Of a DNA stretch of 62,395 nt, positions 1 to 62,395 are shown one piece after another. Position 1 is the first letter of the stretch; each line of letters starts with the position of its first letter. The notes under the pieces were generated by a model. That model was given only the letters and a program-made list of their open reading frames with translations. It was not told where the DNA came from and did no database searches. This DNA is from Candidatus Dormibacteria bacterium (GTDB lineage: Bacteria > Chloroflexota > Dormibacteria > Aeolococcales > Bog-877): positions 1 through 62,395 of the forward strand of contig JBOHUH010000017.1 of the NCBI GenBank assembly GCA_050733915.1. The letters are read 5' to 3'. The translations under genes and the position numbers were made by a program.

Positions 1-429
1 GATGGGCACGGTGAGCCCGGCGGCCAGTCCCGCCCCGATGCTGAGGGAGACGGTATAGGCTGAGGTCATCAGGGCCGCCTGCTCTGGGAAGCGACCCCGG
101 ATCACCGCCGGTACCACGACGTTCATGATCGCCACCGCCAGGGCGGCCACCGCGGTGCCCGGGAAGAGCCCGGCGCCGGGCCAGAGGGCTCGGATGAGCA
201 GCCCCAGGACCAGCGCCGCGATCACCATCAGCAGCAGCTGCTCCTCCCCGAAGCGGCGGCGCAGCCGGGGGCCGGCCAGGGCCGCCACCCCGAAGCAGAG
301 GACGGGCACGGTCACCAGCAGGGACTGTCCGAAGGAGTCCAGCCGGAGGTCCGCCAGGATCGGTGGGACCGCCGAGACCGCCACCCGAAGGTTGAAGGCC
401 AGCAGCAGAACGGCGACCACCGCCAGCAC
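1..429 (-). CDS. MFS transporter (CynX/NimT-like), N-terminal part; the gene runs off the left edge
   Basis: Absent from the ORF track because it is truncated by the window edge. The reverse complement of 1-429 reads without stops as (V)LAVVAVLLLAFNLRVAVSAVPPILADLRLDSFGQSLLVTVPVLCFGVAALAGPRLRRRFGEEQLLLMVIAALVLGLLIRAL..., a TM1-TM4 pattern typical of cyanate-permease-type MFS proteins. A GGGAGGGG purine run lies just upstream of the GTG at 429-427. The plus-strand ORF 125-640 is its Arg/Pro-rich shadow. The start codon is uncertain. Confidence 0.6.
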   Translation of the reverse strand, partial: MLAVVAVLLLAFNLRVAVSAVPPILADLRLDSFGQSLLVTVPVLCFGVAALAGPRLRRRFGEEQLLLMVIAALVLGLLIRALWPGAGLFPGTAVAALAVAIMNVVVPAVIRGRFPEQAALMTSAYTVSLSIGAGLAAGLTVPI

Positions 430-476
430 CCCCTCCCGCCCCGGGGCACCCTCGCCGCGCGCCCGGCCGGGTGCGC

Positions 477-2468
477 TCAGCGGACGGGCAGGACCGGCTC
501 CGGCACCACCTCCGGGGCGCCCTCGGAGCTCTCGGGACGCTTGGACTTGGGCGATGTCGCACTGGGCTTGGGCGCCAGTCCGGTCACCTTTAGGATCTCC
601 GCTTCGTCCAGGGACTCCTCGCGAAGCAGAGCCTCGGTGAGTGCCTCCAGCTTGTCCCGGTTGCGGGTGAGCAGGTCCTGGGCTTCGGTGAAGCACTCCT
701 CCACGATCCGCTTGACCTCGGCGTCGATGAGTTGGGCGGTGGCCTCACTGTAGGGACGCTGGGGCATCATCAGCGCCTGGTTGTCGGGCTCCTCGGCCAG
801 GTTGAGTGGGCCCACCAGGGGGCTCATCCCCCAGTGCACCACCATCTGCCGAGCGATCATGGTGACCTGCCCCAGGTCGTTCTCGGCCCCGGTCGTGACC
901 ACGTCGTAGATCAGCTTCTCCGCGGCGCGCCCCCCCAGGGCACCGACGATCCGGGCCCTGAGGTAGGTCTCGGGATAGTTCTGGCGATCGTCGACTGGGG
1001 ACTGGACGGTGACCCCGAGCGCCCGGCCGCGGGGCACGATCGAGACCCGCCGCACCGGGTCAGCCTCGGGGACCAGAAGCCCGAGCAGGGCGTGGCCGCT
1101 CTCATGGCAGGCGGTCCGGCGCCGGTCCTCCTCGCTGAGCACGATCCGCCGTGCGGCTCCCAGGAGGACCTTCTCCAGGGCGTCGGTGAAGTCCGTCTGG
1201 GTCACCGCTGGGCGGTCGCGACGAGCGGCCAGAAGCGCCGCCTCATTGACCAGGTTGCGCAGCTCAGCGCCCACCAGGCCTGGGGTCTGCGACGCCAAGT
1301 TGTCCAGGTCCACGTCCCCTCCCAGGGGCACCCCACGGGTGTGGATCTTGAGGATGGCGGCGCGCCCCACCCGATCCGGGGGCTGGACCATCACCCGACG
1401 GTCGAAACGGCCGGGCCGGAGCAGGGCGGAGTCGAGGACGTCAGCGCGGTTGGTGGCGGCGAGGACGATCACCCCCTCGCGGGAGTCGAAACCGTCCATC
1501 TCGGTGAGAATTTGGTTGAGGGTCTGCTCGCGCTCGTCGTGGCCCCCGAAGCTGGCACCAACCCCACGGCTGCGCCCGATGGCGTCGAGCTCGTCGATGA
1601 AGATGATCGCCGGCGCCGCGGCGCGGGCCTTGGCGAACAGGTCACGGACCCGGGAGGCCCCCACCCCCACGATCATCTCGATGAACTCTGAGGCGGAGAG
1701 GTTGTAGAAGGGAACCCTGGCCTCGCCGGCCACCGCCCGGGCCAGGAGGGTCTTGCCAGTGCCCGGCAGGCCCACCAGCAGCACCCCCTTGGGTACCGTC
1801 CCGCCCAGGCGCTGGTACCTGCCGGGCTGCCGCAGGAAGTCGACGATCTCCTCGAGCTCCTCCTCCGCCTCCTCGATGCCGGCCACGTCGGCGAAGGTGG
1901 TGGCCGGGCGCTCGGCGTCATAGAGCCGGGCCTGGCTGCGACCCATGCTGAAGAGCCCTCCCCCTGCCGAGGCCGCGGCGCGACGCATCAGGTAGAGGAA
2001 GGCCACCACGATCAGTAGGGTGGGGCCGAAGCTGAGCAGCAACTCCTCCCAGAAGGGGGTCAGGGTGGACTGGGCGTTGACCGTCACGCTGTGCTTCTGG
2101 AGCAGGGCCTCTAGCCCGTGGCCACCGAAGCTGGGCACCTGGGTGGTGAAGTACTTGGCCTTGGTCTTGGCCTTGGCGGAGCTCCCGGTGGGATGGCGGA
2201 AGGTGCCCAAGATGGTCCCCGAGCTGGCGGTGATGCTGACCACGTCGTTGTTGCCGACGTCGGTGACGAAGGCGCTGTAGGGGATGGTCAGGGTCTTGTG
2301 GCTGGAGGGGGCCAGGAAGACGTTGACGATGAGGACGTTGAGGACCAGGATCACCAGCAAGGGCATCCAACTGCGCATCGAGCGCCAGCTGCTCGGTGGG
2401 CGCCCCTGGGGAGGACGTTGAGGGGATCTCGGCGGCGACACGTTGGGGTCAGCGGCCATGGTGGGCAC
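477..2468 (-). CDS. ftsH: ATP-dependent zinc metalloprotease FtsH
   Basis: 663-aa ORF with N-terminal TM helices, AAA+ Walker [18 protein letters not shown], Walker B IIFIDELD and the Zn-protease HEXXH motif HESGHAL. The start is GTG 2468 or ATG 2459. Confidence 0.95.
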
Positions 2469-2489
2469 GCTAGCAGATGGGGTGTGACT

Positions 2490-2738
2490 TCATCCCCAGC
2501 ACCGCTCCAGCCTCCAGCGCCGGGAGCCCAGCTCCAAGCGCAGGTCTAGGCAGCGCCCATCCTGGAGCAGCACCCGCCAGCAGTCCCGGCGCACCGGTCG
2601 TTCCGGGATCACCCGCCACCACCCCACCTCGACCCGCCAGCGCTCAACCACCGCGGCCACCTCGATCCAGCCCCGACCCAGGTTCACCGCCAACGGTCGC
2701 GAGGGAGCTCCCCCGACCCGGACCTTGATCGCGCTCAC
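2490..2738 (-). CDS. Small Trp/Arg-rich protein translationally coupled to imuB (possible detached ImuB C-terminal module)
   Basis: 82-aa ORF. Its GTG start (2738-2736) overlaps the imuB TGA stop (2737-2735) as GTGA. Third codon positions are G/C-rich. The sequence is ...EVGWWRVIPERPVRRDCWRVLLQDGRCLDLRLELGSRRWRLERCWG. I cannot name a family with certainty. Confidence 0.6.
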   Translation of the reverse strand: MSAIKVRVGGAPSRPLAVNLGRGWIEVAAVVERWRVEVGWWRVIPERPVRRDCWRVLLQDGRCLDLRLELGSRRWRLERCWG

Positions 2739-3979
2739 CCCGAACTCCAGACCAGCCGCTCCTCGGGAACGTCCCCGGGATGCCCGGGCCGCACCTCGAT
2801 GCGCCAGACCAGGCCCACTCCGAACCGGTCGTGGAGGCGGTCCACCGCCCGCTGCACCGCCTCCCGATCGGGGGCCCGACCCTGCCAGAGGCCGACCTGG
2901 CGCACCGGGGGGTCCACCAGGTCGAACGCGTCCAGCTCCACCACCGTTACCGGCGCCCGAGGATGCACCCTGGCGAAGAGGCCGAGCAGCGGTCCCAACA
3001 GTTCCTCGGCGCTGGCCATGGGCAGTGGCGGGGCGATCTCACCCCACCAGACCTGCGGCTCCCCGGGGCGGTGTGGGGAGGGATCCTCTTGGCCTCGCAA
3101 GACCAGCCGAATCCTCCCCGCCGCCCGCCCTCGCCGGGACAGCTCCTGAGCCAGCCCTCGAGCCAGCTCGGCGGCCCCGAAGCGCAGTGACTCCGAGTCC
3201 TCAACTCCCCCCGCCAGGGCGCGGCGGATCCCGCACAGGGGAGGCTCACGCCAGGGATCGATCCCGGTCGCGTCCAGGCCCCGGCAGAGGCGGTGGAGCA
3301 GAATCCCGTCCGGCCCGAACTGGCGCTGGAGATCCACCATGGCGATGCCGGCGCAGTCGCCGCAGGTGCGCAGACCGAACTGCAGCAACCGCTCCCCCAC
3401 CTCGGACGGAATCGGCAGCGCCGTCACCGGCCAGCTGGCGAGGAACTCCGCCACCTTCCCCTCGGACACCCGGCACACCCGGCCCGGGTTGGCCCGCTGC
3501 GCCGCCACCCAGGCCGAAAAGCGAGATGGCCCCAGACCCACCCCGGGGCTGACCCCCAGCGCCGCCTGCAGCGCCCGTCCACAATGAGCGGCTCGAAGGA
3601 TCTCATCCGGCCTGTTGGGGTCGCTCCCGGAGAGGTCGACATAGGCGCTGGCGTCATCCACCCACTCCACCAGGGGGCTACAGCCGGTCAGCGCCAGGCG
3701 GCACTCCCGACGCAGCTCGGCCAGCGCCACCGGATCGCAGGTGAGCCGGGCCCCCAGCGGGCAGAGCAGTTCAGCCCGGCGCCAGTCCTGACCCGGCCTA
3801 ACCCCCAGGGCCCAGGCCGCCGGGGAGGCCGCCAGCACCACCGCCCGGCCGGCCCTCGTCTCACCGCGCACCAACACCTGCTCGCCAGAGAGCTCCGGAT
3901 GGGCACGCCAGGCCAGCACCAAGGCGAGGTTGGGGAAGCTCAGGCAGGCGAGGTGGACGGAGCCGCCGCTCTGGCTCAC
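2735..3979 (-). CDS. imuB: ImuB, Y-family DNA polymerase-like mutasome subunit
   Basis: The track ORF is 2735-4360, but its first 127 codons overlap imuA' out of frame. The GTG at 3979-3977 overlaps the imuA' TGA (3978-3976). The 414-aa product starts ...VHLACLSFPNLAL, the ImuB-type replacement of the DinB catalytic D-x-D. It has a Y-family palm/fingers-like body (VDLSG..., GVSPGVGLGPSRFSAWVAAQ) and a clamp-binding-like QVGLWQG near the C-terminus. Confidence 0.8.
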   Translation of the reverse strand: MSQSGGSVHLACLSFPNLALVLAWRAHPELSGEQVLVRGETRAGRAVVLAASPAAWALGVRPGQDWRRAELLCPLGARLTCDPVALAELRRECRLALTGCSPLVEWVDDASAYVDLSGSDPNRPDEILRAAHCGRALQAALGVSPGVGLGPSRFSAWVAAQRANPGRVCRVSEGKVAEFLASWPVTALPIPSEVGERLLQFGLRTCGDCAGIAMVDLQRQFGPDGILLHRLCRGLDATGIDPWREPPLCGIRRALAGGVEDSESLRFGAAELARGLAQELSRRGRAAGRIRLVLRGQEDPSPHRPGEPQVWWGEIAPPLPMASAEELLGPLLGLFARVHPRAPVTVVELDAFDLVDPPVRQVGLWQGRAPDREAVQRAVDRLHDRFGVGLVWRIEVRPGHPGDVPEERLVWSSG

Positions 3980-4797
3980 CGGCCTGAGCCGGCCAGCAGC
4001 CGGAGAGGCTCGGTCTCCGGCTCCACGTCCGCCCGTCGTGGCTCCAGCTCCTCGAGCCCGGGCCGCCGCTGGTAGAGCCGGGGGAATTTGAGCTGGAGCC
4101 GACAGCCAGCCCCAGGCGCCCCGAGATGGCTGCGGCGGATCCGCACCTCCAACTGGAGACCACAGATGTCTCCGTGCGCCCAAATCCAATCCAGCCGCCC
4201 GCACTCCAGCTCCAGGCAGATCCGCTCTTTGAGCGCGGCCGGGATCAGCCCCCCCTCCAGCACCAGCCCGGCACCGCCCCCCTCCGCGAGCGCCGTCAGC
4301 AATGCGGAGGGGGCCGGGCTGGGAGTGAGCCGAGACCAGTCCTCGGCCACCAGGAGGCACAGGTCGACCCCGGCCCTGGCCAGCGCCCGGGCGGCCGCCC
4401 AGCCCTCCTCGGGACGCCTCGGCCTGACCAGCCAGCAGTTGCTCAGATCACCCCGGTAGGACTCGATGATCCCGGGGTCCAGCTCCAGGGTAAAGTCGAC
4501 CAGGGCCACGGCGGCGGACCGGGACACCGCCGCGACCAGGGCCAGGCCGAGGTCGAACGCCCCGGATGACCAGCCTCCCGCCAGACGGCTGATCCGGCCT
4601 ATGGGCAACCCCTGGCAGCCGGTGAGGTCGTCCAGAGCGGACACCCCGCTGGCCAGCCCCAGGGGCAACGACGGGCCTCCGGCGCGAACCGCTCCCGGAC
4701 CGTAGCGAAAGTTGAGCGAGGCCAGGGCCAGGGCCAGGGCCCCGGCCTTGGGTTCGACTGCCCCCGCCCGCTCCAGCTGAGTCGGCTCTGCGGACAC
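3976..4797 (-). CDS. imuA: ImuA'-like RecA-fold protein with a degenerate P-loop
   Basis: RecA/SulA-like core: ALDDLTGCQGLPIGRISRLAGGWSSGAFDLGLALVAAV...ALVDFTLELDP...GVDLCLLV. GGWSSGAF sits where RecA has its Walker A. The track ORF extends to 4938, but that extension would include the LexA box and promoter at 4867-4895. The in-frame GTG at 4797 (V48 of the track ORF) is the first start downstream of the promoter. The start is uncertain. Confidence 0.7.
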   Translation of the reverse strand: MSAEPTQLERAGAVEPKAGALALALASLNFRYGPGAVRAGGPSLPLGLASGVSALDDLTGCQGLPIGRISRLAGGWSSGAFDLGLALVAAVSRSAAVALVDFTLELDPGIIESYRGDLSNCWLVRPRRPEEGWAAARALARAGVDLCLLVAEDWSRLTPSPAPSALLTALAEGGGAGLVLEGGLIPAALKERICLELECGRLDWIWAHGDICGLQLEVRIRRSHLGAPGAGCRLQLKFPRLYQRRPGLEELEPRRADVEPETEPLRLLAGSGR

Positions 4798-4866
4798 TGC
4801 GACACCACCCGCTTGAGTTTTGCTCGGACCGGAACCGGGACTCGCCGCCCCTGCCGGGCTTCCCTG

Positions 4867-4895
4867 ATTGTACGAACGTCTGTTCGGTAAAGCAA
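4867..4895 (-). promoter_or_regulatory. Sigma-70-type promoter of imuA' (TTGCTT-17 nt-TACAAT) with the LexA box filling the spacer
   Basis: The minus strand reads TTGCTT (4895-4890), then TACCGAACAGACGTTCG (17 nt), then TACAAT (4872-4867). The -10 hexamer lies 70 nt upstream of the proposed imuA' GTG. Confidence 0.65.
4873..4886 (-). promoter_or_regulatory. LexA operator (SOS box) CGAACGTCTGTTCG
   Basis: A perfect GAAC-N4-GTTC palindrome matching the Gram-positive/actinobacterial LexA consensus (TCGAAC-N4-GTTCGA). It lies directly upstream of imuA'-imuB, a classic SOS operon. Confidence 0.8.
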
Positions 4896-5032
4896 GCGCG
4901 GGGCGAGCCCGAGGGGAACAGCCGGGAGAACCCCGCAAAACTCCCTACCCGACTGCGAAACCACCCACGTTTTCCTTAGTATTCCTGCGTCGCATTGACT
5001 GTCCCCGTTTGGCCACAGGAGGTTGCCATCCC

Positions 5033-5380
5033 ATGAATCGCCGCGAGTTAGCCAAAAACCTGCAGCAGCGCATCCAGTTCGAGAACGAGCAGGGCAAGCA
5101 AGAGCCATTTTTCTCAAGCTTCATGCTGGCCGACGACACTCTCAAGCTGATCTTCCAGATCGTCACCGCGGAGCTCAAGGGCGGCGGTGAGGTCTCGGTC
5201 GCCGGCTTCGGTCGCTGGAAGATCCGCCAGACCCCGGCGGGGCGCCGGCGCAACCCCCAGACCCAGGCGATGGTCCAGGTTCCCGCCTCCCAGAAGGTGC
5301 GCTTCTATCCCTCGACCGCCCTCAAGGCGGCGGTGGCAGGGCGCTCCACCACCCGCCGTCGCAGCACCAAGCGCAGCTGA
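5033..5380 (+). CDS. HU/IHF-family nucleoid-associated DNA-binding protein (divergent, with an insertion and a short basic tail)
   Basis: ATG at 5033 is preceded by AGGAGG (5017-5022). The sequence is MNRRELAKNL...VSVAGFGRWKIRQTPAGRRRNPQTQAMVQVPASQKVRFYPSTALKAAV, which matches the HU beta-arm signature (GFG.F.....R.gRNP.T......a...v.F....lk). The track ORF start at 4868 lies inside the imuA' promoter and is rejected. Confidence 0.8.
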   Translation: MNRRELAKNLQQRIQFENEQGKQEPFFSSFMLADDTLKLIFQIVTAELKGGGEVSVAGFGRWKIRQTPAGRRRNPQTQAMVQVPASQKVRFYPSTALKAAVAGRSTTRRRSTKRS

Positions 5381-5408
5381 CCCGGCGCGGCTGGTATAGG
5401 TCAGAAAG

Positions 5409-6338
5409 ATGCGGATCGCGGTGGTCGGGGGCACCGGCTTCGTGGGTAGCCACCTGGTGGCAGGGCTGCTCAAGTCGGGGCATGAGTTGAGGGTGGTCGG
5501 GCGCGGGGCGCGCGCGGCCACCCTTCCTCCCGGACTGGCCCCGACCCAGGGCGACGTGATCAGCGGGGAGGGGCTGGATCAGGCCTTCGAGGGGGCGGAG
5601 GCGGTGGTCAACCTGGTGGCGGTGATCCGCGAGCGGGGGTCGCAGACCTTCGAGGCGGTGAACGCCAACGGCAGCGCCAACGTGGTCGCGGCGGCGGCCA
5701 AGGCCGGGGTGGGCCGGCTGGTCCAGTTCAGCGCCATCGGGGCCGACCCCGATCCCAAGTTCCCCTACCTGCTCACCAAGTGGCGCGGTGAGCAGGCGGT
5801 GATGGCCAGCACCCGGGATTGGGTGATCGTCCGCTCCTCGACCATCTTCGGCACCGGGGAGGGGTTCTTCACCCAGCTGGCCAAGGCGATCGCCCTGCCC
5901 GCACCCTTCCTGATCATCCCCGGGGACGGCACCGCGCTCTTCCAGCCGATCCACGCCGACGACGTGTCCCGCTGCCTGGAGGCGGCGATCACCGAGCCAG
6001 CCCGATCCCGGCAGACCTATGAGATCGGCGGGCCGGACCAGGTGACCCTCGAGGAGATCACCAAGGAGGTCGCCCGGGTCACCGATAAGGAGTGGTTCGG
6101 GATCTCCAAGAGACGGCCGCTTCACCTCGATCCGCGGATGATCCGCCCGGGGGCGATGCTGATGGAGAAGGCGCTGCCCAATCCCCTGATCACCGCTGAT
6201 CAACTGGACATGCTGGCCAAGCCCAACGTCACCCGGGTGGACGCGGTCATGACCGACTTCGGTTTCCAGCCACGCCCGATGTGGGGCAACCTCGACTATC
6301 TGAAACGTCCCCGGCGCTGGCCCAAGCTGGCCGCCTGA
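5409..6338 (+). CDS. NAD(P)-binding SDR-family protein (NDUFA9/NmrA-like epimerase/dehydratase fold)
   Basis: N-terminal Rossmann motif MRIAVVGGTGFVGSHLV. The 309-aa length is typical of atypical SDRs. Confidence 0.85.
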   Translation: MRIAVVGGTGFVGSHLVAGLLKSGHELRVVGRGARAATLPPGLAPTQGDVISGEGLDQAFEGAEAVVNLVAVIRERGSQTFEAVNANGSANVVAAAAKAGVGRLVQFSAIGADPDPKFPYLLTKWRGEQAVMASTRDWVIVRSSTIFGTGEGFFTQLAKAIALPAPFLIIPGDGTALFQPIHADDVSRCLEAAITEPARSRQTYEIGGPDQVTLEEITKEVARVTDKEWFGISKRRPLHLDPRMIRPGAMLMEKALPNPLITADQLDMLAKPNVTRVDAVMTDFGFQPRPMWGNLDYLKRPRRWPKLAA

Positions 6339-6381
6339 GCCACTCACCCCAGACCGAACGCAACTAGCAAGAGGAGGTCGC

Positions 6382-6720
6382 GTGGCCGAGGCGGAGTTGA
6401 CCCCACAGCAGATCATCGACCAGATCCCGGTCGCCTTCCGGGCGGAGAAGGCACAGGACTTGGAGGCGACCTTTCAGTTCGACATCACCGGCAGCTTGGG
6501 CGGGCAGTGGTACGCCGAGATCAAGGACTCGCGCTGCCAGGTCACCGCAGGAAGCTCCCCCAGCGCCAACATCACCATCACCATCAGCGACCAGAACTTT
6601 GTCAAGCTGATCACCGGGCGCCTGGACGGGACCATGGCCTTCATGACCGGCAAGCTCAAGCTCAAAGGGGACATGGGCCTGGCGATGCGGCTCTCAGGTC
6701 TCTTCCAGATGCCCGACTAG
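6382..6720 (+). CDS. SCP2 sterol-carrier-like domain protein
   Basis: GTG start after GAGGAGG. The C-terminal GKLKLKGDMGLAMRLSGLF is the SCP-2 signature. The 3' end overlaps the convergent adnB by 27 nt. Confidence 0.8.
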   Translation: MAEAELTPQQIIDQIPVAFRAEKAQDLEATFQFDITGSLGGQWYAEIKDSRCQVTAGSSPSANITITISDQNFVKLITGRLDGTMAFMTGKLKLKGDMGLAMRLSGLFQMPD

Positions 6721-9700
6721 GTCCGGGGCCAGGTCCTGGCGGCGCTCCGGGCAGCGCGCCTGGAAGGCGCAGTCGCGGCAGGGGCGCTCGGGGAATCCGT
6801 CGGTGGCGTGGTAGTCGCCTTTCGCCACCCGTCCCGCCGCCCACCCTGCCCACTCCAGCGCCTGGCGCCGCTCTTGGGCACCGCTTTCCACCGGGATCAA
6901 CTGGCCGCTGCGGAGCATCACCAAAGCGGTCGCGGGCGCGGCGACCGGAGCGCCCAGCACCCCCGCCTCCACCGCCGCGGCGTAGAGCTGCAGCTGCCGT
7001 GCGTAGGTGACCTGCTCGGTTGCGCCGAGGCTGCGGTTGGTCTTGTAGTCGATGAGAAGAAGACCCCCCTGGGGCAGCCGAGCGATCCGGTCGATCAGGC
7101 CAACCAAGGGTGGGCAGCCCGGTCCGGCCCAGTCGCTCCAGGTGAAGGCGAACTCGGTCGCCACCGTCGGCAGCGCGGCAGTGGGCAAGGCCAGGTAGGT
7201 GTTGAGCATCGCCTCCGCCTCCGAGCGCTGGGCCGGGCTGAGTCCGTCGCCGAGCTCCTGCACTAGCGATCGCACTCGGGCCGTGGCGGCCGGCGCCGCC
7301 TCCGCGCCAGTGTGGAGCCGCTCCAGCGCTGCGTGAACCACCACCCCCAGCTGCAGCGCCGCCGCCCGAGGCGCGTCCTCCATGGGACTACCTGCGGACG
7401 CGGTCTCGGCGAGAGGCTCCGGGAAGTGGGCCAGGTGCTGGTACCAAAACATGCGCGGGCACTGGCGGAGCAGCTCGATCGAGGTGAAGCTGAGCTGTTC
7501 GGGCATACCCGGGCCACGCCGGCGCCGGCGCCGCAGCCCGGCCAGCTCCTCCCAGCGATGGGTCAGCTGGGAGGGGGAGACAGGGGGCTGGGGAGAGCGC
7601 GAGCGGGAAACTCCAGCCAGCGACGGGGTGCCCACCTCCCCCGTCCAGGTCAGCCGCTCCGCCCCGGGGAACTGGGGCCATTGGCAGACCCAGGGCGAGC
7701 CGGACTCGGCGGCCTCGGCGAGCTCGAAGAACTCCCCTTCCTTACCTTTTCGGCTGGTGGTTACCAGGAGTAGGTCCTTGGCCCGGGTCATCGCCACATA
7801 AACCAGGCGGCGGTGCTCCTCACGCTCCACCGCAGCCGCCGGGGTCGCCTTCCAGCGCCGGTAGGCAGCGGTCGCCCCGGCGCCGGCATCGGTGCAGATG
7901 ATCTGCTGCGCCGGACGGTCCCAGAGGATTCGCCCCGGACCCCGGGGGTGGAAGGGACGACAGTCCGCCAGCACCACCACCTCCCACTCCAGCCCCTTGG
8001 CCCGGTGGATGGTGCTGAGGGTGACCAGGTCCTCGTCGGTCTGCAGCGGGGGCTCGGCGGTCTTGGCTTCGTCGCTCATCAGCACCAGCCGATCCAGCAG
8101 CGCCGCCAGCTCCAGCCAGCGCCCCGGCGCAGCGGCCGCCCAGGCCAGTCGCTGCAGCTCCCGCAGTGACGCCACGGCCCGCCAACCACCGGGGTCGCCC
8201 GAGTCGGCCCGAGCCTGGTGGGCCGGGAGCAGCCCACTCTCCTCCATGCCCCGAGAGAGCACCTCCGCCGCCGGGGCGGACTGGGCCTGCAGTCGCAGCT
8301 CTCCGATCAGCTGGAGCATGCGGTGGCCACGATCCGCCCAGGGTCGCTCCCAGCCCGGTGCGCCCCGCTCCAGGTGCTCTCGCAGGCGCTCGGCCAGGGG
8401 CACCCTCGGGTGTCCCCCAGCAGTTCTCAAGGCGAGCAGGCCGGCGTCCGGGATCCTGACCACCTGCGACTGCAACACCCGCAGGCAGGCCAGGTCGTCT
8501 GCCCCATCGGCGGTGAGCCGGAGCAGGGCCAACGCGTCGCGTACCTCGGGGCGGGCCAGCAGCCCTCCCGTGGCAGTCTGGAAGGGGATGTCCCGGCGCC
8601 GCATCGCCTCCTCCAGGAACGGGCCCAGGCGGCCCTGCGTGTAGGCCAAGACGGCCATCTCCCGCCAGGCCACCGCCTGCCTGGTGCCATCCGGGTAGGC
8701 GATCCCCTGGCGGTGGATCCCCGCCAGGGCGGCCGCGATCAGCTCGGCCTCCTCGGCCACAGTCTCAACCTCGGCGATGAATACCGGCAGCGAGCTCTCC
8801 GCCGCCCGGTACGCCTCCATCGCCTGGTCGGCCGCGAACTGCGGGTCCTGCTTGATCACCCGGTCGGCGGCGCTGAGGATGTGCTCGCGGGAGCGGTGGT
8901 TGCGGAACATCGGCAGGGTGCGCCCTGCCGCCTCCGCCATGATTCCCGGCTTGGCGTCCCGGAAGGCGTAGATGGACTGGCGGGCATCCCCCACCATGAA
9001 GAGGCTGCGCTGGGTGGGGCCGGTCAGCTCGAGGATCAGCTCCTCCTGCAGCGCGCTGGTGTCCTGGAATTCGTCCACGATCACGAGGCGGAACTGGGCG
9101 CGACACCAGTTGCGAAGACGGGGCGAGCCCTGCAGTGCCAAGAGTCCCTCTCGGAGCAGGCCGTCGAAGTCGGTGGCGCCCCGCGCCGCCAGGCGGCGCT
9201 CGTAGTCCCGCCAGACGGCGAGGGTGACCCGGAGCGCGGCCCCATGCCAGGCCAGCTCGGAGGCCGGGTCGCCCAGGGCCCGGGCAACCCGATACCCCTG
9301 CTCTGAGAGCCGTTCGCAGGCGTCGGGATCGAGTGCCGTGGATCGCAGCCGGCGCACCGCCTGGGTCACCCCCTCGAGCAGGGCCAGAACGGCCCGGGGC
9401 CCTGGATCCGGGGGGAGCAGCTGCAGCCAGGAGTTGGGCTGCACCGACCGCCGGCGGACGTCTGAGACCGTCTCCCGCATCAGCAGCTCGGCGCTGACCT
9501 CGTCGATCAGCTCCAAGTCGCGGGGAAGCCCGGCCAGGTACGCGCGCTCGCTGAGCAGACGCCGCACCAGATGGTGGAAGGTGCCGATCCACGCCCCCTC
9601 CAAGTCGGCCACCCCGACTCCGGGAACAGCCAGCCTGGCCTCGGCCAGCACCGCCGCCACCTTGCGTCGCAGCTCGGCGGCGGCGCGGTCGGTGAAGGTG

Positions 9701-9894
9701 ACCGCCATGATCTGGTCCATTCCCAGCTGGCCCGCCAGGGCGGCGGCGTAGAGCCAGGCCATGGTGGTGGTTTTGCCACTGCCCGCGGCCGCGGCGACCT
9801 TGACCGGACCCGCGCCCAGCTTGGCGATCACCTCCTGCTGCTCCCCGGTGGGCGCGACCTGGGCTCGGGCGCTGACCGGCTCGGCGGTGCTCAA
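6694..9894 (-). CDS. adnB: AdnB/AddA-like UvrD-family helicase fused to a RecB-type PD-(D/E)XK nuclease
   Basis: Walker A AAAGSGKTTT, DExQ-like IVDEFQDT, UvrD motifs (TIHRAKGLEW, VAMTRAK). The C-terminal nuclease (LIDRIA..., IDYKT) is flanked by Cys residues (QCPRMFW ... CRDCAFQARC) like an iron-staple cluster. The proposed TTG start at 9894-9892 overlaps the adnA TGA (9893-9891). The track start at 9966 would overlap adnA by 76 nt. Confidence 0.85.
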   Translation of the reverse strand: MSTAEPVSARAQVAPTGEQQEVIAKLGAGPVKVAAAAGSGKTTTMAWLYAAALAGQLGMDQIMAVTFTDRAAAELRRKVAAVLAEARLAVPGVGVADLEGAWIGTFHHLVRRLLSERAYLAGLPRDLELIDEVSAELLMRETVSDVRRRSVQPNSWLQLLPPDPGPRAVLALLEGVTQAVRRLRSTALDPDACERLSEQGYRVARALGDPASELAWHGAALRVTLAVWRDYERRLAARGATDFDGLLREGLLALQGSPRLRNWCRAQFRLVIVDEFQDTSALQEELILELTGPTQRSLFMVGDARQSIYAFRDAKPGIMAEAAGRTLPMFRNHRSREHILSAADRVIKQDPQFAADQAMEAYRAAESSLPVFIAEVETVAEEAELIAAALAGIHRQGIAYPDGTRQAVAWREMAVLAYTQGRLGPFLEEAMRRRDIPFQTATGGLLARPEVRDALALLRLTADGADDLACLRVLQSQVVRIPDAGLLALRTAGGHPRVPLAERLREHLERGAPGWERPWADRGHRMLQLIGELRLQAQSAPAAEVLSRGMEESGLLPAHQARADSGDPGGWRAVASLRELQRLAWAAAAPGRWLELAALLDRLVLMSDEAKTAEPPLQTDEDLVTLSTIHRAKGLEWEVVVLADCRPFHPRGPGRILWDRPAQQIICTDAGAGATAAYRRWKATPAAAVEREEHRRLVYVAMTRAKDLLLVTTSRKGKEGEFFELAEAAESGSPWVCQWPQFPGAERLTWTGEVGTPSLAGVSRSRSPQPPVSPSQLTHRWEELAGLRRRRRRGPGMPEQLSFTSIELLRQCPRMFWYQHLAHFPEPLAETASAGSPMEDAPRAAALQLGVVVHAALERLHTGAEAAPAATARVRSLVQELGDGLSPAQRSEAEAMLNTYLALPTAALPTVATEFAFTWSDWAGPGCPPLVGLIDRIARLPQGGLLLIDYKTNRSLGATEQVTYARQLQLYAAAVEAGVLGAPVAAPATALVMLRSGQLIPVESGAQERRQALEWAGWAAGRVAKGDYHATDGFPERPCRDCAFQARCPERRQDLAPDLVGHLEET

Positions 9895-12800
9895 GGTCGG
9901 AGTGCGGGGATGGGATGGGCCGCTCCCACGCTGCCCTCGCCATCGCACCAGAGCTGCAGTGGGCACCCCCGGTGGGTGTCGCGGCAGGTGCGCACGTCGT
10001 GGCCCGGGCGGGCCGGGAACCGCCCTCCCAGGATCGCCCGGGCCACCTGGTCTACAGCCTGAGCGATTCGCCCCAGCTCAGCCTCCGTGAGGCTGCCGGC
10101 CGCGCCCGGATCAGGTCCTTGGGTCATCCGAAAGCCGGCCGCGAGGATGGGATCGGCGGCCCTTTGCTTGGGGTCAACGCCCACGTACCAGTTGCGCATC
10201 CGGGTCGGCAGCTGGTCTCCCAGCTCCGCCTCGAAGGCACCCTCTCGGGCCGCCAACTGGTAGATCGGGAGCTGCCACTGGACCGGCCCCTGAGGCGGCT
10301 TGCCGAACAGCTCGCTCCGCAGCTTGCCCGCGCTGGCCGCCTCCCTTGAGGTCTTGTAGTCGAGCAACTCGACGCTGCCGTCGGGGTGTCGCCAGAGCGC
10401 ATCCACCCGCCCCCGCAGCTGCCAGCCCTGGCGCTCGACCGCGAACTCCACCTCCGCGGCAATCGGCTCGCCGACCTGCTCTATTCCCCTCGAGACGATC
10501 TGGCGATCCCAGCGGGCCACCATCTGCGTGAGCCAGAGTGCGATGAAGGTGACTTCGAGCGGGTCCGGGTGCTCCCCGCGCACCCCGGGCATGATCTCGT
10601 CTCGGATCAGGGTGATGGCGAGGGCTCGGAAGGCGCCTTGGTCACCGGCCCAGCTGGACCGCTGGCGCTGCAGGCTCTGGAGCAGCCGGTGCGCCGCGCT
10701 GCCCAGGGTCAGGCTGACGTCCGGCTCGCCGGGTTGGATCAGTAGCTGGGCCAGGTACTGGCGGGGGCATGCCAGCCAGGTGGCGACCGAGGTGGCGCTG
10801 AGGGTGAGCGGCTCCAGCCGAGGGTCCGGTCCCTCCGAGACCGGGTCCCACGGCTCCAGCGCATGGCGCAACTCCAACGCCTGCCGTCCCAGCTCTCCCA
10901 GCCCCCTGGCAGCCTGCCGCGACAGGGCCACGCGTTGCACCAGGTCGTCGGGATGGACCAGCTCCGCCAGCGGCGCCGGAACCTCGATCTGTCCGCAGCG
11001 GAGCAGCGCCTCGATGAACGAGGAGCGCTCCACGCCCTGACCCAGGTAGCGGTGGGCCCAACTGCAGGTCACCTCGGAGGATGCCCGGGTCAGCCCCAGC
11101 AGAAAAAGCCGCGCCTCGGCGTCCCGCTGGCTCTCCCCGGAGGAGAGGACATCCTCCAGCTCGGGCACCCGCCGGACCAGCTCCTGTAATTCCTCGGGGT
11201 CGAGCAGGCCGCCGGTATCCGGCGGCGCCGGAATGGTGCCGGCGGCGCAGCCCAAGATGAACACCTTGGACCAGGCTCTTCCCTTGGCCTGGCGCAGGGG
11301 CATGACCGTCACCTGGTCCGCCGTCTCGGGCACGACGGGCTCGGCAGCTCCGCTGCGCGGCAGCGCCAGCTGCAGCGACTCCAGCCACCGCGGCAGGGTG
11401 GTGGCCACCTCGCCCAAGCGCAGCTGGGCGTCCAGGACCGCCTCGCCGACCCCCGCGAACCCGGCCATGGCGGTGGCCAGTTCCAGGTCGTCGAGGGCCA
11501 GCGCGCCGATGCCGGAAGCCAGCTCGACCTGGCCCAGCAACAGGCGCAATCGGGTCTGGTCCAGCGGCGCCGAGGCCCACTCGTCCAACCCCGCACCTAG
11601 CGCCAGCCAGGGCTCGCCTGCGGCCCGGAGCAGCTCCACCTCGTGGCCCTCCGAGGGAGGCGCCGCCCCGGGGTCCTCGAACCCGCGCACCCAGTCCCAG
11701 AAGAACCGGGGGACCGGCTTGCTCCGCCGTCCCGCCTGACGGCGGAGCTCCCGCAGACCGGCCCTGGGGACCGCAGCAGGACCGACGCCCAAGGCTTCGA
11801 GCAGTGCCGCCTCATCGTCGGGCCGGCAGAGAACCCGGAGCCAGTTGAGGGCGACCGCCACCAGGGCGTGCCCCCCTGGTCCCGTTGCGCCCCAGGGTCG
11901 GTAGGGTACTCCGAGACTGTCGAGCGCCATTCGCAACGCCGCCAGCTGCCGCCCCGGGGAACGCACCAGGATGGCCACCTCACCGAACTCAACCTCGCCC
12001 TGCAGGCGGGCGCGCATGATCTCCCGAGCCACCGCCAGCGCCTCCTCGGTCTCGTCGGCGGCGACCCAGATCCGTGCGGTGGCGTGGAGCCGAAAAGCAG
12101 CCTCCGGGACCTGGTCCAGGGCCGAGCCGCTCTCGAATTCGGTGGACGGGCGGCCCTCCGGCGGCAGTCCGATCTCCTCCACCAGCTCCTCGGTCCAGCG
12201 GGGCAGCACCGAGGGCAGGCGCCACTCGCGCGGAGCCATCTCCCGGGGGAAGTACTCCACGAAAGGGCGGCTCGAGGATTCACTGGACACTCCCCGGAAG
12301 CCCGGGGTGGACTCCGACGGGTCTCCCGCCAGGACCAGGCGCCGCGGCGGGCTCAGCCGCTCCCCGAGCTCGCGGATCAACAGCCACTGGGCGGGGCTCA
12401 GGTCCTCCGCCTCATCCACCAGCAGCAGGTCGGCCCACCCCTGGGCCTCGGCGCGGTCGTCGAGGAGGCGCTCCAGGGCCATCAGGTGGACGTCGCGGCC
12501 GTCGTAGGCGTCCATCCCGTCGAGCACCCGCTGGTAGCTGTCGGCCAGGACCGCCACCTCGCCCAAGCTCTCAGGGGCACCGCTCAGACGTGCGGCGAGC
12601 AGCCCCGGCCCGACCAGCGCTCGTCGGCACGCCGAGAGCATGCTGAGCACATCGTCGATGCAGGATGGCTCCTCCGCCACCGGACCAAGCCGAGGGAGTG
12701 GGGCCGCCCGGCGCAGCGCCGCCCGCACCGCCAGCCACTCCCCAGCGGGAGACAGCCGCGCCCGCCCGGATGGAGGCCCGAGCCTCTCCAGCAGGCCCCG

Positions 12801-13001
12801 AGCCAGGCCCTCGTGGGTCTGCACCCGCAAGGTGGGATGGGCACGGCTCAGACCTGCTCCCACCAGGGCGCGGAATCGAGCTGCAGCGTCGCGGCTTCGG
12901 ACCACGGTCACCGCTCGTTCGGGAGCTCCTCCCTGAGCCAACCACTCGATCACCAGCCGCGCCAGCAGGGAGGTCTTCCCGGAGCGGGGGCCACCGACCA
13001 C
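9891..13001 (-). CDS. adnA: AdnA/AddB-like UvrD-family helicase-nuclease subunit
   Basis: Walker A GGPRSGKT at the extreme N-terminus, DEAED box (LLVDEAEDL). The C-terminal PD-(D/E)XK motifs (GRVDALW, LLDYKT) are bracketed by Cys (ACPRQYL ... CRDTHRGCPLQLWC). The true start may be a CTG at 13070 (see findings). Confidence 0.85.
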   Translation of the reverse strand: MVGGPRSGKTSLLARLVIEWLAQGGAPERAVTVVRSRDAAARFRALVGAGLSRAHPTLRVQTHEGLARGLLERLGPPSGRARLSPAGEWLAVRAALRRAAPLPRLGPVAEEPSCIDDVLSMLSACRRALVGPGLLAARLSGAPESLGEVAVLADSYQRVLDGMDAYDGRDVHLMALERLLDDRAEAQGWADLLLVDEAEDLSPAQWLLIRELGERLSPPRRLVLAGDPSESTPGFRGVSSESSSRPFVEYFPREMAPREWRLPSVLPRWTEELVEEIGLPPEGRPSTEFESGSALDQVPEAAFRLHATARIWVAADETEEALAVAREIMRARLQGEVEFGEVAILVRSPGRQLAALRMALDSLGVPYRPWGATGPGGHALVAVALNWLRVLCRPDDEAALLEALGVGPAAVPRAGLRELRRQAGRRSKPVPRFFWDWVRGFEDPGAAPPSEGHEVELLRAAGEPWLALGAGLDEWASAPLDQTRLRLLLGQVELASGIGALALDDLELATAMAGFAGVGEAVLDAQLRLGEVATTLPRWLESLQLALPRSGAAEPVVPETADQVTVMPLRQAKGRAWSKVFILGCAAGTIPAPPDTGGLLDPEELQELVRRVPELEDVLSSGESQRDAEARLFLLGLTRASSEVTCSWAHRYLGQGVERSSFIEALLRCGQIEVPAPLAELVHPDDLVQRVALSRQAARGLGELGRQALELRHALEPWDPVSEGPDPRLEPLTLSATSVATWLACPRQYLAQLLIQPGEPDVSLTLGSAAHRLLQSLQRQRSSWAGDQGAFRALAITLIRDEIMPGVRGEHPDPLEVTFIALWLTQMVARWDRQIVSRGIEQVGEPIAAEVEFAVERQGWQLRGRVDALWRHPDGSVELLDYKTSREAASAGKLRSELFGKPPQGPVQWQLPIYQLAAREGAFEAELGDQLPTRMRNWYVGVDPKQRAADPILAAGFRMTQGPDPGAAGSLTEAELGRIAQAVDQVARAILGGRFPARPGHDVRTCRDTHRGCPLQLWCDGEGSVGAAHPIPALRP

Positions 13002-13066
13002 TCGGACCGGCCCCAGAAGGTCGGCGACTCCGGGTTTTGGCGCTGAAGATCGCGGTCGCAGTGCGC

Positions 13067-13759
13067 TCAGCCTCGCTCCTGAGCCACCAACCCCGCTGGC
13101 TGCGAGGGGTTGCGGAACTCGTCGAGTGCCGCCAGCAGTCCCTCGGGCCGAAGGAGCTGGCGCAGGGCGCCCGCCCTCCGCGCCGGGTCCTCGCCCGGCT
13201 CCAGGCCACCAGCAACCCCCTCGACCATGGAGCTAACCATCCCCGCCAGCCAGGCGGCGTCTGAGTGGTCCGAGGACTTGGCGGAGCACACCCGGGCGTC
13301 CACCTCGGAGAGCAGCGAGACCACCATCGCTCGGCCCACCCGGTCGCGGAGTTGGTTCACCCGCCGCTTGGCGGAACCCGCCGCCGCGTCGACCAGATGA
13401 AACAGCAGCCGGAACGACGCGGGAGAGTCAGCGGCGAATTGGAGAAACCTGGTGGTCAGCTGCTCGAAGGAGGGTGCGTCGGCTGCGCCGGCGGCAATCC
13501 CGAGCAGCTCTTGGAGCCGCTCGCTCTCCCGCTCGACGACCGCCGCGAGGGCCTCCCGACGGTTGTGAAAGTGGCGGTACACCAGGGGTTTGCTGACCCC
13601 CGCGGCTGAGGCGATGGAGTCCATCGTGGTCAGCTCCAGGCCATCCCTGGCAAAGGCCACCAAACAGGCCTGCAGCAGCTGCTCCCGGCGGTCCGAGCGC
13701 TGCATCCGGTGTTGCTTGGGGCGTCCCCGAGTCGAATGGCGGTCAGAGACGCGACCCAC
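13067..13759 (-). CDS. TetR/AcrR-family transcriptional regulator
   Basis: HTH region RREQLLQACLVAFARDGLELTTMDSIASAAGVSKPLVYRHFHNRREAL. GTG at 13759 is chosen so that the GRPK N-terminus is kept and the overlap with the FAH gene is avoided. The track start is 13888. Confidence 0.8.
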   Translation of the reverse strand: MGRVSDRHSTRGRPKQHRMQRSDRREQLLQACLVAFARDGLELTTMDSIASAAGVSKPLVYRHFHNRREALAAVVERESERLQELLGIAAGAADAPSFEQLTTRFLQFAADSPASFRLLFHLVDAAAGSAKRRVNQLRDRVGRAMVVSLLSEVDARVCSAKSSDHSDAAWLAGMVSSMVEGVAGGLEPGEDPARRAGALRQLLRPEGLLAALDEFRNPSQPAGLVAQERG

Positions 13760-13844
13760 CGCCTCGATGGTGGCGCCGATCAGCCACGGGGCCAGCTGGC
13801 GTTCGTTCTTGGTGCCCACCCTGGCTGGACCTGGGCGGGTCGCC

Positions 13845-14693
13845 CTAGGCCCCCTCCTCGTTGCGGACCGAGTTGAGCAGACGCCCAATGGGATCGATCC
13901 TAACCTCCACCTGCTGCCCCGCCCGGAGTGTCGCCCTCGGCTTACGCCTCCAGCCGATCCCGGCCGGGGTGCCGGTTTCGATCACATCGCCGGTTGCCAG
14001 TTCCAGGTAGCCGGAGAGAAAGCTGATCAGCGTCGCCACCGGGAAGATCATGTCCCTGGTCCGACCCTCCTGGCGAATCTCCCCGTCCACCCGTGTCTCC
14101 AGGCTGAGGCTCTGGGGATCGGGGATCTCGTCAGCGGTGACCAGGTGCGGGCCGAGAGGGGCGAAGGTGGCCATGCTCTTGGGGATGGTCCACTGGGGCA
14201 TCGCATCCTGGACGTCACGGGCGGTGACGTCGTTGGCGATGGTGTATCCGGCGACATGCTGGAGCGCCTCGTCAACGGGGATCCGCCGGCCCGGGTTGCC
14301 GATCACCACCGCCAATTCACCCTCGTAATCGATGGCCTCGGCGTGCTCGCTGGGCAGCAGGATAGCGGCCCCGTCGGCGACCACCGCGGAGTTGAGTTTG
14401 ACCCAGACGATGGGCTCTGGGGGCGCCTTGTGCCCACTCTCCTTGGCATGGGCCAGGTAATTGCGGCCGATGGCGAAGATTCGGTTGGGCACCAGTGGCG
14501 GAAGCAGGGGCAGCTCCGGCCAGAGCTCAGGGCCCAGCAGGGGTAGCCGACCGCAGAGCAGGGCAGCCTGCAGCGCGGGGCTCGCCAGTCCCAGGTCCCG
14601 CCAGCGCAGACCTTTGGCGCTTGGCCGGCCGGGGTCGGCGACGGCGAAGCGGGCACCCTCGGGAGCGGCGAAGCGGGCTAGGCGCAAATTCAC
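13845..14693 (-). CDS. Fumarylacetoacetate hydrolase (FAH) family protein
   Basis: IFAIGRNYLAHAKE...IDYEGELAVVIG...GYTIANDVTARDVQ are characteristic FAH-fold motifs. Confidence 0.85.
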   Translation of the reverse strand: MNLRLARFAAPEGARFAVADPGRPSAKGLRWRDLGLASPALQAALLCGRLPLLGPELWPELPLLPPLVPNRIFAIGRNYLAHAKESGHKAPPEPIVWVKLNSAVVADGAAILLPSEHAEAIDYEGELAVVIGNPGRRIPVDEALQHVAGYTIANDVTARDVQDAMPQWTIPKSMATFAPLGPHLVTADEIPDPQSLSLETRVDGEIRQEGRTRDMIFPVATLISFLSGYLELATGDVIETGTPAGIGWRRKPRATLRAGQQVEVRIDPIGRLLNSVRNEEGA

Positions 14694-14906
14694 TCACCTC
14701 TGCTGTGGGGCCTCATTATCCGGCCCGCGCCGGGTGCCAGCACCAGCCACTTGATACGATCAGCGCGTCGTGCAGAGCTCTGGTTACGGACCTCGGACCG
14801 GCCCCGCGGGTAGTTGTGCTGGCGCTGCCGCGGAACCATTGTCAGTGACCGCGGAGCAGTTCCCCTGAGCTCGGCCCCGGTCTCGGGAGCGTTCCCCGCA
14901 GCCCCA

Positions 14907-16319
14907 GTGCAGGATCGTTTCTTCGTCGGGGGCGGTTGGGAAGAGGCCACTTCGTCAGCCCGGATCGAGGTCTACGAGGCTGGCACTGGCGAGGTCATGG
15001 CCGAGGTCGCCGACGCTTCCGAGGAGGACATCGACCGCGCTGTCCAGGCGGCGGCCGAGGCCCAGCCGCTGTGGGCCCGGAACACCCCAGAGCAGCGGGC
15101 GGCATACCTGGAGGCGCTGGCGGCAGGGATCTCGGAGCGGACCGAGGAACTGGCCCGGAGCATCGCCCGGGAGGTCGGGACCCCTATCCGGCACGCGAGA
15201 GCCATCCAGGTGGGTAATCCGATCCAGATCCTGGCGGGCACAACCGCGGCTCTGCGCGAATTCAATTTCCAAGAGGACATGGGCAACGTGCGCGTCTTCC
15301 GTGCACCCGCCGGCGTCGTCGCCGCGATCACGCCTTGGAACTATCCTCTGCAGCAGGTCGTCGCCAAGGTGGCCCCTGCCCTGGCGGCGGGCTGCACCGT
15401 GGTCCTCAAGCCGAGTGAGGTTGCGCCCCTCACCGCCTTCATCCTGGCCGAGGTCGCGATGGCGGCAAGCCTGCCCCACGGTGTCCTCAACGTGCTGACC
15501 GGGATGGGGGAGACCGCAGGCGAGGGACTGGTCTCGCACCCGCTCGTCGACCGGATCTCCTTCACCGGCTCCACCAGAGCCGGACGGCGGATCTCCCAGC
15601 TGGCTGCGGAGCGGGTGGTGCCCGTGACCCTGGAGTTGGGCGGAAAGTCAGCCAGTGTCGTCCTGCCCGATGCCGACGTCGAGAAGGCCGCGAAGTTCGC
15701 GGTCTACAACGCCTTCCTCAACGCCGGCCAGACCTGCACCGCGCTGACCCGGCTGCTGGTGCCGGACACCCACCAAGAACGCGCGGTGCTGGCGGCGGTG
15801 GAGGCCGCCCAGCGGATGGGCGTGGGAGATCCGCTCGATGAGTCCACCCGACTGGGCGCGCTGGCTTCTTCGGCTCAGTTGGAGCGGGTGCGCACCTACA
15901 TCGAGGTGGGCATCGCCGAGGGAGCTCGGCTAGCCACCGGAGGGGTGGAGCCGCCCCCGGGCTTCGAGAAGGGCTACTACGTGGCCCCAACCGTCTTCGC
16001 CGACGTACGGCCCGAGATGACCATCGCCCAGGAGGAGATCTTCGGTCCGGTACTCTCGATCCTCCCCTACCGCGAAGAGGCCGAGGCTCTGGCGATCGCC
16101 AACGGAACACGGTACGGCCTAGCCGGGGCGGTCTGGTCCGGCGACCAGGAGCGAGCCATCGACTTCGCCCGGCACCTGCAGGCGGGCACGGTCGAGGTCA
16201 ACGGCGGCGCCTTCAGTCTCACCGCCCCCTTTGGCGGGGTCAAACAGTCGGGGCACGGGCGGGAGTTCGGCCGTTACGGACTCGAGGAGTTCTTGGTCGC
16301 TCAGTCGCTGCAACTCTGA
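14907..16319 (+). CDS. NAD(P)-dependent aldehyde dehydrogenase
   Basis: Catalytic motifs ELGGKSA and FLNAGQTCTA, plus C-terminal EEIFGPV and GGVKQSGHGRE. GTG at 14907 gives the usual N-terminus (VQDRFFVGGGW). The track start at 14814 adds a non-homologous leader. Confidence 0.9.
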   Translation: MQDRFFVGGGWEEATSSARIEVYEAGTGEVMAEVADASEEDIDRAVQAAAEAQPLWARNTPEQRAAYLEALAAGISERTEELARSIAREVGTPIRHARAIQVGNPIQILAGTTAALREFNFQEDMGNVRVFRAPAGVVAAITPWNYPLQQVVAKVAPALAAGCTVVLKPSEVAPLTAFILAEVAMAASLPHGVLNVLTGMGETAGEGLVSHPLVDRISFTGSTRAGRRISQLAAERVVPVTLELGGKSASVVLPDADVEKAAKFAVYNAFLNAGQTCTALTRLLVPDTHQERAVLAAVEAAQRMGVGDPLDESTRLGALASSAQLERVRTYIEVGIAEGARLATGGVEPPPGFEKGYYVAPTVFADVRPEMTIAQEEIFGPVLSILPYREEAEALAIANGTRYGLAGAVWSGDQERAIDFARHLQAGTVEVNGGAFSLTAPFGGVKQSGHGREFGRYGLEEFLVAQSLQL

Positions 16320-16441
16320 AGCCGCACTACCGGAGCACTAAGGATGCTTCTGGGATCGCTGCGCCGGACGCGCCAGATGCTCTGGAGCCGGCCCCCTCGA
16401 CTTGGCCGCGGGCCGGTGCGCGCAGCCAGTAGGCTGGCCTG

Positions 16442-17785
16442 ATGGCTAGGTTCGACGTGGCCGTCCTGGGCGGCGGCTCGGGCGCCGAGGCGGTCTGTGG
16501 CGCCGGACTCGGCGGGCGCTCGGTGGTGGTCATCGAGGAGGCTCGCTTCGGAGGGGAGTGCCCCTTCCTCGCCTGCATGCCCAGCAAGGCAATGCTCCAC
16601 GACGCCCGCGGCCACCGGGACTCCCATCCCGGCTCCTGGCGCACCCCGGATCCGGTTGCGTACCGCTCGGCGGCGCAGCGTCGCGACCAGGTGGCCGAAC
16701 ACCTGGACGACTCGCAGCACCTCGAGGAGCTCCGCGCCCAAGGGGTGACCGCCATCCGAGGCCGGGGCCGGGTGGTGGGCCCGGGGCTGCTGCAGGTGGG
16801 CGAGCAGCGCGTCGAGGCTGATGACCTGGTGATCGCGACCGGCTCCGAGCCGGTCATCCCCGACATCGCGGGACTGGACCAGGTCGACTACTGGCTCAGC
16901 GACCGGGTTCTGACCAGTACCGAGCTGCCCCAGTCAGCGGCAGTGCTGGGCGGAGGGCCGGTAGGCTGCGAACTGGCCCAGCTCCTGGCCAGGTTCGGCT
17001 GCCGCACCAGTCTCATCGAGGTGGCCGAGCGGCTGCTGCCCGCGGAGGAGCCCGAGCTGGGACGGGCCTTGCAGGAGCAGCTCCAGGAGGACGGCGTGGA
17101 GGTGCTCCTGGGGAGCCCGGTGTTGTCGGTGACTCCCGCAGGCGCCGCTGGGGTGCGGCTGCAGCGCCGCGACGGCCCGCCGCAAGACTGTCAGATCCTG
17201 GTCTTGGCGGTGGGCCGCAGGCCCCGGCTCCAAAATCTCGGCCTCGAGGCTTACGGGCTGGACCCGAAGGTGGGCCGGCTGACCATCGACGCGCACTGCC
17301 GGGCCCTGGGTCAGGCGCACCTTTTTGGAGTTGGGGACGTCACCGGGGTGGCACCATTCACCCACACCGCCAACTACCAGGGCCGGGTCACGGCGGCCAA
17401 TCTTCGGGGCGAGGCTGCGATCGCCGACTACCGGGCCATCCCCCGAGCTGTCTACACCGACCCACCGGTCGCGGCGGTGGGGCTCACCCGGCAGCGAGCG
17501 CAGGACCAGGGAACTTCCATCAGGAGCGTGACCCTGCCGCTGCGGGAGACCGCGCGGGCGCTCGCGGAAGGCACCGTTCGGGGGGCTCTGGTGCTGCTGG
17601 CGGACCCCGCCCAGCAGGTGCTGCTGGGGGCAGCCGTGGCGGGCCCGGGGGCAGATGAGAGCATCGGCTGGGCGGCGCTGGCGATCCGAGCCGAAATCCG
17701 ACTCGCAACTCTCCGCGACACCGTGGCGCCCTTTCCCACCTACAGCGAGGCCTACCAGGCCGCCCTGGACCGCCTGCAGGCCTGA
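16442..17785 (+). CDS. Pyridine nucleotide-disulfide oxidoreductase (class I flavoprotein disulfide reductase; lipoamide dehydrogenase / mercuric reductase-like)
   Basis: FAD motif FDVAVLGGGSGAE, redox-active CxxxxC in GGECPFLACMPSK, a second Rossmann VLGGGPVGCELA, and a C-terminal dimerisation motif PFPTYSEA. Confidence 0.85.
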   Translation: MARFDVAVLGGGSGAEAVCGAGLGGRSVVVIEEARFGGECPFLACMPSKAMLHDARGHRDSHPGSWRTPDPVAYRSAAQRRDQVAEHLDDSQHLEELRAQGVTAIRGRGRVVGPGLLQVGEQRVEADDLVIATGSEPVIPDIAGLDQVDYWLSDRVLTSTELPQSAAVLGGGPVGCELAQLLARFGCRTSLIEVAERLLPAEEPELGRALQEQLQEDGVEVLLGSPVLSVTPAGAAGVRLQRRDGPPQDCQILVLAVGRRPRLQNLGLEAYGLDPKVGRLTIDAHCRALGQAHLFGVGDVTGVAPFTHTANYQGRVTAANLRGEAAIADYRAIPRAVYTDPPVAAVGLTRQRAQDQGTSIRSVTLPLRETARALAEGTVRGALVLLADPAQQVLLGAAVAGPGADESIGWAALAIRAEIRLATLRDTVAPFPTYSEAYQAALDRLQA

Positions 17786-17828
17786 TCTCCGATCCCCCTG
17801 CCGACCTTCTCTTGGTCAGGAGATCGGG
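17781..17828 (+). terminator. Possible hairpin between convergent genes (CCTGATCTCC ... GGAGATCGGG)
   Basis: A 10-bp stem with one G-U pair (17781-17790 pairs with 17819-17828) and a 28-nt loop, starting at the stop codon of the upstream gene. There is no U-tract, so the call is weak. Confidence 0.25.
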
Positions 17829-17914
17829 TCGCTACGCCCCACCGCAGCAGCGCGGGACATCGAGCGACAGGGCCGCAGGCCGTCCTGACCCAGGGCCCGA
17901 CTGGGTAGCTAGCG

Positions 17915-20608
17915 CTAGCTCTCCCCGCCCTGGAGCCGGGCCTGGGCCGCCGCCAGCCGGGCCCCGGGCACCCGGAACGGCGAGCAGGAGACGTAGTCCA
18001 GGGAGAGCTGCTCACAGACCGCGATCGACTGGGCATCCCCGCCATGCTCGCCACAGATCCCCACCTCGAGGTCCGGCCTGGCAGCCCGGCCTTCGGTGAC
18101 CGCCAGGCCCATCAGTCGCCCCACCCCCTCGGGGTCGAGATGCTCGAAGGGGTTGCTGGGCAGGATCCCGTCGCCGACGTAGCGGTTGAGGAACTTTCCC
18201 TCGGCATCGTCGCGGGAGACCCCGTAGGTCATCTGGGTCAGGTCGTTGGTGCCGAAGGAGAAGAACTGCGCCTCCTGGGCCACCTGGCCGGCGGTGAGTG
18301 CCGCTCTGGGCACCTCGATCATGGTGCCGATCTTGATGTCCAGCCGGACTCCCTGCTCCTTGGCCACCTGCTTCAGGGTCCCGTCGATCAGCCGCCGGGA
18401 GCGGCGCAGCTCCTCCACGTGGCCCACCAAAGGGACCATGATCTCGGGGAACACCCTGACCCGCCGGCGACGGAGTTCGGAAGCGGCTTCGGCGATGGCC
18501 CGGACCTGCATCTCGATGATCTCCGGGAACAGCAGCCCAAGGCGGCACCCCCTGAGGCCCAGCATCGGGTTCTGCTCCCGGAGCTGCTCCACCGCCGCCA
18601 GCATCCGCTCCGCCCGGGCCAGCTTCTTGGGCGACTTGCGCAGGGCTCTCAGCCGAGTCACCTGCTCCAGCAACTGATCGTGGTTGGGCAGGAACTCGTG
18701 GAGCGGCGGGTCGATCAGCCGGATGATCACCGGCAGACCCCGCATCGCCTCCAGGATCCCCAGAAAGTCCGCCTTCTGGTAGGGGAGCAATTGGGCCAGG
18801 GCCCGGCGGCGAGCCTCCGGGTCAGCGGCCAGGATCATGGTCTGGACGTGAGGCAGCCGCTCCTGCTCCATGAACATGTGCTCAGTGCGGCAGAGGCCGA
18901 TCCCCTGGGCTCCGAAGGAGCGGGCGCGGGCGGCGTCGGCGGGATTGTCGGCGTTGGCCAGGACCCGCAGCCGGCGTAGCCGGTCGGCAATCGCCAGGAG
19001 CTTCTCCAGGTCGCCCGACACCTCGGGCTCCACCGTCGCCACCACCCCCTCGATCACTCGGCCGTCCGAGCCGTCCAAGGTGAAGACGTCACCCTCCTTG
19101 ACGGTCACCCCCCCGGCCTCAAAGCGGCGGTGCACCAAGTCCACCTCCACCTCCTCGGCGCCGGCAACGCAGGGCTTGCCCATCCCCCTAGCCACCACCG
19201 CCGCGTGCGAGGTGCGACCACCCCGGGCGGTGAGCACGCCCTCGGCGGCGATCATGCCGTGGACATCGTCGGGGTTGGTTTCGATCCGAACCAAGATGAC
19301 CTTCTCGCCCCTCTCGGCAGCGGCCTCCGCTCGGTCGGCATCGAAGACCGCCGCCCCAGTGGCCGCCCCCGGCGAGGCGGCCAGTCCGGTGGCTAGGACC
19401 CGGACCTCGGCGTGGGGGTCGATGGCCCGGTGCAGCAGGTGATCCACCTGCTCCGGCTCGACCCGCTGCAGCACCTCTTCCTCGGTGAGGATCCCCTCCT
19501 CCAGCATCTCCACGGCAATCCTCACCGCGGCCGCGGCGGTGCGCTTGGCGTTCCGGGTCTGGAGCATGTAGAGTCGGCCGCGCTCGATGGTGAACTCCAT
19601 GTCCTGGGCGTCGCGGTAGTGGGCCTCCAGCTTGCCCGCGATCTCGGCGAAGTCGCGATATACCTGGGGCAGGGACTGACGCAGGGTCTCGATCGGCTGG
19701 GGGGTACGGATGCCCGCCACCACGTCCTCTCCTTGGGCGTTGAGCAGGTACTCGCCGAATAGCTGGCGCTCCCCAGTCGCGGGGTCACGGGTGAAGGCCA
19801 CCCCGGTGCCGGAGTCGTCGCCCATGTTGCCGAAGACCATGGCCTGGACGTTGACCGCGGTACCCAGGGTGTGGGGAATGTGGTTGTACTCGCGGTAGGC
19901 CACCGCGCGGCGGCCGTTCCAAGACGAGAAGACGGCGGCGATCGCCAGGGTCAGCTGCTCCCAGGGGTCCTCGGGGAAGGGCTGCCCGGTGTGCCCGCGG
20001 TAGATCTCCCGGAACTTTTCGGAGAGCGCTCTGAGCGACTTCTCGGGCAGCTCAGCGTCGCTCTTGGCGTGGGCCGCCCGCTTGGCCCGCTCCAGCTCGG
20101 CGTCGAAGAGCTCGCCGTCGATACCCTTCACGATCCGGCCGAAGAGTTGGATGAAGCGCCGGTAGGCATCGAGGGCGAAGCGGCGGTCCCCGGTCTTGGC
20201 TGCCAGCCCCTCCAGGGTCTCGGAGTTGAGTCCGAGGTTGAGGACGGTGTCCATCATTCCCGGCATCGACTGGGCCGCCCCTGAGCGCACCGACACCAGG
20301 AGTGGATCCTTGGGGTTGCCCAGGCCCTTGCCGGCCCTTTGCTCCAGCTTCCCAAGGTGCGCCCTGACCTCTTCGAGCAGGCCCTTGGGGAGCTTGTCGC
20401 CCGCCTCCATGTAGGCGCTGCAGGCCTCGGTGGTGATGGTGAACCCGGGGGGTACGGGCATACCGGCCCTGGTCATCTCCGCGACTCCCGCTCCCTTGCC
20501 ACCCAGCAGGGCGCGCATGGCCGCGCTGCCCTCTTCAAAGTCGTAGACGTACTTGTGTCCGGCGCGGCGCGCCGGGGAGGGCCGAGAGCCCACCGCGGTC
20601 CCTGTCAT
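17915..20608 (-). CDS. ppdK: Pyruvate, phosphate dikinase
   Basis: 897 aa. Motifs: YDFEEG...LLGGKGAGVAEM, the phosphohistidine loop GGRTSHAAVVARGMG, and the PEP-utilising C-terminus with GICGEHGGD. Confidence 0.95.
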   Translation of the reverse strand: MTGTAVGSRPSPARRAGHKYVYDFEEGSAAMRALLGGKGAGVAEMTRAGMPVPPGFTITTEACSAYMEAGDKLPKGLLEEVRAHLGKLEQRAGKGLGNPKDPLLVSVRSGAAQSMPGMMDTVLNLGLNSETLEGLAAKTGDRRFALDAYRRFIQLFGRIVKGIDGELFDAELERAKRAAHAKSDAELPEKSLRALSEKFREIYRGHTGQPFPEDPWEQLTLAIAAVFSSWNGRRAVAYREYNHIPHTLGTAVNVQAMVFGNMGDDSGTGVAFTRDPATGERQLFGEYLLNAQGEDVVAGIRTPQPIETLRQSLPQVYRDFAEIAGKLEAHYRDAQDMEFTIERGRLYMLQTRNAKRTAAAAVRIAVEMLEEGILTEEEVLQRVEPEQVDHLLHRAIDPHAEVRVLATGLAASPGAATGAAVFDADRAEAAAERGEKVILVRIETNPDDVHGMIAAEGVLTARGGRTSHAAVVARGMGKPCVAGAEEVEVDLVHRRFEAGGVTVKEGDVFTLDGSDGRVIEGVVATVEPEVSGDLEKLLAIADRLRRLRVLANADNPADAARARSFGAQGIGLCRTEHMFMEQERLPHVQTMILAADPEARRRALAQLLPYQKADFLGILEAMRGLPVIIRLIDPPLHEFLPNHDQLLEQVTRLRALRKSPKKLARAERMLAAVEQLREQNPMLGLRGCRLGLLFPEIIEMQVRAIAEAASELRRRRVRVFPEIMVPLVGHVEELRRSRRLIDGTLKQVAKEQGVRLDIKIGTMIEVPRAALTAGQVAQEAQFFSFGTNDLTQMTYGVSRDDAEGKFLNRYVGDGILPSNPFEHLDPEGVGRLMGLAVTEGRAARPDLEVGICGEHGGDAQSIAVCEQLSLDYVSCSPFRVPGARLAAAQARLQGGES

Positions 20609-20851
20609 TGACAGCGCCTCCTTGGCTGAAACTCCCGCCCCGAGTTTACCTATGCCGGGGGCTCGGCCCGAACCCGGCGAGGCCTCACCCGGCCCACTGC
20701 TAGGATCGGGGCGGCATCTCTAACCGGACTGGCGCCCGGCAGTGCCAGGACCGGGGTGTCGGGTCAACGCCCACTCTCAGAGGACCTTTCGGACTCGATG
20801 GGAATGCACTACCAGGGGCGGGGCGGGGCGGGCCTGGGCCGTTCCGGTGCC

Positions 20852-22648
20852 ATGGACCCCTCCCTGGAGACGCCGCGCGCCAAGGGAACGGTGCGCCGGG
20901 TGGTCAAGTTGTTCCGACCCTACCGGCTCAAGGTCTTGGGGATCCTCCTCATCCTGATGTTGGTGGCGGTGCTGGGGATCGTCAACCCGTACATGCTCAA
21001 GCTGATCATCGACGACGCCATCCTGAAGCACAACCCGAAGCTGCTCTTGATCTTCTTCGGGATCATGGTGATCACCCCCATCGCCAGCACCGGGCTGGGG
21101 GTCTGGCAGACCTACCTCAACGCCGTGGTGGGCCAGCGGATGATGCAGGACCTGAGGGTCGCCCTCTACAGCCACCTCCAGAGCCTGCCCCTGCGCTTCT
21201 TCACCGCCACCCGCACCGGGGAGATCCAGTCAAGGCTCGCCAACGACGTCGGCGGGGTGGACTCGGTGATCACCAACACCGCCACCAACACCGTCGCCAA
21301 CCTCACCCGCACCGGGGCCACCCTGGCCGGAATGGCCTTCCTCAGCTGGCAGCTGACCCTGATCTCGATCGCAGTGCTGCCGCTCTTCCTCTTCATCACC
21401 TTGCGGGTCGGTGAGGTACGCCGGCGGGTGAGCGCCCAGACCCAGGTGACCCTGGCCGACCTCTTGGCGCTGGCTGAGGAGACGCTCTCGGTGAGCGGGA
21501 TCCTGCTCACCAAGGTCTACGGCCGGGAGGCACGAGCCCGGGAGCGCTACGTCAACGAGACCTCCCGCCTGACCGCCCTGATGATCCGCCAGCAGATGGT
21601 GGGGCGCTGGTTCTTCGGTTTCATCCAAACCTTCTTCTCTATCCTCCCCGCCGGCGTCTACCTGGTGGCCGGGCTGGCGCTCCACGCCGGGCTCAAAGGC
21701 GGGGTCTCGGTGGGCACCCTGGTCTCCTTCACCACCTTCCAGTCGGCCCTCTTCTTCCCCATCGGGCAGCTCCTCAATGTCCAGGTCGAGCTCCAGGGAG
21801 CGCTGGCCCTCTTCGACCGCATCTTCCAGTACCTGGACATCCCAGTCGAGATCGAGGACCGCCCCGAGGCGATCACCATCCCCACCAGCTCCATCAAGGG
21901 ACGGATCTCCTTCGACGACGTCACCTTCAACTACGAGCCGGGGTCGACCCCAGCGGTCCAGGGGATCAGCTTCCAGGCCGAGCCCGGGCAGCTGGTGGCC
22001 CTGGTCGGACCAAGCGGCGCCGGCAAGACCACCCTCACCTACCTGATGGCCCGGCTGTACGACGTCGACTCGGGGCGGATCACCCTGGACGGCCACGACC
22101 TCCGCGACCTCAGCCAGACCACCCTGAGGGCAGCGATCGCGGTGGTCACCCAGGAGACCTTCATCTTCCACAGCACCGTCCGCGAAAACCTCCTGGTGGG
22201 CCGTCCCGAGGCCAGCGACGAGGAGATGATCGCCGCTGGCAGGGCAGCCGCCATCCACGATCGGATCATGGAGCTGCCCGAGGGCTACGACACCGTCGGT
22301 GGAGAGCGGGGCTACCGCCTCAGCGGCGGTGAGAAACAACGGGTGGCGCTGGCTCGGGCCATCCTCAAGAACCCCCGGGTACTCATCCTGGACGAGGCCA
22401 CCAGCGCCCTGGACACCCACAGCGAGCGGGCCATCCAGAACGCCCTGGCCAGTCTCATGGAGGGGCGGACCACGATCGCGATCGCCCACCGGCTCTCGAC
22501 CATCCTCGCCGCCGACCTGATCGTGATGCTGGACCACGGACAGATCGTCGAGCGGGGCTCGCACGACCAGCTGATGGCCCAGGCCGGGCCATACTCCCGC
22601 CTCTACCTGGAGCAGTTCGCCCGCCAGCCCCTGGAGGTGGCCGGCTGA
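20852..22648 (+). CDS. ABC exporter, fused permease/ATPase (MsbA/MdlB-like)
   Basis: Six-TM ABC membrane domain followed by Walker A GPSGAGKTT, signature LSGGEKQR and Walker B VLILDEATSALD. ATG 20852 is the preferred start; the track ORF starts at 20756. Confidence 0.9.
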   Translation: MDPSLETPRAKGTVRRVVKLFRPYRLKVLGILLILMLVAVLGIVNPYMLKLIIDDAILKHNPKLLLIFFGIMVITPIASTGLGVWQTYLNAVVGQRMMQDLRVALYSHLQSLPLRFFTATRTGEIQSRLANDVGGVDSVITNTATNTVANLTRTGATLAGMAFLSWQLTLISIAVLPLFLFITLRVGEVRRRVSAQTQVTLADLLALAEETLSVSGILLTKVYGREARARERYVNETSRLTALMIRQQMVGRWFFGFIQTFFSILPAGVYLVAGLALHAGLKGGVSVGTLVSFTTFQSALFFPIGQLLNVQVELQGALALFDRIFQYLDIPVEIEDRPEAITIPTSSIKGRISFDDVTFNYEPGSTPAVQGISFQAEPGQLVALVGPSGAGKTTLTYLMARLYDVDSGRITLDGHDLRDLSQTTLRAAIAVVTQETFIFHSTVRENLLVGRPEASDEEMIAAGRAAAIHDRIMELPEGYDTVGGERGYRLSGGEKQRVALARAILKNPRVLILDEATSALDTHSERAIQNALASLMEGRTTIAIAHRLSTILAADLIVMLDHGQIVERGSHDQLMAQAGPYSRLYLEQFARQPLEVAG

Positions 22649-23255
22649 TCGAGAGCCGTCGAACGCCGGTGTCTGGGACGCAGGACCGAGCGGGGCCGCC
22701 CAGACCCGGCTCGGCTCACAACCCGGCCGTGGGGCTCCACGTTCGGTAGAAGTTCTGCTAGAGGAGAAGGCTGCCGCCCCTAGACTTGGCGCTAACTCGT
22801 CACATCGAGCACCTAGCTCGCGGCAACGTTCCGCCTGGCCCTGGGATCGGCTCCTAAGCCGAAGCTGGCGGTGTCCGAACACCTGAATCCCACGGGCGTG
22901 GGGGAGCCAGAGCGACCGCTCGCAAGTGGAGCGGTGAGTGCAGAGCTGGATCCTGGTGCGGCCTCTTTGGTGGGGCGTACTCTGCACCTCGGGTCAGGGC
23001 ACGCGGCGCTAGCCGCGCGCGCGGTGCGCCCACCCGGATGGGACTCCTGGCAGCACCCAGGATGTCGACTGCCTCCGCCAACGGATTAGGGGATCGCGGC
23101 CCGGCCCGGCTGACCCTTGGCGCCAACCCGGTGGCAGTGCGCGGAGCTAGGAGCCCAGTCGACGGGAGCGTGCGAGAACCGATCTGGCGCGGTAACCTCC
23201 GGGTCATGGTCAACTTGCTGCTGGGGCTCACTCGTAAGCTCGTGAAGTCACCCAC

Positions 23256-23906
23256 GTGATCAACTCGGGGTCGACGCCAATCCCCCAAACCTCCTGCGCT
23301 GGTGGGATCACGGAGGACTCACGCGGCATCCCGGCGACGTCGCCTACGGCCGCCATCATCGAGAACCCCAGCAGCGGCGAGCGGATCGTCATCAGGGAGA
23401 CCTCCGAGCAGAGTGGCGGCGCGCGTCTCACCTTCGAACTCTTCCTCAGTCCGCACGGACACGTGCCGGCCGGACATATCCACCCGCACCAGGTGGAGAC
23501 GTTCAGCGTCTTGGAAGGCCAGATGCGCTTCCGCCGGGGACTGCGGGTGATCCACGCGGGCCCAGGGCAGTCGGTGACGATGCCGCAGGGGACGTTCCAC
23601 ACATTCCTGAACCCTGGGCCCCAGGTCGCCCGAGTCATGGTCCAGTCTTGTCCGGCACTGCGGATGGAAGAGGTTCTCCGGGCGGGCGCGGAACTGGGCC
23701 GCCGGCAGGCGTCAGGCATAGGCCGCGGGCGGTGGGTGCTTGAGGGGATCTCCTTCCTCCGAGAGTACCGGGATGAGGTCGCCGCACCTCTGCTGCCGGC
23801 CTGGGCAATCAGAGTTGCCGCCCAATTGGTGCCAGCGAGTGTCCACCTTGGCGCCCCAGCACCCAAGGCGCCAAGCACGGCGGCCAGGGCCGACGCCCTG
23901 CCTTAG
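23256..23906 (+). CDS. Cupin domain protein
   Basis: Cupin motifs GHIHPHQVETFSVLEG and GTFHTFLN. The start is uncertain (GTG 23256). Confidence 0.65.
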   Translation: MINSGSTPIPQTSCAGGITEDSRGIPATSPTAAIIENPSSGERIVIRETSEQSGGARLTFELFLSPHGHVPAGHIHPHQVETFSVLEGQMRFRRGLRVIHAGPGQSVTMPQGTFHTFLNPGPQVARVMVQSCPALRMEEVLRAGAELGRRQASGIGRGRWVLEGISFLREYRDEVAAPLLPAWAIRVAAQLVPASVHLGAPAPKAPSTAARADALP

Positions 23907-24716
23907 GTGGGTCGTCGTCCAGTCCCCCACCTGGTGCTGGCGCGGCGAGGCGTAGCCGCATCCGCGCTGAGCCTGGTTGGACTCTTCTGGGTGGTCAACG
24001 AGCTCCGGATGCCGGCTCCGGACCTGAGTGCCGTAGAGCGGGTCCTGGCGGTATTCCCCCACCCGGACGACGAGACCGTCAGTTGCGGTGGCACGCTGCA
24101 CCGACTCACGCAGCTCGGCAAGCGGGTAACCCTAGTGGCGCTCACTCGGGGTGAGCGGGGTTACGCGCCGAACTCAGGACCTGTTGAGCTGGGTACCCTC
24201 CGGGCGGGTGAGCTGGCCGCCGCGGCGCGCTGGCTGGGGGTTTCGCGCCTGATCCAACTGGGGCTTCCCGACGGTGACCTCTCGCTTCGCCGCCAGGAGC
24301 TCCGGCACCTGCTGTCAACCGTGATCGACACCGAGCGCCCAGACCTGTTGATCACTTACGACCTGGCGGGTCTCTACGGGCACCCTGACCACGTCACCTG
24401 CGCCGAGGTGGTGACCGAGTTGAGCGCTGGCCACGGCATGAAGATTCGGCTCTGGTACGTGGCGCTCCCGCACCGGCTTCGCTGGGGGCTGGTCCGCCTT
24501 GGCGCCCTCCCACGGGACTCCGCCCGGAGCCCCGCTCCCGCGCGCCCGACGACCAAGCTCTTCGTTGGGCCTAGCCTTGGGGCCAAGGTGCGGGCATGGC
24601 GCAGCCACCACAGCCAGCGCCATGCCATCGGCAATGGCGTGGGACGGTTGGTCCCCGGGTGGCTCCTGGCCGCTCTGCAGCCCTTCGAGTACTTCGAGGA
24701 GGTACCGCGACAGTGA
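23907..24716 (+). CDS. PIG-L/LmbE-family N-acetylglucosaminyl deacetylase
   Basis: Signature VFPHPDDETVSCGG and a second metal motif GHPDHV. The GTG start directly abuts the cupin TAG stop. Confidence 0.85.
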   Translation: MGRRPVPHLVLARRGVAASALSLVGLFWVVNELRMPAPDLSAVERVLAVFPHPDDETVSCGGTLHRLTQLGKRVTLVALTRGERGYAPNSGPVELGTLRAGELAAAARWLGVSRLIQLGLPDGDLSLRRQELRHLLSTVIDTERPDLLITYDLAGLYGHPDHVTCAEVVTELSAGHGMKIRLWYVALPHRLRWGLVRLGALPRDSARSPAPARPTTKLFVGPSLGAKVRAWRSHHSQRHAIGNGVGRLVPGWLLAALQPFEYFEEVPRQ

Positions 24717-24732
24717 CCGAGAGCGCCGCCCC

Positions 24733-25881
24733 GTGAAGGGGAGTCGGTGGCTGGCCCTTAGCGGCGGAGCGGCCTTAGCGCCCCTGTTACTGGACCTGGG
24801 CTGGCACAGAACGGCGCAGCCGGCGACGACCGCTTGGAAGTCGGTACCGGTGCGCCAGCGGAAGGGATGCCGAATCGGCGTGTCCTATCGACCGCGACAG
24901 GCCGAGGCGCTGGGGCTCGAACCTCGCGCGGTGCTGCAGCGGCTGGTGCAGTTCCCCATCGATCTGATCCGGATCGGGGCGTACTGGAGCCGGGTGGAGC
25001 CGGTCCCCGGGGCTTTCGATCCCTCGGAGCTGGACCGATCGCTGGCGGCGGTGGAGAGCGCAGGGCGGTCGGTGATCATGGCAGTCGGCGCGCTCAAGAC
25101 CTTCGGATACCCCGAGTTCTTCGTTCCCCAACACCGGCTCGCCCAGCCATTCAGGGAGGGTAGCCTCGTCAGCAAATCAACCAACCCTGAGCTGGCGGCG
25201 GCGGCCTGTGGGTTCGTGTCCAGGGTCGTGACGCGGTACCGAGACCGGGATTGCATCGTGGCCTGGCAGGTGGAGAACGAAGCGGTGGACCCGCTGGGGG
25301 TCGAGCACAGCTGGAGGCTCGACCGCGACTTCGTAGCCGCCGAAGTTGACGCGGTGCGAGCCCTGGATCCTTCGCGCCCAATCCTCATGAACGGCTACTT
25401 GACGTCTTCGATCCCGGTTCGGCTCATGCAGCGCTGGCGCACCAGGGGTCAAGGGGATTCGCTGGAGGCGGCCTTCCAGCTCGCCGACATCGTGGGTCTG
25501 GACTTCTACCCTCGCAACGCGGCGTGGTCCCTTGGGGACCACTCCCTCTACCTTGACGGGGCCGACAAGCCCTGGAACCGGATCCCCTGGGGTCGGCTTC
25601 GGTCACGCGCTGAGGCGACTGGGCGAGCCCTCATGGTCTCGGAGGGTCAGGCCGAGCCGTGGGAGCGGCAGACCATTCCCCCGGACCCGCGTGGCCAGGT
25701 CGCCTATAGCTGCCCACCGGAGCGCCTGATCGTCAATTACAACCTCGGCCTCGGGCCACCGCAGGGCGCGCCCGCAGTGTCGGCCTACCTCTTGTGGGGA
25801 TTGGAGTACTGGCTGCGCCGGGAAGCCTCTGGCGACGACTCCTACGTTCGCGCCTTCAGCCGGTTGCTGGAGGAGTCGTGA
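24733..25881 (+). CDS. Clan GH-A (TIM-barrel) glycoside hydrolase, GH42/GH5-like, with an N-terminal TM/signal anchor
   Basis: IRIGAYWSRVEPVPGAFDPSELD resembles the GH42/GH5 strand-2/3 motif. WQVENEA is a candidate acid/base NE and MVSEGQAEPW a candidate nucleophile. The track ORF start at 24499 overlaps the PIG-L gene out of frame. GTG 24733 is the first start after its stop. Confidence 0.7.
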   Translation: MKGSRWLALSGGAALAPLLLDLGWHRTAQPATTAWKSVPVRQRKGCRIGVSYRPRQAEALGLEPRAVLQRLVQFPIDLIRIGAYWSRVEPVPGAFDPSELDRSLAAVESAGRSVIMAVGALKTFGYPEFFVPQHRLAQPFREGSLVSKSTNPELAAAACGFVSRVVTRYRDRDCIVAWQVENEAVDPLGVEHSWRLDRDFVAAEVDAVRALDPSRPILMNGYLTSSIPVRLMQRWRTRGQGDSLEAAFQLADIVGLDFYPRNAAWSLGDHSLYLDGADKPWNRIPWGRLRSRAEATGRALMVSEGQAEPWERQTIPPDPRGQVAYSCPPERLIVNYNLGLGPPQGAPAVSAYLLWGLEYWLRREASGDDSYVRAFSRLLEES

Positions 25882-25902
25882 TCCTGAAGGAGTGTCGCGC
25901 AG

Positions 25903-26505
25903 GTGGGTAGCCCCTCCTCCCCGCTCAGCCCGGGCGTCGACGCCGTCGCCTTTTGGGTCCTGATCGCTGCGTGGGTCGGCTTCGAGGTCAGTCTGCAGTG
26001 GCGAGCGCGATCCCAAGCAGATTCCCCCGCCAACCAGGCTGACCACAACACCATGCCGGCGTTGATCGTTGGGACCTGGGCGGCTGTGGCCGGGGGCGTG
26101 GCCGCGGCCCAGTGGATCGCCATCGGGCGCATCCCCGACCCCTACTCAGCGCTGGTGGCGGGAGGCGGAGTCTTGATGGCTCTGGGGATGGCGCTACGCT
26201 GGTGGGCGGTTCGCGTGCTGGGCCGGCACTTCACCGTCCGCGTCACCACCTCCGCCGACCAACGACTCGTGCAGACCGGACCATACCGGTGGCTCCGGCA
26301 CCCCGGATACGCGGGGGCGTTGCTGACTGTGGCGGGCTGTCTCTGCTGTTGCGCCGACATCATCTCGATCACCCTCCTGGCGCTTCCCGCCGCGGCGTAC
26401 GCCATGCGGGTCGCAGTCGAGGAGCGCGCCATGGGCGACCGCTTCGGGGCGGAGTATGTGGCCTACGCAGCCAAGAGAAGCCGGCTGATCCCCTTCCTCC
26501 TCTGA
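25903..26505 (+). CDS. Isoprenylcysteine carboxyl methyltransferase (ICMT)/phospholipid methyltransferase-family membrane protein
   Basis: Multi-TM protein with the family motif GPYRWLRHPGYAGALL and C-terminal EERAMGDRFGAEY. Confidence 0.8.
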   Translation: MGSPSSPLSPGVDAVAFWVLIAAWVGFEVSLQWRARSQADSPANQADHNTMPALIVGTWAAVAGGVAAAQWIAIGRIPDPYSALVAGGGVLMALGMALRWWAVRVLGRHFTVRVTTSADQRLVQTGPYRWLRHPGYAGALLTVAGCLCCCADIISITLLALPAAAYAMRVAVEERAMGDRFGAEYVAYAAKRSRLIPFLL

Positions 26506-26556
26506 CTCCAAGGCCCGGGGCTGGGTTGCTGACCTCCGTCCGCGTCTAGCTGCGGG

Positions 26557-26748
26557 ATGGAGACCGACTTGGCCGGCCCCCGAGCGGGACCTAATGCCAA
26601 GACGGTCCGGGTGGTGGTGGGGCTGCTCCGGCAGAGCCCCACGCCGGAGGACCGCCCCCCACCCTGGGCCAGGCTGGTGATCATCGAGGAGCCCCCGGGC
26701 GACAAATCCCGGCCTGACCGGCCCCCGCGTTTACCATTGCGGCCGTGA
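26557..26748 (+). CDS. Hypothetical 63-aa ORF coupled to the VOC gene (doubtful)
   Basis: ATG start, mostly G/C third positions. Its TGA stop (26746-26748) overlaps the GTG start of the next gene (26745) as GTGA. The Pro/Arg-rich sequence has no recognisable motif. Confidence 0.25.
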   Translation: METDLAGPRAGPNAKTVRVVVGLLRQSPTPEDRPPPWARLVIIEEPPGDKSRPDRPPRLPLRP

Positions 26749-27104
26749 GTTCTCGCCTCTACTCCATCATCGTCGACTGCCAGGAGCCCCACTCCTTGGC
26801 CCGCTTCTGGGCCGCGGTCCTGGAATACCGAGTCTTCGAGGAGGACGACGAGGTGGTGGTGGCCCGGGATGATGACACCTACCCAGCCCTGCTCTTCGTG
26901 CCCGTCCCCGAGACCAAGACGGTCAAGAACCGGCTCCACATCGACCTCAACCCCGACGACCGAGACGCCGAGGTGGAGCGGGTCATCGGCCTCGGCGCCC
27001 ACCGGGTGGACATCGGCCAGGGGGCCGAGGTCACCTGGGTGGTCCTGGCCGACCCCGAGGGCAACGAGTTCTGCGTCCTACGCGCCCGGGAGGGCGGGGT
27101 CTAA
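26745..27104 (+). CDS. VOC/glyoxalase-like domain protein
   Basis: LYSIIVDCQEPHSLARFWAAVL...NRLHIDL...VLADPEGNEFCVL is typical of the glyoxalase/bleomycin-resistance fold. Confidence 0.8.
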   Translation: MSSRLYSIIVDCQEPHSLARFWAAVLEYRVFEEDDEVVVARDDDTYPALLFVPVPETKTVKNRLHIDLNPDDRDAEVERVIGLGAHRVDIGQGAEVTWVVLADPEGNEFCVLRAREGGV

Positions 27105-27113
27105 GCCGGTCGG

Positions 27114-28433
27114 CTAGGCCTCCAGGCGGAGCATCTCGGAACAGGCCGCCGCGAGTCCCTCCAGGGGGACCCGCCGCTGCTGCATGGTGTCGCGGTCGCG
27201 GATGGTCGCAGCCCGGTCCTCCAGGCTGTCGAAGTCGATGGTGACGGCGAGGGGGGTTCCGATCTCGTCCTGGCGGCGGTAGCGCCTCCCGATCGACTGG
27301 GTGTCGTCGTACTCGGTGGAGAATGAACTACGCAGCCCCTGCTCCACGCTCCGGGCCAGCTCCGTCAGGTCGGGTTTCTTCGAGAGTGGCAGCACCGCCA
27401 CCTGAAACGGGGCTACCAGGGGGCGGAGGTGGAGCACCACCCGGGTGGTACCGTCCTCCAACTCCTCCTCGGCGTAGGCGTCGAGGAGGAGTGCGAGGAA
27501 GCTGCGGTCCACTCCCAGGGCCGGCTCCACCACATAGGGCAGGTAGCGCTCGTTGGTGCTGGGGTCGGTGTACTGCAGGTCCTTGCCGCTGACCTCCTGG
27601 TGCCGGCGCAGGTCATAGTCGCCGCGACGGGCGATCCCCTCGAGCTCGGCCCAGCCCCAGGGGAACCGGTACTCGATGTCGCTGGAGGCCAGGGCGTAGT
27701 GGGCCTTCTCGTGCTCCCCGTGAGGGCGCAGTCGGAGGCTCTCCGGGCGCAGCCCCAGGGCCTGGTGCCAGGCCATCCGGCGCTCGCACCAGTACTCGAA
27801 CCAGGGGGCGTCCTGGCCCGGTGGACAGAACCACTCCATCTCCATCATCTCCAGCTCGCGCAGCCGAAAGATAAAGTTTCCGGTGGAGATCTCGTTGCGG
27901 AAGCTGCGGCCAATCTGAGCGATCCCAAAGGGGACTCGCTGCCGCGAGCTGTTGACCACATTCTTGAAGTTGACAAACATCCCCTGGGCGGTCTCGGGGC
28001 GGAGGTAGACCGTGGAGCTCTCGTCCTCCAGAGGCCCGACGAAGGTCTTGAACATGAGGTTGAACTGTCGCGGCGGGCTGAGCGGCCCACCGCAGTTGGG
28101 GCAGGTGGTGCCCTCCAGCTGGTCCGCGCGCCAGCGCTGGTGACACTCGCCAAGACAGTCGACCAGGGGGTCACTGAAGTTGCTGAGGTGACCGGACGCC
28201 TGCCAGACCGTGGGGTTCATCAGGATCGCCGCTTCCAGCCCCTCGATGTCGTCGCGGAGCTCGACCATCTCCCGCCACCAGGCGTCGCGGATCCGCCGCC
28301 GCAGCCGCACCCCGAGGGGCCCAAAGTCATAGACGGCGTTGATGCCGCCGTAGATCTCGCTGCTGGGGAAGACAAAGCCCCGCCGCTTGCAGAGCGAGAC
28401 CAGCATCTCCAGGGAGGTGGCGGCTTCGGTCAT
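27114..28433 (-). CDS. glyQS: Glycine--tRNA ligase (dimeric class II type)
   Basis: LCKRRGFVFPSSEIYGG...YDFGPLG, motif 2 FRNEISTGNFIFRLRE, and a C-terminal anticodon-binding domain (VAVLPL). Confidence 0.95.
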   Translation of the reverse strand: MTEAATSLEMLVSLCKRRGFVFPSSEIYGGINAVYDFGPLGVRLRRRIRDAWWREMVELRDDIEGLEAAILMNPTVWQASGHLSNFSDPLVDCLGECHQRWRADQLEGTTCPNCGGPLSPPRQFNLMFKTFVGPLEDESSTVYLRPETAQGMFVNFKNVVNSSRQRVPFGIAQIGRSFRNEISTGNFIFRLRELEMMEMEWFCPPGQDAPWFEYWCERRMAWHQALGLRPESLRLRPHGEHEKAHYALASSDIEYRFPWGWAELEGIARRGDYDLRRHQEVSGKDLQYTDPSTNERYLPYVVEPALGVDRSFLALLLDAYAEEELEDGTTRVVLHLRPLVAPFQVAVLPLSKKPDLTELARSVEQGLRSSFSTEYDDTQSIGRRYRRQDEIGTPLAVTIDFDSLEDRAATIRDRDTMQQRRVPLEGLAAACSEMLRLEA

Positions 28434-28496
28434 CGGTACCTCCAGCGGTCCCAGCAGGGCGCGCCGAAGGGACCCCGATCCAGCAGTGGCGTCATT

Positions 28497-29180
28497 CTAC
28501 GGGCGAGGCGGGGCCGCCCCGCCGACCTCGGCCTCGCCCGTCGCGGTCAGTAGCACCACCCGGCCAGGACCCCTGACCACCCACTTCCCACCGTCCCAGC
28601 AGAGCCCGGTGGACTCGTCGATCCCCACCACCTCATGCTCGCGGGCCAGCTCATGGGCCACCTCGGCCCAGCGCCCCTCGGCACTGTTCCAGTGAGGCAC
28701 CACCACCTGCTGGACCAGGCGAAGACCGCCACCCAGGGCGAAGCTCGCTCCGGGGCGCAGGTAGTCGTCTGCCAGGATCATGGCACCGGCACTGGAGCCG
28801 GCCAGAGGGACGCCGGCGCGATAGGCGGACTGCAGCGCCGCCCCTGCCGGGGACCCGGCGAGAACCCCGCCCGCGGCGGCCGGGTCGCCGCCACAGAGAT
28901 AGATCGCCGCCGCCCCTTTGAGCTGCTCCAGCAGCCCCGGGTCTCGGGCGTCCGCCTGGGTCTGGATCTGGCAGCCCTCCACCGCACCACCCAGGCCCTC
29001 GAAATGGGCCGCAGCCCAGGCCACCTGGGTCTGGGGGATGTCCTGGGCGGCCGTGGTGACCACCGTCACCACCTTGCGGGAGGCCCGCGCCAACCACCAG
29101 CTGTCGGCCGCCGCTGCGCCCTGCTGCCACTCGTTGCCGCCCAGGAGGAGCAGGGTTCTGACCCGCGTCGAGGCGGTCAA
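28497..29180 (-). CDS. Peptidase S51 / cyanophycinase-like (class I glutamine amidotransferase-like fold)
   Basis: IYLCGGD and the nucleophile-elbow-like PLAGSSAGAMIL, followed by VVPHW. Confidence 0.75.
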   Translation of the reverse strand: MTASTRVRTLLLLGGNEWQQGAAAADSWWLARASRKVVTVVTTAAQDIPQTQVAWAAAHFEGLGGAVEGCQIQTQADARDPGLLEQLKGAAAIYLCGGDPAAAGGVLAGSPAGAALQSAYRAGVPLAGSSAGAMILADDYLRPGASFALGGGLRLVQQVVVPHWNSAEGRWAEVAHELAREHEVVGIDESTGLCWDGGKWVVRGPGRVVLLTATGEAEVGGAAPPRP

Positions 29181-29283
29181 GCGCGGATGCGCCGGGAACC
29201 CGACCGCCCCAACTCCGGCCCTTGTTTCACGGGGCCACCGAGGTGGTCCCGGCGCTGGTCCGAGCCACTGCTAGCATCGGGGC

Positions 29284-31452
29284 GTGCTGCGGCTTCACGA
29301 CACCATGAGCCGAGAGGTAAGGCCGGTTCAGCCGGGTGAGCCTCCCCTGCTGCGGATGTATAGCTGCGGTCCCACCGTCTACCGCTCGGTGCACATCGGC
29401 AACCTGCGCACCTATCTGATGGCCGACTGGATCAAACGGGCCGCCCGGGCCCAGGGCTGGCGGGTCCTCCACGTCAAGAACATCACCGACGTGGGTCACA
29501 TGCGCCAGGAGATGGCCGAGCGCGGCGGTGACAAGGTGATCGCCGCGGCCTTGGCCGCGGGGCGCACCCCCCAGGAGATCGCCGCCGAGTTCGAGGCGGA
29601 GTTCCACCAGGCCGAGGCGCTGCTGGGCATCGAGCCCGCCGACCGATTCCCGCGTGCCACTGATCACATCCCCGAGATGATCGCACTGGTGGAACGGCTC
29701 CTGGGGAGGGGCCTGGCCTACGCGGTCGACGGCACCGTCTACTTCGACACCGCCGCGGAGTCGACCTACGGACAGCTCTCGGGCAACTCCCTGGAGCAGC
29801 TGCAGCAGGCGGCCGGGGCGGAGCCCGACCCGGCCAAGCGCCATCCCGCCGACTTCACCCTGTGGCGCCAGGCCGAGCCCGGCCGCCAGCTGATGGTTTG
29901 GGACAGCCCCTTCGGCCGAGGCTACCCGGGCTGGCACATCGAGTGCTCCGCGATGGCCATCGCCTACCTGGGTGAGGAGGTGGACCTGCACACCGGGGGC
30001 GTCGACAACATCTTCCCCCACCACGAGGACGAGCTGGCCCAGAGCCAGGGGGCGACCGGTAAGCGGTTTGTGCGCCACTGGGTGCACGGTCAGCACCTGC
30101 TCGCCGACGGGGTCAAGATGGCCAAGTCCCAGGGCAATGTCTACACCCTGGGTGACCTCGTCGAGCGCGGCTTCGACCCCCTCGCCTTCCGCTACCTCTG
30201 CGCCACGGTGCGATACCGCAGCCGGCTCAACTTCACCCTCGCCTCCCTGGCGGCGGCGCAGCGCGGTCTGCAGCGCCTGCGCCGGTTGGCCGCGGGCCCC
30301 AACGGCGGCGAGGACGGCGCCCGGGTGGCCGAGCTGAGCCGGGAGTTGCAAGAGGCCTTCGAGAACGACCTCGACGTGCCCCGAGCCCTGGCACTCACGT
30401 GGAGATTCGCCAAGGCCAAGGGGACCAACGGGGCGACCCGCCGGGCCGGCCTGCTCCTCGCCGACAGCTGGCTGGGCCTGGCCCTCGGCCGTGAGCCTGC
30501 GGCCCTCTCCGAGAAGGGCGGGTGGTGGAAGCTGGCCCAGCAGAGAGCGGCACAGCGCGCCGAGCGCGCCTTCTCCGAGGCGGACTCGCTGCGGGGCGCG
30601 CTGCTGGCCCGGCAGGTGGTCCCGGAGGACGCCCGGGAGCGCACCAGCTACCGCCCGGCCACCGCCCTGGATCGCCGTCAGGGGCTGATCTCCTCCCCCC
30701 TGGAGGTACCCGACCAGCGCGCCGCCGAAGACCTAGTCGAGGTCTCGGTGAGCCTGGTCAGCAATGACCACCCGGAGGACCTGCAGCGCTGCGTGGCCAG
30801 CATCCGACGCCACCGCAACGGCCATTCCGGCGAGATCCTGATTGTCGATAACGACACCCCCGGGGGCGGGACCGCCCTCGACCGGCTGGCCCGCACCGAT
30901 CCAACGATCCGGGTCTTCCACGCCGACCACCAGCTGGGCGAGGGCGCCGCCCGCAACGTTACCCTGCGGGCCGCCCGGGGCTCGGTAGTGCTGCTCCTGG
31001 ACACCGGAGTCGAGCTGACTGGGGACTGTTTCGGCCCGCTGCTGCAAGCCCTTCGCGACGAGCGGGTGGGAGCGGTGGGGCGCTGGGCCGCGGTGAGCCA
31101 CGACCTGCGCGAGTTCCAAGACTCCGACGATGAGGAGGTCGACGCAATCGACGGCTACTGCCTGGGCTTCGCGCGGGGGCGGCTGCGCCAGGTGGGGTTG
31201 CTCGACGAGCGTTACCGTTTCTACCGCATGCTCGACTTCAACTTCTCGCTCACCCTGCGGGCCGCCGGGCTCAGCCAGCGCCGCCTCCCCGACCTTCCGG
31301 TGGTGATGCACCATCACCGGGGCTGGGAGGAGACCGATCCCGACGAGCGGGAGCGGCTCAGCCGGCTTAACTTCCGGCGCTTCTTCGAACGCTGGCACCA
31401 CCGCCCCGACCTGCTCCTGGCCCCCAGTCCCGAGCCCGCCCCCCACCGCTGA
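29284..31452 (+). CDS. cysS: Cysteine--tRNA ligase fused to a C-terminal GT2-type glycosyltransferase domain
   Basis: The N-terminal ~455 aa is a complete CysRS: Zn/Cys site YSCGPTVY, HIGN (VHIGNLRTY), GWHIECSAM, GGVDNIFPHHEDE, KMSKS variant VKMAKSQGN, ENDLDVPRAL and the usual C-terminal helical tail. From about aa 487 (nt ~30742) a GT-A/GT2 pattern begins: VSVSLVSNDHPEDLQRCVASI...EILIVDNDTPGGG...VVLLLDTG. It is one uninterrupted 722-codon frame. Confidence 0.9.
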   Translation: MLRLHDTMSREVRPVQPGEPPLLRMYSCGPTVYRSVHIGNLRTYLMADWIKRAARAQGWRVLHVKNITDVGHMRQEMAERGGDKVIAAALAAGRTPQEIAAEFEAEFHQAEALLGIEPADRFPRATDHIPEMIALVERLLGRGLAYAVDGTVYFDTAAESTYGQLSGNSLEQLQQAAGAEPDPAKRHPADFTLWRQAEPGRQLMVWDSPFGRGYPGWHIECSAMAIAYLGEEVDLHTGGVDNIFPHHEDELAQSQGATGKRFVRHWVHGQHLLADGVKMAKSQGNVYTLGDLVERGFDPLAFRYLCATVRYRSRLNFTLASLAAAQRGLQRLRRLAAGPNGGEDGARVAELSRELQEAFENDLDVPRALALTWRFAKAKGTNGATRRAGLLLADSWLGLALGREPAALSEKGGWWKLAQQRAAQRAERAFSEADSLRGALLARQVVPEDARERTSYRPATALDRRQGLISSPLEVPDQRAAEDLVEVSVSLVSNDHPEDLQRCVASIRRHRNGHSGEILIVDNDTPGGGTALDRLARTDPTIRVFHADHQLGEGAARNVTLRAARGSVVLLLDTGVELTGDCFGPLLQALRDERVGAVGRWAAVSHDLREFQDSDDEEVDAIDGYCLGFARGRLRQVGLLDERYRFYRMLDFNFSLTLRAAGLSQRRLPDLPVVMHHHRGWEETDPDERERLSRLNFRRFFERWHHRPDLLLAPSPEPAPHR

Positions 31453-31464
31453 AGTCCACCGGGC

Positions 31465-32232
31465 TCAGCTCCGGGACGCCTCCAGGCTGCGAAACTCGAG
31501 CAGGATGCGGGCGGACTTGAGAGGCCGGTCGAGGTGGTGCTCCAGATGGGCCAGCAGGATCGCCTCCACCTCGTCCCGCATCGTCTCGGTCCAGCGCAGC
31601 CGGCGTAGCAGATCGAGGTCATCCGCTTCGATCCGGCGCAGCACCCGGAGCGAGGCCGCGGCGCAGGGCAGCGCCCCGGCTGCCGACTCCCAGCAGCCGC
31701 CCTGGACTACCCCGCCCAGGGCGGGCAGGAACCCGCCCGCCCGATTCTGCAGCTCCTCGCCGCAGCCGGCGCAGCGGTGGAGCTCGGGGCGATAGCCACC
31801 ACTGCTGGCGATCTGGAACGCGACCAGGGCCAGTTCCAGGCGGCCGTCGCCGGCACGGTCGGCCATCCGTTCCCGCGACTCCGCCACCAGGCGGTAGAGG
31901 TCAGGGTCGGCATGGCCCTCCTCCAGGGTGGCGTCGACCAGCTCCGCCAGAACCCCACCGCAGGCGGTGCGCACCAGGTCCTCGCCGGGCCAGGGCAGCC
32001 CCAGGGAGCGGGCCTGGGCCAGCACCACCATCTGCCGGCCCGGGACCAGGAGCAGCTCGGAGCGGCTGAGTAAGTCCAGCCCCGCCGCGTTGCGGGCGCG
32101 GGCCCGCCGGGCGCCCCGGGCGAGCACGCTCAGCTTGCCCTGGGCCCGGGTGAAGATCACCAGGATGCGATCGGCATCAGAGAAGGTGCGCCGACGCAGC
32201 ACGATCCCCTCGTCCCGGACCGGTTCGGGCAC
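31465..32232 (-). CDS. recO: DNA repair protein RecO
   Basis: OB-fold N-terminus EGIVLRRRTFSDADRILVIFT..GKLSVLARGARR and a Zn-finger-like CAGCGEEL. Confidence 0.9.
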   Translation of the reverse strand: MPEPVRDEGIVLRRRTFSDADRILVIFTRAQGKLSVLARGARRARARNAAGLDLLSRSELLLVPGRQMVVLAQARSLGLPWPGEDLVRTACGGVLAELVDATLEEGHADPDLYRLVAESRERMADRAGDGRLELALVAFQIASSGGYRPELHRCAGCGEELQNRAGGFLPALGGVVQGGCWESAAGALPCAAASLRVLRRIEADDLDLLRRLRWTETMRDEVEAILLAHLEHHLDRPLKSARILLEFRSLEASRS

Positions 32233-32235
32233 CGG

Positions 32236-33591
32236 CTAGCTGGACTCGGAGGGCCGGCTCTGGCTCCCGGCGGAGGCCGCGCTGGAGTCCTCATCCTCCG
32301 GCGCGGACGCGTCGGCGAAGGGCCGGACCGCGTGCAGTCGCACCGTCCGGATCGCCCGTCGGTCGATCGCCTCCACGGTGATCGTGACCCCCTCCCCGGC
32401 GTCCACCGTGTCCCCCACCGAGGGGATCCGACCCAGATGGGAATAGACCAGCCCACCCACCGAGTCGAAATCCTCGCCCCCAAGGTGGAGGTGGAGCAGC
32501 TCGTTGACCTCGTCGAGGCTGACCGAGGCGCTCACCAGCGCCTCGGTGGGCCCCAGCAGCTGGATCTCCTCCTGCTCCGCCAGGTCGTACTCATCCCGGA
32601 TCGGCCCGACGATCTCCTCGAGCAGATCCTCGATGGTCACCAGCCCCGCGGTACCTCCGTACTCATCCACCACCACAGCCAGGTGGGTCTTGGCCAGCTG
32701 CATCTCCTGGAGCAGCTCGCCCAAGTGTTTGGCCTCGGGGACGAACGTGGCCCGGCGGGCCAGCTGCCCGATCTGGCGACCCTCCGGTCGCGGCTGGGCG
32801 GGGCTGCCCAGCAGGTCCTTGGCGTAGATCACCCCGGTGATGTTGTCGACGGTCTCCTCGTAGACCGGGATCCGGCTGTGGCCGTGCTCCTGGATCTCGG
32901 CGATCGCCGCCTCTACCGTGGCGTCAGCGGGCAGGGCCACCATCTGGACCCGGGGGACCATCACCTCGCGGACGGGCTTGTCGGTCATCTCCAGCACCCC
33001 GTGGATCATCTCCCGCTCCTCCTCCTCCACCACTCCCTCCTGCTCGCTGGCCAGGACCACCTGCTTGAGCTCCTCCTCGGTGAGGAACGGGCCTCGCAGC
33101 TGACCCTCTCCGGGGAGAAGCCGGAAAAAGACTGCCGAGATGGTGGAGAGGACGGTCACCACCGGGGCCAGCACGGTGGTGAGCAGGCCCACCGGCCGGG
33201 CCATCCGCCGGGCGATCGCGCCGCTTCGCTGCAGCGCGTAGGTCTTGGGACCCAGCTCGCAGAAGAGCAGTACCAGGATGGCCAGGGCCACCGCCGACCA
33301 GATCGCCGCCCCCGCCCCCAGGTGCTGCTCCGCGAGCAGGGTCGCCGCCGAGGAGGCCAGCATCACGGCCAGGGTGTTGGTGACCAGGATGGTGCCCAGG
33401 TAGCCCCTGGGGTTGCGGTGCAGCCGCTCGACCGCCGCCGCCCGGGTGTCACCCTCGGAACTGCGGGCCCGGAGCCAGATCCGGCTCACCGAGGTCAGCG
33501 AGGTCTCGGCGGTGGCCGAGAGCCCAGCCACCACCAGCGTCACCACCAAGACGACAATCAGCCAGACGCTCACGGCGAAACGGGCCGGCAA
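32236..33591 (-). CDS. HlyC/CorC (CNNM) family transporter: DUF21 membrane domain + CBS pair + CorC_HlyC domain
   Basis: TM N-terminus with FCELGPK, a CBS region (VREVMVPRVQMVAL...HSRIPVYE), and a C-terminal transporter-associated domain (TVEAIDRRAIRTVRL). Confidence 0.9.
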   Translation of the reverse strand: MPARFAVSVWLIVVLVVTLVVAGLSATAETSLTSVSRIWLRARSSEGDTRAAAVERLHRNPRGYLGTILVTNTLAVMLASSAATLLAEQHLGAGAAIWSAVALAILVLLFCELGPKTYALQRSGAIARRMARPVGLLTTVLAPVVTVLSTISAVFFRLLPGEGQLRGPFLTEEELKQVVLASEQEGVVEEEEREMIHGVLEMTDKPVREVMVPRVQMVALPADATVEAAIAEIQEHGHSRIPVYEETVDNITGVIYAKDLLGSPAQPRPEGRQIGQLARRATFVPEAKHLGELLQEMQLAKTHLAVVVDEYGGTAGLVTIEDLLEEIVGPIRDEYDLAEQEEIQLLGPTEALVSASVSLDEVNELLHLHLGGEDFDSVGGLVYSHLGRIPSVGDTVDAGEGVTITVEAIDRRAIRTVRLHAVRPFADASAPEDEDSSAASAGSQSRPSESS

Positions 33592-33745
33592 GGGCCCCGC
33601 TCCCGGCTCATCCGCACCCGGCCACGACCCTCTCAGCCGCCCGCGCGCCCGCCCTCCCCGGGAGGTACAGGATCCGCTGGCGCTGGGGTAATTCGGCGGG
33701 TGAGCCAGAGCTCATCTTTGGCCCGAGTCTACCAGGGGCTCCCGA

Positions 33746-34699
33746 TCACCGAAACAGAGCGGAGACGCTCCTGCCCTCGTGGACTCGGACGATCGCCTCG
33801 GCGATCAGCGGCGCCACCGATACCTGGGTCAACTTGGAGATCTCGGCGACCTCCTTGGCGAGCGGGATGCTGTCGGTGACCACCACCTCGTCGACCGGCG
33901 CCGCCTCCAGCTTGCCCAGCGCCCCGTCGCTGAAGACCCCGTGGGTGGCCAGGACGTCCACGGACTCGGCGCCCTCGTCGATCAAGGCCTGGGCCGCCCC
34001 GGCCAGGGTGGAGGCGGTGGAGACGAGGTCGTCGACCAGGATGCAGCGACTGCCCGCCACCGCGCCGATGACGTTGAGGATCTCAATGTCGTCATCGCGC
34101 GGACGTCGTTTGTCGATGATCGCCAGGGGCGAGTCCAGCCGGCGCGCGATGGCCCGTGCCCGGGCGGTGCCTCCCACGTCCGGTGAGACCACCACCACCG
34201 CCTGCCGGCCGTGCCGGGCCCTGACGTGGGCGGCCAGGATCTTGCTGGCGGTGAGGGCGTCAACGGGAATGTCGAAGAAACCTTGGATGGCCTCGGCGTG
34301 GAGGTCCAGGACGATCATCCGCTCCGCCCCGGCGACCTGGAGGAAGTTGGCCATCAGCTTGGCCGAGATGGGGTCGCGGGCCTGGGTCTTCTTCTCCTTG
34401 CGGGCGTACCCGTAGTAGGGCATGACCGCGTTGATCCGGGCGGCGCTGGCCCGCCGCAGGGCGTCGAGGATGACGAAGAGCTCCATGTAGTTGTCGTTGA
34501 CCGGGGGGCAGGTGGACTGGATCAGGAAGACGTCGTGGCCGCGCACCGACTCCCCGATCTTGACGTCGAACTCCCCGTCGGCGAAGCGGGTCACCTGCAT
34601 CGGCGCCAGGGGCACCCCCACCTCCTCCGCGATCCGGGCTCCCAGGTCGGCGCTGGCCGAGCCGCAGAGCAGCATCAGCGGCCCCTCGGACCCGTTCAC
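33746..34699 (-). CDS. prs: Ribose-phosphate pyrophosphokinase
   Basis: DLHAEAIQGFFDIPVD, VVVSPDVGG and the PRPP loop CILVDDLVSTASTL. The GTG start overlaps the glmU TGA (GTGA at 34696-34699). Confidence 0.95.
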   Translation of the reverse strand: MNGSEGPLMLLCGSASADLGARIAEEVGVPLAPMQVTRFADGEFDVKIGESVRGHDVFLIQSTCPPVNDNYMELFVILDALRRASAARINAVMPYYGYARKEKKTQARDPISAKLMANFLQVAGAERMIVLDLHAEAIQGFFDIPVDALTASKILAAHVRARHGRQAVVVVSPDVGGTARARAIARRLDSPLAIIDKRRPRDDDIEILNVIGAVAGSRCILVDDLVSTASTLAGAAQALIDEGAESVDVLATHGVFSDGALGKLEAAPVDEVVVTDSIPLAKEVAEISKLTQVSVAPLIAEAIVRVHEGRSVSALFR

Positions 34700-36090
34700 C
34701 CGGACCCTTCGCCGCCGCTGCCGCTGCCCTTGCCCCGGCGTCGGGCGACCCAGCCCAGGATGTTGCGCTGACGACCCCGGGCCACCCCCAGAGACTCCGC
34801 GGGTACGTCGCTGGTGATCACCGAACCCGCCCCGGTGTAGGCGCCCCGCGCGATGGTGACCGGCGCCACGATGATGGTGCCGCTGCCTAGGCGGGCCCCG
34901 TCTTCGATCACGGTTCGGTGCTTGGCCTGGCCGTCCCAGTTGGCGGTGATGCTGCCGGCCCCGTAGTTGACGTCGCGACCCACCTCGGCGTCGCCGAGGT
35001 AGCTGAGGTGGGGGATCTGGCTGCCCTCGCCGACCCGACTGCGCACCACCTCGGTGAAGGTGCCCAGATGTGACTTCGGGCCCATCACCGACTCGGGGCG
35101 CACGTGGTTAAAGGGTCCGACATCCACTCCGTCGCCCAGCTTACAGCCGCTCAGGTGAGACCGACCGATCCGGCAGCCCCGCCCCGCCTCCACGTCCTGG
35201 AGCTCGGCGAACGGTCCGATGACGCAGTCGGACCCGATCCGGGTCCGCCCCCGGAGCACCGATCCGGGCTCGATCACGGTGTCCTGGCCGACCTCCACGT
35301 CGCAGTCCACCCAGGTGGCCCCGGGATCGACCACGGTGACCCCGCTCCGCATCAGCCGGGCCAGGGTGCGCCGTCGCAGGGCCGACTCGGCCTGGGCCAG
35401 CTGGACCCGGTCGTTGACCTGAATCGCCTCACCGGGATCCCCGACCGCCACGGTCACCGCGCCACCGGCGATCTGCTGGGGCACCCAGCTGAGGTAGCGC
35501 TCGCTTTGGGCGTTGTCGGCGGAGAGATCCTCCAGCGCCTGCCAGAGCTGGGGCAGCGCGAAGGCATAGGCCCCGACGTTGACCTCTGCGGGTGCGCCAT
35601 CCCAGGGTTGGTCGGCGTCCTCCACGATCTGGCTCAGCCCACCATCGGGTCGGCGCAGGATCCTGCCGTAGCCGGCGGCATCCCGGAGCCGGGCAGAGAG
35701 CAGCGCCGCCCCGGCGCGCTGCTCCAAAAGGGCCTGCACCAGCCTCGCCAGGGACTTCCCGCTCAGCAGGGGCATGTCCGCGGGCAGCACCACGACGGCG
35801 CCCTCCTCCCCCACCAGGGAGCGCGCCTCTGCGAGGGCTGCCCCGGTCCCCCCGGGTTCGGACTGGACCACCAGCTCCACGCGCTCCCCGAGTCCGCGCC
35901 GGCGGGCCTCCTCGAGGTCGGCAACCACCAGGATGGGAGGCTTGGAGCTGGCCACCGCGGCCGCCCGCAGGGAGTGCTCCACGAGGCTGATCCCGCCCAG
36001 CGGGTGCCAGACCTTGGGCACCCGGGAGCGCATCCGCGTCCCCCTGCCGGCGGCCAGCACCACTGCCCGCGCAGCCGAGCGTTCGCTCAC
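34696..36090 (-). CDS. glmU: Bifunctional UDP-N-acetylglucosamine pyrophosphorylase / glucosamine-1-phosphate N-acetyltransferase
   Basis: N-terminal VVLAAGRGTRMRS..PKV nucleotidyltransferase motif and a C-terminal left-handed beta-helix of hexapeptide repeats. Confidence 0.95.
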   Translation of the reverse strand: MSERSAARAVVLAAGRGTRMRSRVPKVWHPLGGISLVEHSLRAAAVASSKPPILVVADLEEARRRGLGERVELVVQSEPGGTGAALAEARSLVGEEGAVVVLPADMPLLSGKSLARLVQALLEQRAGAALLSARLRDAAGYGRILRRPDGGLSQIVEDADQPWDGAPAEVNVGAYAFALPQLWQALEDLSADNAQSERYLSWVPQQIAGGAVTVAVGDPGEAIQVNDRVQLAQAESALRRRTLARLMRSGVTVVDPGATWVDCDVEVGQDTVIEPGSVLRGRTRIGSDCVIGPFAELQDVEAGRGCRIGRSHLSGCKLGDGVDVGPFNHVRPESVMGPKSHLGTFTEVVRSRVGEGSQIPHLSYLGDAEVGRDVNYGAGSITANWDGQAKHRTVIEDGARLGSGTIIVAPVTIARGAYTGAGSVITSDVPAESLGVARGRQRNILGWVARRRGKGSGSGGEGSG

Positions 36091-36185
36091 AACTTACCCC
36101 GCTGCCAGCCTGGTTCGTGAACTCGCCAGCCAGTTTCGAGTATAGCAACGGCGACTTCGGCTCCAACCCCCGCCGGCCCCTGGCT

Positions 36186-37010
36186 ATGCTGCCCTCGATG
36201 GCACCCCCAGCCGAGGACCCCGAGGCCCAACTGGTGGTGGAGTCGCGCCCTGCCCCGGGGGTCGCCCGGCTGACCCTGAACCAACCCCAGCACCGCAACG
36301 CACTCACCGAGCAGTTGGCCTCGGCGCTGCGCCAGCACCTCGCGACTCTGGCGCAGGACGGCACCGTCCGCGCCCTGGTCGTAGCCGGCGCCGGTTCGGC
36401 ATTCTGCGCCGGGGCCGACCTGGGCCGCCTCGGAGCCGGGGCGAGCACGGCCAGCGCCAAGCGGGAGACGCTCAGCGACTACTACCGCGCCTTTCTCGAC
36501 CTGCGCGACCTGGGGATCCCCACCATCGCCGCGGTCCAGGGTCCAGCCATCGGTGCGGGCCTCAACCTGGCCCTCTGCTGCGACCTTCGGGTGGTCTCCG
36601 AGGATGCCCGCATGGCCGCCCCCTTCGTCAAGCTGGGAATCCACCCGGGCGGAGGCGCCACCTGGCTGCTGACCCACCTCGTCGGCCCTGGCCCGGCCCG
36701 GGAGATGTTGCTCCTCGGCGAGCCCCTGGACGCCCGCCGGGCGGTGCAGCTGGGTCTGGCCAACAAGGTGGTGCCCCGCGCCGAACTGGAGGAGTCGGCG
36801 GTCGGCTGGGCCGCTGCGCTGGCGGCGCTGCCCCGCGGGGTGCTGCAGAATCTGCGGCGCACCCTCTCTCTGGCAGAGTCGGGCGCGAGCTTCGATGAGG
36901 TGCTGGACTTCGAGACCGAGTCCCAGGCCGAGGCCCTGACTACCGAGGACGCCCGCGAGGGTTGGGCCGCCCTCCGCGAGCACCGCCCGCCCCGGTTCCG
37001 CGACCGCTAG
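36186..37010 (+). CDS. Enoyl-CoA hydratase/isomerase (crotonase) family protein
   Basis: LTLNQPQHRNAL, oxyanion-hole motif GAGSAFCAGADL, and AAVQGPAIGAGLNLALCCDLRV. ATG 36186 is preferred over the track start at 36117. Confidence 0.85.
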   Translation: MLPSMAPPAEDPEAQLVVESRPAPGVARLTLNQPQHRNALTEQLASALRQHLATLAQDGTVRALVVAGAGSAFCAGADLGRLGAGASTASAKRETLSDYYRAFLDLRDLGIPTIAAVQGPAIGAGLNLALCCDLRVVSEDARMAAPFVKLGIHPGGGATWLLTHLVGPGPAREMLLLGEPLDARRAVQLGLANKVVPRAELEESAVGWAAALAALPRGVLQNLRRTLSLAESGASFDEVLDFETESQAEALTTEDAREGWAALREHRPPRFRDR

Positions 37011-37713
37011 GGCGCCTGGCGGCGCGCTTGGCCGGGGGCCGGCGCAGCGTCGACGCCGGGCACCAAGTCTCCAGGATGCAGAGCTCACAGCGGGGACGCC
37101 GGGCCAGGCAAACCCGGCGTCCGTGGAGGATGAGTCGGAGGCTGAGTCCGGTCCACTCCTGGCGCGGCACCAACCGGCAGACGGCCGATTCGATCTTGAC
37201 CGGGTCCGAGGAGTGGACCAGGCCGAGGCGGTTGCTCAGCCTGGCGACGTGGGTGTCGACCGGGAACCCCGGAACGTCGAAGGCGACTCCCAACACCACG
37301 TTGGCGGTCTTGCGCCCCACGCCGGGCAGCCGGGTCAGTTCCTCCATGGTCCGAGGCACCACCCCATCGAACTCCTCGGAGAGCACCCGCCCCATCCCGG
37401 TCAGAGACCGCGACTTGGCCCGAAAGAAACCGGTGGCGTGGATCAGTCCCTCCAGCTCGGCCGTGTCGGCGGTGGCGTAGGCAGCGGCGGTGGGGTAGCG
37501 CTCGAAGAGCGCGGGGGTGACCAGGTTGACCCGCTGGTCGGTGGTCTGCGCCGAGAGGATGGTGGCCACCAAGAGCTGCAGCGGGTCGTCGTGTTCCAGG
37601 GCGCAAGCCGCCGGGTAGCTGGCCGCCAGCGCCGCGACTGTGGCCCGCGCCCGCTGGCGGGGCGAGCGGGGTGGTTTGGCCGGGTCACCAACGGTGCCCG
37701 CCCCCTTTATCAC
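36940..37713 (-). CDS. nth: Endonuclease III (HhH-GPD DNA glycosylase) with a basic C-terminal tail
   Basis: LLVATILSAQTTD, HhH LPGVGRKTANVVL, and the 4Fe-4S cluster C-x6-C-x2-C-x5-C (CLARRPRCELCILETWC). A 39-aa Arg/Gly/Pro tail overlaps the convergent crotonase gene. Confidence 0.9.
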   Translation of the reverse strand: MIKGAGTVGDPAKPPRSPRQRARATVAALAASYPAACALEHDDPLQLLVATILSAQTTDQRVNLVTPALFERYPTAAAYATADTAELEGLIHATGFFRAKSRSLTGMGRVLSEEFDGVVPRTMEELTRLPGVGRKTANVVLGVAFDVPGFPVDTHVARLSNRLGLVHSSDPVKIESAVCRLVPRQEWTGLSLRLILHGRRVCLARRPRCELCILETWCPASTLRRPPAKRAARRPSGRGTGAGGARGGRPNPRGRPR

Positions 37714-37751
37714 GACCGCCTCGGGATGTACGGGGCGGCTATCCTAAATCC

Positions 37752-38246
37752 ATGCTGGCGGCCCGATGGCACGGAAGCGGCGGCCGACTTGGTAGCCGCA
37801 CGGCCGGCGCCGTGGCTGCCAGCCTGGCGCTGGGCATCCTCCTCGCCGGCTGCAGCTTCTTCGGCGACAACGGCACCCCAAACGCGGCACACATCCAGAC
37901 CGCGCCCGGCAATCAAGTTCCCCAAGCGAACTCCAAGCTCAAGATCGAGGCCGTCGCCAAGCCCCCCAAGAACCCAGAGTACCGGGTGATCATCTACCAC
38001 AACGCCAACACCGTGGGCTCGTACGTACCCGATCAGATCACCGTCCCGGTCGGCAGTCTCGTGGAATGGATCTGGACGGACGAGTACGACCAGCACAACG
38101 TCTGGTGGATCGACCAGGACCTGATCAACTCCCCGACCAAGGGTGCCGGCTACCGCTGGGCGGTCCGCTTCATGGCCCCGGGCACCTACGACTACTACTG
38201 CACTCTCCACCCCGGCATGCAGGGCACGGTGGTTGTCAAGGGATAG
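37752..38246 (+). CDS. Type-1 copper (cupredoxin, amicyanin/plastocyanin-like) lipoprotein
   Basis: Signal peptide with lipobox LLAGC. Copper ligands are the His in DQHNVWW and the C-x2-H-x2-M in YYCTLHPGMQG. ATG 37752 is preferred over the track start at 37671. Confidence 0.8.
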   Translation: MLAARWHGSGGRLGSRTAGAVAASLALGILLAGCSFFGDNGTPNAAHIQTAPGNQVPQANSKLKIEAVAKPPKNPEYRVIIYHNANTVGSYVPDQITVPVGSLVEWIWTDEYDQHNVWWIDQDLINSPTKGAGYRWAVRFMAPGTYDYYCTLHPGMQGTVVVKG

Positions 38247-38667
38247 CTGGCGCCGTCCCGGGGGCCGGCTGGCCCTAATTCCCCTGGTCGCCCTGCTGGC
38301 GCTGGCGCTCGCGTCCTGCCGAGGACCGGCGCCCGCGGCGGGGGCGGCGTTGCACCAGTGGCTCGCCGACGTTCAGGCCCACCAGGTGGCCTATGCCTAC
38401 ACCCTGCTCACCCAGGAGGCTGAGCAGCGCACCGACTACAACGCCTTCTTCGCCGGGGTCAACGCCAGCCGGGCGACCTTCAAGATCGCCTCGCTCAAAG
38501 TGATCTCCGCCAACGAGGTCGAGGGCACGGTCGCGGTTCACTCCGCAGGCGCCGGCCGCCCCACCAAGGTCGTGGTCCAGGTCTTGGAGGAGGGGAACGG
38601 TGGTGACTGGCTGATCGGAACTCCCTTCTCCACTAAGGGCGCCGACGCCATCCACGCCTTCCAGTAG
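38233..38667 (+). CDS. Putative lipoprotein (small NTF2/DUF4878-like fold?)
   Basis: Proposed in-frame TTG at 38233 gives MSRDSWRRPGGRLALIPLVALLALALASC, with lipobox LASC. There is no ATG/GTG after the cupredoxin stop that would preserve the signal peptide. The gene overlaps the cupredoxin 3' end by 14 nt. The start is uncertain. Confidence 0.55.
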   Translation: MSRDSWRRPGGRLALIPLVALLALALASCRGPAPAAGAALHQWLADVQAHQVAYAYTLLTQEAEQRTDYNAFFAGVNASRATFKIASLKVISANEVEGTVAVHSAGAGRPTKVVVQVLEEGNGGDWLIGTPFSTKGADAIHAFQ

Positions 38668-38835
38668 GCGATAGCGTCCAGGGCGCCGGTGGACCGAACA
38701 GCATCGCGCCGGCTCCGGTCCCCCTCGGCGTCCCCGCCGACTGCACGCGTCCTCCCCGAAGGCATGAGAGCGAGCGCCAGCTCCCACGCCCGCAGGTACC
38801 CGCACCTTCACTTTTCTATGATGGCTGGAGGTGGC

Positions 38836-38845
38836 ACTTGACGGT
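38836..38845 (+). repeat. ACTTGACGGT, copy 1 of a 10-nt direct repeat in the long gap upstream of the ClC gene
   Basis: An exact 10-mer also occurs at 38996-39005, 160 nt downstream. It contains a TTGAC -35-like core. Confidence 0.3.
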
Positions 38846-38995
38846 CCAAGGGCTCACCGCGGCGGTCGGCTCGGACGAGTTGAGTCGGGCTAGCCGCCTG
38901 GACGCCCGGGTGCCCAGGTCAGGCAGGGTGGTGACCGCGCCCGCAACCGGCGCCGGGTGCGGCCCCCTCACCCGCCTCGTCGCGAGAGTGGCCGA

Positions 38996-39005
38996 ACTTG
39001 ACGGT
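38996..39005 (+). repeat. ACTTGACGGT, copy 2
   Basis: An exact repeat of 38836-38845, about 110 nt upstream of the ClC start. Confidence 0.3.
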
Positions 39006-39115
39006 TGAGGAGGATCAAAGTCAGCGGGAGCAACATTGCAGCGGGTCGCAGGCCTGAACTATGAGCCACCTGGCTCGACCCAGGGCTCCGGCGTTGCCAC
39101 CACGCGGTCCGGCCC

Positions 39116-41128
39116 GTGACTGACGCCGGTTCGGTGGCGGCGCCCGGCGGCGTCGGTCCGGGAGGACGAAGCGCCTTCAGTGGGCTGCTCCTCACCCCGC
39201 TGCGCACGAGTCGGGGCGGGCTCTTCCTGACGGCCCTGGCGGTGGGGGTTGGCGCCGGCGCCGGCGCGGTCGTCTTCCGCTATCTGATATTCCTCTTCAC
39301 CTTCCTCGTCACCGGGCATCCCAACTACGGGCAGGCTGGTCGCGTCAGCAGCCCCCACCTTCCCGGTCTGGGCTTCTGGTTCATCCTTCTGGCCCCTGCG
39401 GTCGGGGGGCTGATCTACGGCCCGCTGATCCACTTCTTCGCCCGTGAGAGCCGAGGCCACGGGGTGCCTGAGGTCATGGTCGCGGTCGCTGAGAGTGGAG
39501 GTCGAATCCGACCTCAGGTGGCGGCCATCAAGGCACTGGCGTCGGCGCTCTGCATCGGGACCGGCGGCTCAGTGGGCCGCGAGGGGCCGATCGTCCAGAT
39601 CGGGTCATCGCTGGCCTCCACCTTCGGGCAGTGGATCCGCATGCCCGAGTCGCGCCTGAGGCTGCTGGTGGCATGCGGCGCCGCGGGCGGGATAAGCGCC
39701 ACCTTCAACGCTCCGCTTGCCGGAGCGTTCTTCGGGCTCGAGTTGATCCTCCGCGAGGTCTCAGCCGAGACCGTGGTCGCCCTGGTTCTGTCCTCGATGG
39801 CGGCCGACGCGGTGGGTCAGCTCGCCTTCGGCACCCACCCCTTCTTTCACCTCCCCCAGTTGACCATCGGGGGCGGCTGGGCCCTCCCACTCTGTGCTTG
39901 CCTGGGGCTGCTGGCGGGACTGGCGGGGGTCGGTTTCCAAAAGACCCTGTACCTGCTCGAGGACGGCTGGAACCACTTTTGGGGGGGGCGGCCCGAGTGG
40001 GCCCGCCCAGCCGTGGGAGGGCTGCTGCTGGGGGCGGTACTGCTGGCCCTGCCGCAGCTATACGGGGTCGGCTACCCGGTGCTCCAGCATGCCATCACCT
40101 CGGGCTACGTGCTGTGGTTTCTGGTCGCGCTGGGGGCGGGCAAGATCCTCGCCTGCAGCATCACCATCGCGATGGGGGGCTCCGGCGGCATCTTCGCCCC
40201 CTCCCTCTTCATCGGCACAATGCTGGGAATCAGCTTCGGCCTCATCGCCCACATGTGGTTCGGAGCGGGCATCGGCGCGGCCGGGGCCTTCGGGATGGTG
40301 GGCATGGGAGCCGTCTTCGCCGGGGCCGCCCGCGCGCCTCTCACCGCGATCGCGGCCACCCTGGAGATGACCGGGGACACCCGGCTGGTGCTGCCCGCGA
40401 TGCTGGCTGTGGGGGTGGCCACCGCGGTCAGCCTCAGGCTCACCCACGGGACCATCTACACCACCAAGCTGCTCCGCCGCGGCACCGACATCGACCGCAC
40501 CCGCCCGTCCACGTTGATGCAGCAGCTGCGGGTTGACGAGGTGATGCGAAGGCTCCCTGGCATCCAGGCGACCGCGCCCACCGCCGCCTCGGGCGCCGCT
40601 GAGACCGCCCCCCAGACTGGAGTTGGATCCCCTCCCCAAGCCGTCTTTTCCCAGGAGACGCTGGAGCAGGCCGTCCGCCAGCTGGCCATCTACGGCCACA
40701 CCGGCCTCCCGGTCATCTCGCCGGATGGGGAGCGGGTTGAGGGCTGGCTCAACAACCGCGATGTGATGGCCGCGTTTGCGGCCCGTCTGGGCAGGACGGT
40801 GAGTGATAGCGGCGCCGCCGCCCGCTCTGCGGCCTGGGCCGCGGACAATCCCCACAGTGAGGCGACCGAGGTGCGCAACCCGCTGGTGGGCTACCGGCTG
40901 GTGGACCTGCAGCTCCCGCGCCACTGGAGCGGCCTCACAGTGAGCGAGATCGCGTGGCCCCCTTCGACCCTGGTGGTCACGGTACGTCGAGGCCGCCAGC
41001 TGCTCACGCCCACCGGCGCCACCGAGCTGCGACAGGCGGACCTGCTGACCTTCCTGGTCCCCGCCAGCTCGATCGACCACCTGCGCTCAGCCAAGCCCAA
41101 GCGCCGACACCCGGCTGGCCCGCCCTAG
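39116..41128 (+). CDS. ClC-family chloride channel/antiporter with C-terminal CBS and TrkA-C (RCK_C)-like domains
   Basis: Selectivity motifs GSVGREGP and GGSGGIFAPSL, a CBS-like segment (VDEVM...GLPVISPDGERVEGWLNNRDV), and a TrkA-C-like end (LVGYRLVDLQLP...LTVSEI...VVTVRRG...ADLLTFLV). Confidence 0.9.
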   Translation: MTDAGSVAAPGGVGPGGRSAFSGLLLTPLRTSRGGLFLTALAVGVGAGAGAVVFRYLIFLFTFLVTGHPNYGQAGRVSSPHLPGLGFWFILLAPAVGGLIYGPLIHFFARESRGHGVPEVMVAVAESGGRIRPQVAAIKALASALCIGTGGSVGREGPIVQIGSSLASTFGQWIRMPESRLRLLVACGAAGGISATFNAPLAGAFFGLELILREVSAETVVALVLSSMAADAVGQLAFGTHPFFHLPQLTIGGGWALPLCACLGLLAGLAGVGFQKTLYLLEDGWNHFWGGRPEWARPAVGGLLLGAVLLALPQLYGVGYPVLQHAITSGYVLWFLVALGAGKILACSITIAMGGSGGIFAPSLFIGTMLGISFGLIAHMWFGAGIGAAGAFGMVGMGAVFAGAARAPLTAIAATLEMTGDTRLVLPAMLAVGVATAVSLRLTHGTIYTTKLLRRGTDIDRTRPSTLMQQLRVDEVMRRLPGIQATAPTAASGAAETAPQTGVGSPPQAVFSQETLEQAVRQLAIYGHTGLPVISPDGERVEGWLNNRDVMAAFAARLGRTVSDSGAAARSAAWAADNPHSEATEVRNPLVGYRLVDLQLPRHWSGLTVSEIAWPPSTLVVTVRRGRQLLTPTGATELRQADLLTFLVPASSIDHLRSAKPKRRHPAGPP

Positions 41129-41550
41129 TCGGTGGGCAGCGGCGCCGTCCTGCCGGTGCGGCGGGCGCGCGCCGCCCGAGGCGGCAGGTCGCTGCCCTTC
41201 TCCAGCCACGCCAGCAGGTGGTCCGAGATGCCCTGGCTGCGAAGCATCTCCCAGCCCTCCTCCAGCGAAACGTCGGCGGTCACCACCACCTCGTCCCCGA
41301 CCAGCTTGACCTGCCACTCCAGCGCCTCCAGGCGGCGCAGGATGTCGGAGATCAGGATGAGCCTCGACTTGAGCTCATGGCTGACCGCCGCCAGCCGCAC
41401 CGAGACGGGCAGCTGATCCAGGGTGGGCCGAGTGGGGAAGGCGAAGCTGCGCACCTCAAAGTAGGTCACCAAGGAGATCGGCACCGGCTCCTCGGTGACC
41501 TCGGCGTACTCTGAGGCTGGATCCCGCAGCGGCCGCAGCACTAGCTTCAC
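41125..41550 (-). CDS. Hypothetical soluble 141-aa protein, last gene of the Rieske/cytochrome b/CydA-like operon
   Basis: The GTG start (41550-41548) overlaps the TGA of the upstream gene (41549-41547). No TM segment and no motif I recognise. Its stop shares the CTAG tetranucleotide with the convergent ClC stop. Confidence 0.6.
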   Translation of the reverse strand: MKLVLRPLRDPASEYAEVTEEPVPISLVTYFEVRSFAFPTRPTLDQLPVSVRLAAVSHELKSRLILISDILRRLEALEWQVKLVGDEVVVTADVSLEEGWEMLRSQGISDHLLAWLEKGSDLPPRAARARRTGRTAPLPTD

Positions 41551-42941
41551 GGTCCGCTCTCCCAGGGCACGATCACCCCGACGCCGCTGGTCCCACTCAT
41601 CGCCGGCCCGTTGCCGCTCGGCGCCTTGAAGTTCTGCTGCTGGTTGATCAGGACCTGGTTGGTGATGAGGTAGGGCGCCCGGCTGTGCTCGCGGATGTAG
41701 CCCATCACGGCCATGATCAGGCTGACCGAGACGGCTACTGTGATCAGCGCCGCCGCCTGCCCCCGACCCCCATCGCCCCAGCGCACCCGGCCCCGGCTGA
41801 CGTGCTTGAGGTAGACGGTCACCGCCACGATCGCCACCCCGGTGAAGGTGATCAGGGCGACCAGCTTGAAGGGGATCATCTGCCCCCAGGGGATGATCAG
41901 GCCTCCCTGCCAGATGGGCACGTTGGCATTGGCGGCGACCACGTCCTCATAGCTCCAGGACAGCGACGAGGGGGTGGCGATAAGCAGCCAAGAAGCGAAG
42001 GAAAGGGCGGTGCAGACCGCCAGCGCCGGCGATCGCAGACCGCTGGCCTTGACCCGTCGCCAGAGATAGAAGATGCCCACCGTGAAGATGGCGCCCAGCA
42101 GGAATACCTGGAACAGGAATGCCACGCTGAGGCCGCCCATCATCATGCTGTACCAGGCGGCGTACGAGTGGAGCTGGATCTCCTTGGCGTACTCCCAGCC
42201 CACCAGTGGCTGGGCGATGGTGAATCCCACCGCCCAGACCAGGCCGTAGTGGCCCATCCAGTCGGCGAATGCCCGGGCCTCCGCCCGCTTGGCGAAGAGC
42301 AGCCGGATCCCCCCGACCAGCGCAATCATGGCCCCGGCCAGGGCGATGTTGCCCACGAAGCGATGGATCTCGAGGGGGATCAGGGTGGGGTTGAGGATGT
42401 TGAGGGCGAGGCTGGTTGAGGGCCTCGGGGTGAGCATGTAGGAGGCCACGATGTTGATCATCAGCATCTGGATCGAGGCATTGATGAAGAGCAGGAGCTC
42501 CAGGCCCACCCGGAGTGCGCGCACCTTGGCCATCCGGTCCCAGCCCCAGTAGAGCAGGTAGAGGCAGATGATCTCGCCGATGAAGGCGAAGGCCTCGATC
42601 ACAAAGGGCCAGAACAGGATCCGCTCCAGCTCCACGAAGAACTTGCTCCAGAGGCCGACGAAGAGGATCATCACCGCGAAGATCGCCAGCGCCGACCCAA
42701 AGGTGAAGGTGAGTCCGAGAGCGGTGAGCAGCTTCTTGGAGAAGCGGTCCTGCATCTCGTCTTTGCGCTTCCAGCCTACGAAGTCGCTCACCGTGAGGAT
42801 GATGTAGCCGCCCTGCTGGAAGGCCGCGAACTGGATGTGTACCAGCATCAGCAGGGCCACGAACGCGGTGGCCATGCCGGTGGAGACCGGCACCGGCACC
42901 ACCTGCGGGCCGGCTGCCGCGATCAGGCTGCCGAAGCTCAC
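41547..42941 (-). CDS. CydA-like membrane protein (cytochrome bd superfamily, no Q-loop), copy 2
   Basis: 464 aa, polytopic. The blocks LVHIQF (His35), VIEAFAFIGEI (Glu116, Glu123), LYWGWDRM, EIHRFVGN (His193) and GYIREHSRAP (Glu417) align with my memory of E. coli CydA HFLF, AIEGLMAFFLES, FFFGWDRL, VHTVASGY and AEYGRQPW. The GTG start overlaps the cytochrome b TGA. Confidence 0.8.
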   Translation of the reverse strand: MSFGSLIAAAGPQVVPVPVSTGMATAFVALLMLVHIQFAAFQQGGYIILTVSDFVGWKRKDEMQDRFSKKLLTALGLTFTFGSALAIFAVMILFVGLWSKFFVELERILFWPFVIEAFAFIGEIICLYLLYWGWDRMAKVRALRVGLELLLFINASIQMLMINIVASYMLTPRPSTSLALNILNPTLIPLEIHRFVGNIALAGAMIALVGGIRLLFAKRAEARAFADWMGHYGLVWAVGFTIAQPLVGWEYAKEIQLHSYAAWYSMMMGGLSVAFLFQVFLLGAIFTVGIFYLWRRVKASGLRSPALAVCTALSFASWLLIATPSSLSWSYEDVVAANANVPIWQGGLIIPWGQMIPFKLVALITFTGVAIVAVTVYLKHVSRGRVRWGDGGRGQAAALITVAVSVSLIMAVMGYIREHSRAPYLITNQVLINQQQNFKAPSGNGPAMSGTSGVGVIVPWESGP

Positions 42942-44158
42942 AGGTTGAAGAGCCGGTTCACAGCAAGCAGGGCCTCGAAGATCAGGAAGAGGACGGTGAA
43001 CAGCGCCGGCACCATGACCTCAGGCCGGCGCCAAGGCTCGCGGTCCGGCGTACGGTCCAGAAACGGTACCAGGATGAGGATGGTGGTCCCGATCCCCGGC
43101 AACACGAAGACCCCGACCGGGACCATCCAAGCCTGGGGGAACTGCACCAGCAACTGGTCCAGGGGCAGGAAGAACCATTCCGGGGTGGGCACGTAGGTGA
43201 GCACGGCGGGGTTGGCCGGCCGCTCCAGGGGCGCTCCCAGAACAACCGCCATCGCGAAGATCAGCACCACCAGACCGAAGCTGAGCACCGCGTCCTTGAA
43301 GACCTGGGAGGGGAAGAAGTCGTCGAGGTCCACCGGCACCGCATACCCGGGGTCGCTGGGAATCGCCGGATAGGGATATTCCGCCTTGGCCATCCGCTCG
43401 GCCCGATGCTCCTCGCTCTCCGTCTCCACCCCCTCGTAGTTGACCCAGGCGCCGTGCTCGCCGTGGCGGCGGAGCAGGATCAGATGGAGCCCGACCAGTG
43501 GCACCAGCAGGGCTGGCAGCAGCCAGATGTGGATGGCGAAGAAGCGGGTCAGCGTCTCTGGGCCCATCTGAGGGCCGCCGCGCAGGATGGTCTGGACCCA
43601 GCCCCCGAAGAAAGGTATGTAGTCGACCACGTGGGTGACCACGGTGGCCGTCCAGTAGGCGGCCTGGTCCCAGGGCAGCATGGCTCCGGTGATCCCGAGG
43701 CCCAGCACCAGCAGGAACAGGATCACCCCCACGATCCAGTTCAGCTCACGGGGCTTCTTGTAGGAGGCGCTGACGAAGGTGCGGACCATGTGCAGGCCGA
43801 TGATGATCAGCAGCACGTAGGCCCCCCAGAGGTGCATCCCGCGCACGATCGCGGCGAACTCGTCGTGGTGCTCGATGTAGTTGAGGCTCTCCCAGGCCTC
43901 GGTGGTCGAGGGCACGTAGGTCCAGAGCAGGAACATCCCGCTGACGATCTGTAGGACGATCAGGATCAGGGTGGCGCTGCCCAGGGAGTAGGCCCAGGCG
44001 CCGCGCCGCGGAACCGCCTCGTACAGCAGCTGGTGGGTGAGGTCGGAGACCCCGAGGCGCTCGTCCACCCAGCGGTAGGTGGCCGCCAGCGGCCGCGCCA
44101 CCGGGCGGGTGAACTTGGCGACCAGATCGCTGCGGGTGAGCTGGCTGGGGCTGGCCAC
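42938..44158 (-). CDS. Cytochrome b (fused b6-like N-domain + subunit IV-like C-domain)
   Basis: Haem-ligand His pairs on helix B (RGMHLWG...IGLHMVR, 14 residues apart) and on helix D (AIHIWLL...VGLHLIL, 15 residues apart, b6-like). PEWY-type motif PEWFFLP in the C-terminal part. Confidence 0.9.
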   Translation of the reverse strand: MASPSQLTRSDLVAKFTRPVARPLAATYRWVDERLGVSDLTHQLLYEAVPRRGAWAYSLGSATLILIVLQIVSGMFLLWTYVPSTTEAWESLNYIEHHDEFAAIVRGMHLWGAYVLLIIIGLHMVRTFVSASYKKPRELNWIVGVILFLLVLGLGITGAMLPWDQAAYWTATVVTHVVDYIPFFGGWVQTILRGGPQMGPETLTRFFAIHIWLLPALLVPLVGLHLILLRRHGEHGAWVNYEGVETESEEHRAERMAKAEYPYPAIPSDPGYAVPVDLDDFFPSQVFKDAVLSFGLVVLIFAMAVVLGAPLERPANPAVLTYVPTPEWFFLPLDQLLVQFPQAWMVPVGVFVLPGIGTTILILVPFLDRTPDREPWRRPEVMVPALFTVLFLIFEALLAVNRLFNL

Positions 44159-44163
44159 CTAGG

Positions 44164-44685
44164 TCAGCTCCCCTCACCGGTTAGCACGTTGCGCACGTAG
44201 AGGGTGCTGCCCACCAGCTTGTGCTCATAGCGGAACAGCGGCCAGGGGGGAGGGCCGCCGATGTTGGTGCCGTTGATGCTGTAGAGCCCCCCGTGGCAGG
44301 GACAGAGGAACTGCTTAAGGTTGACGTCCCAGTGCACGTCGCACTGCATGTGGGTGCACACGTTGGAGAGGGTGATCAGCTCCACCGCACCGGTCAGGTT
44401 GAGCTTGACCACGTAGACCGTGCGGGGCACCGGGGGAACCTGCCAGCCCTCATCGATGGGCAGGTTGACCACGTAGGCGGTGGGCACCCCGACCGCCACC
44501 GATGCGATGTCGGCCACCATTACCCAGGCGGTCTTGCGCTTGACGAAGAGCGGGCTCAGCACCGAGCCCACGATCGGCGCGCCGATCAGCAGGGCGGTAC
44601 CCGCCCCCACCCCGTTGATGGTGAGGATCATGAAGCGGCGGCGGGAGACCCGCCGGCCGGGAAGTTCCTGCTGGTGGTCAGCCAC
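44164..44685 (-). CDS. Rieske [2Fe-2S] protein with twin-arginine signal
   Basis: Tat motif SRRRFMI, cluster boxes CTHMQC and CPCHGG. The GTG start overlaps the preceding small ORF by 8 nt. Confidence 0.9.
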   Translation of the reverse strand: MADHQQELPGRRVSRRRFMILTINGVGAGTALLIGAPIVGSVLSPLFVKRKTAWVMVADIASVAVGVPTAYVVNLPIDEGWQVPPVPRTVYVVKLNLTGAVELITLSNVCTHMQCDVHWDVNLKQFLCPCHGGLYSINGTNIGGPPPWPLFRYEHKLVGSTLYVRNVLTGEGS

Positions 44686-44911
44686 CGGCCATGACCACGA
44701 TCCCGATCAGCAGCGCCATGCAGCACGCAAAGACCAGCAGGAAGGTGAAGGCCCCTCCCGCGACCACCATCCAGGCTATCCCACTCCCCTCCTGTTGAGC
44801 CAGCTGGCGGGCGTTGCGCAGGACGGAGTTGAACCCCACCAGCATCACCAAGAAGAACGCGGTCACGAGAATGCCGAGGTACCAGGCGGATTCGAAGTCC
44901 TGATAGTTCAA
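44678..44911 (-). CDS. Small two-TM membrane protein of the respiratory operon
   Basis: 77 aa with two hydrophobic helices (YLGILVTAFFLVMLVGF; AWMVVAGGAFTFLLVFACCMALLIGIVVM). The TTG start overlaps the upstream TGA (TTGA at 44908-44911). Confidence 0.55.
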   Translation of the reverse strand: MNYQDFESAWYLGILVTAFFLVMLVGFNSVLRNARQLAQQEGSGIAWMVVAGGAFTFLLVFACCMALLIGIVVMAGG

Positions 44912-46176
44912 GGCAGGGTCCCTCGGGGCGGGTTGAAGTTCTGGGTCGACTGGTTGAGGCTCAGCAGACAGCTGCTTTGGCCGGTGTTGGCGTCGATCCC
45001 GCAGGGCAGCTTGGCGTTCTCCTTGATCACTCCCATGTAGAGACTGAGAGCCAGGGCGCAGACCCCGACCACCCCGATGATTCGGGCGGCCACCGGGCTG
45101 ATCCGGTCGGAGCTGGTGCCGTGCAGCGAGCGCAGGTAGACCACCAGGTTGGCTGCGGTGGCCAGGAAGGCAACCAGGAGCGCGACATAGCGCAGGGCGA
45201 TGATGTTGGACGGGATCACCGCCGCCGGGAGGGCGGTCACCCCCATCCCGACCAGGGCCAGCACCGTCAAAGATCCCCCGCCGGGGCCGCGCCCACTGGC
45301 GTCGTGGTGACGCCAGAAGACCAGATTGGCCCCCACCACCAGCACCGCCAGCAGCGCGACCTGACCGATGAAGAGGCTGGCGGAGTTGAGCACGAAGAGA
45401 TTGTCAAAGGCGGGCAAGGAGCTGGTCTTGACCGTCTCCGCGAGCAGAAAACCGGTGATCGGCTGGGCCAGCAGGAATACCGAGCCGATCCCGAAGTTGA
45501 TCCGTGCCGCCCACCTCTGGTAGGCGACCTCTGCCGCGGACTTGGCCCGCCGCCCCCGCCAGACTGCGATCGCCGCCAGCAGCAGCGGGGCCCAGGAGAG
45601 GTTGGCCCCGGCATAGTGGAGCAGCAGCCAGGGGTAGGAGGGCGAGAAGGCGGCGCCAGAGGCGCTGGTGGCGGTGCCTGGGTCCAGGGCGTAACTGTCC
45701 AGCTCGACGATGGTGAAGAGGAAGACGTACTGGACGGCGGTGAAGGCGAAACCCACCGCCAGGTGCAGCCGTGGCGAGATCCGGTCCCAGCCGTAGACGT
45801 AGAGAAGCAGCAGCGGAATGCCCACGAAGAAACTGGAGAACGCGATCGTGAGGGGCAGCAGCAGCAGATTCAGCAACGTAGCGATCAGCCGCCCGTAGAG
45901 CCCGACCAGCAGCACCACCGCCAGCACCGCCCAGGTGGCCCCGAAGCTGTAGAGGTAGACGATCGCCCGCGAGAGCCCCTTGGCGTAACGCAGGCACATC
46001 GGGTCTCCCCCACGGCGCCGTCCCGCAAGCTCCATGAAGGGCGCGAGCGCCGTGGCGGCCAGGATGAAGCCGACCAGGGCGATGTGGATCAGGAAGGCCG
46101 CCCCGATCGCGAATTCGGCCCCCAGGGTGCCGAAGGGCAGCCTCGGGATGGGCGTGACTATCAGGGAGGGCAGCAC
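44908..46176 (-). CDS. CydA-like membrane protein (cytochrome bd superfamily, no Q-loop), copy 1, degenerate active-site glutamates
   Basis: 422 aa, a paralog of the 464-aa protein: FLIHIAL (His31), LYVYGWDRI, LLHYAGAN (His187), GVIKENAKLP. It has Ala112 and Gly119 where copy 2 has Glu116 and Glu123. GTG start with GAGG 5 nt upstream. Confidence 0.75.
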   Translation of the reverse strand: MLPSLIVTPIPRLPFGTLGAEFAIGAAFLIHIALVGFILAATALAPFMELAGRRRGGDPMCLRYAKGLSRAIVYLYSFGATWAVLAVVLLVGLYGRLIATLLNLLLLPLTIAFSSFFVGIPLLLLYVYGWDRISPRLHLAVGFAFTAVQYVFLFTIVELDSYALDPGTATSASGAAFSPSYPWLLLHYAGANLSWAPLLLAAIAVWRGRRAKSAAEVAYQRWAARINFGIGSVFLLAQPITGFLLAETVKTSSLPAFDNLFVLNSASLFIGQVALLAVLVVGANLVFWRHHDASGRGPGGGSLTVLALVGMGVTALPAAVIPSNIIALRYVALLVAFLATAANLVVYLRSLHGTSSDRISPVAARIIGVVGVCALALSLYMGVIKENAKLPCGIDANTGQSSCLLSLNQSTQNFNPPRGTLP

Positions 46177-46211
46177 TTCGCCTCAATGCTGACGGCACCA
46201 CCCGCCGCAAG

Positions 46212-46235
46212 GCAACTCCCAAGCTAGCAACTCCC
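46212..46235. repeat. Tandem direct repeat GCAACTCCC-N6-GCAACTCCC in the divergent promoter region between the respiratory operon and holA
   Basis: Exact 9-mers at 46212-46220 and 46227-46235 (15-nt register), flanking the palindrome AGCTAGC. Confidence 0.3.
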
Positions 46236-46273
46236 GAGCCCCCGACCGTCCGCGCCACGATAATCGGCTCCTG

Positions 46274-47218
46274 GTGGAGCCCCTGGTCCTGGTCCACGGA
46301 GACGACCCCTACCTGGTCAGCACTTGCGGCCTCCGGCTACGTGCCCAGCTGGGTGCCGATGTGATCGCCGACCTCGGGCTCGAGGAGTTCCGCGGCGCCC
46401 GCGACCTCGACGCCATCGCGCGCAGCCTGGCGACCCCACCTTTTCTCGCTCTCCGCCGCCTGGTGGTGATCTGGGACCCACCTCAGGTCGCCGCCGGACA
46501 GCGCTCTCCCAAGGACGCCGGGGAGCTGGGAGCGCTCCTGGGGGGCCGCCTGGAGACCACCGCCGCCCTGGTGGTCAATCGGGGAGTCCTGCCCGCCACC
46601 TCTCCACTGCTGCGGGCGGTGCGTGATCACCTGGGCGAAGTGCGGTTGATGCGCAGACCTCGGGGCGGGGAGTTGCGCAGCTACGTGGACCAGGCGGTCA
46701 GGGAGAAGCAACTGCGCCTGGGCCAGCCGGTCCGCGCCAGGCTGGTCGAGGTGGCCGCCCAGGATCTGGGCCAGTTTCACCAGGAGCTGGAGAAACTCGA
46801 GCTCTTCGGTCTGGGAAGCCCGTCTATCTCCGACGCCGAGGGCCTGCAATTGGTGACCTCGTCACCGCCTACCGAGCTGTACCGCCTCACCGACGCCCTC
46901 TTCGAGGCTCCGGGACGTGTGGGGGCCCGGCTCAGCGAAATCGCGGGCCGATCGGACCTGCCCCCACCGGTTGTGGTTGGCGCCCTGGCTCGCGTCTTCC
47001 GGGACTTGATCTCGTTCGCCGATGGGCGAGGCTCGGCCCTGCCCGACTGGAGACAGGAGAAGCTGCGCGCCCATCTGCGACGGGCAGGCGAGCCGCGGTT
47101 GCGGCGCTGGCTGGTAGAGCTGGCCGACCTCGACTGGTCGACCCGCACCGGCGCGATTGACGGTCAGGAGGGCCTGGACCTGCTCCTCGCCGGAATGGCC
47201 ACCCAGCTGGGCAGCTGA
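46274..47218 (+). CDS. holA: DNA polymerase III delta subunit
   Basis: LVLVHGDDPYLV, ATPPFLALRRLVVI, and the ELEKLELFG signature of HolA. It is adjacent to rpsT, as in many actinobacteria. Confidence 0.8.
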   Translation: MEPLVLVHGDDPYLVSTCGLRLRAQLGADVIADLGLEEFRGARDLDAIARSLATPPFLALRRLVVIWDPPQVAAGQRSPKDAGELGALLGGRLETTAALVVNRGVLPATSPLLRAVRDHLGEVRLMRRPRGGELRSYVDQAVREKQLRLGQPVRARLVEVAAQDLGQFHQELEKLELFGLGSPSISDAEGLQLVTSSPPTELYRLTDALFEAPGRVGARLSEIAGRSDLPPPVVVGALARVFRDLISFADGRGSALPDWRQEKLRAHLRRAGEPRLRRWLVELADLDWSTRTGAIDGQEGLDLLLAGMATQLGS

Positions 47219-47231
47219 CCGCGGACCAGGA

Positions 47232-47684
47232 TCAGCTGCCCTTGGTCCCCTTGCCGGCCCCGCCCGCGGTACGGCGCTGGGAGCTCGAGGTGCGAGCGGT
47301 CTTGGTGGTGCTCCGGGCGGCCTTGGCAACCGCCGTCTTCCGTGAGCCGCCTGCCGATTTGGGCTTGGTCCCCTGAGCCGATCCGCGCTGGACCGGAGTC
47401 CTGGCGACCCCGCCCTCTTGAGGCACCGAGGCGGCCGCCTGAGCCCGCATCAGCCGCGACTTGCGCCGGGCCACGTTGCGGGGATGCAGCACCCCGTGCG
47501 CCGCCGCCTTGTCCAATGCCGAAGCCGCCTGCCGAATCGCCGACTCCGAGCCCTCCTCGACATCGTCCACCGCCCGCCGTGCCTTGGCGACCGCGGTGCG
47601 CACCGAAGTCCGAACCCGGCGGTTGCGCTCGTGCTTGCGGGCCGAGGACCGGATGCGTTTACGGGCGGAACTGGAGTTGGCCAT
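47232..47684 (-). CDS. rpsT: 30S ribosomal protein S20 with a ~60-aa basic C-terminal extension
   Basis: MANSSSARKRIRSSARKHERNRRVRTSVRTAVAK...KAAAHGVLHPRNVARRKSRL is canonical S20. A Lys/Arg/Ala/Thr/Gly-rich tail follows. Confidence 0.9.
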   Translation of the reverse strand: MANSSSARKRIRSSARKHERNRRVRTSVRTAVAKARRAVDDVEEGSESAIRQAASALDKAAAHGVLHPRNVARRKSRLMRAQAAASVPQEGGVARTPVQRGSAQGTKPKSAGGSRKTAVAKAARSTTKTARTSSSQRRTAGGAGKGTKGS

Positions 47685-47804
47685 GCTCTCTCAGCTGCTG
47701 GTTGGGGCCGCGGACGGTCCGGGCCGAAGGTAGGCGCCGCCCATGGGGTGGGCAGCGCCGCAGTATAGCAATCGTGCCCTGGGTCTCCCGAACCCAGCGC
47801 TAGA

Positions 47805-48683
47805 GTGGCAGGGGTGTTGCGCAGCGGCCGCGCCCCCGCCAAGCTGAACCTGGGCCTGGAGCTGCTGGGTCGCCGAGCCGACGGCTACCACCAGTTGGCG
47901 GCGATCTCTCAGACCATCGACTGGAGCGATGTCGTCGCCGTGGAGCAGGGTGACCCAGGGAGAGAACCGCCCCACCTCCAGGTCTGGGGACCAGAGGCAC
48001 ATCGGGTGCCGCTTGGTGAATCCAATCTGGCGCTGCGCGCCGCCATCCTGCTCCGCGGCGAGACCGTGGTGACCCCGGTCACCAGGGTCGGGTTGGAGAA
48101 GCGTATCCCCACCCAGAGCGGGCTGGGCGGAGGCTCGGCCGACGCCGCCGCGGTGCTTCGCCTCGCCGCAGTCGCGCTGGCCTCGGAGCGACGGCAGGAG
48201 CTCGCCCTGACCTGCGGTGCCGACGTGCCCTTCGGACTGCGCGGCGGGGCCGGCCAGGTGGGTGGCGTCGGGGAGGTTGTCTCCCCCCTCCCCACACTGC
48301 GCCAGGGAGCCTTCGTGATCGTGGTCCTGGACTCGGTCGACACCACCGCCGCCTACGCCGCCAGCCAACCCCAGGACTTCAGCGACGGCCGCCGAGTGGC
48401 GGCGCTGGCGGCGGCAATGCAGATCGGAGCACCGTTGGACCCCGAGCTGCTGGGCAGCAGCCTGCAGGCAGCCGCGCTTCGGGCGGTTCCCCCCTTGGGC
48501 GCGAGGCTGGCACGTCTCGCCGAGGCCACCCCGGGAAGCAGCTGGGCGATGACCGGCAGTGGCGGCGCCTTCTTCAGCTACCTTCCTGACCCGGGCCGGG
48601 CCAGCGCTCTCGCCACCCTGGTGGGGGCGGCGTGCCCCAAGGCGCCGGTCCGGGTGGCGCTGCCGCTAGGTCCCATGCAGTGA
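47805..48683 (+). CDS. ispE: 4-diphosphocytidyl-2-C-methyl-D-erythritol kinase
   Basis: APAKLNLGLELLGRRADGYH and the GHMP kinase motif IPTQSGLGGGSADAAA. Confidence 0.9.
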   Translation: MAGVLRSGRAPAKLNLGLELLGRRADGYHQLAAISQTIDWSDVVAVEQGDPGREPPHLQVWGPEAHRVPLGESNLALRAAILLRGETVVTPVTRVGLEKRIPTQSGLGGGSADAAAVLRLAAVALASERRQELALTCGADVPFGLRGGAGQVGGVGEVVSPLPTLRQGAFVIVVLDSVDTTAAYAASQPQDFSDGRRVAALAAAMQIGAPLDPELLGSSLQAAALRAVPPLGARLARLAEATPGSSWAMTGSGGAFFSYLPDPGRASALATLVGAACPKAPVRVALPLGPMQ

Positions 48684-48751
48684 TGTACCCGCTGAGCCAG
48701 AGAGGGAGCACCACCCCCATCCCGTCCTGGGCACCCCGCGGGGACTGAACT

Positions 48752-49699
48752 CTAGGTAGCGCTGAGGCCCCCAGCCGGATCAGGCGGCACCCCCGGGGTC
48801 AGCTGGCTCGGCTTCTGGAGGTTGAAGTCCTTGCCGTAGTCGCTGAAGTTGGCCGCAAAGCTGAAGGTCAAACTGGCCGAACCCGAGGGCAGCCCGGTGG
48901 TAGTCGGCAGCAGGGTCGCCAGTTCAGCCAGATTGATGGTCATGGGCCAGGTGACGGTGGTCCGGGCCAGCTGGCCGGTCGAGTTGAGGACGTAGCTGTC
49001 GGAACTGCTCTGGCCGAACTGGAGCATCGACTCGATCGCGGGGAGCTTGGCCAGGTATGGGGTGGCGCTGGCCCCCACCTGGCTGGCCATCCCACTGAGC
49101 ATTTGCGCGAAGGCAGCGTTCGCCGCAGAGCCGCTGAGAGTGGATCGGAGATGGTCGACTGACTGTCCGGCAAGTTGGGTCTCGCCGAGGTTGGTCACCA
49201 CCGCCTGCTTGGTCAACTGCGACTCCAAGCTCTTGATCTCCGCCTTGAGGCCGCCCGCGGCGGGGGCACTGGCCCCCGCGGAGCCGGTCTGAGACGAGGC
49301 GTACCACTTGCCGTCCTCGAAAACGTACTCATTTCCGTCGAGGTCGAGGACTCGCAGGGTCTGGGCCAGCAGCGGGCTCAGCGAGACCGAGACTTCGACC
49401 GCGTGCTTACTCTGGAACTGGATTACTCCGCTCAGACGGGCCGCGTCGATCTCGGTCTGGAGCAGGGCGAGCTCGTCACTGGAGGTGCCCGCAGAAGGCT
49501 TGACCCCGCTCAGGTTGACCTGCAACTGGCCGGTGAAGGTCGCCTCAAACGAGCTGGCGAGGGCCTTCTGGTCGGCGGCAGTCAGGATTGCGTGCGCGGG
49601 CCCGTGCACCACCGAGCCGCTGGTGCCACCACAACCAGCCAGGGCCAGGGTGGCCGCTGCCAGCCCGGCACCGGCTGCCCGAGCAAGCGGCATTTTCAT
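48752..49699 (-). CDS. Putative secreted lipoprotein
   Basis: Signal peptide with lipobox LALAGCGG. The mature part is Ser/Thr/Ala-rich with no motif I recognise. Confidence 0.7.
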   Translation of the reverse strand: MKMPLARAAGAGLAAATLALAGCGGTSGSVVHGPAHAILTAADQKALASSFEATFTGQLQVNLSGVKPSAGTSSDELALLQTEIDAARLSGVIQFQSKHAVEVSVSLSPLLAQTLRVLDLDGNEYVFEDGKWYASSQTGSAGASAPAAGGLKAEIKSLESQLTKQAVVTNLGETQLAGQSVDHLRSTLSGSAANAAFAQMLSGMASQVGASATPYLAKLPAIESMLQFGQSSSDSYVLNSTGQLARTTVTWPMTINLAELATLLPTTTGLPSGSASLTFSFAANFSDYGKDFNLQKPSQLTPGVPPDPAGGLSAT

Positions 49700-49805
49700 G
49701 GCTCGATCCTACCCCAAACCCATCGGCTTGTGACCGGCCCACGAATTTGCGAGCAGATCGTTACCCCGACCCTGGCGGCGAGGAGGCGGTGATAGCGTAG
49801 CCGCC

Positions 49806-52025
49806 ATGACCGAGTCGAAATCGCGACGTGCGCCGACCCACGCGGGCCGCCACAAGACCTCGGCCGGTTCACCCAAGATCGTGGAGCTCCCAATACCCGC
49901 CCCTGCGGTGGCGGGCGACCGACTGGGGAACCCAGACAATTACATCAACCGGGAGCTGAGCTGGCTCGACTTCGACGCCCGGGTGCTGGCCGAGGCCCAA
50001 GACCCGCGGGTGCCGCTGCTGGAGCGGCTTCGCTTCCTGGCGATCACCGCCAGCAACCTCGACGAGTTCTACATGATCCGGGTGGCCTCCCTGAAGCGCC
50101 AGCTGGCGGAGCGGGTGCAAAGCACCCACGCCGACGCCCTGACCCCGACCGAGCAACTGCGGGCCATCGGCAAACGCTCGCGCGAGCTGGTGGCGCTCGA
50201 GTGTCGCTGCCTGCGCGAGGACCTGGCCCCGCTGCTGGAGCTCCAAGGGGTCCGGTTACTGCTCAAGGGAGAACCGCTGAGCCGGGGCGAGCGGCACGAG
50301 TGTGACGCCTACTTCGAGTCGCAACTCTATCCACTCCTCACCCCTCTGGCGATCGACCCCGCCCACCCCTTCCCCTACCTCAGCAACCTCTCGCTCTCGA
50401 TCGCCGTGATGCTCGCGGAGCCCGATGAGCAGGCACCCCGGGTGGCTCGGGTCAAGGTCCCGTCCTCGGCTCCTCGCTTCTTCCGAGCCGGTCGCCGGGG
50501 GCCCTTCGTGCCCATCGAACGGATCATTGCGGAGCGCCTCGACCGGCTCTTCCCCGGGATGGAGGTGGTCTCCCGTGGACTCTTCCGAGTCACCCGCGAC
50601 GCTGACTTCGATGTTGATGAGGACGAGCCCAACCTGCTCTCGGCGATCGAGGAGGAACTGCGGGAACGGCGCTTCGGAGCGGTGGTCCGGGTCGAGACCG
50701 CTCCCGGGCTCTCGCCCGAGATCCTGACCATGCTGGAAACCGAGCTGGGGGTGGGTCCCGACCAGGTCCAGGAGGTGGACGGGCTGCTGGACCTGACCGG
50801 GTTACTCAGCGTCACCGACTCGGTGGAGCGCCCCGACCTGGCCTACCCCCAGTTCACCGGGACCACCCCGCCCCGGCTGCTGACCATGCACGACCAGGAC
50901 CCCGACTTCTTCGCCGTGCTGCGTCGCGGGGACGTCTTGGTGCAGCACCCCTACGACTCCTTCGCGGCCACCACCGAGCGCTTCATAGAGCAGGCGGCGC
51001 GGGACCCCAAGGTGGTAGCCATCAAGCAGACGCTCTACCGCACCAGCGGCGACACCCCGATCATCGACGCCCTTACCCGGGCCGCCGAAGACGGCAAGCA
51101 GGTGGTGGTGCTGGTCGAGATCAAGGCCCGCTTCGACGAGCAGAACAACATCCGCTGGGCGCACCAGCTGGAGGAGGTGGGCGCCCACGTGGCCTACGGG
51201 GTGCCCGGGCTCAAGACCCACGCCAAGCTGGTCCTGGTGGTCCGCCAGGAGGAGGCCGGGGTTCGCTACTACGCCCACATCGGAACCGGCAACTACAACG
51301 CGGTCACCGCCCGGCTCTACACCGACTTCGGCCTGCTCACCGCCAGAGCCGAGCTCACCGAGGAGATCGCCGACCTCTTCAACTACCTGACCGGCTACTC
51401 CCGCAAACGGGACTACCGCAACCTTTGGGTGGCCCCCATCAACGCCATCCAGAACTTTGAGGCCTTGGTCGAGCGCGAGCTCGACCACCACCGCCACGGC
51501 CGCCCCGCGGGGCTGCTGATCAAGGTCAACGGCCTCACCGACGAGCGGGCGATTCGCTCCCTCTATCGAGCCTCCCAGCGAGGCCTGCCGATCCGGCTGC
51601 TGGTACGCGGAATCTGCGCTCTGCGTCCCGGGGTGGAGGGGCTCAGCCAGACCCTCCAGGTGCACAGTGTGGTCGGTCGCTTTCTGGAACACGGCCGGGC
51701 CTTCGTGGCCGAGAACGGTGGGCACCCCGAGGTGCACATCGGCTCCTCCGACCTCATGGGTCGCAATCTCTACCGCCGGGTGGAGTGCGTGGTCCCGCTC
51801 CTGGATCCCCAGGCCCGGGACGAGGTGCGCCGGGTGCTGGAGCTGACCTGGTCCGATCGTCGCCAGAGCTGGCGCCTGCAGGCTGACGGGCGCTGGCTGC
51901 GGATCGACCCCCAGTCCGGCGACGATGGCATCCAAGAGCAGCTGATCAGGCGCGCCGGGGCCCGGCCCCTGCGTTGGGAAGGTCAAGGGAGGAGGGCAGC
52001 CAGCCATGGACCCACAAGCGGTTAG
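49806..52025 (+). CDS. ppk: Polyphosphate kinase 1
   Basis: NRELSWLDFDARVL, FLAITASNLDEFYMIR, the autophosphorylated His region, and two PLD-like HKD-type motifs (KTHAKLVLV; FLEHGR). Confidence 0.95.
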   Translation: MTESKSRRAPTHAGRHKTSAGSPKIVELPIPAPAVAGDRLGNPDNYINRELSWLDFDARVLAEAQDPRVPLLERLRFLAITASNLDEFYMIRVASLKRQLAERVQSTHADALTPTEQLRAIGKRSRELVALECRCLREDLAPLLELQGVRLLLKGEPLSRGERHECDAYFESQLYPLLTPLAIDPAHPFPYLSNLSLSIAVMLAEPDEQAPRVARVKVPSSAPRFFRAGRRGPFVPIERIIAERLDRLFPGMEVVSRGLFRVTRDADFDVDEDEPNLLSAIEEELRERRFGAVVRVETAPGLSPEILTMLETELGVGPDQVQEVDGLLDLTGLLSVTDSVERPDLAYPQFTGTTPPRLLTMHDQDPDFFAVLRRGDVLVQHPYDSFAATTERFIEQAARDPKVVAIKQTLYRTSGDTPIIDALTRAAEDGKQVVVLVEIKARFDEQNNIRWAHQLEEVGAHVAYGVPGLKTHAKLVLVVRQEEAGVRYYAHIGTGNYNAVTARLYTDFGLLTARAELTEEIADLFNYLTGYSRKRDYRNLWVAPINAIQNFEALVERELDHHRHGRPAGLLIKVNGLTDERAIRSLYRASQRGLPIRLLVRGICALRPGVEGLSQTLQVHSVVGRFLEHGRAFVAENGGHPEVHIGSSDLMGRNLYRRVECVVPLLDPQARDEVRRVLELTWSDRRQSWRLQADGRWLRIDPQSGDDGIQEQLIRRAGARPLRWEGQGRRAASHGPTSG

Positions 52026-52416
52026 GGAATTCGCCGCCCAGCACCACCAGGCGGTGCTGGCCACCCCGCGCCGGGACGGCAGCCCGCAGCTCTCCCCGGT
52101 CACGGTGGGGGTGGACCCGGAGGGGCGGCTGATCGTGAGCACCAGGGAGACCGCGGTCAAGCTGCGCAACCTGCGCCGCGACCACCACTACACCATCGCC
52201 ATATTCACCAACAACTTCTTCGGCCCCTGGGTCTCGGCCCGGGGTCACGCCGAGATCGTCTCCCTGCCCGAGGCGCTCCCGCTCTTGGTGGACTACTACC
52301 GCGGGGTCTCGGGCGAGCATCCCGACTGGGACGACTACCGCCGGGCCATGGTCGAGGAGCGTCGGGTCCTGCTCCGACTGAACATCGAGGACGCCGGCCC
52401 CAACACGAGCGGCTGA
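52006..52416 (+). CDS. PPOX-class (pyridoxamine 5'-phosphate oxidase-like, probably F420/FMN-binding) split-barrel protein
   Basis: AVLATPRRDGSPQLSPV...LIVSTRETAVKLRNLRRD is typical of the actinobacterial PPOX class. It overlaps the ppk 3' end by 20 nt. Confidence 0.8.
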   Translation: MDPQAVREFAAQHHQAVLATPRRDGSPQLSPVTVGVDPEGRLIVSTRETAVKLRNLRRDHHYTIAIFTNNFFGPWVSARGHAEIVSLPEALPLLVDYYRGVSGEHPDWDDYRRAMVEERRVLLRLNIEDAGPNTSG

Positions 52417-52417
52417 G

Positions 52418-53149
52418 GTGGATCTGAGCCCCGAAGAGTTCGCTGCCCAAGCCCGCGCGGTGGCATCCCGGGCCGCCGCCCTGATCCAGCCCGGGATGCG
52501 CCTCGGCCTCGGCAGCGGCCGGATGGCCACCGCCTTCGTGGAGGCGCTGCGGCCAAGAGTGGACGCCGGGCTCAGGGTCAGCGGCCTCTGCACCTCCCGA
52601 GCCACCGAGGACCTGGCCCGGGAGGTGGGCATTGGGCTGCTGGACAGCAGCGAGGGCGAGCTCGACCTGGACGTCGACGGAGCCGATGAGTACGACGAGT
52701 CGCTCAATCTGCTCAAGGGCGGAGGCGGCGCCCTGCTGCGCGAGAAGGTGGTGGCCCAACGCAGCCGCCGCTTCTGGGTGCTCGCCGACGCCAGCAAACG
52801 GGTGCACCGTCTGGGCAGCTCCCGCGCCCTGCCGATCGAGGTCCTGAGCTACGACTGGTCCGGGACCGCTGCTCTCTGTGAGTCCCGCCTCGGGGGTCGG
52901 GCGGAGCGCCGCCCGCCGGGGGCTGAGCCGTTCATCAGCGACAACGGGAACTTTGTGCTCGACCTGCACCTGCCCCGGGGATTGGACGAGCCGAAGTCGG
53001 CCGCAGGACAACTGGCGGGGATCGCCGGGGTGCTGGGGCACGGGCTGTTTCTGGGCCTGGCCACCGCGGTCATGGTCGTGGAGGACGGCGAGGTCAAGGT
53101 TCTGGGTGACCTCGAGCGGCACCGCCCCACGCCGCCGACGGGCGCCTAG
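52418..53149 (+). CDS. rpiA: Ribose-5-phosphate isomerase A
   Basis: GLGSGRMAT, DLDVDGADE and KGGGGALLREKVVA motifs. Confidence 0.9.
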   Translation: MDLSPEEFAAQARAVASRAAALIQPGMRLGLGSGRMATAFVEALRPRVDAGLRVSGLCTSRATEDLAREVGIGLLDSSEGELDLDVDGADEYDESLNLLKGGGGALLREKVVAQRSRRFWVLADASKRVHRLGSSRALPIEVLSYDWSGTAALCESRLGGRAERRPPGAEPFISDNGNFVLDLHLPRGLDEPKSAAGQLAGIAGVLGHGLFLGLATAVMVVEDGEVKVLGDLERHRPTPPTGA

Positions 53150-53640
53150 AGCCGGGGCTCCTCGGTCACCCGCCGGCGGCGGTTGAGACCGAGGGCCAAC
53201 CCCAGCGGGATGATTACCCCGAGAAACCCGGTCACCACCGCGATCCCATCGGGCAGGTGGCGGGGGTTGGCCATCCCGACGTAGGAGAAGATCGAGGAGA
53301 GGAACGCGGTCACCAGGATTGCCGTGATCGCGCCGATCAGCACCCAGGTGCCGTTCTCCGGACGGCTGATCACGAAGGCAGGCCAGCGGTTGCGGACGTA
53401 GCGGTAGACGTTGATCGCGGTGAGGCTGTTGAGGATCAGCGCGCTGATGAAGGCGCTAACCGCGACCCCCCAGCGGAAGGCACCCAGCTGGGAGATCACC
53501 CAGGCCGAGAAGTTGACCACCAGCAATCCCATCGGGGTGGCCAGGCCGATCACCGGCAGGATGCAGGTGCGCCAATCCTCGGGCAGCGGGATGAAGAGCC
53601 CGTTCTGGACCGGACCTCGGCTGCGCCGGATCCGGCTCAC
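53146..53640 (-). CDS. Hypothetical four-TM membrane protein
   Basis: 164 aa with four clear hydrophobic helices and G/C-rich third positions. Its stop shares a CTAG with the convergent rpiA stop. No family recognised. Confidence 0.55.
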   Translation of the reverse strand: MSRIRRSRGPVQNGLFIPLPEDWRTCILPVIGLATPMGLLVVNFSAWVISQLGAFRWGVAVSAFISALILNSLTAINVYRYVRNRWPAFVISRPENGTWVLIGAITAILVTAFLSSIFSYVGMANPRHLPDGIAVVTGFLGVIIPLGLALGLNRRRRVTEEPRL

Positions 53641-53763
53641 CCGTCCGGCACCGTTCCTTTCCGTGCCTACGTCTCCTCAGCTCGGGTTGGACGCGAGCAT
53701 TGTGACCAGTTCACTGGCGGGGGAGCTCCAGATCCGCTGGAACCGGGATGATGACCAGCGCCC

Positions 53764-54942
53764 ATGGACCTGATCGACCTCCTCATCATCGCCGCCCTGC
53801 TCTACGCCGGAATCAGAGGCTACCGGAGAGGCTTCAGCTACTCCGTGCTCTCCCTCCTTGGGCTGTTGGCCGGGATCGCACTGGGGGCCTGGCTGGCCAC
53901 CTCGGTGCCCCCCCTCCTCCACAACCTCTCGGTGACCGTGCGCTCTGGGATAGCCATTGGTCTGCTGCTGGCCCTGGCGCTGCTGGGGGACGGCGTCGGC
54001 ACCTGGCTCGGACTGCGCCTTCGGCTCAGCACCATCCGCACCCACCTGGGGCTGCTCGACTCCCTGCTCGGGGTGGCCTGGGGACTACTGGTGGTGCTGG
54101 TCGCCAGCTGGTACCTGGGTCTGACCTTCGCCGCCGGGCCCTGGCCGCCGCTCTCGGCCCAGATCCAAAAGTCCGCGGTACTGCACCACCTAGCCGATCA
54201 GTTCCCCGAGGACCCCACCTGGCTGGGAGAGCTCCAGCACATCTTCAGCGCGGTCCCCTTCCCTGAGGTCTTCGCCAATCTGATCCCGCCCCTCCCGGCC
54301 CCGGTGGCCGTGCCCGCCTCGCTGGCGAACCAGCCCGCGGTGACTGCCGCCGCCGCCGAGACGGTCAAGGTGGTCAGTGTGGGCTGCGGGGGACTCCTCG
54401 AGGGCAGCGGCTTCCCGATCGCCCCAGGGATGATCCTCACCAACGCCCACGTGGTGGCGGGGAGCCACGGATCGCGGGTCCTGGTGCCCGGTCAGGCGGA
54501 TTCGCTGGCTGGCGAGGTGGTGTTCTTCGACCCCCGCCGCGATGTGGCGCTGCTCCGGGTCCCCGGCCTCACCCTCGCGCCGCTGCCCATCTCCACCACC
54601 GGCACCCGAGCTACCCAGGGAGCCGTCATCGGCTATCCCCAAGGTGGGCCCGAGCAGGTGGCTCCGGGGGCGATCCGGGGGGAGCTGGACGCGGTGGGCC
54701 GGGACATCTACTCCAGCGCGACGGTGAGCCGGGAGATCTTCGTTCTCCAGGCCACCGTCATCCCGGGGAACTCCGGCGGCCCCTTCGTCAACCTGAAGGG
54801 CCAGGTCCTGGGGGTGGTCTTCGCCAAGTCGTTGGTGGTGAGCGACGAGGGTTACGCCCTCACCGCCTCGGAGATCCTCCCCGACATCGCCAAGGGCGAG
54901 AGCCGGAGCGCCGCGGTGTCCACCCGAGCGTGCGTCGACTGA
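53764..54942 (+). CDS. CvpA-domain membrane-anchored trypsin-like serine protease (MarP/Rv3671c-like)
   Basis: N-terminal CvpA-type TM helices (MDLIDLLIIAALLYAGIRGYRRGF) and a C-terminal chymotrypsin-fold triad context: LTNAHVV, DVALLRV, GNSGGPFVN. Confidence 0.85.
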   Translation: MDLIDLLIIAALLYAGIRGYRRGFSYSVLSLLGLLAGIALGAWLATSVPPLLHNLSVTVRSGIAIGLLLALALLGDGVGTWLGLRLRLSTIRTHLGLLDSLLGVAWGLLVVLVASWYLGLTFAAGPWPPLSAQIQKSAVLHHLADQFPEDPTWLGELQHIFSAVPFPEVFANLIPPLPAPVAVPASLANQPAVTAAAAETVKVVSVGCGGLLEGSGFPIAPGMILTNAHVVAGSHGSRVLVPGQADSLAGEVVFFDPRRDVALLRVPGLTLAPLPISTTGTRATQGAVIGYPQGGPEQVAPGAIRGELDAVGRDIYSSATVSREIFVLQATVIPGNSGGPFVNLKGQVLGVVFAKSLVVSDEGYALTASEILPDIAKGESRSAAVSTRACVD

Positions 54943-54967
54943 GGCCCGCGGGAGACCCCTGCCCGCC

Positions 54968-55777
54968 CTAGTCCGAGCTGGGCTCGGAACCTGAGGGGGA
55001 CGCGACCGGGGCGGCCCCCACCGCGTGGTAGCCGCCGTCGACGTGAATGATCTCGCCGGTGGTGGCCGGGAAGTAATCGGAGAGCAGGGCCACGCTGGCG
55101 CGCCCGATCGGCTCGGAGTCCCTGGCGTCCCATCCCAGTGGCGCCTGGCGCTGGAAGACCTCGGGGAAGGCAGGGAATCCGGGGATCCCCTTGGCGGACG
55201 TGGTGTAGACCGGGCCCGCCGAGATTGCGTTTACCCGGATCCGGCGCGGACCCAGGTATTGCGCCAGATAGCGGACCACCGCCTCCAGCGCCGCCTTGGA
55301 GACACCCATCCAGTCATAGCCGGGCCAGGCCTGGCTGGCGTCGAAGTCGAGGGTGACCACGCTGCCCCCCGCCTCCGGCAGCAGCGGCTCCAGCGCCACC
55401 ACCAGCTGCTTCAGGGAGTAGGCGCTGGTGCGCAAGGCGGTGGCGGCGGCCTCCCAGGGAGTGCTGAGGAAGGCACCTCCCAAGGCCTCCGCGGGCGCGA
55501 AGGCGACCCCGTGGACGATGCCGTCGGGCCGCCATCGGCGTCGGGCCAGCTGCTCCGCCAGAGTGACGAAGTCTTGGTCCTTGGTTACGTCCAGCTCCAG
55601 GATCTCCGGTTTGGGCGAGAGTCGGGCCGCGCTGCGCGCGGTGAGCCGCATCGCCCGGCCGAACGAGGTGAGCACCACCTCGGCGCCGTCCGCCTGCGCC
55701 TGGCGGGCCACCGCGAAGGGCAGCGACGAGGGAGTCAGGACCCCGGTGACCAGGACCCGCTTGCCGGTTAGCAGCAT
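54968..55777 (-). CDS. fabI: Enoyl-[acyl-carrier-protein] reductase (NADH), InhA/FabI type
   Basis: The N-terminus LLTGKRVLVTGVLTPSSLPFAVARQAQADGAEVVLTSFGR closely parallels mycobacterial InhA. The Tyr/Lys active-site region YDWMGVSKAALE is present. Confidence 0.9.
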   Translation of the reverse strand: MLLTGKRVLVTGVLTPSSLPFAVARQAQADGAEVVLTSFGRAMRLTARSAARLSPKPEILELDVTKDQDFVTLAEQLARRRWRPDGIVHGVAFAPAEALGGAFLSTPWEAAATALRTSAYSLKQLVVALEPLLPEAGGSVVTLDFDASQAWPGYDWMGVSKAALEAVVRYLAQYLGPRRIRVNAISAGPVYTTSAKGIPGFPAFPEVFQRQAPLGWDARDSEPIGRASVALLSDYFPATTGEIIHVDGGYHAVGAAPVASPSGSEPSSD

Positions 55778-55865
55778 GGGAGGCAGGTTACCTCCCCCGA
55801 CGACCCGTCCGGGGCCGGACTTGACCTGACGTCCCTCTCAGCTGGGGCTTGTACAATCCGGCCGC

Positions 55866-56915
55866 ATGCCTGCCGGGACCAGGCCACGGCGCCGCCGCGC
55901 CGGGCTCAAGTCACATCAGTCGTCCTTCCTCTGGGGCCGGCGCCGGATGCTAGTGGCCGCGCTGCTGGTCGTCGGCTTCGGCCTCTCAGGGGTTAGTGGC
56001 GTCGTCGCCTACTTCCTACCCGCCATCGCGGCGGCCCTCAACGCGACCGGGCAGCCCGCCCAAGGGAACGGCCCGCACCCGGTGGACACCCCCAGCACGG
56101 CTCCTCTCTCCAACTCCAACCAGCCCTTCAACGTGCTCCTGCTGGGCTCGGACAATGACACCAAGTTCCAGGCCGACGACGTCCTCACCCAGACCATGAT
56201 CCTGGTCCGGATCAATCCCCAGACCAAGTCAGTGGTGATGTTCTCCATCCCCCGTGACCTCTGGGTTCCCATCGGGGACACCCAGTCCGAGGCCAAGATC
56301 GATGCCGCCTACTCCGACGGCGGCGCCGCCGAGGCCATCGCGACGGTGGAGAACAACTTTGACGTCAGCGTGAACTACTGGGTCTGGATCGGCCTGGGCG
56401 GCCTGGTGCAGGTTGTCAACGACCTGCACCAGGTCAACATCGTGGCTCAGATGCCCATCCTGGACGACGAATACCCCAACGACCTCACCGGCAACAACCC
56501 CTACCAGCAGGCTCGGATCGCCATCCTCCCCGGCCCTCAGCGGGTCGATGGGGTGGTCGCCCTGGAATACGCCCGCTCCCGCCACGGCAGCGTGCTCTCG
56601 GACATCAGCCGCTCCCAGAAGCAGCAGCAGCTCCTGCTGGACATCAAGGCCTCCGCCAACGACATCGGCCTCGCCGACGTGCCCAGCGTCGCCGGGGCCC
56701 TGGGCAACTCGGTCAAGACCGACATGAGCGTCAGCCAGGTGACCGGGCTGCTGCCTCTGGCCCAGGCGGTCAGCGACGGCAAGGTGAAGCAGGTGATCAT
56801 GACCGGCTCTCCCTACCTCACCTCACCCACGTACCAGATTGACGGTCAGGACGTGCTCCTGCCTGACTGGTCGGCGATTCACAGCCTGGTGGCCCAGTAC
56901 TTCCCCACCACATGA
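55866..56915 (+). CDS. LytR-CpsA-Psr (LCP) family cell-envelope phosphotransferase
   Basis: TM anchor followed by FNVLLLGSDND...TQTMILVRINP...VMFSIPRDLWVPI, the LCP signature. Confidence 0.9.
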   Translation: MPAGTRPRRRRAGLKSHQSSFLWGRRRMLVAALLVVGFGLSGVSGVVAYFLPAIAAALNATGQPAQGNGPHPVDTPSTAPLSNSNQPFNVLLLGSDNDTKFQADDVLTQTMILVRINPQTKSVVMFSIPRDLWVPIGDTQSEAKIDAAYSDGGAAEAIATVENNFDVSVNYWVWIGLGGLVQVVNDLHQVNIVAQMPILDDEYPNDLTGNNPYQQARIAILPGPQRVDGVVALEYARSRHGSVLSDISRSQKQQQLLLDIKASANDIGLADVPSVAGALGNSVKTDMSVSQVTGLLPLAQAVSDGKVKQVIMTGSPYLTSPTYQIDGQDVLLPDWSAIHSLVAQYFPTT

Positions 56916-57952
56916 GGCGCCTGCTGCCCATCTTGGCGATGCTCGGGGTGATGGCCCTCTTCGGCTTCGGGGTCTACTCGGTGCTGGGGACGCTCAAGAG
57001 CAACAAGCACCTCAGCCAGAAGCCCACCCAATCCCAGGCCCTGGTGGCGCTCGCGGGCACCGTGGACGTGGTCCAGGACGGTGCCATCTACAGCCTCCAC
57101 GGCCTGAACTTCACCAAGCTCAACGCCCCCGCGTACGACTGGGTTCAGGTGGCGCCAGCCCCCGCTGGCGACATCCTGGCGGTCGCCTACGCCAGCATGT
57201 ACACCAACGTCTACCTGCTCAACGCTCAGGGCCAGGTGGTGCGCCAGCTGCTCTCGAACAGCTCCTCTTACTACTTCAACAACCACTGGGCCTACTACCC
57301 CCGGGTCAGCCCCAACGGCGCCAGTCTTTTCTACGCCGCCGACTGGTACGAGCCGGGGAACCAGTACAACGTCGACTTCCAGATCCAGGCGGTGCCCTTC
57401 TCCGACCCCGCGGCCAACCCGGTGGTCTGGAGCGAGGCCGGCCTCTACTACCAGGGCGGAGACGTGGATCCGATCCCGCTGGCCAACGGGGCGCTCATCT
57501 ACACCAAGTACGACGTCAACACCGCCGCCGGCAGCGACCAGGGCGACACCTACGGCCAGTTGGCCTATGCCGCCTACCCCGGAGCTCTCCCCACCCTCCT
57601 CACCACCGCGGCCGAGGACTGCGGCGAGCCCGCGCTCTCCCCCAGCGGTACCGAGATCGCCATGGTCTGTAGCAGCAACGCCCAGCAGACCACCACCTTG
57701 GACGTGGCCAGCTGGAACGGGACCAGCCTCGGCCCCCTGGTCACCATCTGCAGCGGCCCCGAGCCGGCCAGCCCCACCTGGTCCCCCGATGGCAAGGGCG
57801 TCCTCTACCTCAACACCCTGCTCAGCGACAAGTCCTCACCCTTCCAGCTCTGGTGGGTACCCAACGCCACCTCACCCAAGCCCCGCCCCGCCCAGCAGGT
57901 GACCCAGGACCTCAACTTCACCGCCACCTCGCCACCGCTGTGGACCTCGTGA
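56912..57952 (+). CDS. Membrane-anchored TolB-like beta-propeller protein
   Basis: The ATG overlaps the LCP stop (ATGA). It has an N-terminal TM segment and repeated SPNGASLFY / SPSGTEIAMV / WSPDGKGVLYL blades typical of TolB/WD40-like periplasmic propellers. Confidence 0.65.
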   Translation: MRRLLPILAMLGVMALFGFGVYSVLGTLKSNKHLSQKPTQSQALVALAGTVDVVQDGAIYSLHGLNFTKLNAPAYDWVQVAPAPAGDILAVAYASMYTNVYLLNAQGQVVRQLLSNSSSYYFNNHWAYYPRVSPNGASLFYAADWYEPGNQYNVDFQIQAVPFSDPAANPVVWSEAGLYYQGGDVDPIPLANGALIYTKYDVNTAAGSDQGDTYGQLAYAAYPGALPTLLTTAAEDCGEPALSPSGTEIAMVCSSNAQQTTTLDVASWNGTSLGPLVTICSGPEPASPTWSPDGKGVLYLNTLLSDKSSPFQLWWVPNATSPKPRPAQQVTQDLNFTATSPPLWTS

Positions 57953-57980
57953 CCCCGGCCGGCTCTCTCCGGCTCGAGCC

Positions 57981-60605
57981 TTAGCGACCGGCCCGCGGCG
58001 GTCTCCAGGGAGAGCGCAACTCCTGGACCATGAGCGCCGCCAGGGCGGTCCACCCGGTCTGATGGGAAGCCCCGTGGCCGGCACCGGTCTCGCCGTCGAA
58101 GTACTCATGGAAGAGCAGGTTGTCGCGCCACTTGGGGTCGGTCTGGAACTTCTCCAGCTGGCCGTACACCGGGCGCCGGCCTGCGCGGTCGCGGCGGAAG
58201 ATGGAGACTGCCCGCTGGGCCAGGGAGTCCCCGATCCGACCCAGCGTGACCCGGGGACCATCGGGATGCGGGAAGGGGTGGGTAACCGAGGGCCCCAGCC
58301 CGGTGCCCAACAGGCGCAGGGCCTGGACCAGGAGGTAGGTGGTGGGAAACCACACCGGCCCGCGCCAGTTGGAGTTGCCACCATAGATACGCTCCTGAGA
58401 CACCCCCGGCTCGTAGCGGACCGGGGGCATCTCCGGCAGCAGGCGACTCTGGAAGGGCTGTCTCAGGTGGCTCTTGGAGAGCGACCGGGGACCGTGCTCC
58501 GAGAGGAACTCCAAGGGGTCGAGCAGGCGGTCCAGGAGGCGCCCCAGGCGCTCCGGCCCCACCAGGCTGAGGCAGGCGTACGGGTCGTCGCCACGGGCGG
58601 AGCGGTAGTGCAGGACGCCGAGCTCAGCGGCCTCGTCGAGGACCTGGCTGAGTCGGGGCAGCCGGGCCAGAGTGTGCCGGTGGACCACCTCGCTGGCGGT
58701 CAGGGGCATCAGGCCCACCAGACTGCGCACCCGCAGCTGCTCGGTGCGCCCGTCGGCCAGCCGCAGCACGTCGTAGTAGAAACCATCCTTCTCGTCCCAG
58801 AGCCCCGGCTGGCCGCCCCGGCCGTTGAGGGCGGTGGCGATCCGGACGTAGTGCGAGAAGAAGCGGATCGCCATGTTCTCGTACTGCGGCTCCTCGATGG
58901 CCAGCTCTGCCGCCATCCGGAACATCTTGACCACCAGCATCCCCATCCAGGCGGTGGCGTCCGCCTCGGAGATGCTGGCCCCCGCTGGCAGGTGGCTGCG
59001 ATCCACCGCCGAGATGTTGTCGAGACCCAGAAAACCGCCGGAGAAGATGTCGTTGCCCAGCGGGTCATGGCGGTTGACCCACCAGCCATAGTTGAAGAGC
59101 AGCGCTAGGAACGCCTGCTCCAGGAACGCCCGGTCAGGCACTCCGGTGCGGTTGCGGTCGGCGATGAAGATATGCCAGGCGGCCAGCACCGCGGTGGGCG
59201 GGTTGCAGTCCGAGAAGGCCCACTCGTAGGCGGGAACCTGGCCGTCCTCTCGCAGGTAGCGGGGCTGCAGCAGCAGCAGCACCTGCTCTTTGGCGAGGGC
59301 CACATCCAGTGGCTCCAGCGCCAGCGCGTGAAAGGCCAGGTCCCAGCTCGCGAACCAGGGATACTCCCAGCTGTCTGGCATGACCATGACGTCGGCCGCC
59401 CTCAGTCCGTCCCAGCGTTGGTTGCGCCCTTGGGCGTGCTGGGGCGGTGGCGCTGGCCGGCCAGGATCACCCGCCAGCCAGCGGGCGACGTCGTACTCGT
59501 AGTACTGCTGGGTCCAGAGCAGGCCCGAGAAAGCCTGGCGCTGGGTCAGCCGGTCGTCGGCGTCGCCGCTGGGACAGAGCGCCTGGTAGAAGCGGTCCGC
59601 CGCCGCCCTCCGCTCACCACAGATAGCGTCCACCCGGCTGGCGGCTCCCTCACCTCCTGCCCCCCAGGTGAGCCGGAGCACGGTTGACTCGCCGGGCTCC
59701 TGCTGGATGCGGTAGTGGGCGGCCGCCTTGGTGCCTCGGAGCTCTGGATTGCAGCGCCCCGGATCCGCCTGGACCACCGCGTCCCCGATGGCGTCCTTGG
59801 GGAAGCGACTGGCATTCGGAGAGCCGAAGAGCAATTCGCTGTTGGTCTCGTTGTCGCAGAGGAGCCAGTCACATCCGCTCTCGGCGCGGAGGCGGTAGTT
59901 GGCGAAGTCGGGCAGTCCGGTGAGCTCGAGAACCCCATCCTGCACGCGCAGCTGGGGTGGCTCGCCGCGGGGCTCCTGCCAAGCCCAGGTGTTGCGCAGC
60001 CAAAGATGGGGCAGGAGGTGCAGCTCGGCCGGTTCCGAGCTCTCGTTGGTCACGCTCAGCCGCCAGGCGACCAGCCCGTCCCGGTCCTGGGCATACTCCA
60101 CCTCCACCGTCCAGTAACGGTCAGCCTCGAAGGCGCCGAGTGGCAGCAGGCCGAGCTCCGGCCCCGGGACCGCGTTCCGGGCCCTGAGCTGTTCGTAGGG
60201 GAAGGGCGCCATCGGATAGCGGTAGAGAGCACGCAGGTAGCTGCCGTCGGGCAGGGCGTCCAGATAGTGCCAGTACTCCTTGACGTCCTCGCCATGGTTG
60301 CCCTCGGCGTTGGACAGCCCGAATGCCCGCTCCTTGAGGATGGGATCTTGGCCATTCCAGAGGGCGAAGGCGAGACAGACCAGCTGGTGGTCGTCGCAGA
60401 TGCCCAGCAGACCATCCTCGCCCCAGCGATAGGCGCGGCTGCGCGACTGTTCGAAGGGCAGGTAGGCCCAGGAGTCACCGTCCGCGCTGTAGTCCTCACG
60501 GACCGTGCCCCACTGCCGCATCGAGAGAAAGGGTCCCCAGCGAGGGCCTCGGCCCTGGTCTGCCGACCCGCTTACCGTGCTTGCGGGCGGCTGGCTCTCT
60601 GGCAC
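57981..60605 (-). CDS. GH63-like (alpha/alpha)6-barrel glucosidase (MGH1-like glycoside hydrolase)
   Basis: The large conserved N-terminal block WGPFLSMRQWGTVREDYSADGDSWAYLPFEQSRSRAYRWGEDGL...NHGEDVKEYW and the C-terminal barrel (WFASWDLAF, GGFLGLDN, GNSNWRGPVWFP, YFDGETG) resemble bacterial GH63-family glucosidases. GTG 60605 has GGGAGA 8 nt upstream. The track ORF start at 60908 overlaps the kinase gene. Confidence 0.8.
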   Translation of the reverse strand: MPESQPPASTVSGSADQGRGPRWGPFLSMRQWGTVREDYSADGDSWAYLPFEQSRSRAYRWGEDGLLGICDDHQLVCLAFALWNGQDPILKERAFGLSNAEGNHGEDVKEYWHYLDALPDGSYLRALYRYPMAPFPYEQLRARNAVPGPELGLLPLGAFEADRYWTVEVEYAQDRDGLVAWRLSVTNESSEPAELHLLPHLWLRNTWAWQEPRGEPPQLRVQDGVLELTGLPDFANYRLRAESGCDWLLCDNETNSELLFGSPNASRFPKDAIGDAVVQADPGRCNPELRGTKAAAHYRIQQEPGESTVLRLTWGAGGEGAASRVDAICGERRAAADRFYQALCPSGDADDRLTQRQAFSGLLWTQQYYEYDVARWLAGDPGRPAPPPQHAQGRNQRWDGLRAADVMVMPDSWEYPWFASWDLAFHALALEPLDVALAKEQVLLLLQPRYLREDGQVPAYEWAFSDCNPPTAVLAAWHIFIADRNRTGVPDRAFLEQAFLALLFNYGWWVNRHDPLGNDIFSGGFLGLDNISAVDRSHLPAGASISEADATAWMGMLVVKMFRMAAELAIEEPQYENMAIRFFSHYVRIATALNGRGGQPGLWDEKDGFYYDVLRLADGRTEQLRVRSLVGLMPLTASEVVHRHTLARLPRLSQVLDEAAELGVLHYRSARGDDPYACLSLVGPERLGRLLDRLLDPLEFLSEHGPRSLSKSHLRQPFQSRLLPEMPPVRYEPGVSQERIYGGNSNWRGPVWFPTTYLLVQALRLLGTGLGPSVTHPFPHPDGPRVTLGRIGDSLAQRAVSIFRRDRAGRRPVYGQLEKFQTDPKWRDNLLFHEYFDGETGAGHGASHQTGWTALAALMVQELRSPWRPPRAGR

Positions 60606-60657
60606 CTTGGGATTCTCCCATCTCGCCCCGGGATAAGAAGCCGCCCGGAGGCCGTCC

Positions 60658-62070
60658 TCAGGTGGCCGGGGCGGGCTTGACCGCACCCTCCGCGCCCGCC
60701 AACGGCAGGCGGACCGAGAAGGTGGCCCCGCCCCCGGGGGTGGGATCGAGGCGCAGAACACCGCGGTGCGCGGCCACGATGGCCGAGACGATGGCCAGGC
60801 CCAGCCCCGAACCGCCGTGCTCCCGGCCGCGGGAGCGATCGGCGCGTACAAACCTCTCGAATATCCGGGTCGCCACCTCGGGGTCGACCCCCGGGCCGTG
60901 GTCGGCAACCTTGAGTACCGCCGCGTCCGCCTCTTGCTCCACTGAGATCTCGATGGCGGTCTGAGCCGGGGTGTGGACGGTGGCGTTGCGGATCAGGTTG
61001 CCGGCCACCTGGCGCAGTCGGGCCTCGTCCCCGATCACCACCACCGGTTCTGGGGCACTCACCCGGATCGGATGGTGGCGGTCGGCCACCGAGGCGTCGG
61101 CGACCGCGTCCACCGCCAACTGGGAGATGTCCACCGTCCGCTTCTCCAGCGGCCGACCCTCGTCGAGCCTGGCCAGCAGCAGGAGATCGTCCACCAGCTG
61201 GCTCATCCGAGCCGACTCGCTCTCGATCCGGCTCATCGCCTTGTCCAGGTCCCCGGGGCGCTGGCGGGCGCCGTGGCGGAAGAGCTCGGCGTACCCCCGG
61301 ATGGCGCTGAGCGGGGTTCTCAACTCGTGCGAGGCATCGGCCATGAACTGACGCATCCGGGCCTCCGAGGCGGCCCTCGCCCCGAAGGCCTGCTCGATCT
61401 GGCTGAGCATCTCGTTGAGGCTGGCGGCCAGCTGGCCCACCTCGGTGTTGGGGTTGCCGGCCTCGACTCGCTGGGTGAGGTCGCCGTCGGCGATGGCCCG
61501 GGCGGTGACCCGGATGCGGGCCAGGGGCTGCAGCCCCAGCTGGACGATCCACCAGGCCAGGGCGGCCATCCCCAGCAGGACTCCCGCGCCGACCAGGATC
61601 TCCAGGAAGCGGAGTTGGTTGAGTGTCTGGTCGACGTAGGTGAGGGGTAGCCCGAGCACCAGGTTGACCCCCTGCTCGTTGGTGGGCGCCAAGAGCAGGC
61701 GGAACTCGCCGCCCCCCTTGGAGGCGGGCACCGTCATGTAGCGAAATCCGGACAGCGGGGACCGGCCCAACCCGGGGGGCAGCTGGGGTACCGGCGCTCC
61801 ATTGCTGAAGGAGGCGGAGAAGGAGCCGCCCGTGCCCACCAGCTCGCCCCAGCTGCCGCTGGGGACAGTGGGGCTGCCGCGGCGCAGGAGACCGGTGCGC
61901 TGCTCGAAGGCCAGGTCGCCGGCGACCTGGCTGGCGACGCTGTTCGCCTGCTGGTCGATCTGCTGACTCAAGGTGGACTGCAGCACCAGGTAGGTGACCG
62001 CATCGGTAACCCCAAGGCCGATCACCACCAGCGCCATCAGGCCTAGGAGCAGCCGCAGGCGCAGCGACAT
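60658..62070 (-). CDS. Sensor histidine kinase (two TM, HAMP, HisKA, HATPase_c)
   Basis: ATG 62070 lies 1 nt after the regulator stop. H-box FMADASHELRTPLSAIRGY, N-box LIRNATVHTP, G-boxes DHGPGV and GGSGLGLAIV. Confidence 0.9.
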   Translation of the reverse strand: MSLRLRLLLGLMALVVIGLGVTDAVTYLVLQSTLSQQIDQQANSVASQVAGDLAFEQRTGLLRRGSPTVPSGSWGELVGTGGSFSASFSNGAPVPQLPPGLGRSPLSGFRYMTVPASKGGGEFRLLLAPTNEQGVNLVLGLPLTYVDQTLNQLRFLEILVGAGVLLGMAALAWWIVQLGLQPLARIRVTARAIADGDLTQRVEAGNPNTEVGQLAASLNEMLSQIEQAFGARAASEARMRQFMADASHELRTPLSAIRGYAELFRHGARQRPGDLDKAMSRIESESARMSQLVDDLLLLARLDEGRPLEKRTVDISQLAVDAVADASVADRHHPIRVSAPEPVVVIGDEARLRQVAGNLIRNATVHTPAQTAIEISVEQEADAAVLKVADHGPGVDPEVATRIFERFVRADRSRGREHGGSGLGLAIVSAIVAAHRGVLRLDPTPGGGATFSVRLPLAGAEGAVKPAPAT

Positions 62071-62071
62071 G

Positions 62072-62395
62072 TCAGGCTCGGGGCAGCCGCAGCACGTACC
62101 CCATCCCACGGACTGTGTGGATGAGGGGCGGCTCCTTGCGATCGACCTTCTTGCGCAGGTAGCTGACGTAGGTTTCCAGGATGCCGGCGTCACCGCCGAA
62201 GTCGTACTTCCAAACGTGGTCCAGGATCTGGGCCCGGGTGAGCACCCGCCGGGCATTGATCAGCAGGTAGCGCAGGAGCCGGTACTCGGTCGCGGTCAGC
62301 TCCACCAAGTCTCCTCCACGCCGCACCTCGAGCAGATCCTCGTCCATCTCGAGATCGGCGAACGAGAGCACCGTGTGGCTCTCCGACTGATGCCC
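62072..62395 (-). CDS. OmpR-family response regulator, C-terminal part (the gene runs off the right edge)
   Basis: Winged-helix effector domain LTATEYRLLRYLLINARRVLTRAQILDHVW...YVSYLRKKVD...IHTVRGMGYVL. The frame stays open to the window end. Confidence 0.85.
   Translation of the reverse strand, partial: GHQSESHTVLSFADLEMDEDLLEVRRGGDLVELTATEYRLLRYLLINARRVLTRAQILDHVWKYDFGGDAGILETYVSYLRKKVDRKEPPLIHTVRGMGYVLRLPRA

Follow-up and report, generated by a model that had tools for sequence, protein, structure and literature searches.

The window, a 62,395-nucleotide stretch of a Candidatus Dormibacteria genome (GCA_050733915.1, contig JBOHUH010000017.1), carries at 29284..31452 on the forward strand an open reading frame that runs through 722 residues without an internal stop. 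It encodes a cysteinyl-tRNA synthetase (CysRS) followed by a short linker and a GT2 glycosyltransferase domain. The features of this gene are as follows, with residues numbered on the 722-aa protein.

29284..31452, + strand: whole fusion gene (CysRS, linker and GT2), 722 codons plus stop, GTG start; AF2 model with pLDDT 88.8 and pTM 0.85
29284..30261, + strand: CysRS catalytic domain (Rossmann plus CP), aa 1-326; PF01406, with Zn/Cys ligands C28, C221, H246 and E250
29392..29403, + strand: HIGN (aa 37-40), in place of the class-I signature HIGH; conserved in 92 fusions
29494..29526, + strand: subtype-specific insertion GHMRQEMAERG after TDV, aa 71-81; low pLDDT in the AF2 model
30115..30129, + strand: KMAKS (aa 278-282), in place of KMSKS; K278, M279 and K281 invariant
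30262..30519, + strand: helical stem, or anticodon-binding helical bundle, aa 327-412; the least conserved part
30520..30669, + strand: CysS_C alpha/beta anticodon-binding mini-domain, aa 413-462; R421, R425, F430, D434, R437 and D449
30670..30735, + strand: linker with the conserved motif SSP.EVP, aa 463-484, ~22 aa; from alignment and AF2 secondary structure
30736..31419, + strand: GT2 / GT-A domain, aa 485-712; conserved R502, G552, N558, D573, E577, D581, D651, H676 and H678
31420..31452, + strand: C-terminal tail, short and without conservation, plus the stop codon; AF2 pLDDT <50 at aa 719-722

The database version of the protein (P0001) uses a start that gives 698 aa. The GTG start of the 722-aa form appears the better choice because homologues conserve its first 24 residues. 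Fusions with the same frame, a length of ~700-750 aa and the SSP.EVP linker motif recur in independent assemblies; the junction is therefore genuine, and an assembly or frameshift artefact at this point is ruled out. The CysRS-GT2 fusion is a real, conserved gene. An earlier note, made from the sequence, had proposed this in-frame fusion while flagging a possible missed stop or frameshift at the junction, and its proposal holds: the reading frame is uninterrupted, and both fused domains exceed their HMM cut-offs, with Pfam tRNA-synt_1e (PF01406) matching aa 18-326 at 302 bits and Glycos_transf_2 (PF00535) matching aa 497-615 at 49 bits against a cut-off of 23.3. The sizes it gave need revision on the basis of the AF2 secondary structure, from ~30 to ~22 aa for the linker and from ~235 to ~228 aa for GT2. 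A literature search for a description of a CysRS-GT2 fusion found none, in agreement with the same note.

The CysRS half scores 359.7 bits on the NCBIfam cysS model TIGR00435, above the cut-off of 340, with aa 2-455 covering model positions 1-462 of 466; fusions from other genomes reach 353-448 bits. Its residues C28/C221/H246/E250 align to C28/C209/H234/E238 of the E. coli enzyme and are invariant in 92 fusions, among which CGPTVY (C28), HIGN (37-40) and KMAKS (278-282) are conserved as well. The pattern H[ILV]GN is present in every fused or module-adjacent CysRS. The GHMRQEMAERG insertion is missing from the stand-alone CysRS paralog of the same genome and is common to the Borrelia CysRS 3SP1. 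Structurally, the full AF2 model agrees best with the CysRS-tRNACys complex 1U0B (Z 49.1, residues 1-459 of the model against 1-461 of the chain). From these signatures the fused CysRS is complete and predicted to be catalytically intact, a genuine tRNA-ligase subtype defined by HIGN/KMAKS and the Borrelia-type insertion. The score above the cut-off and the invariant ligands and signatures bear out the earlier claim of a complete CysRS, and the motifs quoted with it (CGPTVY, HIGN, KMAKS, VDN and LLLDTG) are all present. The DALR-type tail assigned to it is not: Pfam reports no DALR_2 at the C-terminal end, and the domain there is of the CysS_C type (PF23493) by homology.

The fused enzyme is not the only CysRS of its host. 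Since all 11 genomes checked hold another full-length CysRS besides the fusion, the fused CysRS is an accessory paralog. In this genome, the stand-alone gene that the earlier note had thought worth looking for lies on contig C90 and scores 449 bits on the cysS models, against 360 for the fusion. In Limnocylindria, the HIGN/insertion subtype is the sole full-length CysRS, and this subtype is therefore a genuine housekeeping enzyme type. Of 10 genomes with the fusion, 8 also have short MshC-like CysRS paralogs, and a tree places these and the fused CysRS of the same genomes in different clades. At one locus (f13), the genes between such a short CysRS-like gene and a GT2 module encode an unrelated acyl-CoA dehydrogenase, FTR1 and rhomboid.

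The MshC-like paralogs bear on the function first proposed for the fusion, a thiol route combining an MshC-like cysteine ligase, a glycosyltransferase and a PIG-L deacetylase. In its broader form, cysteine activation and glycosylation would yield a mycothiol- or bacillithiol-like thiol or a cysteinylated glycoconjugate, with PIG-L acting in trans. The predicted cysteine-activating site is intact, and a PIG-L gene does lie ~5 kb upstream, as the earlier note had stated; in one Chloroflexota relative PIG-L is immediately downstream of the fusion, with a gamma-glutamyltranspeptidase gene also nearby, and the window holds close by genes for UDP-GlcNAc synthesis (GlmU-like) and PRPP synthetase. A variant fusion (G068) has even lost the CysS_C anticodon reader. 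The MshC model TIGR03447, however, gives the fusion only 247 bits, short of its cut-off of 485.1, and MshC structures superpose on model residues 1-401 only, whereas in the fused half the tRNA anticodon apparatus is retained in full. The separate MshC-like clade could already serve such a pathway. PIG-L does not behave as a conserved partner and was rejected as one: searches with the PIG-L protein of the window (tblastn/blastp) placed it within ~10 kb of the fusion in 2 of 17 loci, the two adjacent proteins share just 29% identity, and this 2.2-Mb genome has four PIG-L genes. No MshC pathway context (GT4 MshA, PIG-L MshB, GNAT MshD) recurs among neighbours at the loci across families, and GT2 retains the anticodon reader even where any cysteine-activating domain is absent. 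The route as first proposed is thus not borne out, nor is the pathway link drawn from the neighbouring PIG-L gene, and a thiol or cysteinylated glycoconjugate as the product is quite improbable.

The anticodon reader itself is well preserved. In an ungapped alignment, residues R421/R425/F430/D434/R437/D449 of the fusion correspond to R423/R427/W432/D436/R439/D451 of the E. coli enzyme, where R423/R427/W432/D436/R439 have roles in anticodon contact (PMC12684709, PMC13449415). Across the 92 fusions, and likewise across 30 modules of both fused and free type, these positions are either invariant or conserved at 90% or more. Judged from this alignment, the fused CysRS keeps every E. coli anticodon-contact position and is predicted to bind the anticodon. 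A profile of the module matches residues 414-459 of 1li5, the C-terminal domain of solved CysRS structures, and Pfam CysS_C (PF23493) is detected in 20 of the 30 modules; a phmmer search of the anticodon region alone against the PDB returned nothing useful.

The architecture extends well beyond this locus, as the earlier note had suggested checking: more than 100 protein clusters show it, and of the 121 genomes sampled from the phylum 15 have it, among them Dormibacteria and other Chloroflexota. A CysS_C motif directly precedes GT2 in 72 of the 73 GT2-family genes examined, whether fused or free-standing (~310 aa). The evolutionarily conserved unit is therefore the combination of CysS_C anticodon reader, linker and GT2, present either fused to CysRS or as a free ~310-aa protein. 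The link to CysRS recurs in other arrangements: in G029 the module lies upstream of, and overlaps the start of, a complete CysRS that has its own anticodon domain, with CysS_C still on the module, and in family f35 the module and CysRS are convergent or divergent neighbours. For many free modules, no CysRS gene lies within 6-8 kb. Free-standing modules are present in the cultured Dictyobacter (D. vulcani, D. alpinus) and Ktedonosporobacter (K. rubrisoli). A locus search with a narrower module alignment gave matches only in Limnocylindria-like MAGs. Protein-atlas clusters are automatically named 'CysS anticodon binding / GT2', and databases label the fused genes 'cysteine--tRNA ligase' and the free modules 'glycosyltransferase' or 'hypothetical protein'.

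The GT2 domain is equally well defined. PF00535 matches 30 of 30 modules at 49-51 bits (cut-off 23.3), and the AF2 model of the module has a pLDDT of 92.5. Its fold matches PcManGT, GalNAc-T1, K4CP, WrtF and SpsA at Z 18-20 with Foldseek E-values of about 1e-12 to 1e-13, including Z 20.4 to PcManGT (6YV7) and 18.5 to SpsA, and it aligns to K4CP at the DxD/ED/His positions. The replacement of a canonical DxD by LLLDTG, which the earlier note had pointed out, is a property of the whole family: D573 is invariant, the second Asp is Gly or Ser throughout and never Asp, and a canonical DxD is absent from the GT2 family members examined. The VDN motif (D522) is conserved in 92 fusions; D522, the first uridine-binding Asp, varies in free forms. 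The domain is not basic (median pI 5.9), being acidic overall and with no RNA-binding signature. The degenerate D-T-G/S motif and the unconserved first nucleotide-binding Asp of the free forms would suit a catalytically dead GT2 that gives a redundant CysRS an appendage for structure, oligomerisation or localisation. Such a domain would hardly be expected to conserve D573, E577, D581, D651, H676 and H678 at 87-100% in fused and free forms that share only ~30-45% identity, nor to persist as an independent gene in many lineages. Non-DxD sites can also be active, as in the GT27 fold relatives, which bind Mn2+ through one Asp and histidines. E577, D581, H676 and H678 may stand in for the canonical DxD, and of the explanations considered here an inactive GT2 has the slimmest chance.

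An active glycosyltransferase delivered to tRNA-Cys is our best reading of the locus, held tentatively and at close to an even chance. CysS_C would dock on the GCA anticodon of tRNA-Cys and thereby deliver GT2 to that tRNA, and GT2 would use a nucleotide-sugar donor to place a sugar within the anticodon arm or close to it. Where CysRS is fused to the module, it would bind, and probably charge, the same tRNA-Cys. GT2 is probably aimed at tRNA-Cys because it accompanies the anticodon reader even when free-standing, and we infer that this tRNA is its acceptor. The complete CysRS, the retained anticodon contacts, the CysS_C-GT2 association in 72 of 73 genes, the recurring gene arrangements and the conserved GT-A core all point in this direction. 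A precedent exists in mammals, where the glycosyltransferases QTGAL and QTMAN modify the anticodon nucleoside Q34 of tRNA-Tyr and tRNA-Asp (PMC11755703). In its fullest form, the proposal would make the CysS_C-GT2 module the first tRNA glycosyltransferase of bacteria, one that owes its specificity for tRNA-Cys to a reader borrowed from a synthetase and that generates a new sugar nucleoside in the anticodon arm. Its fusion to a dedicated CysRS paralog, in Dormibacteria and many other Chloroflexota, would then unite modification and charging on one enzyme. This fuller version we would put somewhat below an even chance. Against a tRNA-Cys target stand the missing second DxD Asp, the variable D522 of the free forms and the loss of CysS_C in G068, together with the non-basic GT2, an ordinary tRNA-Cys in carriers and a lack of tRNA-modification neighbours.

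The last two points come from the genomic context. All-versus-all clustering of ORFs from 17 fusion loci and 75 Limnocylindria free-module loci yielded no cross-family partner, and the gene context of the loci examined contains no tRNA-modification partner genes. Neighbours are shared only locally within lineages: f6 has a GT4 glycosyltransferase gene that overlaps the fusion at its 3' end, this window and f9 have Peptidase_S51, and f23 has a YqeY/LON-domain gene. The genomes compared each have one ordinary tRNA-Cys(GCA) gene, near-identical in carriers and in one non-carrier, and a special tRNA-Cys in carriers is therefore rejected. The window contains no tRNA genes, and a tRNA-Cys gene was not found in its own assembly either, probably because that assembly is incomplete.

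The unremarkable tRNA-Cys of the carrier genomes, the acidic GT2 with nearest folds among ordinary sugar-, lipid- or peptide-acting GT-A enzymes, and the GT4 overlap in f6 would also fit a GT2 that acts on a small molecule, a protein or an envelope precursor. Binding of tRNA-Cys by CysS_C would then be regulatory or serve as a scaffold, for example by coupling glycosylation to how abundant or how fully charged tRNA-Cys is. No partner or pathway gene, however, was found to be conserved across families, and the base-specific contacts are strictly retained in free modules, which substrate targeting explains at least as well. No earlier case in which an anticodon reader acts as an allosteric sensor on a glycosyltransferase is known to us. 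A non-RNA substrate is unlikely on balance, while the fallback offered in the earlier note, a moonlighting or regulatory appendage, is a live rival.

A different target on the same tRNA is the cysteine of Cys-tRNA-Cys, which GT2 would S- or N-glycosylate as a pretranslational amino-acid modification. The joining of CysRS, a glycosyltransferase and a tRNA-Cys reader in one protein agrees with this scheme, as does the existence of GT2-family enzymes that S-glycosylate peptide cysteine (SunS-type glycocin enzymes). Its geometry is less favourable: GT2 adjoins the anticodon reader, at the opposite end of the L-shaped tRNA from the aminoacylated 3' end, and judging from tRNA geometry and the architecture of 1U0B, a ~310-aa free module bound at the anticodon could hardly reach that end. 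The many free modules distant from any CysRS gene also fit poorly, and modification of the charged cysteine is, in our estimate, highly improbable.

If GT2 does act on tRNA-Cys itself, in or near the anticodon arm, the family would add both a novel class of tRNA-modifying enzyme in bacteria and a novel modification of tRNA. It would also illustrate clearly how the anticodon-binding domain of an aminoacyl-tRNA synthetase (aaRS) can be redeployed as a portable targeting device. The presence of the free module in cultured Ktedonobacteria makes this hypothesis directly testable. The analysis also corrects the annotation of the fused genes and free modules and reveals three distinct CysRS-derived genes in many Chloroflexota: housekeeping, GT2-fused and short MshC-like.

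Compared with known systems, the CysRS half is closest in type to the HIGN/insertion CysRS (PRK14536/PRK14534 type; Borrelia burgdorferi 3SP1), with which it shares the full domain set, the Zn/Cys ligands, HIGN, KMAKS and the insertion after TDxG. It differs in having ~260 extra residues (linker and GT2) after the anticodon domain and in being an extra paralog in 11/11 genomes, with cysS scores below those of the stand-alone copy. The E. coli CysRS-tRNACys complex 1U0B superposes on the fusion model over residues 1-459 (Z 49), with the anticodon contacts all kept. MshC (TIGR03447; 3C8Z, 8HFM), the Cys:GlcN-Ins ligase that acts in mycothiol synthesis, has a similar CysRS-derived, cysteine-activating catalytic domain and superposes on model residues 1-401 (Z 45), but at ~410 aa it lacks the anticodon-binding alpha/beta domain that the fusion has, and the fusion lacks a conserved GT4/PIG-L/GNAT context. 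The nearest functional analogy may be QTGAL (B3GNTL1) and QTMAN (GTDC1), anticodon-loop nucleoside glycosyltransferases for specific tRNAs (PMC11755703). Those enzymes are eukaryotic and act on queuosine-34 of tRNA-Tyr/Asp, whereas tRNA-Cys (GCA) has no Q. To our knowledge, neither of them has an aaRS-derived anticodon reader, and no further tRNA-directed glycosyltransferases are known. GluQRS/YadB, which lacks an anticodon domain, glutamylates Q34 of tRNA-Asp, and LysX is a LysRS fused to MprF that uses Lys-tRNA as the donor for lipid aminoacylation. Both share with the fusion the concept of an aaRS-derived module recruited for tRNA modification, or joined to a transferase so as to channel a tRNA-linked activity, but they differ in domains and chemistry, and neither has a glycosyltransferase. 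Finally, the GT-A enzymes PcManGT (6YV7), SpsA (1H7L), the chondroitin polymerase K4CP (2Z86) and the GT27 ppGalNAc-transferases align with the fusion at G..ARN, the first DxD Asp, the 'ED' Asp and the C-terminal His. Relative to a generic GT2, the fusion family has Gly or Ser for the second DxD Asp and carries an N-terminal tRNA anticodon reader in place of a membrane, lectin or polymerase module.

The fusion gene and its neighbours are arranged in the window as follows:

28497-29180, minus strand: Peptidase_S51 gene (cyanophycinase/PepE-like), immediately upstream of the fusion and divergent from it
29284-31452, plus strand: fusion gene, GTG start, 722 aa
31465-33591, minus strand: CNNM/CorC-type gene followed directly by recO, downstream of the fusion

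The fusion frame is uninterrupted. Pfam places a class-I CysRS catalytic domain at residues 18-326 (302 bits) and Glycos_transf_2 at residues 497-615 (49 bits, cut-off 23.3), and there is no G+C shift across the CysRS/GT2 junction. The coordinates and motifs that an earlier note assigned to this gene are borne out by the reading frame and by alignments of homologues. The database copy of the protein (P0001, 698 aa) begins at Met25 (window position 29356), 24 codons after the GTG at 29284; because homologues conserve the 24 residues ahead of Met25 (MLRL..T..R), the GTG is the likelier start. A search of 5.8 billion proteins revealed more than 100 clusters of ~700-750 aa with PF01406 and PF00535, whose sole database annotation is 'cysteine--tRNA ligase'. 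They come from separate assemblies, with identities of 65-78% in Dormibacteria and about 50% elsewhere in the Chloroflexota. The same architecture in independent assemblies rules out an assembly artefact as the source of the fusion. The full fusion occurs in 15 of 121 sampled genomes of the phylum, in five families, and the GT2 family, fused or free, in 101 of 401; the first tally includes unpublished genome G038 and the second G344; each count shifts by one without them, and none of the conclusions rests on either.

The CysRS half is of the real tRNA-ligase type and is not MshC-like. The cysS equivalog TIGR00435 matches residues 2-455 end to end (NCBIfam, 359.7 bits, cut-off 340), and two successive alignments, of 27 and 92 fusion proteins, show no variation in the Zn/cysteine ligands C28, C221, H246 and E250 or in HIGN and KMAKS. 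An ungapped alignment to E. coli CysRS covers the C-terminal 50 residues of this half and pairs R421, R425, F430, D434, R437 and D449 with E. coli R423, R427, W432, D436, R439 and D451, the last of which we take to be an anticodon-contact position. In the E. coli enzyme, Arg423, Arg427, Trp432 and Asp436 are reported to contact G34, and Arg427, Trp432, Asp436 and Arg439 are positions re-engineered for altered anticodon specificity (PMC12684709, PMC13449415). The best structural match of the whole-protein AF2 model (pLDDT 88.8, pTM 0.85) is the CysRS-tRNACys complex 1U0B (Z 49.1 over 442 residues, model residues 1-459); alignment of MshC structures is limited to residues 1-401.

The second, stand-alone cysS about which the earlier note had asked exists on another contig (C90) of the window's genome. 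Its 476-aa product reaches 449 bits against TIGR00435, shares 40% identity with the fused half and does not contain the 11-residue insertion (GHMRQEMAERG after TDV) present there. Because Borrelia CysRS 3SP1 shares an insertion at this position, sequence comparison assigns the fused half to the PRK14536/PRK14534 subtype. A separate full-length CysRS (448-508 bits) was found in all 10 additional fusion-bearing genomes of good quality, which represent seven families; the fused CysRS is always an extra copy in the 11 genomes checked. In a quick maximum-likelihood tree of 41 CysRS-like sequences, rooted at the midpoint, all 14 fused halves form one clade (SH-aLRT 97), sister (support 99) to HIGN/insertion-type stand-alone CysRSs; among these are copies next to free modules and, from two Limnocylindria genomes, the one full-length CysRS that each encodes.

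The rival reading of the earlier note is a thiol pathway, in which an MshC-like Cys ligase would act with the glycosyltransferase and PIG-L. Against such a ligase, the fusion scores 247 bits on the MshC model TIGR03447 versus a cut-off of 485 (NCBIfam), its anticodon residues are kept, and the short MshC-like genes fall in a separate clade (support 99) on the canonical-HIGH side of the tree. PIG-L was rejected as a conserved partner: it lies within about 10 kb of the fusion in 2 of 17 loci, the two proteins are 29% identical, and the window's genome has four PIG-L genes. Candidate Cys ligases for a thiol are short paralogs (~400-420 aa) without an anticodon domain, found in eight of ten Chloroflexota genomes that bear the fusion; these paralogs carry HLGH and KMSKS and cover the whole MshC model with 374 bits, below the same cut-off:

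G111:C1:5444068-5445180, short CysRS-like paralog
L025:6303-7562, short CysRS-like paralog
six others

Such a paralog was not found in the window's 83%-complete genome or in family-mate G384.

The GT2 half alone, as query of the phylum, recovers many stand-alone copies in open frames of ~300-450 aa, and in the G058 copy Pfam detects PF23493 CysS_C ahead of GT2. We examined 73 family members, 37 fused (a CysRS catalytic-domain match in the same frame) and 36 free; the free count takes in some long open frames that lack this match. The CysS_C mini-domain, or reader, lies directly upstream of GT2 in 72; the sole exception is the G068 fusion (L028:8278-10371), a long branch in the CysRS tree, from which the ~50-aa mini-domain is precisely deleted. 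Most readers carry R-x3-[RK]-x4-[FWYH]-x3-D-x2-[RK], one with Leu at the aromatic position. Pfam recognises PF23493 in 20 of the 30 modules aligned, and the module profile matches solved CysRSs in their C-terminal domain (3TQO, 4.9e-8; 1LI5, 7.5e-6).

Module arrangement varies by lineage: fused, overlapping, neighbouring or unlinked. In G029 the GT2 lies upstream of the CysRS gene; this module keeps its own reader even though it runs into the start of an entire CysRS that has an anticodon domain itself. Within family f35, module and CysRS lie on opposite strands separated by ~570-600 nt (G277, G221, G381), converge and overlap (G285) or are ~1.5 kb apart (G333). About 65 of the best 150 representatives (50% identity, 1.84 billion proteins) span reader and GT2, most of 290-350 aa (free) and about nine of 700-820 aa (fused). 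Among cultured bacteria, Dictyobacter species and Ktedonosporobacter rubrisoli encode free modules, annotated as 'hypothetical' or 'GT2'; when the Limnocylindria module profile was run against all species, only MAGs matched. Many Ktedonobacteria have a free module with the variant reader motif R..LLRRKGQY..AD.LK, in which Lys replaces the final Arg (f23, Ktedonobacteria):

L032:9664-10632, variant-reader free module
L033:9518-10477, variant-reader free module
L070, L071 and L076, variant-reader free modules

Several Ktedonobacteria genomes hold this module besides the fused gene (two GT2-family matches per genome), a pairing that could reflect two steps or two targets.

Folded together, GT2 and the mini-domain (pLDDT 92.5) are predicted to adopt a regular GT-A fold, with Foldseek E-values of ~1e-12 to 1e-13 to ppGalNAc-T2, WrtF and K4CP and Z-scores of 20.4 to PcManGT, 20.0 to GalNAc-T1, 19.3 to K4CP and 18.5 to SpsA. 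The first Asp of the K4CP DCD/DSD motifs aligns with D573, the Asp of its 'ED' region with D651, and a His with H676. One rival holds that the GT2 is an inactive appendage: the second Asp of DxD is replaced by Gly/Ser throughout the family, and D522, the first uridine-binding Asp, varies in free forms; R502, G552, N558, D573, E577, D581, D651, H676 and H678 are conserved in fused and free forms alike. A GT27-like Mn site built from one Asp and histidines is a possible rationale for the missing Asp. A long His-rich tail (repeats such as HxHEHxHWPDHxHxHPH), seen in neither the window's protein nor the free modules, ends fused proteins of f9, f23 and f39 and looks like a metal-binding extension:

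L016:8558-9754, His-rich-tail fusion
L019:8630-9745, His-rich-tail fusion
L022:8594-9739, His-rich-tail fusion

No neighbour gene family recurs across families among the fusion loci and Limnocylindria free-module loci. Peptidase_S51 also overlaps the fusion 3' end in one f9 genome (L016:7807-8571) and lies ~5 kb off in two others; this proximity may be chance. In f6, a GT4 (GT-B) gene overlaps the fusion stop codon by 4 nt (e.g. L011:7506-8795 in G027), an arrangement suggestive of an operon; in f9 a related GT4 is found ~6 kb from the fusion. Four carriers and one non-carrier each have a single, ordinary tRNA-Cys gene, and its CUGCAAA loop is identical in all five. ARAGORN found no tRNA-Cys among the 41 tRNA genes of the window's 83%-complete assembly, and made one odd 'tRNA-???(gc)' call there.

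These facts fit a tRNA-Cys-targeted glycosyltransferase, which would find its tRNA through a borrowed CysRS anticodon reader; in the window, such an enzyme would be joined to an intact CysRS paralog dedicated to it. By charge, the GT2 part is not basic. One rival reading gives it an acceptor other than RNA and makes tRNA-Cys its regulator. Another rival has it modify tRNA-bound cysteine; from tRNA geometry, a free module of only about 310 aa whose reader is placed at the anticodon end would more plausibly target the anticodon arm than the aminoacyl end. Full-text literature searches turned up neither a CysRS-GT2 protein nor one joining an anticodon domain to a GT; the only known tRNA glycosyltransferases identified there are mammalian QTGAL and QTMAN (PMC11755703).

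What the first reader, a model, noticed from the sequence alone, without database searches (positions are those of the whole stretch)
41125..46176. Translationally coupled six-gene operon: Rieske + cytochrome b sandwiched between two Q-loop-less CydA-like paralogs, with no cytochrome c and no CydB
Seen in the sequence: six minus-strand ORFs are joined by TTGA/GTGA 4-nt overlaps, one 8-nt overlap and one 5-nt gap, so they form one expression unit. In order they are:
- 46176-44908: 422 aa
- 44911-44678: 77 aa, two TM helices
- 44685-44164: Rieske protein with CTHMQC/CPCHGG and Tat signal SRRRF
- 44158-42938: cytochrome b with four haem His and PEWFFLP
- 42941-41547: 464 aa
- 41550-41125: 141 aa, soluble

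The 422-aa and 464-aa proteins are paralogs. Compare LYVYGWDRI with LYWGWDRM, FLIHIAL with LVHIQF, LLHYAGAN with EIHRFVGN, and GVIKENAKLP with GYIREHSRAP. These blocks line up with what I remember of E. coli CydA (regions around His19, Glu99/Glu107, the GWDR box, His186, and Glu445 in AEYGRQPW). The long periplasmic quinol-binding Q-loop after the His186-equivalent helix is missing. None of the six proteins contains a CxxCH haem-c motif, and none looks like CydB.

Established knowledge: canonical bd oxidases are CydAB quinol oxidases that bypass bc complexes. Actinobacterial bc complexes are normally encoded as qcrCAB with a dihaem cytochrome c. Q-loop-less members of the bd superfamily have been catalogued phylogenomically, but their electron donors are not established.

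Inference: the Rieske/cytochrome b pair could be the quinol-oxidising module that feeds a CydA/CydA'-type reductase directly. That would be a hybrid bc-bd respiratory complex working without soluble or membrane cytochrome c.
Basis: partly seen in the sequence, partly recalled or inferred. Interest (0 to 1): 0.85.

Follow-up and report, generated by a model that had tools for sequence, protein, structure and literature searches.

The report
Rieske/cytochrome b operon with two CydA-like subunits
This is a real six-gene respiratory operon, probably from a Dormibacterota soil bacterium, that pairs a b6f-like quinol-oxidising unit with two loop-less relatives of cytochrome bd oxidase subunit I and has no cytochrome c; the arrangement was already catalogued in 2021 as the "OR-N5" type, but no enzyme of this kind has been studied experimentally.

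Summary
They encode a CydA-like protein (422 aa), a two-TM protein (77 aa), a Tat-Rieske protein, a fused b6/subunit-IV cytochrome b, a second CydA-like protein (464 aa) and a soluble 141-aa protein. None has a CxxCH motif and none resembles CydB. Both CydA-like proteins belong to the bd superfamily and are paralogs.

The five-gene membrane core is conserved and co-directional in 63 of 63 related loci with enough flanking sequence. Only 1 of 85 loci has a cytochrome c in the sixth slot.

The 464-aa protein keeps the equivalents of E. coli H19, E99, E107, H186 and E445, so it is "a-type" and probably catalytic. The 422-aa protein keeps H19, H126 and H186 but lacks the proton-channel glutamates, so it is "b-type" and takes the place of CydB.

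These features match the OR-N5a/5b subfamily of Murali, Gennis and Hemp (2021). Their supplement already reports its association with petA/petB/petD and proposes quinol as the donor. This is a new member (Dormibacterota) of a known but biochemically uncharacterised kind. Interest is moderate.

The parts
44908..46176 (-). P1, 422 aa: b-type Q-loop-less CydA paralog (OR-N5b-like; CydA', takes the place of CydB)
   Evidence: Pfam PF01654 at 43.7 bits, cut-off 26.2. PDB match to 9r2g_A CydA at 1.5e-5. In 55 unique family members H31 (=Ec H19), H138 (=H126) and H187 (=H186) are 100% conserved; the E99 position is Ala in 54 of 55; the E445 position is E in 34 and T in 20; D160 is present in 54 of 55.
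44678..44911 (-). P2, 77 aa: small two-TM subunit, no known family
   Evidence: Two hydrophobic segments and no Pfam or NCBIfam hit. An HMM homolog, or a 76-81 aa two-TM ORF, occupies the same slot in the related loci (31 of 32 in the diverged group). Pairwise comparison with a diverged example gives 34% identity, E = 2e-4.
44164..44685 (-). P3, 173 aa: Tat-exported, membrane-anchored Rieske [2Fe-2S] protein, b6f-like
   Evidence: Pfam PF00355. Best NCBIfam hits are b6f PetC models, below their cut-offs. PDB best hits are b6f-type and Aquifex Rieske proteins. C110, H112, C115 and H131 are conserved in 62 of 62 relatives. The SRRRF motif lies ahead of the TM anchor.
42938..44158 (-). P4, 406 aa: cytochrome b, a fusion of a b6-like domain and a subunit-IV-like domain
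   Evidence: Pfam Cytochrome_B at 4e-45 plus a weak Cytochrom_B_C hit. PDB: cytochrome b6 1vf5_A at 2.6e-45 over residues 25-236, and subunit IV at 1.5e-5 over residues 290-394. His109, His123, His210 and His225 are present in every relative aligned at those columns (61 sequences, one gapped at three of the four). The b6 Cys35 position, which binds haem c_n, is Ser58 here and is never Cys in relatives.
41547..42941 (-). P5, 464 aa: a-type Q-loop-less CydA paralog (OR-N5a-like; probable catalytic subunit)
   Evidence: No direct Pfam hit, but the family profile hits CydA of Geobacillus (5.9e-13), M. tuberculosis, M. smegmatis, C. glutamicum and E. coli. The AF2 model (pTM 0.80) matches only CydA chains in its top ten Foldseek hits, E = 3e-8 to 6e-6. 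H35, E116, H193, R194, K359, M413, R417, E418 and R421 are conserved in 77 of 77 relatives. The Q-loop residues K252 and E257 align to gaps, and there is no Met at the M393 position.
41125..41550 (-). P6, 141 aa: soluble accessory protein of unknown function, coupled to P5 by a GTGA overlap
   Evidence: No TM segment, no Cys and no family hit. The homologs returned, where a source labels them, are almost all Dormibacterota MAG proteins. Present in 46 of 85 loci with enough downstream sequence. The AF2 model has pLDDT 81 and no PDB fold match, best E = 0.3.
46177..46273 (.). 97-nt intergenic region between P1 and the divergent holA-like gene; presumed promoter region of the operon
   Evidence: It is the only non-coding gap upstream of the cluster. 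A GAGG lies 5-8 nt before the P1 GTG start. No sigma-70 consensus was found, so the promoter is inferred, not shown.

Best explanation
The six genes form one operon for an OR-N5-type 'bd-like' respiratory enzyme of a Dormibacterota bacterium. A b6f-like quinol-oxidising unit (Tat-Rieske protein plus a fused b6/subunit-IV cytochrome b) is co-encoded with a heterodimer of two Q-loop-less CydA paralogs, a small two-TM subunit and a cytoplasmic accessory protein. SHOWN: the identity of each protein; the paralogy; the absence of the Q-loop, of the M393 equivalent, of CxxCH and of CydB; the strict conservation of gene order and tight junctions; and the complete conservation of the haem and proton-channel positions. 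INFERRED: (i) the products assemble into one membrane complex; (ii) (mena)quinol is oxidised at the Qo site of cytochrome b; (iii) one electron passes from the Rieske cluster on the outer face directly to the low-spin haem held by His193 of the a-type subunit P5, whose Q-loop is replaced by a TM hairpin, with no c-type cytochrome in between; (iv) that electron reaches a di-haem site formed by His35 and Glu418, where O2 is reduced using protons delivered via Glu116 and Glu123; (v) the second electron recycles through haems bL and bH (a Q-cycle), so the enzyme would conserve more energy per electron than a canonical CydAB quinol oxidase; (vi) the b-type subunit P1 takes the structural place of CydB and, because it keeps the H19 and H186 equivalents, probably binds haem as well.
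For: Family assignments. Paralogy. Residue mapping to E. coli CydA. Conservation across 55-77 unique relatives. The P5 model shows ten long helices, with a hairpin (residues 272-322) where E. coli has its Q-loop. Synteny holds in 63 of 63 loci and persists at 33-35% identity. Cytochrome c is adjacent in only 1 of 85 loci. Overlapping junctions are conserved. The residue signatures agree with Table S6 of Murali et al. 2021: OR-N5a has H, E, E, Q at S140, no Met and E at E445; OR-N5b has A at E99, T at E107, D at N148 and S/E/T at E445. The same paper describes the petABD operon context and proposes quinol as donor. The Glu-Glu spacing (E116-E123, six residues between) is that of Geobacillus-type CydA, which the paper notes for OR-N.
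Against: No OR-N enzyme has been purified or assayed, and the papers read here describe OR-N function as hypothetical. The Met ligand of haem b558 (M393) has no aligned equivalent, so the ligation and potential of the entry haem are unknown. One relative (L002) carries a c-type cytochrome in the sixth slot. In Nitrospirales, OR-N5 CydAA' sits downstream of Alternative Complex III, a complex that to my knowledge carries c-type haems, so a haem-c donor is used or possible in some contexts. A lipoprotein cupredoxin is a conserved neighbour in Dormibacterota and could be the real acceptor of the Rieske protein. Subunit contacts were not modelled because no multimer tool was available. Membership in OR-N5 rests on signatures and context, not on a tree with reference sequences. 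At the H126 position the window's P5 has Arg where the published N5a reference has His, and P1 has His where the N5b reference has Asn.
Confidence: 0.6

Rival explanations
1. The CydA-like pair is an electron wire, not a terminal reductase. P1 and P5 would replace cytochrome c1/f as membrane haem-b acceptors of the Rieske cluster and pass electrons to a periplasmic carrier, such as the neighbouring lipoprotein cupredoxin, which would then feed a separate terminal oxidase elsewhere in the genome.
For: A cupredoxin (window 37671-38246, PF00127 at 1.5e-8, with a lipobox LLAGC) and its 174-aa partner lie directly downstream of P6, convergently, in 26 Dormibacterota loci. The operon has no c1/f-type subunit. 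Both paralogs keep the H19 and H186 equivalents, so both may bind haem.
Against: The cupredoxin is absent from the 33-44% identity groups, which keep the full five-gene core. It is on the opposite strand, and in this window a ClC gene separates it from the operon. P5 keeps 100% conservation of the residues that in CydA form the O2-reducing di-haem site and proton channel (E116, E418, R421), which a simple wire would not need.
Confidence: 0.13
2. It is the same complex but with a different terminal substrate. The CydAA' module would reduce NO, H2O2, peroxynitrite or another small oxidant, acting in detoxification rather than in oxygen respiration.
For: Canonical bd oxidases have documented roles in NO and peroxide tolerance (discussed in PMC10839748). 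The active-site surroundings differ from CydAB: Q at S140, A at N148, R or H at H126, and no Met393. OR-N function is explicitly unverified.
Against: The haem-ligand and proton-channel set retained by P5 is the one used for O2 reduction in all characterised family members, including archaeal CydAA', which is an active O2 reductase. No gene in the window points to nitrogen-oxide or peroxide metabolism.
Confidence: 0.15
3. These are two independent enzymes that are merely co-transcribed: a Rieske/cyt b complex that uses an unlinked acceptor, and a CydAA' oxidase with its own cryptic quinol site.
For: Operon membership alone does not prove a physical complex. Archaeal CydAA' works as a stand-alone quinol oxidase.
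Against: Both paralogs lack the Q-loop and its K252/E257 equivalents. The Rieske and cyt b genes sit between the two CydA-like genes in 63 of 63 loci. That interleaved order has survived to 33% identity with overlapping junctions, which is hard to explain without co-assembly. The Rieske/cyt b unit has no acceptor of its own in 84 of 85 loci.
Confidence: 0.08

Closest known systems
OR-N5a/OR-N5b CydAA' with petA/petB/petD (Murali, Gennis and Hemp 2021; references Rubrobacter xylanophilus WP_143528031.1/WP_143528035.1 and Chloroflexi TMC48000.1/TMC47996.1)
   Same: Two paralogous Q-loop-less CydA genes of about ten TM helices. The reference pairs have accessions four apart, consistent with three intervening genes as here. 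The operon includes Rieske and cytochrome b6/subunit IV homologs. There is no haem-c motif and no M393 equivalent. The a-type has the E99/E107/E445 equivalents with Q at S140; the b-type has A at E99, D at N148 and S/E/T at E445. Paralog identity is 26-32%.
   Different: The host phylum is Dormibacterota. At the H126 position the window's a-type has Arg (the reference has His) and the b-type has His (the reference has Asn). A sixth cytoplasmic gene (P6) and a conserved small two-TM subunit are documented here; the text I could read does not mention them.
OR-N5-type CydAA' downstream of Alternative Complex III in Nitrospirales (PMC12342949)
   Same: The same subfamily label for the CydA pair, and the same logic of a quinol-oxidising module encoded next to a Q-loop-less bd-type module.
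   Different: There the quinol-oxidising partner is ACIII, which to my knowledge contains c-type haems. Here it is Rieske/cyt b with no c haem.
OR-N1/OR-N2 'bd-like oxidase' of Nitrospira, Nitrospina and Ca. Manganitrophus
   Same: Q-loop-less CydA homologs that form a putative CydAA'. OR-N1 is also reported with petABD.
   Different: Those proteins have 14 TM helices and lack E99 equivalents; OR-N2 operons carry several cytochromes c; and cytochrome c is usually assumed to be the donor.
Archaeal CydAA' (qOR4a/4b) of Caldivirga maquilingensis
   Same: CydB is replaced by a CydA paralog, and O2 reductase activity has been demonstrated experimentally.
   Different: qOR4a keeps the quinol site, including M334 and aurachin sensitivity, and needs no bc module. 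Its CydA' lacks the H186 equivalent, whereas P1 here keeps it.
Canonical CydAB(X) cytochrome bd quinol oxidase (E. coli, Geobacillus, Mycobacterium)
   Same: The CydA fold and the H19/E99/E107/H186/E445 set in P5.
   Different: Here there is no Q-loop, no M393, no CydB and no TM9. Two extra TM helices replace the Q-loop. The quinol site is presumably handed over to cytochrome b.
Cytochrome b6f, and the actinobacterial bcc-aa3 supercomplex as a functional analogue
   Same: A Rieske protein plus a b6/subunit-IV-type cytochrome b with four His. Like bcc-aa3, it would be an obligate quinol:O2 assembly needing no soluble cytochrome c (this comparison is from my own knowledge).
   Different: There is no cytochrome f, c1 or di-haem c subunit; no haem c_n Cys; and the oxidase module is bd-type rather than haem-copper. 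The NCBIfam actinobacterial QcrA and QcrB models score far below their cut-offs (20 against 275 bits, and 108 against 500 bits).

Membership tests
Cytochrome bd superfamily (CydA fold, PF01654) | Significant sequence or structure match to CydA | tested here: met
   P1: PF01654 at 43.7 bits, cut-off 26.2, and 9r2g_A at 1.5e-5. P5: the family profile hits 5doq_A at 5.9e-13, and the top ten Foldseek matches of its model are CydA chains, TM up to 0.57.
Cytochrome bd superfamily (CydA fold, PF01654) | His on TM1 equivalent to E. coli H19 (active-site haem ligand) | tested here: met
   P5 H35 in 77 of 77 and P1 H31 in 55 of 55.
Canonical quinol-oxidising bd oxidase (qOR, CydAB) | Periplasmic Q-loop with the quinol-site residues K252 and E257 | tested here: not met
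   Both positions align to gaps in all 22 P5-type and 12 P1-type sequences. The model shows a TM hairpin at residues 272-322 instead.
Canonical quinol-oxidising bd oxidase (qOR, CydAB) | Met393 as second axial ligand of haem b558 | tested here: not met
   The aligned position is V/I/L/T in P5-type and V/A/L/S in P1-type sequences.
Canonical quinol-oxidising bd oxidase (qOR, CydAB) | A CydB subunit (PF02322) | tested here: not met
   No PF02322 hit for any operon protein at E <= 1, and none in the other window ORFs scanned. The second large subunit is a CydA paralog.
OR-N5a/b (Murali et al. 2021) | No quinol site and no haem-c (CxxCH) motif in the CydA homologs | tested here: met
OR-N5a/b (Murali et al. 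2021) | An a/b pair of CydA paralogs in one operon, where a has the E99/E107 equivalents and b lacks them | tested here: met
   P5 has E116 (77 of 77) and E123. P1 has A112 and G119 and is never Glu at those positions.
OR-N5a/b (Murali et al. 2021) | About ten TM helices | tested here: met
   The P5 AF2 model has ten long helices. The P1 hydropathy profile gives 12 overlapping windows, consistent with about ten helices but not exact.
OR-N5a/b (Murali et al. 2021) | Operon with petA (Rieske), petB and petD homologs | tested here: met
   with 63 of 63 syntenic loci.
OR-N5a/b (Murali et al. 2021) | Signature residues of Table S6 | tested here: inconclusive
   Most agree. For N5a: Q at S140, E at E445 and no Met. 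For N5b: A at E99, T/G at E107, D at N148 and E/T at E445. The H126 position differs from the single reference sequences: P5 has R (or H in half of the family), and P1 has H where the reference has N.
OR-N5a/b (Murali et al. 2021) | Phylogenetic placement inside the OR-N5a and OR-N5b clades | not tested
Cytochrome bc1 / b6f / actinobacterial bcc complexes | Rieske 2Fe-2S ligands and four haem-b His in cytochrome b | tested here: met
   C110, H112, C115 and H131 are conserved in 62 of 62. H109, H123, H210 and H225 are present in every relative aligned at those columns (61 sequences, one gapped at three of the four).
Cytochrome bc1 / b6f / actinobacterial bcc complexes | A c-type cytochrome subunit (c1, f or di-haem QcrC) | tested here: not met
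   No CxxCH in the operon. Only 1 of 85 related loci has an adjacent cytochrome c.
Cytochrome bc1 / b6f / actinobacterial bcc complexes | For b6f and Firmicutes-type complexes: the Cys that binds haem c_n covalently (b6 Cys35) | tested here: not met
   It aligns to Ser58, and relatives have T, S or A. P4 has no Cys at all.

The most novel reading that the evidence does not exclude
The operon encodes an obligate bc-bd fusion enzyme in which a Rieske [2Fe-2S] cluster donates electrons directly to a b-type haem of a CydA-like subunit. This would be the first Rieske/cyt b complex with no c-type or f-type acceptor. Both CydA paralogs would carry haems, and a Q-cycle would be coupled to high-affinity bd-type O2 reduction, roughly doubling the proton yield of a bd oxidase. 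The two subtypes found here (P5 with Glu123/Arg144 plus the P6 protein, against Gln123/His144 without P6) would then be two alternative solutions for proton delivery or assembly.
Probability: 0.4. Interest if true: 0.7.

Novelty: new member of a known kind. Interest (0 to 1): 0.4.

Why it matters
If the inferred mechanism is right, this enzyme class breaks two textbook rules. The first is that Rieske/cytochrome b complexes hand electrons to a c-type (or f-type) cytochrome. The second is that bd oxidases are stand-alone quinol oxidases that bypass complex III. A Q-cycle-coupled bd-type oxidase would combine high O2 affinity with better energy conservation. That would be relevant to Dormibacterota, which are described as persisting in nutrient-poor soils (my own knowledge, not tested here). 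The value of this locus is practical rather than conceptual. The class was catalogued in 2021 but never purified. This analysis defines a compact, universally conserved five-gene core plus an accessory gene. It identifies which paralog is probably catalytic, lists the invariant residues to mutate, and shows that the lack of cytochrome c is a family trait rather than an assembly artefact.

Tried and rejected
- The 2021 paper's supplements hold no reference sequences, so no OR-N5 phylogeny was possible.
- Cluster-member look-up gave almost no taxonomic names for distant homologs.
- P6: no Pfam or NCBIfam hit, and its confident AF2 model has no PDB fold match. The best hits are meaningless HIV reverse-transcriptase fragments at E = 0.3. 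Its function remains unknown.
- The promoter and terminator scan found nothing above chance.
- Candidate CxxCH ORFs near related clusters turned out to be alternative-frame ORFs or DnaJ, whose zinc finger explains the motif. They were rejected as cytochromes.
- ORFs downstream of P5 in the P6-less loci have no Pfam family and no consistent identity, so no hidden sixth subunit was found there.
- Literature searches on the Dormibacterota respiratory chain and on early Chloroflexi genome notes gave nothing specific to this operon.
- Actinobacterial qcrCAB was considered and rejected: the NCBIfam QcrA and QcrB models score far below their cut-offs, and there is no QcrC.

Full report

Yes. Their junctions are a 4-nt TTGA overlap, an 8-nt overlap, a 5-nt gap and two 4-nt GTGA overlaps. 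The five ORFs long enough for the GC3 scan have GC3 of 0.90-0.92 in a roughly 70% GC window, a strong coding signal. None of the six contains CxxCH or CxxxCH. P2 has two hydrophobic segments and P6 has none. Internal terminator-like or promoter-like sites do not exceed chance.

**2. What are the proteins?**

Pfam and NCBIfam give these assignments:
- P1 (422 aa) is Cyt_bd_oxida_I, at 43.7 bits against a cut-off of 26.2, covering profile positions 6-238.
- P3 is a Rieske protein. Its best NCBIfam matches are b6f PetC models, below their cut-offs.
- P4 is Cytochrome_B (4e-45) with a weak C-terminal Cytochrom_B_C match.
- P2, P5 and P6 have no family hit.

P5 nevertheless belongs to the bd superfamily, on four lines of evidence:
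- It is a full-length paralog of P1 (26% identity, E = 5e-24).
- Its relatives at 32-46% identity carry PF01654.
- A 22-sequence family profile hits CydA of Geobacillus (5.9e-13), M. tuberculosis, M. smegmatis, C. glutamicum and E. coli.
- Its AlphaFold model (pTM 0.80) matches only CydA chains in the top ten Foldseek hits (E = 3e-8 to 6e-6), followed more weakly by CydB chains.

Cytochrome b is closest to cyanobacterial and chloroplast b6 (2.6e-45, residues 25-236). It has a subunit-IV-like C-terminal part (residues 290-394, 1.5e-5). The b6 Cys that binds haem c_n aligns to Ser58. The Rieske protein is closest to b6f-type and Aquifex Rieske proteins.

**3. Which paralog does what?**

I aligned both families to E. 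coli CydA, taken from MG1655, and then counted residues across all the relatives collected.

| E. coli position | P5-type (77 unique sequences) | P1-type (55 unique sequences) |
|---|---|---|
| H19 | H35, 100% | H31, 100% |
| E99 | E116, 100% | A112 (A in 54 of 55), never Glu |
| E107 | E123 (E in 38, Q in 37) | G119 (T, G or L) |
| H126 | R144 (R in 38, H in 39) | H138, 100% |
| H186 | H193, 100% | H187, 100% |
| R391 | K359, 100% | not mapped |
| E445 | E418, 100% | E386 (E in 34, T in 20) |
| R448 | R421, 100% | K389 (K or R) |

In both families the Q-loop residues K252 and E257 fall in gaps, M393 has no Met equivalent, and E. coli TM9 is missing. In the P5 model, two extra TM helices (residues 272-299 and 305-322) occupy the Q-loop position, giving ten helices.

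P5 is therefore the a-type, probably catalytic, subunit. P1 is the b-type subunit that stands in for CydB. Pfam recognises only P1 directly, yet P5 keeps more of the catalytic residues.

**4. Is the arrangement conserved?**

Gene neighbourhoods came from four sources:
- encoding-contig look-ups;
- 14 genome loci;
- 80 metagenome loci spanning 37-83% identity;
- my own HMM survey of those loci.

In 63 of 63 loci with at least 3.3 kb upstream, the order is P1-type, Rieske, cyt b, P5-type on one strand. L029 was flagged only because it has a second, weak cytochrome b hit. A two-TM ORF of 76-81 aa fills the P2 slot even where the HMM fails (31 of 32 loci; 34% identity to the window's P2, E = 2e-4). 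The most distant relatives (33-35% identity) keep the same core. The cyt b/P5 4-nt overlap occurs in 68 of 88 loci and the P5/P6 overlap in 36 of 49.

The sixth slot varies. Of 85 loci with at least 500 nt downstream:
- 46 have a P6 homolog;
- one (L002) has a 168-aa c-type cytochrome (PF13442/PF00034);
- the remaining 38 have nothing recognisable.

Other CxxCH hits were alternative-frame ORFs or DnaJ. The absence of cytochrome c is thus a property of the family, not a local rearrangement.

The family is small. Out of 1.84 billion representatives, only 22 clusters at 50% identity reach E <= 1e-30 against P5, and 262 reach 1e-3.

**5. Surroundings**

The nearest relatives are Candidatus Dormibacterota MAGs with the same flanking genes: holA-like, rpsT, ispE, nth, glmU and prs. 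The rest of the window is housekeeping chromosome. It holds no cytochrome c, CydB, haem-copper oxidase or cytochrome-c maturation genes.

A lipoprotein cupredoxin (37671-38246) and a 174-aa partner are immediate convergent neighbours of P6 in 26 Dormibacterota loci. In this window a ClC channel gene lies between them and the operon. The more distant groups lack this association.

**6. Comparison with what is known**

Murali, Gennis and Hemp (bioRxiv 10.1101/2021.01.16.426971, later ISME J) divide the bd superfamily into qOR, OR-C and OR-N. OR-N lacks the quinol site. OR-N5a/b proteins have about ten helices and occur as a/b paralog pairs. The reference pairs are from Rubrobacter xylanophilus (WP_143528031.1 and WP_143528035.1) and a Chloroflexi MAG (TMC48000.1 and TMC47996.1). 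In each pair the accessions are four apart, consistent with three genes in between, as here.

Their Table S6 signatures match what I find:
- N5a: H, E, E, Q at S140, no Met, and E at E445.
- N5b: A at E99, T at E107, D at N148, and S/E/T at E445.

The exception is the H126 position.

Later genomic papers still describe OR-N enzymes as uncharacterised. They report OR-N5 CydAA' directly downstream of Alternative Complex III in Nitrospirales. This suggests a portable CydAA' module that docks onto different quinol-oxidising units.

I could not run a tree with the reference sequences, so subfamily membership rests on signatures, topology and operon context.

**7. Mechanism**

The best-supported reading is a single membrane complex, working as follows. 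Everything in this list is inference from homology and context.
- Quinol is oxidised at the Qo site of the b6-like cytochrome b.
- The Tat-exported Rieske cluster carries one electron on the outer face to the His193 haem of P5, whose Q-loop has been replaced.
- The di-haem site (His35, Glu418) reduces O2, with protons delivered via Glu116 and Glu123.
- The second electron recycles through bL and bH.

The Rieske box II reads CPCHGG rather than CPCHGS. From my own knowledge, this is typical of lower-potential, menaquinol-type Rieske proteins.

The rivals are an electron wire to the cupredoxin, a non-O2 substrate, and two independent enzymes. I weigh them in the rival explanations and consider each less likely.

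**8. Verdict**

However, both the arrangement and the hypothesis were published in 2021. This is a new Dormibacterota member of a known, experimentally untouched kind. What this analysis adds:
- the five-gene core, including the small subunit, is universal;
- cytochrome c is almost always absent;
- the a and b roles are assigned and the invariant residues listed;
- the family splits perfectly into two subtypes. P5 with Glu123/Arg144 always has P6 (38 of 38). P5 with Gln123/His144 never has it (37 of 37).

Noticed in passing
window 37671-38246 (+) and 38143-38667 (+); L003-L036: A lipoprotein cupredoxin (PF00127, lipobox LLAGC, type-1 copper motif ...YYCTLHPGM) and a 174-aa partner with no family hit lie immediately downstream of P6, convergently, in 26 Dormibacterota loci. 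They are absent near the cluster in the more distant groups. The cupredoxin is a possible periplasmic electron carrier for this complex.
   Followed up: partly
window 39116-41128 (+): A ClC chloride-channel gene with CBS and TrkA_C domains sits between the operon and the cupredoxin pair only in this window, so it looks like a lineage-specific insertion. Its stop codon overlaps the P6 stop convergently by 4 nt (41125-41128).
   Followed up: partly
P5 residues 123 and 144 (window 41547-42941) and the P6 slot; loci L001-L099: There is a perfect split into two subtypes. P5 with Glu123 and Arg144 always has a P6 gene downstream (38 of 38). P5 with Gln123 and His144 never does (37 of 37, plus two S/M,His variants without P6). 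This could be simple clade structure, or a functional link between P6 and the proton-channel residues.
   Followed up: partly
L002:9428-9934 (+): In one distant relative (35% identity) the sixth slot holds a 168-aa mono-haem c-type cytochrome with a signal/anchor sequence (CASCH; PF13442/PF00034) instead of P6. It is followed by a 113-aa protein with a C-terminal TM segment and no family hit.
   Followed up: partly
P5 M413/M355 and P1 M381 (window 41547-42941 and 44908-46176): A Met five residues before the E445-equivalent Glu is 100% conserved in both paralog families (motif MG-x-I-[RK]-E), although E. coli has no Met there. P5 also has Met355 (70 of 77) four residues before the invariant Lys359 (=Ec R391). 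Either could be the missing second axial ligand of the b558-like haem. This is untested because no model coordinates were available.
   Followed up: no
L011, L013, L015, L004 (record titles) and P0036, P0038, P0111, P0112: Several SMAG_* MAG records carry this operon at 63-84% protein identity (P1- or P5-type), and those whose flanks I examined share the Dormibacterota-type neighbourhood. Yet they are labelled Micrarchaeaceae archaeon, Acidiferrales, Nanopelagicaceae or Verrucomicrobiae. These taxonomic labels are probably wrong.
   Followed up: no
window 29284-31452 (+): A 722-aa ORF combines a complete class-I cysteinyl-tRNA synthetase catalytic domain (PF01406, 4.7e-90) with a C-terminal family-2 glycosyltransferase domain (PF00535, 8.6e-13). 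This is an unusual fusion, if the ORF is not two genes joined by a frame or assembly error.
   Followed up: no
L001:2689-4734, L101:482-3409; L100:513-2452, L101:3396-5326: In the distant groups the cluster is preceded by a large Usp + PCP_red (PF00582 + PF08369) protein and/or an ABC-2 type exporter pair. This recurs across contigs, and its meaning is unknown.
   Followed up: no
window 47232-47684 (-): Ribosomal protein S20 is 150 aa. The Pfam domain covers residues 2-81 only, leaving a basic, Ala/Lys/Arg-rich C-terminal extension of about 70 aa.
   Followed up: no
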